From the IMG/VR virus record IMGVR_UViG_3300021959_000024: a DNA stretch of 20,000 nt. The stretch is one strand, 5' to 3'. A model generated the notes under the pieces. The model did no database searches. It was not told where the DNA came from and worked only from the letters and a program-made list of their open reading frames with translations. Position 1 is the stretch's first letter. Each line of letters starts with the position of its first letter. The position numbers and the translations under genes are program-made. This DNA comes from an uncultured virus (IMG/VR IMGVR_UViG_3300021959_000024) (Duplodnaviria > Heunggongvirae > Uroviricota > Caudoviricetes). Shown here piece by piece: positions 1-20,000 of the stretch.

Positions 1-1
1 A

Positions 2-571
2 TTGATAGGTGATGGTCCTATTGATCCATCTAAAAGAAAGACATCAATCAAAACAATTGCAAACATGCTTAAAAAAGGTGCTATCCTTGGAGTAGCAGAA
101 GGCAATGGTGAAATAGGAATGAGAGCTTTAGGTAGACGATCAATCATTTGTGATCCAAGCATTCCTGGAATGAAAGACAAAATCAATGCTGAGGTCAAAG
201 GAAGAGAATGGTTTAGACCATTTGCACCGATAATATTAGAAGAACACTTAGATGGATTCCAGTCATCCTCATTTGATAACTTAGAATATATGGCTTATGC
301 TGTTCCAGTAACAGATGAGTTTGCTGAGAAGTATCCTGCTGTATGTCATGTGGACAATACAGCCAGAGTTCAATTGTGCAATGATGAAAATAGCACAGTA
401 TACAAAATTATGAAAGAATTAGGAACACCATTGCTAAACACCTCTTTCAATATTCAAGGGCAACCTATAATTGCTCGAGAATCAGAGGCATTTGATATGT
501 TAAACAGTGGCGTCTTAGACGGCATTGTCGTGAATGGTGTCCTATATAAAAAACCCAAAAGTGATAAATAA
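2..571 (+). CDS. Carbamoyltransferase (NodU/CmcH family), C-terminal part; 5'-truncated by the window
   Basis: Motifs E-x-G-x-RALG-x-RSI, KGREWFRPFAP, HVDNTARVQ and LLNTSFNIQGQPI are typical of the carbamoyltransferase C-terminal domain. Confidence 0.9.
   Translation: MIGDGPIDPSKRKTSIKTIANMLKKGAILGVAEGNGEIGMRALGRRSIICDPSIPGMKDKINAEVKGREWFRPFAPIILEEHLDGFQSSSFDNLEYMAYAVPVTDEFAEKYPAVCHVDNTARVQLCNDENSTVYKIMKELGTPLLNTSFNIQGQPIIARESEAFDMLNSGVLDGIVVNGVLYKKPKSDK
563..570 (+). promoter_or_regulatory. T4 late-promoter-like box (GATAAATA)
   Basis: One mismatch to TATAAATA; lies 6 nt before the 5' end of the predicted structured RNA and overlaps the upstream stop codon. Confidence 0.5.
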
Positions 572-576
572 GCGTA

Positions 577-681
577 GTTCTTGTGAGACTCAGTGGGGAC
601 TGGATCTAGAGGCAAGTGTTTAGTCAAACTAAGCAGATGGAATTGACGGGATTTATCGTGGGGTTCGACCCGTCCAAGAAC
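577..681 (+). ncRNA. Candidate structured non-coding RNA of unknown family
   Basis: Closing helix GTTCTTG(577-583)/CAAGAAC(675-681). Internal hairpins CAGT-GGGG-ACTG(591-602), TGTTTAGT-CAA-ACTAAGCA(617-635) and GACGGG(645-650)/CCCGTC(669-674). GC-richer than the flanks; promoter-like box before and terminator after. Confidence 0.6.
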
Positions 682-699
682 ACTTAGAAGGTTTTTTAG

Positions 700-725
700 A
701 GGTGCCAAATTGGCACCTTTTTTTT
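700..725 (+). terminator. Rho-independent terminator
   Basis: Perfect 8-bp stem AGGTGCCA-AAT-TGGCACCT followed by a T run. Confidence 0.85.
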
Positions 726-748
726 CGTTTGAAATTTGTGATAGGAGT

Positions 749-768
749 GTGTTGAATAACATCAACAC
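749..768. repeat. Inverted repeat upstream of the early promoter
   Basis: GTGTTGA-ATAACA-TCAACAC (7-bp arms, 6-nt spacer). Confidence 0.6.
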
Positions 769-802
769 TATTTACAATCCTTAACTTTTGGGGAATTAGC
801 TG

Positions 803-831
803 TTGACTTCAAATCAAGAATAGGAGATAAT
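803..831 (+). promoter_or_regulatory. Sigma70-type early promoter
   Basis: TTGACT-N17-GATAAT, then SD AAGGAG and ATG at 857. Confidence 0.8.
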
Positions 832-856
832 AGTTGTATAAAGTAAAGGAGTAAAT

Positions 857-1222
857 ATGTTAGAATACAGGATCTTAGGAAACCAACCAGAACCATCATT
901 AGTAAAAGAGGGTTTAAATATCATCGACTTTGAGGTTAGATGTAAAGACGAAGAAATCTTTGCAGTAGGTAAAGATATGATTGAGCAATTTGTTGCTCTT
1001 AATCCAGAACTTGAAGGATGTCAACTTTACATTAATGATCCAATGACTGTTGGATTATATCCATCACATGACGAAAATGGTGATATGTACCACGGAGTTG
1101 ATAACCCATCACCATATAACTTTGATAAACTTGTTCAATCATTAGAAGAAGTTGGTTTTTATGGTAAGTTTGCATCATATAAACAAGTTGGAGAAATTGT
1201 TGACCTCAAATCAATAATTTAG
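857..1222 (+). CDS. Hypothetical early protein (121 aa)
   Basis: ORF with strong SD (AAAGGAG) and its own promoter; no recognisable motif. Confidence 0.75.
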   Translation: MLEYRILGNQPEPSLVKEGLNIIDFEVRCKDEEIFAVGKDMIEQFVALNPELEGCQLYINDPMTVGLYPSHDENGDMYHGVDNPSPYNFDKLVQSLEEVGFYGKFASYKQVGEIVDLKSII

Positions 1223-1228
1223 TATAAT
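1200..1228 (+). promoter_or_regulatory. Sigma70-type early promoter, near-copy of the 803 promoter
   Basis: TTGACC-N17-TATAAT; 1198-1238 matches 801-841 at 34 of 41 positions. Confidence 0.85.
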
Positions 1229-1260
1229 AGTTGTATAATTTAAAAAGTAAGGAGAAAATT

Positions 1261-1605
1261 ATGAATTATAGTGAAAGTGATAAAGTATTAGTAAAAAGAA
1301 ATAGAGCAATCTTTTATGAGAAGTTCTATGAGTTTTTATTAGATGGTGTTGAGAGAAACGGAAGTTACAGTTTTGTACAAATCAAAAAAGATTTGCAAGA
1401 TGAAGATTCAATCATTAACGATCTATATAAAAGTATTACTAATGTCGGTGAGTATGGATACGACATGTATTGGGATCTATATGATTATAGTGATAGGCTA
1501 AGAAACAATATTGATGGTGCACTAGCTGATAGTGATTTAGTTGTAGAAAAACAGGGTCATAGACTGTTCGTAGTACACGAGAACAGTGTTGACTCTAATT
1601 ACTAA
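1261..1605 (+). CDS. Hypothetical early protein (MNYSESDK...)
   Basis: SD TAAGGAG precedes the ATG at 1261, which is preferred over the ORF-track TTG at 1231. Confidence 0.75.
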   Translation: MNYSESDKVLVKRNRAIFYEKFYEFLLDGVERNGSYSFVQIKKDLQDEDSIINDLYKSITNVGEYGYDMYWDLYDYSDRLRNNIDGALADSDLVVEKQGHRLFVVHENSVDSNY

Positions 1606-1617
1606 AAGAGGTATCAT
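1589..1617 (+). promoter_or_regulatory. Sigma70-type early promoter
   Basis: TTGACT-N17-TATCAT; the ATG at 1624 is only 6 nt downstream. Confidence 0.65.
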
Positions 1618-1623
1618 AAAGAT

Positions 1624-1827
1624 ATGAATGACGCATTTGAAACACTAAAAGACGGAATCTACAACCAGATGGCTTGTAATCCAGAAGCTCTGGTTGAGGC
1701 GTTTTGCAGAATGACTGACGGTCAAATTCAAAGGTTTGCTAATGCAGCTTCTGAAAAAAAGATTGCAGTAGCAATTGAACACGCTCTGCATGCTGCAGAG
1801 TTAGATTTTATGGTTGGAGAAGATTAA
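1624..1827 (+). CDS. Hypothetical protein (67 aa)
   Basis: ORF directly after a promoter, coupled to the next gene by TAATG. Confidence 0.65.
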   Translation: MNDAFETLKDGIYNQMACNPEALVEAFCRMTDGQIQRFANAASEKKIAVAIEHALHAAELDFMVGED

Positions 1828-2057
1828 TGGCATTTAAACCTTATCGCAATACCAAGAACGAAATGACGTTTGATCGAGCTGATTCAATGGCTCGTGGGAA
1901 CAAGAAAAAACTAGAAGAGTTTTTTCACAACTGTTTTGTTAAACTACATTATTATGGAAAAGAAGACGAAGCATTTTACTTTGAAATGATTCACGACCAC
2001 ATTAAAGATGGCGGTGATCTTGATCCAGATAATGTTTCAATGATTTTAGGATTATGA
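1827..2057 (+). CDS. Hypothetical protein (76 aa)
   Basis: SD GGAG; stop/start overlaps with both neighbours (TAATG, ATGA). Confidence 0.7.
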   Translation: MAFKPYRNTKNEMTFDRADSMARGNKKKLEEFFHNCFVKLHYYGKEDEAFYFEMIHDHIKDGGDLDPDNVSMILGL

Positions 2058-2557
2058 AGTTCGATAAACATTTCTTACCACTATGGCTAACTTTATTCTT
2101 TATGATGTTTCTATCAATTCAAGAAGCAAAAGCGTATGATGAGAATGAAGACAGGTTTTGGCTTGCTATGAATATGTACCATGAAGCGGGTAACCAATCG
2201 GATGCTGGACGTATTGCAGTTGCGCTGGTGACGTTGAACAGAGTTAACTCTTGGGGTTGGCCTGATCAAATCGACCAAGTAGTAACGCAAGGTCCAACAT
2301 ACGTTAACTGGAAAGGCAATGTATTGCCAATCAGGAACAGGTGCCAGTTCAGTTGGTACTGTGATGGTGAGCCAGACGAACCTGAAGATAGTAAGACTTG
2401 GGAAGAATGCCTCAAACTTGCTAACATGATAATGGATGAAGGAATGTATGATTTTACTCATGGATCCACACATTATCATAGTGATAAAGTAGACCCATAT
2501 TGGAATAAGCACCTAAAGAAGACGTTGGTTGTCGATAACCACATCTTCTATAAATAG
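2054..2557 (+). CDS. SleB/CwlJ-like cell-wall hydrolase (Hydrolase_2) with N-terminal signal sequence
   Basis: LAMNMYHEA (catalytic Glu), AVALVTLNRV, CQFSWYCDG, GSTHYH and HIFYK motifs; hydrophobic N-terminus ending in A-K-A. Confidence 0.9.
   Translation: MKFDKHFLPLWLTLFFMMFLSIQEAKAYDENEDRFWLAMNMYHEAGNQSDAGRIAVALVTLNRVNSWGWPDQIDQVVTQGPTYVNWKGNVLPIRNRCQFSWYCDGEPDEPEDSKTWEECLKLANMIMDEGMYDFTHGSTHYHSDKVDPYWNKHLKKTLVVDNHIFYK
2549..2556 (+). promoter_or_regulatory. T4 gp55-type late promoter (TATAAATA)
   Basis: Exact consensus, 5 nt before the ATG at 2562. Confidence 0.8.
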
Positions 2558-2561
2558 GTGT

Positions 2562-3965
2562 ATGGCATTTAGTATAAGAGTAGAAACACCAAGCAATTTT
2601 ACACAACTTCAGAAGCAGCTAAGTAAAGATCAAGCCATGCTTATGGTTAGATGCTACGATGCAATTGCTGCTGAGTTGGGTTGGACTATTGTTGCTGGTG
2701 TAGGGACTGATGGTGGTAAATTCAAAGTACCGAATTCATTTAAGGATGAGTTTGGTGAGTCTCAAGGTAAAGGTAAAATTCATTCAGCACTTGTAAAGCA
2801 TGGAATAAACAAGACTGCATTTAAAGCATTTGGTAATGGAAGCACAGGAGGAGGAACCAGTGCTGTCGATACGAAGATGCAAGAGAATGGTTCACTTTTA
2901 TACTTCCAACATTATATTGAAACTGGTAAATTTCCTAGCGACAAAGAAATAAGAAAGATTTATCCGAAAGCAACAGATAATTGGATTACTTCATTTGAGA
3001 CACAATCAGTTAAACTAAAAGAGTATCTAGGAGCTCAAAAGAATTACAATTATTCTCGTGATGATGGTATCATGCCTTTTATTGAGAATCTTGCAAAACA
3101 ACATTGTGGTGTATCTACTATAGATAACTGGAACCCTGCTGACGTTTATATTGTAAAAAAGGATAAGGAAAAAGAAGTAAGAGAGAAGTTAGGTAAATGT
3201 GCCGATCATCCTAATCCTAAAGCAGCCAGAGATTATCTAAACGAGTGCATGCAAAACTATGTCAAGGATAAAATCTTAGTAGGAATTTCTCTTAAAGCAT
3301 TGAAGCCTCCTACAAAGGCATCGATAGAAGAAACAAACCTTGTTACTAAAACTAGAGAAAATACTGTAAGTCTTGACAGTGATTTTAAATGTAGTTGGGA
3401 ATTGTTAGATGGTAAAATGTTTAAATCTACAGAAACGCAATTCTTTATTAGAGATAATGTAAAGCGATACTCTGTTCAGATAAGAACATTTACAAATTCA
3501 AATGCTCGTGAACAAGTCCAAATGGAGATAACTCCTGTTGGAGGTGGTGCAAAGTTAGGTAAGGTATCTGCAGATGCAGCTATTGATCCATACTTGAGTG
3601 GTGAATCATTGACCAGGCCTTTGAACAGAAATGTTCCAAAACAAGGACAGTTTACACAAAGAGATTTAGATCAAGTAATAGCGTTGTATAATGAACTAAA
3701 ATCAGGTACAATAGGCGGACAAAAAGTACTTTGGGATATTCCGGGTGATAGTAGTTTTGAAATGCAACTTAGAATGGCAGTGTCAGCTGAGAGAACATTA
3801 ACGCCGACTGCAAGAATTTTATCTGCAAAGATTCAAGGTATGAAATATTTAAAGGTGTTTAAGGAATTAGATAGAAAAGGCAAGTTGAATAGTTTCTTAA
3901 ACGTTTGTTATTATGGTGCAAAAAAGGAATACGAAGGCGCTGGTCCTTTTGTAAAGATTAGTTAA
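2562..3965 (+). CDS. Putative PD-(D/E)XK-like (restriction-endonuclease-fold) nuclease
   Basis: TKMQE...DNWNPADVY (3123-3149)...LVGISLK (3276-3296) fits an E...PxD...SxK catalytic layout. ATG 2562 chosen because it follows the late promoter. Confidence 0.6.
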   Translation: MAFSIRVETPSNFTQLQKQLSKDQAMLMVRCYDAIAAELGWTIVAGVGTDGGKFKVPNSFKDEFGESQGKGKIHSALVKHGINKTAFKAFGNGSTGGGTSAVDTKMQENGSLLYFQHYIETGKFPSDKEIRKIYPKATDNWITSFETQSVKLKEYLGAQKNYNYSRDDGIMPFIENLAKQHCGVSTIDNWNPADVYIVKKDKEKEVREKLGKCADHPNPKAARDYLNECMQNYVKDKILVGISLKALKPPTKASIEETNLVTKTRENTVSLDSDFKCSWELLDGKMFKSTETQFFIRDNVKRYSVQIRTFTNSNAREQVQMEITPVGGGAKLGKVSADAAIDPYLSGESLTRPLNRNVPKQGQFTQRDLDQVIALYNELKSGTIGGQKVLWDIPGDSSFEMQLRMAVSAERTLTPTARILSAKIQGMKYLKVFKELDRKGKLNSFLNVCYYGAKKEYEGAGPFVKIS

Positions 3966-3966
3966 T

Positions 3967-5172
3967 ATGGCAAAAAATACACACATGACTCACTTGGAAG
4001 ACGCTGTCTTCCTACTTGGTATTGAAGGCACTCGTCAATCAGTTAACTTTCTTATTGGTATGAGAGAGACACTTAATGGTACGACAAATAGACCAACAAC
4101 TACATCTGTTAAGTGGGATGGTGCACCAGCTATCTTTATTGGCCAACATCCTGAAACTAAAGAGTTCATAGTTGCTAAAAAGAGTTTATTTAACAAGGAA
4201 CCATTATTCTATAAAAGCATTGCAGAAATTAATGCAACGAAGGATCTTAATCCTGAATTAAAAAGTAAATTTAAAGCAGCATTTGAAGGTTATAAAAATG
4301 CAAACATCAGAGGAATTATTCAAGGTGATTTCCTTTGGGAGAATAAAGACCTTAAAACAGAAATCATTGATGGTGAAGAAGTTATAACATTTCATCCAAA
4401 TACTATTGTATACTCGATACCTAAAAATAGTGACCTTGGTAAGAAAATAGCAGCATCTAAGTTTGGTATAGTATGGCATACAACTTACACAGGAAGAACT
4501 TTACAAACAATGAACGCCTCATTTGGCGTACGTATGCCAGCACAACCAAGACAGGGCGTTCAGTTTGATGCTATGTACAAAGATGTTGCAGGTTCTGCAT
4601 CTCTAACAAAAAGTGAAAGTAGAACATTAGCACGACATTTAACTCTTGCAGGCAGACATTTCAAAAAAATACAACGTAGTTCTTTTGCTGTATTTGATAA
4701 TGAGGCTCTTGCAATACTTGCTACCTCATATACTAACTCATATATCAGAGCTAATAGAGTGCCATCAGAACGAGAACTGGCAACAGGATTCTTGCCTTAC
4801 TTAGATGCATATGCTGCTAAACAAATAAATGCATTGAAGTCTGATGCAGGTAAAAAGAGAAAAAGAATGGCTATGTCACAATTGATTTCACCTGTTAGAA
4901 GAATGGGGAGTGAACAAATAGGACATATGTTTAGCTTATATCATCACTTACAAATTTCAAAAAATATGCTAGTAAAAAAACTAAATAGTTCAGGATTTAT
5001 TAAAACGTTCCTTAAAACACAAGATGGATGGAAAGTAACAGGTCAAGAAGGATTTGTTGCTATTGATAAATCTGGAGCAAACGCTGTCAAACTTGTAGAT
5101 CGTTTAGACTTTAGTTACGCTAACTTTAGTCCTAATGTAATTAAGGGGTGGCAGACAGACTTACGGAGATAA
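3967..5172 (+). CDS. ATP-dependent ligase-like covalent nucleotidyltransferase (resembles DUF6267)
   Basis: Motif I KWDG (4111-4122), motif III-like IQGDF, motif IV EGFV (5047-5058), motif V-like VKLVDR; N-terminal KNTHMTHLED. Confidence 0.65.
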   Translation: MAKNTHMTHLEDAVFLLGIEGTRQSVNFLIGMRETLNGTTNRPTTTSVKWDGAPAIFIGQHPETKEFIVAKKSLFNKEPLFYKSIAEINATKDLNPELKSKFKAAFEGYKNANIRGIIQGDFLWENKDLKTEIIDGEEVITFHPNTIVYSIPKNSDLGKKIAASKFGIVWHTTYTGRTLQTMNASFGVRMPAQPRQGVQFDAMYKDVAGSASLTKSESRTLARHLTLAGRHFKKIQRSSFAVFDNEALAILATSYTNSYIRANRVPSERELATGFLPYLDAYAAKQINALKSDAGKKRKRMAMSQLISPVRRMGSEQIGHMFSLYHHLQISKNMLVKKLNSSGFIKTFLKTQDGWKVTGQEGFVAIDKSGANAVKLVDRLDFSYANFSPNVIKGWQTDLRR

Positions 5173-5176
5173 TTAT

Positions 5177-5184
5177 TATAAATA
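5177..5184 (+). promoter_or_regulatory. T4 gp55-type late promoter (TATAAATA)
   Basis: Exact consensus in an intergenic region. Confidence 0.85.
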
Positions 5185-5188
5185 AACA

Positions 5189-5254
5189 TAGGCGATATTC
5201 CAATAGAGCCTCGAAAGAGTGGAATGTTAAACACAAGTTAGCCTACGGGAAACC
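5189..5254 (+). promoter_or_regulatory. Structured 5' leader RNA (candidate cis-regulatory element)
   Basis: TAGGC(5189-5193)/GCCTA(5241-5245); GATATTCCA(5194-5202)/TGGAATGTT(5220-5228); CTC-GAAA-GAG(5210-5219); GG-GAAA-CC(5247-5254). Confidence 0.55.
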
Positions 5255-5256
5255 TT

Positions 5257-8175
5257 ATGCCAATTGATAATCAACCAATAGCTGGAAAAAGTCCAGGAAT
5301 AGATACAGGTGCTCCAGGAGTAGTTACTCCTCCACCTCCATTAAAAAAACCTAAGAAAGATGGCCTTAAATTAGAAAAGCCATCTAAGAATCTTAAAGAT
5401 ATCGTCGATATCAACCCTACCATGAAAGAAGCAGCAGAGAAACATGCTGTAATGACATTTGGTAGAATGAATCCTCCTACAACAGGTCACGAGAAACTTA
5501 TTCATAAAACACATAGCATTGCTCAAAAGCATGGAGCAAAAGCTCATATCGTGTTATCTCATTCTCATGATGCAAAGAACAACCCTTTACCTCAAAAAGA
5601 TAAAATTAACTATGTTAAGAAAGTCCACAAAGGAGTTCATGTAACAGGATCCAGTAAAGAACACCCAAACTTCTTATCACACGCTAAGAAGTTACATCAA
5701 GCAGGTCATGATCATCTACACGTTGTAGCTGGATCTGACAGAGTTGGTGATTATAAAAGAGTATTAAACAAATATAATGGTCACAAAGATCATTATAACT
5801 TTAAATCGATCACAGTACATAGTGCAGGTCAAAGAGATCCAGACAGTGAAGGCACATCTGGTATCAGTGGTACAAAGATGAGAGCTCATGCTAGAGCTGG
5901 AGACCACAATTCATTTAAAGCTGGCCTACCTAAGTCATTACATGGTGATCATAAAAAAATTATGTCACACATTAAAGAAGAGATAGAGAACGCAGAATTA
6001 TTAGAACAGTTTACAGATGAAGTAATGGATCAATTGATTGCAGAAGATTATGCAGTCGAAGAGATGATCAACGAAAGAGTTATGACGTTGTTACAAAGAC
6101 GTAAAGCAGCTCTTAAGATGAGACGTCTTAGATTTAGAATTGCTCGTGCTAGAAAACTTAAAAAGAAAAGAATGGCAACGACGGATATGTTGACAAGAAG
6201 AGCAAGACGTCAAGCAAGATCATTCATCAGAAAAAGAATTGCAGGTAAACAAGGTGGTGATTATGCAAACTTATCACCCTCCCAAAAAATTCAGATAGAT
6301 AAAAGAGTAGAGAAAAAAGCAGCATTCATTACTAAGCTCGCAAAAAGATTGCTGCCTAAAGTTAAACAAGCTGAGCTAGCAAGGTTAAGAAGTGCAAGAA
6401 AACAAAAAGAATCAATCGACATCAATCTCGATTTCACAAATTACCTCGCCGAACTTCAAAATGGTGGGTCGACCAGTGTTAATGATAGAGGGCAGCAAGA
6501 AGAAAAAGCTGTCAATAACTCTACAACAAGAACAGAAGAAGCTAATCCTAAGGTAGATCAATTAAAAGATAAGCATAAGAATGAAGCAGAAGCTATCAAA
6601 AAAAGACATGCTATTGAAAAAGAAAAGCTGAAAGCACAAATGGCTAGATCAAAACAAGCACAATTAAGAAGAGAAGCTAAAGAAATAGCTGAGGCAGTTG
6701 ATATCATGGTAGATGCTTTGGCAGCATTAGAAGAAAAAGCATCAAAGGCTAAAGTTGATTTAGATACTATGTTCGTTGAGTTTGTTGATGGATATACGAA
6801 TCCACATGGACAACAAACACCACAGCAAGGTGGATTTGCAAACGTAAACAGACTAATTGCTGAAATGTCTCAAGCAGAAAAAGATAAAGCAGAAGACATT
6901 GTTAAAGGCATGAAGAAGAATGCATCAGATTTTAAAAAGAGATACGGTAAAGATGCCAAGTCTGTAATGTATGCTACAGCTAATAAAATGGCTCAAGAAA
7001 ACGTAAAAGAAAGTTTAAAAGATTGGTTTGGCAAAGGTAAGAAAGGCGATTGGGTTCGCGTAGATACTAAAGGCGAAATCAAAGGCGATTGTGCAAGAGA
7101 AGAAGGAGAAGGTAAGCCTAAGTGCATGCCAAGATCCAAAGCACATTCAATGAGTAAAGATGATAGAGCTTCTGCTGCAAGAAGAAAAAGAGCAGCGGAT
7201 CCTCAAGCAGATAGACCAGGAACTGGCAACAAGCCTATCATGGTTAAGACACAAAAAGAAGAAGCCAAGCCATCTGGTAAAGCTACAAAGCCTTACAGCA
7301 GCCATGGTATTCCTAAGGATGCTACAAAAGCAGAACTCAAATCAATCAGATCAAATCCAAACAGTAGCAAAGGTAAAAAGCAACTTGCTCATTGGAAATT
7401 GAACATGCATTTTAAAGAGCAGATCGATACTGTGATTGCTGAAGCAAACAAGCCTAACGATCCTAAGTTGTGGGCAGCTAAGAAAGCTGCTGCAAAAGCT
7501 AAGTTTGATGTTTATCCAAGTGCATATGCAAACGGTTGGGCAGTCCAACAGTACAATAAAGCAGGCGGTACTTGGAGAAAAACTAACGAGAGTTTAAACG
7601 TTAATGAAGACAAAAATGAAAAGACTAAAAAGCTAACTCAATTGTTTAGAATGGGATTAGCCAAAAAAGGTGAACTGCATACAATGCTTCGTATGTTAAA
7701 AAGAGACGAAGATGCATTAAAAGACCCAAAGTTACGAACTAAAATGTATGAGCTTTTAGATAAACTAACAGACATAGTAACTAAGGATGGACAGATATTT
7801 GTTAAAGTCAGACAAGCTGTTCAAAAAGATAGAGATGACTTACAGGCTGTAGAAGAAATGTTATCACTTGAAGGTGTTATTTTAGGAGTTAACAAAGCCT
7901 TTGAACAGCTAAATATACAAGAGGATATGTCAGGAATGTCTGTGTCATCTGGTCATAAAAGATCAGTTGCGCAAGGTGCAGGGATGACTAAAAAAGGGGT
8001 AAATGCTTATAAAAGACGTAACCCCGGAAGTAAATTACAAACAGCGGTAACCACTCCGCCTAGTAAAATGGATCCAGACAGCAAGCCAGCTAAAAGAAGA
8101 AAGGCTTTCTGTTCAAGATCAAGAAGTTGGACTAGTGAGAGAGGTAAAGCAGCTAGAAAGAGATGGAATTGCTAA
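5257..8175 (+). CDS. 972-aa modular protein: HxGH cytidylyltransferase-like nucleotidyltransferase domain plus several small basic modules (DUF5872- and DUF6321-like)
   Basis: FGRMNPPTTGHEKL (HxGH-type), VVAGSDRV and ISGTKMR motifs at ~5440-5980. Arg/Lys-rich segment at ~6076-6410. Modules LKDWF...KPKCMP, FDVYPSAYANGW and GMTKKGV...RRKAFC...ARKRWNC. Confidence 0.8.
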   Translation: MPIDNQPIAGKSPGIDTGAPGVVTPPPPLKKPKKDGLKLEKPSKNLKDIVDINPTMKEAAEKHAVMTFGRMNPPTTGHEKLIHKTHSIAQKHGAKAHIVLSHSHDAKNNPLPQKDKINYVKKVHKGVHVTGSSKEHPNFLSHAKKLHQAGHDHLHVVAGSDRVGDYKRVLNKYNGHKDHYNFKSITVHSAGQRDPDSEGTSGISGTKMRAHARAGDHNSFKAGLPKSLHGDHKKIMSHIKEEIENAELLEQFTDEVMDQLIAEDYAVEEMINERVMTLLQRRKAALKMRRLRFRIARARKLKKKRMATTDMLTRRARRQARSFIRKRIAGKQGGDYANLSPSQKIQIDKRVEKKAAFITKLAKRLLPKVKQAELARLRSARKQKESIDINLDFTNYLAELQNGGSTSVNDRGQQEEKAVNNSTTRTEEANPKVDQLKDKHKNEAEAIKKRHAIEKEKLKAQMARSKQAQLRREAKEIAEAVDIMVDALAALEEKASKAKVDLDTMFVEFVDGYTNPHGQQTPQQGGFANVNRLIAEMSQAEKDKAEDIVKGMKKNASDFKKRYGKDAKSVMYATANKMAQENVKESLKDWFGKGKKGDWVRVDTKGEIKGDCAREEGEGKPKCMPRSKAHSMSKDDRASAARRKRAADPQADRPGTGNKPIMVKTQKEEAKPSGKATKPYSSHGIPKDATKAELKSIRSNPNSSKGKKQLAHWKLNMHFKEQIDTVIAEANKPNDPKLWAAKKAAAKAKFDVYPSAYANGWAVQQYNKAGGTWRKTNESLNVNEDKNEKTKKLTQLFRMGLAKKGELHTMLRMLKRDEDALKDPKLRTKMYELLDKLTDIVTKDGQIFVKVRQAVQKDRDDLQAVEEMLSLEGVILGVNKAFEQLNIQEDMSGMSVSSGHKRSVAQGAGMTKKGVNAYKRRNPGSKLQTAVTTPPSKMDPDSKPAKRRKAFCSRSRSWTSERGKAARKRWNC

Positions 8176-8176
8176 T

Positions 8177-9067
8177 ATGAAAAATTTAACACATACAATT
8201 AGAGACTTGCTAGAAGGTAAAGCAGTTGAGGATCCCAACAAAGAGGATCTTGCTAAACTTAAAGCTGTTGCTAAGGTGAAAGACGAGAAAGATGTAGAAG
8301 AAAAATTAGATGAAGTGTTAGAGTACGGTACTCAACAAGCTGCTAATCAATATGCTTCAGATACACCTGGACAGACACCTGGCCATGAGCCTCATCCAGT
8401 TCAACATCAACATAAGCCTAACCTAGCTGTTGACGGTGTTCCTGTTCCTGGTGGACAAATCAAAAAACCAAACTTTGATAAAGATGCTGGTATGGGCAAA
8501 GTAACAGCTAAAGAAGAAGTAGAAGTTGATGAAGGTTTTGGCGATATGGTTAACAAAGTCAAAGATAAAATTAAAAAAGCAGCTGCTGATGTAAAAAACT
8601 TTAAGAACACAGATGCGGCAGCACAAATCAGAAAGAACAAAACGACCAAAGGCGTGTCAATGGAACAAAATGATCAAGAAATGAATAAAATTCTTGATAG
8701 CTTGATTGAAAAGTATAACCTTCAAGAAGCATTGTCACAAGCTGAAAAGGACGCTAGAAAAGACGCATCTAAAGAGTATGGTAAGCCTAAAGTCGACCCT
8801 GCTGATGTTGATCACGATCACAAGCCAGAACCTAAGAAAAGAGGAAGAGGTGAAAGAGACCTTCCACATATTGCAACTCAGTTAAGAGGTGTTGTTGATA
8901 TGGGCGATAAGCATTCTGGTGTTAAGTTTAAAGATGGATCAACTAAGAAAGTTCATCCAGATCACGCAAAGAGTTGGTTAGCAAAACATGACAGTGCAAA
9001 ACCTGCTCATAAATTAGCAATGTATAGATCACATGATTCACATAGTGAGTTCATGAAGCATAAATAG
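8177..9067 (+). CDS. Hypothetical highly charged protein, probable internal head protein
   Basis: ATG 8177 directly after the upstream stop. N-terminus MKNLTHTIRDLLE; LDEVLEYGT...TPGQ; KEEVEVDE linker. Confidence 0.7.
   Translation: MKNLTHTIRDLLEGKAVEDPNKEDLAKLKAVAKVKDEKDVEEKLDEVLEYGTQQAANQYASDTPGQTPGHEPHPVQHQHKPNLAVDGVPVPGGQIKKPNFDKDAGMGKVTAKEEVEVDEGFGDMVNKVKDKIKKAAADVKNFKNTDAAAQIRKNKTTKGVSMEQNDQEMNKILDSLIEKYNLQEALSQAEKDARKDASKEYGKPKVDPADVDHDHKPEPKKRGRGERDLPHIATQLRGVVDMGDKHSGVKFKDGSTKKVHPDHAKSWLAKHDSAKPAHKLAMYRSHDSHSEFMKHK
9059..9066 (+). promoter_or_regulatory. Late-promoter-like box (CATAAATA)
   Basis: One mismatch to consensus; overlaps the upstream stop; 8 nt before ATG 9075. Confidence 0.6.
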
Positions 9068-9074
9068 GATTACT

Positions 9075-9917
9075 ATGAAAAAGTTTAGAAATTTTGTCGC
9101 AGAAGAAATGAGTGTTACTTTGAAGCAGCACGGAAGTACTTCGTATAAAGTGCATTCTGTTGGTTCTAAGATGAAATCACACGGTGGCCTTAAAGTAGGT
9201 GAAACGGTTCATGATCATCACATTGATGACCTTAGAGATTCCGGTATCAAAGTTAGATACCACAAAGAAGAAGTCGAAGTCGATGAAGCAATTGAAAGAA
9301 AGGCTGATAGCAAAATGATCATGGTCAAAGATCCTAATACAGGCAAGACAGTTCTTAAAAAAGCACCAAGAAAAGAGATTGAGATCGGCAAAGGTAGGAT
9401 GGAATCTGTTGGAGAAAAGTATAATCCACACATTTCAATGCCAAATATAGGTGGTAAAGAGTACAAGAAGAATCTTAAGAAATCAGTTGAAAAAACTACA
9501 GCTCATCTTAAGCCTAGTAAAAACCCAGGGTTATACAGGAATGGAAAAAGAGTTGATGAAAAAGAGATTTCTGAAATCTCAGACAAAATGAAAGTCAACT
9601 ACATTAACAAAGCCAACAAAGCAATCACTGATAGAGAGAAGTTACATTTAAAAATTGGTGCAAAAGTAGATAAAGATAAAACCTTAGAAAAAATGAGGAA
9701 AGGAGTTGCACTGGCTAAAAGTAAACTTGGTGAAGCAGAATATTCAAACAAAGAAGTCAGAATGGGTAAAGGCGTTGCCTTTGATAAGAGATATAAAGGC
9801 GGCAACATGACTGGCGCTTATAAAACAATTAACAAAATTAAAAAAGGTTTGGGTGATCATCCTAAAGTAAGAGATGCACTCAGACAAGCTAACGAAGAGT
9901 TTAACAAAGGAGAATAA
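9075..9917 (+). CDS. Lys-rich protein with a capsid-targeting-like N-terminus, probable internal head protein
   Basis: MKKFRNFVAEE resembles the T4 internal-protein targeting peptide (MKTYQEFIAE type); KEEVEVDE linker. Confidence 0.7.
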   Translation: MKKFRNFVAEEMSVTLKQHGSTSYKVHSVGSKMKSHGGLKVGETVHDHHIDDLRDSGIKVRYHKEEVEVDEAIERKADSKMIMVKDPNTGKTVLKKAPRKEIEIGKGRMESVGEKYNPHISMPNIGGKEYKKNLKKSVEKTTAHLKPSKNPGLYRNGKRVDEKEISEISDKMKVNYINKANKAITDREKLHLKIGAKVDKDKTLEKMRKGVALAKSKLGEAEYSNKEVRMGKGVAFDKRYKGGNMTGAYKTINKIKKGLGDHPKVRDALRQANEEFNKGE

Positions 9918-9918
9918 C

Positions 9919-10557
9919 ATGGCTGATATTTTTGGCACAAAACCGAACAACGCTACACAAGCCATCATTGATGCAGCATCTAAAATTTTAATGGGTGTCA
10001 AAGATGACGATACAGCTAAAGCTCAAACAGAAGAAGAGCATCCTGCAGTAGTTCATGCAGAAGGAATGTCTTCTAAAGAGAAGATGAAGAAAGGACTTTA
10101 CAACAGTACGGATCCAGTTGGTAAAGAAGATGGCGACATCGATAACGACGGAGACAAAGATGAGTCTGATAAGTATCTTCACAAAAGAAGAAAAGCAATC
10201 AAGAAAGCAATGGCAAAAGAACAATTAGAACTTCCTGATTATGTCATTGAAGCAATTGAAGATGCACTAGTCGAAGATGAAACCTTTGAAGTGCAGCTTG
10301 ATGAAGCAGAAGACCTTGACGCTGCATCTGCAGACAAAGCTCTACAACACGATTGTGCTAAGCACGTTGTTCATAAAGAGCATGGTGAAGGACAATGTGT
10401 ACCTGGAATGCACACTCTTGAAGAAAATGAAGATGGTACAGGATACGTTACACATTACGATGTTATGTTTAAAGAAGGCATCGTAGAGAATGTTCCTGTT
10501 GAAGAATTAGAAATCGTTACTGAGATGAGCCATGGTCATCCCAGAAAAAAGAAATAA
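9919..10557 (+). CDS. Conserved-type T4-like phage hypothetical protein, probably virion-associated
   Basis: SD AAGGAG before ATG 9919. Contains DPVGKEDGDIDNDGDKDESDKYLHKRRKAI and a His/Cys-rich C-terminal domain. Confidence 0.75.
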   Translation: MADIFGTKPNNATQAIIDAASKILMGVKDDDTAKAQTEEEHPAVVHAEGMSSKEKMKKGLYNSTDPVGKEDGDIDNDGDKDESDKYLHKRRKAIKKAMAKEQLELPDYVIEAIEDALVEDETFEVQLDEAEDLDAASADKALQHDCAKHVVHKEHGEGQCVPGMHTLEENEDGTGYVTHYDVMFKEGIVENVPVEELEIVTEMSHGHPRKKK

Positions 10558-10560
10558 ATA
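10553..10560 (+). promoter_or_regulatory. Late-promoter-like box (AATAAATA)
   Basis: One mismatch; overlaps the upstream stop; followed by SD GGAG and ATG 10579. Confidence 0.55.
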
Positions 10561-10578
10561 GAGTAAACGGAGAAAAAA

Positions 10579-11070
10579 ATGGCACTTTGGGGAAACAAAG
10601 ACGACAAAACATCTGACGGTACAGTTGAAGTTGCAGCTAACGGTTTAGTTACTGGTACATCTACTGTATTTGATGATCAAGCTAAAGTTGGTGATTACTT
10701 AATCGTAAACAGCACAGTTGGTTTTATTATCAGTTCTATCACTTCTAACACTGTAGCACAAGTTGTTACAGCTAAGAAAGGTACATCTGTTAATGCAATC
10801 TCTGCTGGTACTAACTACACGTTGAACGAAAAGCCTATTTCTGTTTCATTTGCTGAAGCTCCTGATACAAGCACAACCGGTGATTTCACTGCTGTGTTTG
10901 GTGTGGATACCACAGAGCAAGGTGTTACTGATGCTGTACATGCTGGTTGGGTAAGAAGAACTGCCAAAACCGATATGCATGGTACATCAAGAGTAATGCA
11001 CGAAGTGCTCGTAGCTGGTTCATCTATTTCAGGTGACGCTGCAGACGATACAGAATTTGCTGATAGTTAA
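10579..11070 (+). CDS. Putative virion structural protein
   Basis: MALWGNKD start, VTGTSTVF, VFGVDTTE, HAGWV and EVLVA; Thr/Ser/Gly/Val-rich beta-type composition, as seen in T4-like phage structural proteins. Confidence 0.7.
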   Translation: MALWGNKDDKTSDGTVEVAANGLVTGTSTVFDDQAKVGDYLIVNSTVGFIISSITSNTVAQVVTAKKGTSVNAISAGTNYTLNEKPISVSFAEAPDTSTTGDFTAVFGVDTTEQGVTDAVHAGWVRRTAKTDMHGTSRVMHEVLVAGSSISGDAADDTEFADS

Positions 11071-11085
11071 TAATAGGAATACATA

Positions 11086-12000
11086 ATGCCGAAACTTACT
11101 GAGCTCACTGCAGCCAATTCACTAGCTAATAGTGACTTACTTGTTGTAACTACAAACACCACAGGAACCGCTGTTTCTAATAGCGTTAATGTGGCTACGT
11201 TATCAGCAGCTCTAAGTGCGGCAACTCCTATTATCAAAACTTTGATTGGTGACGACGGAAACGTCGTCGCATCAAACACTGCGACTGAAGTTACGTTGGC
11301 AGGTGGTACAGGTGTTACCACTAACGTCAGTGGCAATACAATAACATTTAATGTCAACTCGGCAGCACTTTCAAACACTATAACATCTATCGTAACGGAC
11401 AGCGGAACAGTAGCTTCAGATAATGGAGAAGCATTTGCTGTGTCAACTACAGGTGCTAATGGTGTTATTATATCTGCTAGTGGGAATACAATTACATTCT
11501 CATTCAATCCAAATACCATCAACAGTTTAACAGATATGTATTCTCCGCATTATCAAGATGCGGAGTCACTCCCCACTGAGTCGTCACTGTTTGATGGACA
11601 TTTTGTTGTAGCTGGTAGAAATCTATATCATGGTGCAAATTCAGAATTCATTAGAAACATAAACGAAAATGATAGTGGTGAAGCTCTCAAATCTCACGTT
11701 AAATTTGTTGTGTCTGCTAATGGTTCTGGTGCCTATAATTTTAGTGGCGGTGGTGCCACTGGGTCTGACAATGAGGACATTTATGTCTATAAAGGGCTAA
11801 CGTATCAATTTGATGCCACAAGTCTTTATTCTCAGCATCCTCTTGAACTAGAATATGCTAACGGCAATCCTTATGATGTAGGAGTCGTAGATAATACGGA
11901 CGGTTATATTTTCCTCACTGTAGGTCAAGCAGCCGCCAATTTGAAATACCAGTGTACAAGTCATTCAGCAATGAACGGAAACATTATTGTTGTAACATAG
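11086..12000 (+). CDS. Putative fibre-like virion protein with a C-terminal cupredoxin-like domain
   Basis: MPKLTELTAA start; two internal repeats ending SGNTITF; C-terminal HPL...YQCTSHSAMNGNIIV. Confidence 0.7.
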   Translation: MPKLTELTAANSLANSDLLVVTTNTTGTAVSNSVNVATLSAALSAATPIIKTLIGDDGNVVASNTATEVTLAGGTGVTTNVSGNTITFNVNSAALSNTITSIVTDSGTVASDNGEAFAVSTTGANGVIISASGNTITFSFNPNTINSLTDMYSPHYQDAESLPTESSLFDGHFVVAGRNLYHGANSEFIRNINENDSGEALKSHVKFVVSANGSGAYNFSGGGATGSDNEDIYVYKGLTYQFDATSLYSQHPLELEYANGNPYDVGVVDNTDGYIFLTVGQAAANLKYQCTSHSAMNGNIIVVT

Positions 12001-12012
12001 TTGTACGCTATA

Positions 12013-12020
12013 CATAAATA
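12013..12020 (+). promoter_or_regulatory. Late-promoter-like box (CATAAATA)
   Basis: Intergenic, 5 nt before ATG 12026. Confidence 0.65.
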
Positions 12021-12025
12021 TTATT

Positions 12026-12412
12026 ATGGAAAAAATTGACGAATCTAATTTTATATTATACGCTGCCCAGTGTTATGATAACCCTCAATGCATGGATGAA
12101 ACCGAATTCTTCGATGATCTAAAAAGATTTAAATACCTCAAACGGTTGTTTAATAAATACCAGGAGACAGGAGAATTAAAAGAACGGTTAATAATTAACC
12201 ACTTAGTTGTTATCTACAATTTGTTTGGTGATGGTGCAACAAGGATGTTGTTCTTTAAATTAAAGGACCATCATGATATCCTTAAACCTTTTTTAATCTT
12301 ACTATCAAGATTACCTGAAAGAATTAAGGGAATTGGAATAGAAGGCAAAGAGATAATAACTAGTGACATAACAGACGATTCGTATGTTGTAGACGTTCTT
12401 AGGAGTATCTAA
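12026..12412 (+). CDS. Conserved T4-like phage hypothetical protein
   Basis: NFILYAAQCYDNPQC...EFFDDLKRFKYLKRL...ERLIINHLVVIYNLFG pattern is recognisable from T4-like phages; function unknown. Confidence 0.8.
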   Translation: MEKIDESNFILYAAQCYDNPQCMDETEFFDDLKRFKYLKRLFNKYQETGELKERLIINHLVVIYNLFGDGATRMLFFKLKDHHDILKPFLILLSRLPERIKGIGIEGKEIITSDITDDSYVVDVLRSI

Positions 12413-12972
12413 TGGCAAGCACAAGCGTAGTAGATTTATTTGTTGTATACCAGTTTATAAAGCGTCTAGCGACCCCTTTTAACAAATGGGATGCGTATAA
12501 GTCTGGCGTTATTGATGAACGAGGTAACATTCTAGTTAAACCTGGAATGAGAGATAAAAAACAATTAGACTCATTTAAAATCTTTGACGTGATGATACTC
12601 AAATTGAAAAGACTATTAGAAAAAATTCCTGGTGGTAAAACAAGACTAGCAAGTTATGCAGCAGCATTGTTCTTAGTAAAAGAAGATTGGGAACATAAAA
12701 CTGAAACCCAAATCCTTACCGAAAGCAACGATACTTACATCGATTATCTCAGACTATACAAGTTAGACACGTATGCGAGAGCATTAGAAGAAATGCCTAC
12801 TAATAGCGCCGGAAGTGGAGCTATTGCTGGTATGGGCGTGAATGGTCCTAATGATGTCAAAGTATCTAAAAATAAGCAGAAGAAATATAAAGAACAAAAT
12901 AAAATTGATGCTGCAAACTATCACGATGGTATCAAAACATACGTTAACAGAAGATTTGGATCAATGTTCTAA
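12412..12972 (+). CDS. Conserved T4-like hypothetical protein (gp61.1-like)
   Basis: DLFVVYQFIKRLATPFNKWDAYKSGVIDERGNIL pattern; located upstream of the primase gene. Confidence 0.7.
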   Translation: MASTSVVDLFVVYQFIKRLATPFNKWDAYKSGVIDERGNILVKPGMRDKKQLDSFKIFDVMILKLKRLLEKIPGGKTRLASYAAALFLVKEDWEHKTETQILTESNDTYIDYLRLYKLDTYARALEEMPTNSAGSGAIAGMGVNGPNDVKVSKNKQKKYKEQNKIDAANYHDGIKTYVNRRFGSMF

Positions 12973-13205
12973 TGGCCAACATAATGAAGAAGTTTTGGTT
13001 ATGGTTAAAGTCATTATGGTCAACAACTTATACAATACAAGTGTCATACGATAACGTATGGGGCAATGAGGACGATAAGATATACAAAGGCGTCCAAAAG
13101 ATTCACAAACAGAACTTTAAAGAACTCCATTTCACAGACTCAAACAAGAACTTAGTAGTCATTAGAGGATCTAATGGCTTAAAATATATAATAGAGGTAG
13201 AATAA
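12972..13205 (+). CDS. Hypothetical protein (77 aa)
   Basis: TAATG coupling on both sides; amphipathic Trp-rich N-terminus. Confidence 0.65.
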   Translation: MANIMKKFWLWLKSLWSTTYTIQVSYDNVWGNEDDKIYKGVQKIHKQNFKELHFTDSNKNLVVIRGSNGLKYIIEVE

Positions 13206-13585
13206 TGTATCAATTTTTTATAGGTATCATTATTGTGTTAGGTCTCGGAAGCTATTGGCTATATGACCAAAACGTAACACTTAAAGAGAACAACGTAAAA
13301 TTAGAATTTGCTGTAGAAGAACAGCGAGCAGCATTTGATGCTATGAAAGAATCGTATGAGAAACAAGGTGAATCATTACGACAGTTATCAGAAGCAAATG
13401 CAAGAATTGAAGCAGAGAAAGATCAATACTTAGACATCTTTCGAAGACATAATTTAGATAAACTAGCTTTAGCAAAACCTGGGTTAATTGAAACAAGAGT
13501 TAACAATGGAACTAAAGGAGTACTGGAGGATTTACAAAATGATAGCAAGAACATTGCTGCTATTGATGACACTGCTAACAATTAG
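13205..13585 (+). CDS. Putative inner-membrane spanin (Rz-like)
   Basis: N-terminal TM helix (FFIGIIIVLGLGSYWLY), then a coiled coil and KPGLIE...NNGT; overlaps a downstream lipoprotein gene. Confidence 0.7.
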   Translation: MYQFFIGIIIVLGLGSYWLYDQNVTLKENNVKLEFAVEEQRAAFDAMKESYEKQGESLRQLSEANARIEAEKDQYLDIFRRHNLDKLALAKPGLIETRVNNGTKGVLEDLQNDSKNIAAIDDTANN

Positions 13586-14039
13586 TGGGTGTTCAATATT
13601 TGGCGAAAAGAAAGTAGAGATTGTAACAAAGCCTGTCAAAATTGATATAATTCAACCTACACTTCCAAGAGAGATGCAGCTAGGGGTTCCTAATGTATAC
13701 GTTGTGTCTGAGGCTATTATAACTAATCCATGTAAAAAAGTATTACAAGAAGATGGATCCGAAAAAAGACCTAAAGCATGTGATCAATCGGAAAGAGAAA
13801 ATCCTGAGTGGCCAGTTGGATACACATACTTAGATAGATTCCTGGACGAAATGAAAACTCTTAACGATGGTAGCGTAGTATTTGTCGCAATGACTATTAA
13901 AGATTACGAAGTAATTTCAGCTAACATGCAAGAGATTAGACGTTATGTTAGAGAGTTAGGTGAGGTGATAGTTTATTATAGAAATGTTACAATTAATGAC
14001 GAACCAGCCGTAGCTATCGAATCGGAAATAAATAAATAG
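13539..14039 (+). CDS. Putative outer-membrane spanin lipoprotein (Rz1-like)
   Basis: SD GGAGGA before ATG 13539. Signal MIARTLLLLMTLLTISG-C with lipobox; C-terminal DYEVISANMQEIRRYV...VIVYY. Confidence 0.7.
   Translation: MIARTLLLLMTLLTISGCSIFGEKKVEIVTKPVKIDIIQPTLPREMQLGVPNVYVVSEAIITNPCKKVLQEDGSEKRPKACDQSERENPEWPVGYTYLDRFLDEMKTLNDGSVVFVAMTIKDYEVISANMQEIRRYVRELGEVIVYYRNVTINDEPAVAIESEINK
14031..14038 (+). promoter_or_regulatory. Late-promoter-like box (AATAAATA)
   Basis: One mismatch; overlaps the upstream stop; followed by SD AGGAGG. Confidence 0.5.
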
Positions 14040-14053
14040 ATCCAGGAGGATCT

Positions 14054-14338
14054 ATGATTTCATTTTTACTTTCAATACTTAAAAATATTGTTCTTAAGCT
14101 AGCAACTACGGGAGCATTCTCGTTTCTACAACCATGGCTATTGAAGGTAGATAAGTGGTGTGAAGATAAGTTAGGTATTGATATCATAGTGCAGGATAAA
14201 AAGTTCCAAGATAAATATCCTCTAATCGCAGAAAGGATTAGCCACCTTGAAGCAGACAGTCATCCACCAATTTGTTTACAAGAATTTGATGGATACTCAG
14301 ACCTTCTTAAACGAATAGAAAAACTAGAGAGTAAGTAA
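14054..14338 (+). CDS. Hypothetical protein (94 aa) with hydrophobic/amphipathic N-terminus
   Basis: Strong SD CAGGAGGA; abuts the next gene. Confidence 0.7.
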   Translation: MISFLLSILKNIVLKLATTGAFSFLQPWLLKVDKWCEDKLGIDIIVQDKKFQDKYPLIAERISHLEADSHPPICLQEFDGYSDLLKRIEKLESK

Positions 14339-14674
14339 ATGGCACAGGACATAGAGCACTTATATAAAGTCATTGATAAGTTAGATACAGCAATAGAAAA
14401 ATTGTCCGATGTGTCTACCGACATTAAATCTATACTAGCAGTTCATGAACAAAGACTTGACCAAACTGAAACAATTATGGAAAGACATTTTGTTCAAATG
14501 GATGCAGTTCACAATAGGGTATCATCTCTAAGAGACGATATGAATGCAACTCAAAAAGAGCTTATTGAGATGATTAACGACATCAATAAATGGCGCTGGC
14601 AGGTGATGGGTGCAGCAGCTGTTATTGCTGCTTTAATTTCTATGATTAGTGAGATAATGCCTGCATTGAGTTGA
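14339..14674 (+). CDS. Coiled-coil protein with a C-terminal TM helix (XhlA/holin-like architecture)
   Basis: Heptad-rich body followed by KWRWQVMGAAAVIAALISMI. Confidence 0.65.
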   Translation: MAQDIEHLYKVIDKLDTAIEKLSDVSTDIKSILAVHEQRLDQTETIMERHFVQMDAVHNRVSSLRDDMNATQKELIEMINDINKWRWQVMGAAAVIAALISMISEIMPALS

Positions 14675-14699
14675 CCTGTAACGCACGTTACTGTATAAT
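14671..14699 (+). promoter_or_regulatory. Sigma70-type promoter for the primase-nrd block
   Basis: TTGACC-N17-TATAAT, with TG just upstream of the -10; palindrome within the spacer. Confidence 0.8.
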
Positions 14700-14707
14700 T
14701 GTTCGTT

Positions 14708-15745
14708 ATGGAGTGGTTACAGCGTAAGTATATTTTATTATTATCTAGTCAGCTAGAGATGTTTAAAGAGAGGAACGGTGCGTTCAACTTTAGATGTCCT
14801 ATCTGTGGTGACAGTAAGAAAAACAAATCAAAAGCTAGAGGATACTTTCTTAAAAGGGATGGAAAGTATCACTATATGTGCCACAACTGTGAAGCAAATA
14901 GAACAGTTGAGAATTTTATTAAAGATGTTAACCCATCATTACTTCATGAGTACAAGTTAGAGCTACTAAAAGAAACTAACGACATTACTAGATCCCTTCC
15001 ATCAGCTGCAGACGATGCTGCAGACGTGATGAGTAAATTTCAGAGTAAACCAACTTTCTCGTTAGGAAGTAAACCTCTGAAACAATTGAAGGCCATTTCT
15101 CAATTGCACTATGATCATCCGGCAGTTAGGTATATCAAGTCAAGAGGGATCCCTTCTAAATTACATTATAAAATATTCTATGTCCCTAATGGGTATCAAT
15201 GGGCAAAGGAATGGTTACCAGAAAAGTTTACATTGGATTGGAATGGAAAGGATCCAAGAGTAGTACTTCCATTGGTAGGTAAAGATAAAAAATGCTATGG
15301 AGCTATTGGAAGAGCAATAGGGTCATCCGAGCAAAGATACTTAAAACTTAATTGGTCTGACGATTCTGGTTTTGTGTATGGTCTTGATAGTATAGACATT
15401 AGCAAAACTGTATATGTAATGGAAGGTCAATTTGATAGTATGTTTATTCCAAACAGTATTGCTGTTGGTAGTATGGCATATGACTTAGTTAAGAAACATT
15501 TACCGACAGAAGATGTAGTGATTGTTCTTGACAATGAGCCACGTAGTCCTTTCAATGTTAAGCAGCTGCAAAAAGCTGTCGATCATGGATACAAAGTTTG
15601 TGTGTGGCCATCTCATATCAAACAGAAAGATATTAATGATATGATTTTGGCTGGATATGATCCAGCAGACGTAAAAGTTATTATAGATACTAATACGCAC
15701 CAAGGTTTGAAGGCTAAGCTAGCAATATCGGCTTGGAAAATTTAG
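14708..15745 (+). CDS. gp61: T4 gp61-like DNA primase
   Basis: Zinc finger FRCPICGDS...YMCHNC; TOPRIM motifs VMEGQFDS, LDNEPR and KDINDM. ATG 14708 lies downstream of the -10 box. Confidence 0.95.
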   Translation: MEWLQRKYILLLSSQLEMFKERNGAFNFRCPICGDSKKNKSKARGYFLKRDGKYHYMCHNCEANRTVENFIKDVNPSLLHEYKLELLKETNDITRSLPSAADDAADVMSKFQSKPTFSLGSKPLKQLKAISQLHYDHPAVRYIKSRGIPSKLHYKIFYVPNGYQWAKEWLPEKFTLDWNGKDPRVVLPLVGKDKKCYGAIGRAIGSSEQRYLKLNWSDDSGFVYGLDSIDISKTVYVMEGQFDSMFIPNSIAVGSMAYDLVKKHLPTEDVVIVLDNEPRSPFNVKQLQKAVDHGYKVCVWPSHIKQKDINDMILAGYDPADVKVIIDTNTHQGLKAKLAISAWKI

Positions 15746-15753
15746 GAGATACG

Positions 15754-16170
15754 ATGTACGAGTATAAAGTAAAAATAAGAAGAGTGGTCGATGGTGATAC
15801 AGTAGACGTTGACATTGATTTAGGTTTTGGAGTATGGTTACAAAATGAAAGAGTTCGACTGTTTGGTGTAGATACTCCTGAAAGCAGAACCAGAGACAAA
15901 GAAGAAAAAAAATATGGTCTAGCAGCTAAAGCATTCCTTAAAGGTGTTCTTAAGTCTGGTGATGTAACATTAAGAACTACAAAAGATGGAAAAGGTAAAT
16001 TTGGTAGAATCCTTGGTACCTTTTGGGTCGAAGAAAATGGCGGTACCAGTAGAGCAAATGTCAACTATATGTTAGTTGAGAATCATCATGCTGTAGAATA
16101 TTATGGTCAGAGTAAGGACGAAATTGCAGAACAGCATTTAGAGAATAGAAAGTTAGTACAATTATCTTAG
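15754..16170 (+). CDS. Thermonuclease (staphylococcal-nuclease-like)
   Basis: RVVDGDTVD, RLFGVDTPE and KFGRILG motifs; SD AGGAG before ATG 15754. Confidence 0.9.
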   Translation: MYEYKVKIRRVVDGDTVDVDIDLGFGVWLQNERVRLFGVDTPESRTRDKEEKKYGLAAKAFLKGVLKSGDVTLRTTKDGKGKFGRILGTFWVEENGGTSRANVNYMLVENHHAVEYYGQSKDEIAEQHLENRKLVQLS

Positions 16171-16179
16171 GTTTATATT

Positions 16180-18474
16180 ATGGTAAAAGAAACGTTAGTT
16201 ACAAAACGTGACGGGAGCAAAGAGTCTCTCGATTTAGAAAAGCTACACAAAGTTATATTTTACGCTTGTGATAACATCACAGGTGTATCTCCATCTCAAG
16301 TAGAGCTTAATTCACATATCTCATTCTTTAATGGGATTACATCTGCAGATATCCAAGAAACAATGATCAAAGCAGCCGCAGACTTAATTTCTGAGGAAAC
16401 CCCTAACTATCAGTTAGTTGCTGGTAGATTAATTACATATCACTTACGTAAACAAGTGTACGGTCAATTCGAACCGCCACCTTTACTTGATATAGTGAAA
16501 CGTAACATAGAAAACAAAATGTATGATCCAGAACTATTATTATGGTATAAGCCAGAAGAAATAGAAGAGATGGATTCGTGGATTGATCATTCTCGTGATG
16601 AGAATTACACATACGCTGCTATGGAACAGTTTAGAGGAAAGTATCTAGTTCAAGACAGATACAACAAAATGATATATGAAACACCTCAAGTAGCACTAAT
16701 GTTGATTGGAGCTACGCTTTTTCATAGATACGATACAGATAGACTTAAGTGGGTCAAAGAGTTCTATGAGAGTGTAAGTAAATTTGAGATTTCATTACCT
16801 ACACCAATTATGGCTGGTGTTAGAACTTCAGTAAGACAGTTTAGTTCATGTGTCTTAATCGAGACTGGTGACTCGTTAGATTCTATCAACGCTACTGCAG
16901 GAGCAATTGTCAAGTATGTTTCAAAGAGAGCTGGAATTGGAATTGGTGCAGGATCTATCCGAGCAATTGGAAGTAGTATCAACGGCGGTCATGCTACTCA
17001 CACTGGCGTTATTCCGTTTTTCAAGCACTTCCAGTCTGCTGTCAGAAGTTGCAGTCAAGGTGGTGTCCGTGGTGGTGCTGCCACTCTTTATTATCCTATA
17101 TGGCATCTTGAAGTTGAAGATTTATTGGTGCTTAAAAACAATAAAGGGACCGAAGACAATAGGATTAGACATTTAGACTATGGAGTCCAGTTTAACAAAG
17201 TCTTCTATGAAAGATTGCTTGCAGGAAAGGAGATCACATTATTCTCACCAAGTGAGGTGCCCGAATTGTGGGAACCCTTCTTTACTGACGTGGAGCGATT
17301 TAGGACTCTCTATGAAGCAGCCGAACGGAAAACAAGCATTCGTAAGAAGAGAGTTCCTGCAATCGAATTATTCTCATCCTTCATGCAAGAAAGGAAAGAT
17401 ACAGGACGTATATATTTGATGAATGTAGACCATGCTAACGACCATGGTTCATTCATTGCAGAAAAAGCTCCAATTAAACAATCTAACTTATGCTGTGAGA
17501 TTAATTTACCTACTAAACCACTAAACAACATTATGGATGCAGAAGGTGAGATTAGTCTCTGTACACTGGCAGCAATAAACTGGGGAGTGATCAAATCTCC
17601 TAAAGACTTTAAGCGTCCAGCTGAATTGTTAGTAAGAGCATTAGATGAGCTATTGGATTATCAAAGCTATCCAGTACTAGCTGCCCACGCATCAACAATG
17701 GCAAGACGTCCGTTAGGTATTGGAATTATAAACTTTGCATATTGGATGGCTAAAAACAATATGACATATTCTGATCCTAATTTAGAAATGATTGATGAAT
17801 GGGCTGAAGCATGGTCATACTACTTAATCAAAGCATCTGCCAAACTAGCCAAAGAAGTCGGCTCATGTGGATTGAGTGAAGAAACAAAGTATCATCAAGG
17901 TGTATTGCCTATTGATACGTATAAGAAAGAATTAAATGAACTTGTACCACATAAAGAACGAATGGACTGGGACTCAGTAAGAAGTTTACTAAAAGAAAAT
18001 GGTGTAAGAAATAGTACCTTGATGGCATTGATGCCAAGCGAAACATCTAGTCAGATATCTAATGCAACTAATGGTATTGAACCACCAAGAGCATTAGTAT
18101 CAATCAAGCAAAGTAAAGATGGTGTACTTAAACAAGTAGTGCCGTCAATACATAAATTAAAAAACAAATATGAGCTACTATGGGATCAAAAGAGTCCTAG
18201 TGGATACTTAGATATTTGTGCTGTATTGCAAAAGTATGTTGATCAGGGTATTAGTGTTAACACATCATACAATCCTCAGTTCTTTGAGGATGAAAAGATT
18301 CCTATGAGTGTCTTACTACAAGATATGATTAAGTTCTACAAGTATGGTGGTAAACAATTATACTACTTTAACACATATGATGGAGCTACTGATGAAGTAG
18401 AGGAACCAGCACATCCATATGTAGAGCAAGATAAGCCATTAGAAGAAGAGGATTGCGAATCGTGCGTGCTTTAG
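16180..18474 (+). CDS. nrdA: Ribonucleotide reductase class Ia, alpha subunit
   Basis: N-terminal ATP cone (VTKRDG), QFSSCVLI, SQGGVRGG, active site QSNLCCEI, LMPSETSSQI, KQLYY and C-terminal CESC. Confidence 0.97.
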   Translation: MVKETLVTKRDGSKESLDLEKLHKVIFYACDNITGVSPSQVELNSHISFFNGITSADIQETMIKAAADLISEETPNYQLVAGRLITYHLRKQVYGQFEPPPLLDIVKRNIENKMYDPELLLWYKPEEIEEMDSWIDHSRDENYTYAAMEQFRGKYLVQDRYNKMIYETPQVALMLIGATLFHRYDTDRLKWVKEFYESVSKFEISLPTPIMAGVRTSVRQFSSCVLIETGDSLDSINATAGAIVKYVSKRAGIGIGAGSIRAIGSSINGGHATHTGVIPFFKHFQSAVRSCSQGGVRGGAATLYYPIWHLEVEDLLVLKNNKGTEDNRIRHLDYGVQFNKVFYERLLAGKEITLFSPSEVPELWEPFFTDVERFRTLYEAAERKTSIRKKRVPAIELFSSFMQERKDTGRIYLMNVDHANDHGSFIAEKAPIKQSNLCCEINLPTKPLNNIMDAEGEISLCTLAAINWGVIKSPKDFKRPAELLVRALDELLDYQSYPVLAAHASTMARRPLGIGIINFAYWMAKNNMTYSDPNLEMIDEWAEAWSYYLIKASAKLAKEVGSCGLSEETKYHQGVLPIDTYKKELNELVPHKERMDWDSVRSLLKENGVRNSTLMALMPSETSSQISNATNGIEPPRALVSIKQSKDGVLKQVVPSIHKLKNKYELLWDQKSPSGYLDICAVLQKYVDQGISVNTSYNPQFFEDEKIPMSVLLQDMIKFYKYGGKQLYYFNTYDGATDEVEEPAHPYVEQDKPLEEEDCESCVL

Positions 18475-19559
18475 GTAAAAATAAAAAGACACATACAGAA
18501 AGAAAGATGTTCTTTGACGGAGATGTTGAAGTAGCAAGATATGACGTGGTCAAGTATCCACCAATTGAAAAAATTACGGACAAACAATTAGGTTTCTTTT
18601 GGAGACCTGAAGAGGTAGACATCCTAAGGGATGCTAACGACTTTGATAAGTTAACAGAACAAGAACAGCACATATTTACCTCAAACTTAAAGAGGCAAAT
18701 AGTCCTAGACTCAGTTCAGGGTAGAGCTCCTAACTTAGCGTTTCTACCACTCGTGTCTCTACCCGAACTCGAGACTTGGATTGAAACATGGTCATTCTTT
18801 GAAACCATTCATAGTAGATCATACACACACATCATTAGGAACGTATATTCTAATCCTGATGAAGTGTTTGATAACATTATGAACATTAAACCAATCGTTG
18901 AGTGTGGTACTGACATTAGTAAGTTCTATGATAACCTCATGTCGTTTCCACAACATGAAGGACTTGGATCTGGTCAGAAACACTTTGGAACATATGAGCA
19001 TAAGAAAGCATTGTGGTTAGCCCTTAATGCGGTTAATGCATTAGAAGGTATACGCTTTTACGTATCATTTGCATGTAGTTGGGCTTTTGCTGAACTCAAG
19101 AAGATGGAAGGTAATGCAAAGATTATTAAGTTTATTGCAAGAGATGAGAACACACACCTAGCAGGTACTCAAACAATTATTAAGAGACTGCCAATGGATG
19201 ATCCAGACTTTGCAAAGATTAAGAATGAATGCGAGCAAGATGTTCAGGACATTTTTGCAGACGTAGTTAAACAAGAAAGTGAGTGGGCTGAATACTTATT
19301 TGAAAAAGGAAGTATGATTGGCTTGAATGCTGACTTGTTAAAGCAATATGTAGAGTGGATTGCATGTAAGAGAATGAGAGCACTAGGTATTCCATGTCCA
19401 TATGAAGTGCCTGCAGCTAACCCTCTTCCATGGACACAGAAATGGATTGCGGGAGGTGATGTTCAAGTTGCACCACAAGAAACAGAGATTAGCTCCTATG
19501 TTGTAGGTGGTGTGAAGAAAGATGTCAGTCAAGACTCTTTCAAAGGACTATCACTATAA
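18462..19559 (+). CDS. nrdB: Ribonucleotide reductase class Ia, beta subunit
   Basis: FFWRPEEVD, LDSVQGR, ETIHSRSY (radical Tyr), LEGIRFYVSF, RDENTH and VAPQETEISSY. Probable GTG start at 18462 after SD GAGGA; exact start uncertain. Confidence 0.96.
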   Translation: MRALGKNKKTHTERKMFFDGDVEVARYDVVKYPPIEKITDKQLGFFWRPEEVDILRDANDFDKLTEQEQHIFTSNLKRQIVLDSVQGRAPNLAFLPLVSLPELETWIETWSFFETIHSRSYTHIIRNVYSNPDEVFDNIMNIKPIVECGTDISKFYDNLMSFPQHEGLGSGQKHFGTYEHKKALWLALNAVNALEGIRFYVSFACSWAFAELKKMEGNAKIIKFIARDENTHLAGTQTIIKRLPMDDPDFAKIKNECEQDVQDIFADVVKQESEWAEYLFEKGSMIGLNADLLKQYVEWIACKRMRALGIPCPYEVPAANPLPWTQKWIAGGDVQVAPQETEISSYVVGGVKKDVSQDSFKGLSL

Positions 19560-19753
19560 TGCCACAACGACTAGAATTGCCGTTGTGGAAACCAAGGGAA
19601 GCAACTCCTGAGGAATGTCGACAATGGATGGAAGAAGAGTTAAAGCCACAAGCAGATATGTCACTTCAGTACGTTGTTGTAGCAAGTATAGTTCAAGCAT
19701 GCTGTCTTGGTTTCATGTTTAGTATGTTTTGGGTGATTGATAAATTAGTATAA
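19559..19753 (+). CDS. Small hypothetical membrane protein (64 aa)
   Basis: TAATG coupling to nrdB; one C-terminal hydrophobic helix. Confidence 0.55.
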   Translation: MPQRLELPLWKPREATPEECRQWMEEELKPQADMSLQYVVVASIVQACCLGFMFSMFWVIDKLV

Positions 19754-19762
19754 GGAAAGATT

Positions 19763-20000
19763 ATGAAGAAAAATGATATTGTAACCATTATTGCTCCAAT
19801 GGGAGAGTTTGTAGGAAAGATCGTAGAGATTGATGAGAAAGGTATTTTGTTATCGGATCCTAGATTAGTTGTGTCAGGAGAACAAGGTCTTGGGTTTGCC
19901 CATGGTATTGCTCAGACAGGTGAGATGCAACCTAAAGAGGTTCTGTTCCAACAGTTTGCTTTTGTGACGCCTACTAACAAAGAAGTAGAAGCAGCATGGA
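19763..20000 (+). CDS. Hypothetical protein, possibly Sm/LSm-like fold; 3'-truncated and absent from the ORF track
   Basis: SD TAAGGA; reads MKKNDIVTIIAPMGEFVGKIVEIDEKGILLSDPRLVV... open to the window end. Confidence 0.7.
   Translation, partial: MKKNDIVTIIAPMGEFVGKIVEIDEKGILLSDPRLVVSGEQGLGFAHGIAQTGEMQPKEVLFQQFAFVTPTNKEVEAAW

Follow-up and report, generated by a model that had tools for sequence, protein, structure and literature searches.

Positions 563-725 of the window (the whole 20,000-nt stretch of viral DNA analysed here) hold an GATAAATA box, a 7-bp closing helix round three hairpins and the strongest terminator of the window, and we regard it as confirmed that this segment is a real stand-alone gene for a folded non-coding RNA of ~150 nt. 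Upstream lies a carbamoyltransferase ORF (2..571, Pfam PF16861), whose TAA stop codon at 569-571 shares bases with the box. The RNA core occupies the largest intergenic gap in the window (285 nt vs 84 nt for the next largest), and its G+C content of 48.6% falls at the 99.2nd percentile among 105-nt windows. On the + strand, 572-856 contains no ORF that reaches 30 aa. The three overlapping + strand ORFs are only 23-29 aa long, which bears out an earlier note on this DNA, made from the letters alone, that had seen no credible + strand ORF here. A mechanically called minus-strand ORF of 104 aa (454..768) overlaps the RNA gene.

The motif TGGGG occurs at 594-598 and at 659-663, and GGTTCGA at 662-668. 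These motifs, the box, the closing helix GTTCTTG/CAAGAAC and the terminator all lie where the earlier note had placed them, and its three hairpins inside the closing helix are reproduced in the minimum free energy (MFE) structure. The parts of the gene are listed in Table 1.

Table 1 Parts of the RNA gene in window coordinates, from the promoter box to the terminator
Feature	Position	Strand	Basis and remarks
Putative late-promoter box GATAAATA (NATAAATA form)	563..570	+	T4-type; overlaps upstream stop codon
Predicted transcription start	576..576	+	~6 nt past the box, from T4 late-promoter geometry
P1 5' strand GUUCUUG	577..583	+	MFE; 6 of 7 pairs covary, 97.9% of cells paired (MAFFT alignment)
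J1/2 (UG), U conserved	584..585	+	Family consensus
P2 hairpin, GGGG loop 595-598	586..607	+	MFE; helices 2 and 3 covary; arm variable family-wide
J2/3 AGAGGCAAG, junction strand AGnGGCA[A/C]G conserved	608..616	+	Family comparison
P3 hairpin, variable arm	617..635	+	MFE; helix 5 covaries, 83% of cells paired
J3/4 GAUGGAAUU, includes conserved GGAAU	636..644	+	Family comparison
P4a 5' strand GACGGG	645..650	+	100% of cells paired, 4 of 6 pairs covary
5-nt A/U-rich bulge, 5' side of P4	651..655	+	Family alignment
P4b 5' strand UCG	656..658	+	3 of 3 pairs covary, 98.9-100% of cells paired
Apical loop UGGGGUU, 7 nt, invariant	659..665	+	Invariant in 9 model-found sequences; imposed by the search pattern on later members
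P4b 3' strand CGA (within GGTTCGA)	666..668	+	Covariation
P4a 3' strand CCCGUC	669..674	+	Covariation
P1 3' strand CAAGAAC	675..681	+	MFE and covariation; abuts P4a, 0 unpaired nt between
Linker from junction to terminator, unconserved	682..697	+	Family comparison
Intrinsic terminator, stem 698-720, T run to 725	698..725	+	10 pairs, 5 G-C; best-scoring terminator-like site in the window

Transcription signals

Late promoters of the TATAAATA/NATAAATA type are read by an RNA polymerase modified by gp55, gp33 and gp45, and in T4 the box covers -13 to -6. In the available part of PMC2984593, NATAAATA is reported as the cyanomyovirus late promoter. Of 67 distinct loci, 66 have a late box immediately before the RNA (49 with NATAAATA, 17 with CTAAATA), and the spacing from box to P1 across the 67 is tight, mostly 10-11 nt; in the window, GATAAATA precedes P1 by 6 nt. 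A hairpin followed by a T run is found downstream in at least 51 of the 67, and the modelled family transcripts measure 131-177 nt (median 147.5). The box and terminator recur where the flanking genes of the relatives differ, which supports the earlier note's independent RNA with a late-type promoter and terminator of its own. We infer that the gene is transcribed late from its own NATAAATA promoter, with a start probably a few bases from P1 and an end at its own terminator.

The window holds ten ATAAATA boxes, a count not above chance (shuffles give 7.59 ± 2.77, and 45 of 200 reach 10). All are on the + strand, several directly before start codons, and the strand bias arises partly because the + strand is A-rich. 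Contigs from RNA libraries, possibly DNA-derived, span the upstream ORF, the RNA, the terminator and the downstream gene in X1 (1-1280) and X4 (1-1227); among the X8 contigs one ends at 725 and another begins at 802. Since contigs show neither ends nor strand nor level, we count them neither for nor against a discrete transcript.

Fold, covariation and distribution of the family

Comparison among relatives has shown a four-helix junction, in which P1 is the closing helix, P2 and P3 are variable hairpins and P4 is a bipartite arm. The conserved unpaired bases, about 30 in number, cluster at three places: the junction strands AGnGGCA[A/C]G and GGAAU[A/U], the bulge of P4 and the UGGGGUU loop. 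P1 varies in length across the relatives, from 7 to ~12 bp. The UGGGG loop of P2 is conserved in the window's subclade only, where both UGGGG loops are kept, and the two TGGGG motifs that the earlier note had seen in or at loops are a meaningful feature. That note had also placed a T-loop-like GGTTCGA inside the last loop. The heptamer is present, but its CGA (666-668) pairs with 656-658 and, because CGA is the 3' strand of a 3-bp helix, the real loop is the 7-nt TGGGGTT at 659-665.

Among 80 helicase-anchored loci, a covariance model built from the single window sequence detected 8 with a full-length relative, each on the helicase strand and directly downstream of the helicase gene. A further model, R2, was built from seven sequences, the window included. 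A degenerate motif search returned at least 120 viral stretches, and R2 matched all 80 loci examined, at 47.5-101.6 bits; the window, which is in the training set, scored 101.6 bits and at least 73 others scored 47.5-87.7 bits. The search pattern itself fixes GGCAMG, GGAAYWG, TGGGGTT and CCR in the motif-selected members, and the invariance of these strings is independent evidence only in the nine model-found sequences, in which the GGCAMG of J2/3, for one, was already invariant.

Of the cells in the model-fitted alignment, 93.0% are paired, vs 36.6-40.0% with slid partners; 27 of 31 pairs vary on both sides, and the covariation score was reached by none of 500 shuffles. A sequence-only MAFFT alignment of 62 distinct members gave 98.9% paired cells for P1, P4a and P4b together (37.4-45.9% when slid), with both-side changes in 13 of the 16 pairs of these helices. 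RNAalifold, to which the helices were not supplied, returned the same helices, with 19 pairs, 16 of them with compensatory changes. The earlier note had proposed looking for covariation among homologues from T4-like phage contigs, and it was found; taken over 62-64 distinct relatives, we judge the compensatory changes to be decisive evidence for a real RNA structure. The comparison likewise shows a large family, seen only on viral contigs, those of uncultured aquatic T4-like myophages, with at least 64 distinct members.

Taken alone, the window sequence gives weak support for a more-than-chance fold. The fold of the 111-nt core (574-684) has -34.6 kcal/mol (z = -1.90), a stability equalled by 9 of 200 shuffles; with the terminator included, z is -3.01 and 1 of 200 shuffles is as stable. 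The MFE is -50.0 kcal/mol for the + strand vs -41.5 kcal/mol for the minus strand, and G-U pairs arise solely when the + strand is read as RNA. The shuffle result for the core is what a functionless chance fold in a spacer would predict, but 13 of 16 core pairs covary across the 62 distinct sequences, and R2 fits 80 of 80 viral loci examined vs none of the 58 motif matches in 596 Gb of prokaryote genomes. On these comparisons a chance fold is already refuted, and we give it a negligible probability.

Exact 28-mer and 24-mer searches returned near-identical copies only, on three viral and two metagenome contigs. Between the two lineages of the window's species there are 0 substitutions in 557-817, with 12 in one flank (1-571) and 8 in the other (857-1222), and we count the invariant segment amid substituted flanks as a probable sign of selection within that species. 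The five copies give no covariation because 557-817 is unsubstituted. The 14-mer GTGGGGTTCGACCC occurs in at least 120 unrelated stretches, and model R1 found no family members among the 80 retrieved.

Searches for a described equivalent were negative. Rfam 15 (4227 models) gave 0 matches at the gathering threshold in the window and the loci of eight relatives. In E-value mode, positions 450-900 of the window gave terminator and spacer noise only (E up to 10), and the loci of seven relatives gave only two weak unrelated matches elsewhere (E up to 1). The Rfam and ARAGORN check that the earlier note had named matched no known Rfam or tRNA family. Three family members had no blastn match in 50,697 GenBank phage records; R2 matched 0 of 10 whole cultured phage genomes in a run that, having no positive control, says little, and a loose pattern matched 0 of 5 cultured phages. 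In cultured cyanophages, mazG and a small ORF follow the helicase gene and leave no spacer. A word search of open-access articles (main text without supplements) found no described equivalent. The RNA family and its fold are new.

Genomic setting and rival explanations

The family RNA usually lies directly after a gp41-type helicase gene; in the window's lineage, the carbamoyltransferase gene stands between the two. The upstream gene varies, being a carbamoyltransferase gene in the window's lineage and in locus L287, the helicase gene directly in 9 loci and an ORF of ~70 aa in 50. The ~70-aa ORF is conserved and was considered as a candidate partner, but it is missing from the retrieved DNA of the window's lineage, and its co-occurrence with the RNA is not strict, because seven helicase loci have the ORF and no R2 match; at least some of these seven carry a divergent RNA on the other strand. 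Downstream ORFs fall into 24 unrelated clusters among 78 loci, and in the loci read the downstream genes have their own late box after the terminator. One divergent member, L187, is convergent to its neighbours, on the opposite strand from them. Synteny outside the family gave no further members: 11 distant loci with the carbamoyltransferase (37-44% identity) had no RNA downstream of it, and six loci with the downstream ORF 857-1222 (46-48% identity) had no RNA.

The earlier note had also suggested a substrate for a nearby ligase/nucleotidyltransferase module. No such link was found: the downstream genes differ from locus to locus, and for the DUF6267 protein of the window and its neighbour no solved homologue was found. 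The largest downstream cluster (18 members, a HAD-like protein of ~219 aa) matches the PHROG 'polynucleotide kinase' (1e-10), but it has a HAD-type DxDxT motif and no kinase P-loop was seen, and this candidate link to RNA repair was rejected.

Another suggestion of the earlier note was a tRNA mimic or decoy. On this reading tRNA enzymes, anticodon nucleases or enzymes of RNA repair would recognise a stack like that of acceptor and T arm, with its T-loop. The resemblance lies in the four-way junction, the 7-bp closing helix of the window copy, the 2 nt that follow it (J1/2, whose conserved first U may be compared with tRNA positions 8-9), the stacking of P4 on P1 with 0 nt between them, and the GGTTCGA of the window copy. 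The family RNA differs from tRNA in lacking cloverleaf proportions, an anticodon loop, a conserved T-loop and CCA, so that the earlier note was right in seeing no canonical cloverleaf. J2/3 has 9 nt rather than 1, the loops of P3 (3-10 nt) are mutually unrelated and are not 7-nt anticodon loops, P1 is of variable length, and the sequence after it is unconserved. Where the window has GUUCGA, relatives have GUUGGC, GUUGUC, GUUCAA or GUUCCG; the final 3 nt of the window's hexamer belong to the covarying P4b, and the equivalent of A58 is unconserved. ARAGORN called 0 tRNA genes in the window and eight related loci and none within ~50 kb, and Rfam gave no tRNA (RF00005), tmRNA or Y-RNA-like match, with nothing for tRNA or tmRNA at E up to 10. 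The comparative data have largely refuted the tRNA mimic, which we consider very improbable. As for tmRNA, one-piece or permuted, neither ARAGORN nor Rfam detected it, and P1 has no G3-U70 pair. A resemblance of the family RNA to the 5' part of tmRNA was set aside because no tmRNA model matches.

Among the remaining alternatives, an antisense small RNA, whose UGGGGUU seed would pair with an AACCCCA-like site in a host or phage RNA and alter its translation or stability late in infection, is possible, if unlikely. Seeds are typically displayed in this way, in an exposed and invariant loop (here of 7 nt) on a covarying stem, and the gene is free-standing, but no + strand AACCCCA or ACCCCA occurs in the 20-kb window, the 33 kb of the sister contig have one ACCCCA, the ~53 kb of this phage have no + strand AACCCCA, and a simple seed would not need ~20 further conserved junction bases. 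A riboswitch or attenuator would use the junction as its aptamer and the terminator as the platform that gates read-through into the downstream genes. The order of promoter, conserved junction, terminator and same-strand genes fits such a device, and SAM-I and yybP-ykoY riboswitches are likewise ~100-nt four-helix junctions that have conserved bases at the junction and an intrinsic terminator behind them. They differ from the family RNA in that here no riboswitch model of Rfam matches (E up to 10 for the window, up to 1 for the relatives), mutually exclusive helices are absent and one member has no gene to control downstream, since L187 points at the 3' ends of its neighbours. P1 and the terminator stand together in the MFE structure of 35 of 44 modelled transcripts, and inspection revealed no conserved alternative pairing or anti-terminator. 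Because the downstream genes vary and alternative pairing was not seen, we hold a riboswitch to be quite unlikely. That the RNA is instead part of the 3' UTR of the upstream mRNA, serving to stabilise or process it, and not a separate gene, is suggested by the overlap of box and stop codon in the window and by RNA-library contigs that join ORF and RNA in all four runs; it is improbable, given that the upstream gene differs among members, yet the late box keeps a fixed distance from P1, and that the RNA of L187 lies opposite to its neighbours. A self-cleaving or otherwise catalytic RNA could likewise combine a compact junction with a large number of invariant unpaired bases, and small ribozymes abound in phages and metagenomes. 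This reading is clearly improbable in our estimate: Rfam 15 gave no twister, twister-sister, hatchet, pistol, hammerhead or HDV-like match, and a self-cleaver would be oddly placed in a promoter-to-terminator unit that has nothing to process. The ~30 conserved unpaired bases are, as an observation in their own right, also the signature of an aptamer or ribozyme.

Proposed function and significance

The reading that we prefer, with a probability of roughly 0.5, is that of a free-standing late RNA gene of ~150 nt whose product acts in trans as a folded recognition platform. Action in trans rather than in cis is favoured because (i) the downstream genes fall into 24 clusters, (ii) in the loci read they have late boxes of their own, (iii) 35 of 44 modelled transcripts have both P1 and the terminator in the MFE structure and (iv) L187 is convergent to its neighbours. 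So many invariant unpaired bases make it almost certain that the RNA has something specific to bind. The invariant junction and the UGGGG loop or loops would bind a partner conserved among the carrier phages or in their hosts, which is more likely to be a protein than an RNA, and the variable arms P2 and P3 would serve only as struts or self-association sites. Such a platform would be neither a tRNA mimic nor a cis-acting switch.

It is also conceivable, though rather unlikely, that the working unit is an assembly showing two or more UGGGG loops, which might be a late self-assembling particle for virion assembly or packaging or a multivalent sponge. In the window's subclade, P2 and P4 both end in UGGGG, so that each molecule would present two such loops. 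For much of the main clade the apex of P2 is a hexamer complementary to itself (CUGCAG, UGCGCA or GUGCAC, carried by no fewer than seven different stems), through which a kissing dimer might form and again present two UGGGGUU loops; the window copy has GGGG at this apex instead of a palindrome. A 6-nt palindrome occurs in 33 of 64 P2 segments vs a shuffled mean of 16.6 (max 29), and 23 are centred on the apex, a hint of possible self-association. The UGGGGU loops might also form an intermolecular G-quartet, and a free UGGGGU oligomer associates as a G-quartet.

Several known systems resemble the family RNA in part. The orphan motifs of the Weinberg/Breaker type, such as manA and wcaG, are likewise defined only by covariation, restricted to phages and metagenomes, compact, rich in conserved unpaired bases and without an assigned function; unlike cis elements of the manA/wcaG type, the family RNA comes with a promoter and a terminator of its own and is followed by no constant gene. 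It shares with T4-type late units the same 8-bp box at promoter distance, but the known units encode virion or lysis proteins, whereas here the promoter is a predicted one and the unit consists of a small folded RNA only. The stable RNAs C and D of T4 (species 1 and 2) belong to a tRNA cluster and are processed from an early/middle tRNA precursor. They too come from a T4-type phage and are small, stable and non-coding, with no assigned function; the family RNA differs in having its own late box and no tRNA genes within ~50 kb. The pRNA of phi29 is a phage RNA that works as an assembled particle; neither a pRNA nor a self-assembling late RNA particle is known in T4-like phages. Like phi29 pRNA, and like ROOL and GOLLD as presented in the available part of bioRxiv 10.1101/2024.12.08.627333, the family RNA is a phage-borne folded non-coding RNA, and in many members the P2 palindrome could allow loop-loop self-association. 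It is much smaller than ROOL and GOLLD and shows no similarity in sequence or model.

In water, T4-like myophages rank with the most abundant viruses, and the common view is that protein genes make up their late programme. In at least 64 distinct uncultured phages we find a strongly conserved structured RNA, inferred to be independently transcribed, at a fixed place on the border between replication and late genes. Because it is small (~100 nt) and defined by covariation, the fold is ready for probing, ligand screens, pull-downs and structure work. Finding its partner would reveal a new RNA-based step in the T4-type infection cycle.

Relatives and novelty of the RNA

Exact-word searches returned five near-identical copies of the RNA and nothing else, and two lineages of the window's phage species differ by no substitution in 557–817, with 12 in 1–571 and 8 in 857–1222 of the coding flanks. 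Synteny through the carbamoyltransferase or the downstream ORF was an unproductive route to relatives; the productive anchor was the helicase gene, one further upstream, for which 80 loci with 54–81% identity were used. A covariance model built from the window copy alone (R1) gave full-length matches in eight of these 80 loci, all on the helicase strand, a short distance downstream of that gene; the RNA therefore belongs with the helicase. From the window copy and the eight R1 finds we distilled a search motif with the fixed letters GGCAMG, GGAAYWG, TGGGGTT and CCR, whose invariance is independent only in these nine model-found sequences. The motif matched at least 120 viral stretches, and a second covariance model, from seven sequences including the window (R2), had a full-length match in all 80 loci fetched among the motif matches listed (47.5–101.6 bits). 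The same motif had 58 matches in 596 Gb of prokaryote genomes, none of which fit R2 (0/58), a null that acts as a specificity control and also supports a phage-only family.

No family in Rfam 15 matched, nor did GenBank phages by blastn or ten cultured relatives searched with R2, and word searches of the open-access literature found no description of an equivalent RNA. The published account of tmRNA and ssrA in the related phage Melnitz reports a two-piece tmRNA together with a glutamine riboswitch, not this RNA (PMC9004378). The RNA belongs to a large, new family confined to phages.

Junction fold and covariation

The family architecture is a four-helix junction. The closing helix P1 (7 bp in the window, up to ~12 bp elsewhere) has a constant G-C pair at its end and leads into J1/2, a 2-nt strand with a conserved U first. 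The P2 and P3 hairpins vary in both length and sequence. The junction strand J2/3 has the sequence AGnGGCA(A/C)G, and GGAAU(A/U) lies within J3/4. The P4 arm is made up of the 6-bp helix P4a, an A/U-rich bulge of 5–6 nt on the 5′ side only, and the 3-bp helix P4b, which closes an invariant 7-nt loop, UGGGGUU, and no gap separates P4a from the 3′ strand of P1.

When the family is aligned to the model (64 distinct rows), 93.0% of cells are paired, compared with 36.6–40.0% when partners are slid, and both sides change in 27 of the 31 pairs. Such an alignment leans to the model, and therefore the count was repeated for 62 distinct sequences aligned with MAFFT alone. There, 98.9% of the cells in P1, P4a and P4b are paired (37.4–45.9% slid), both-side changes occur in 13 of the 16 pairs, and the score was reached by none of 500 shuffles. 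RNAalifold, unaided, recovered the same three helices. That the + strand is the RNA strand follows from the G-U pairs and from the lower energy of this strand.

For the window copy, the box, closing helix, hairpins, TGGGG motifs, GGTTCGA and terminator listed in the earlier note are all in the sequence, and its claim that no credible + strand ORF lies here holds: none of at least 30 aa occurs within 572–856, at 285 nt the largest gap in the window. The core (574–684) has a G+C content at the 99th percentile for the window and a fold energy of z = -1.90, with 9 of 200 shuffles equally stable; the case from thermodynamics alone is weak. Scans of the window with ARAGORN and Rfam gave no match.

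A divergent member lies at L187:3958–4082 (a related viral locus) on the minus strand, opposite to the helicase strand, and similar weak matches occur in loci L183, L184 and L185. The L187 member has TATAAATA, GGCAAG, GGAAAAG in J3/4, UGGGGUU, one more hairpin within the P4 bulge, and a bidirectional terminator in common with its neighbours; scores with R2 are only 14.9–15.7 bits. Given this variant, the true family is wider than R2 detects.

Features of the window in and around the RNA gene, with other elements discussed in the text
Feature	Position	Strand	Remark
Carbamoyltransferase, C-terminal 189 codons	2–571	+	start of window
GATAAATA box	563–570	+	overlaps TAA stop 569–571
Closing helix P1	577–583 with 675–681	+	encloses three hairpins in the MFE fold
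TGGGG motifs	594–598 and 659–663	+	
GGTTCGA	662–668	+	
Putative terminator	698–725	+	top-scoring terminator in window
Spacer, terminator to next promoter	728–802		invariance between lineages equal to that of the RNA
Spacer hairpin	749–755 with 762–768		7 bp
Third TGGGG	789–793		within spacer
Sigma-70-type promoter	803–831		TTGACT-17-GATAAT; genes just after terminator
Sigma-70-type promoter	1200–1228		TTGACC-17-TATAAT; genes just after terminator
Sigma-70-type promoter	1589–1617		
Sigma-70-type promoter	14671–14699		
Spanin ORFs, overlapping pair	13205–13585 and 13488–14039	+	pair spans 13205–14039; both match Rz-like spanin PHROGs
Holin-like or DUF7201 ORF	14339–14674		close to spanin ORFs

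Putative transcription unit and gene neighbourhood

Within 60 nt upstream of the RNA, NATAAATA is found in 49 of 67 distinct loci and CTAAATA at the same place in 17; the one remaining locus has just 3 nt of upstream DNA. The reported late promoter of cyanomyoviruses is NATAAATA and that of T4 TATAAATA (PMC2984593). The box ends mostly 10–11 nt before the first P1 pair (6 nt in the window), and some members (L241 at 1373, L276 at 1464, L268, L269, L271, L275, L244) have an extra small hairpin in between, with a distance of 21–32 nt. A stable hairpin and T run follow 22–44 nt past the junction in at least 51 of the 67 loci; this is a minimum, as the window's own terminator escaped the crude script. 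From their sequence and placement, we infer that the box and hairpin act as promoter and terminator of a transcript with a modelled length of 131–177 nt. Contigs assembled from RNA libraries span the region entirely in two runs and end at 725 in one, and count neither for nor against a discrete transcript. The proposal of an independent late structured RNA is supported. Across the window, all ten ATAAATA boxes are on the + strand, several directly before start codons of structural or lysis genes, and their total count is not above chance.

The four near-consensus sigma-70-type promoters (TTGAC(T/C), 17 nt, TATAAT-like) precede small ORFs with no predicted function, and those at 803–831 and 1200–1228 have a common spacer start, TCAAATCAA. 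Together, these promoters and ORFs look like an early-gene cassette immediately following the gene for the late RNA.

The window is a 20-kb piece of the genome of an uncultured T4-like myophage, and parts of it are present in RNA libraries with the labels freshwater, aquatic, estuary and salt marsh. Its convincing genes are all on the + strand and include those for an endolysin-like hydrolase, a DUF6267 protein, baseplate and tail proteins, spanins, primase, nuclease and ribonucleotide reductase. The DUF6267 protein matches Kyanoviridae-type phages at 35–41% identity (Phage C48C1, Methylophilales phage Melnitz, Pelagibacter phage HTVC008M and cyanomyophages). The spanin and holin-like/DUF7201 ORFs suggest a lysis cassette within the structural region.

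In the sister contig G003, the upstream context runs through DNA polymerase B, an asparagine-synthase-like gene, UvsX, a 2OG-Fe oxygenase and a gp41-type DnaB helicase to the carbamoyltransferase. The latter, of NodU/CmcH type (window 2–571 and G003:C1 15871–17469; L153/L154), intervenes between helicase gene and RNA in the window's lineage and likewise in locus L287; in the window's lineage its stop codon lies inside the late-promoter box. The helicase gene directly abuts the RNA gene in nine other loci. A conserved ~70-aa ORF (core ...FMRHLNLGGGFDGWTPSF...; for example, L258:1224–1436), without a match in Pfam and PHROG searches, separates the two in 50 of 78 loci; the DNA examined for the window's lineage lacks it, and it occurs in seven helicase loci without R2-detected RNA. 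The gene most often found directly after the RNA (L237:1644–2303 and 17 other loci) encodes a ~219-aa protein with an N-terminal DMDQT (DxDxT) HAD-phosphatase motif, which matches PHROG 415 'polynucleotide kinase' at 1e-10 and no Pfam family at E ≤0.001.

Likely role

The earlier note had read the RNA as a possible tRNA mimic or ligase substrate with a tRNA-like closing stem. The likeness stands for the topology of the junction strands (2 nt follow P1 and none precede its return) and does not extend to tRNA, tmRNA or T-loop mimicry; the mimic or substrate reading is not supported. No tRNA or tmRNA model matches, the P3 loops are 3–10 nt long and mutually unrelated, P1 varies in length and is not followed by CCA, and the letters of the T-loop-like GGTTCGA, half of which form a covarying helix strand, vary among relatives. 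A riboswitch is unlikely: the genes downstream form 24 unrelated clusters, 35 of 44 modelled transcripts retain both P1 and the terminator, and the divergent minus-strand L187 member points towards the 3′ ends of its neighbours, whose terminator it shares, and therefore has nothing downstream to regulate. A 3′-UTR appendage was rejected, the upstream gene varying while the late box keeps its distance. Seed pairing by the UGGGGUU loop, which ranks next after recognition in trans, is improbable, with no complementary site in ~53 kb of this phage.

UGGGG also forms the P2 loop in the window's subclade (eight distinct sequences), where the stems that carry it covary. Over much of the main clade, P2 has at its apex a self-complementary hexamer (CUGCAG 16, UGCGCA 8, GUGCAC 2), which is borne by at least seven different stems, as in L253, L258, L264 and L265 (columns 20–40 of the family alignment A8); the window copy has GGGG instead. 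P2 segments contain a 6-nt palindrome in 33 of 64 cases, versus a shuffled mean of 16.6 and maximum of 29, and P3 segments in 10 of 64. The hexamers suggest a possible kissing-loop dimer and, with the UGGGG loops, hint at multivalency, a signal to be taken as a lead rather than a result because the rows are related by descent.

We favor, with a probability of about 0.5, a trans-acting RNA recognized by something conserved. Several features in combination point this way: (i) ~30 invariant unpaired bases on a small covarying scaffold, (ii) freely varying peripheral arms, (iii) a putative late promoter and terminator of its own, and (iv) phage-only occurrence. The partner is more likely to be a protein than an RNA.
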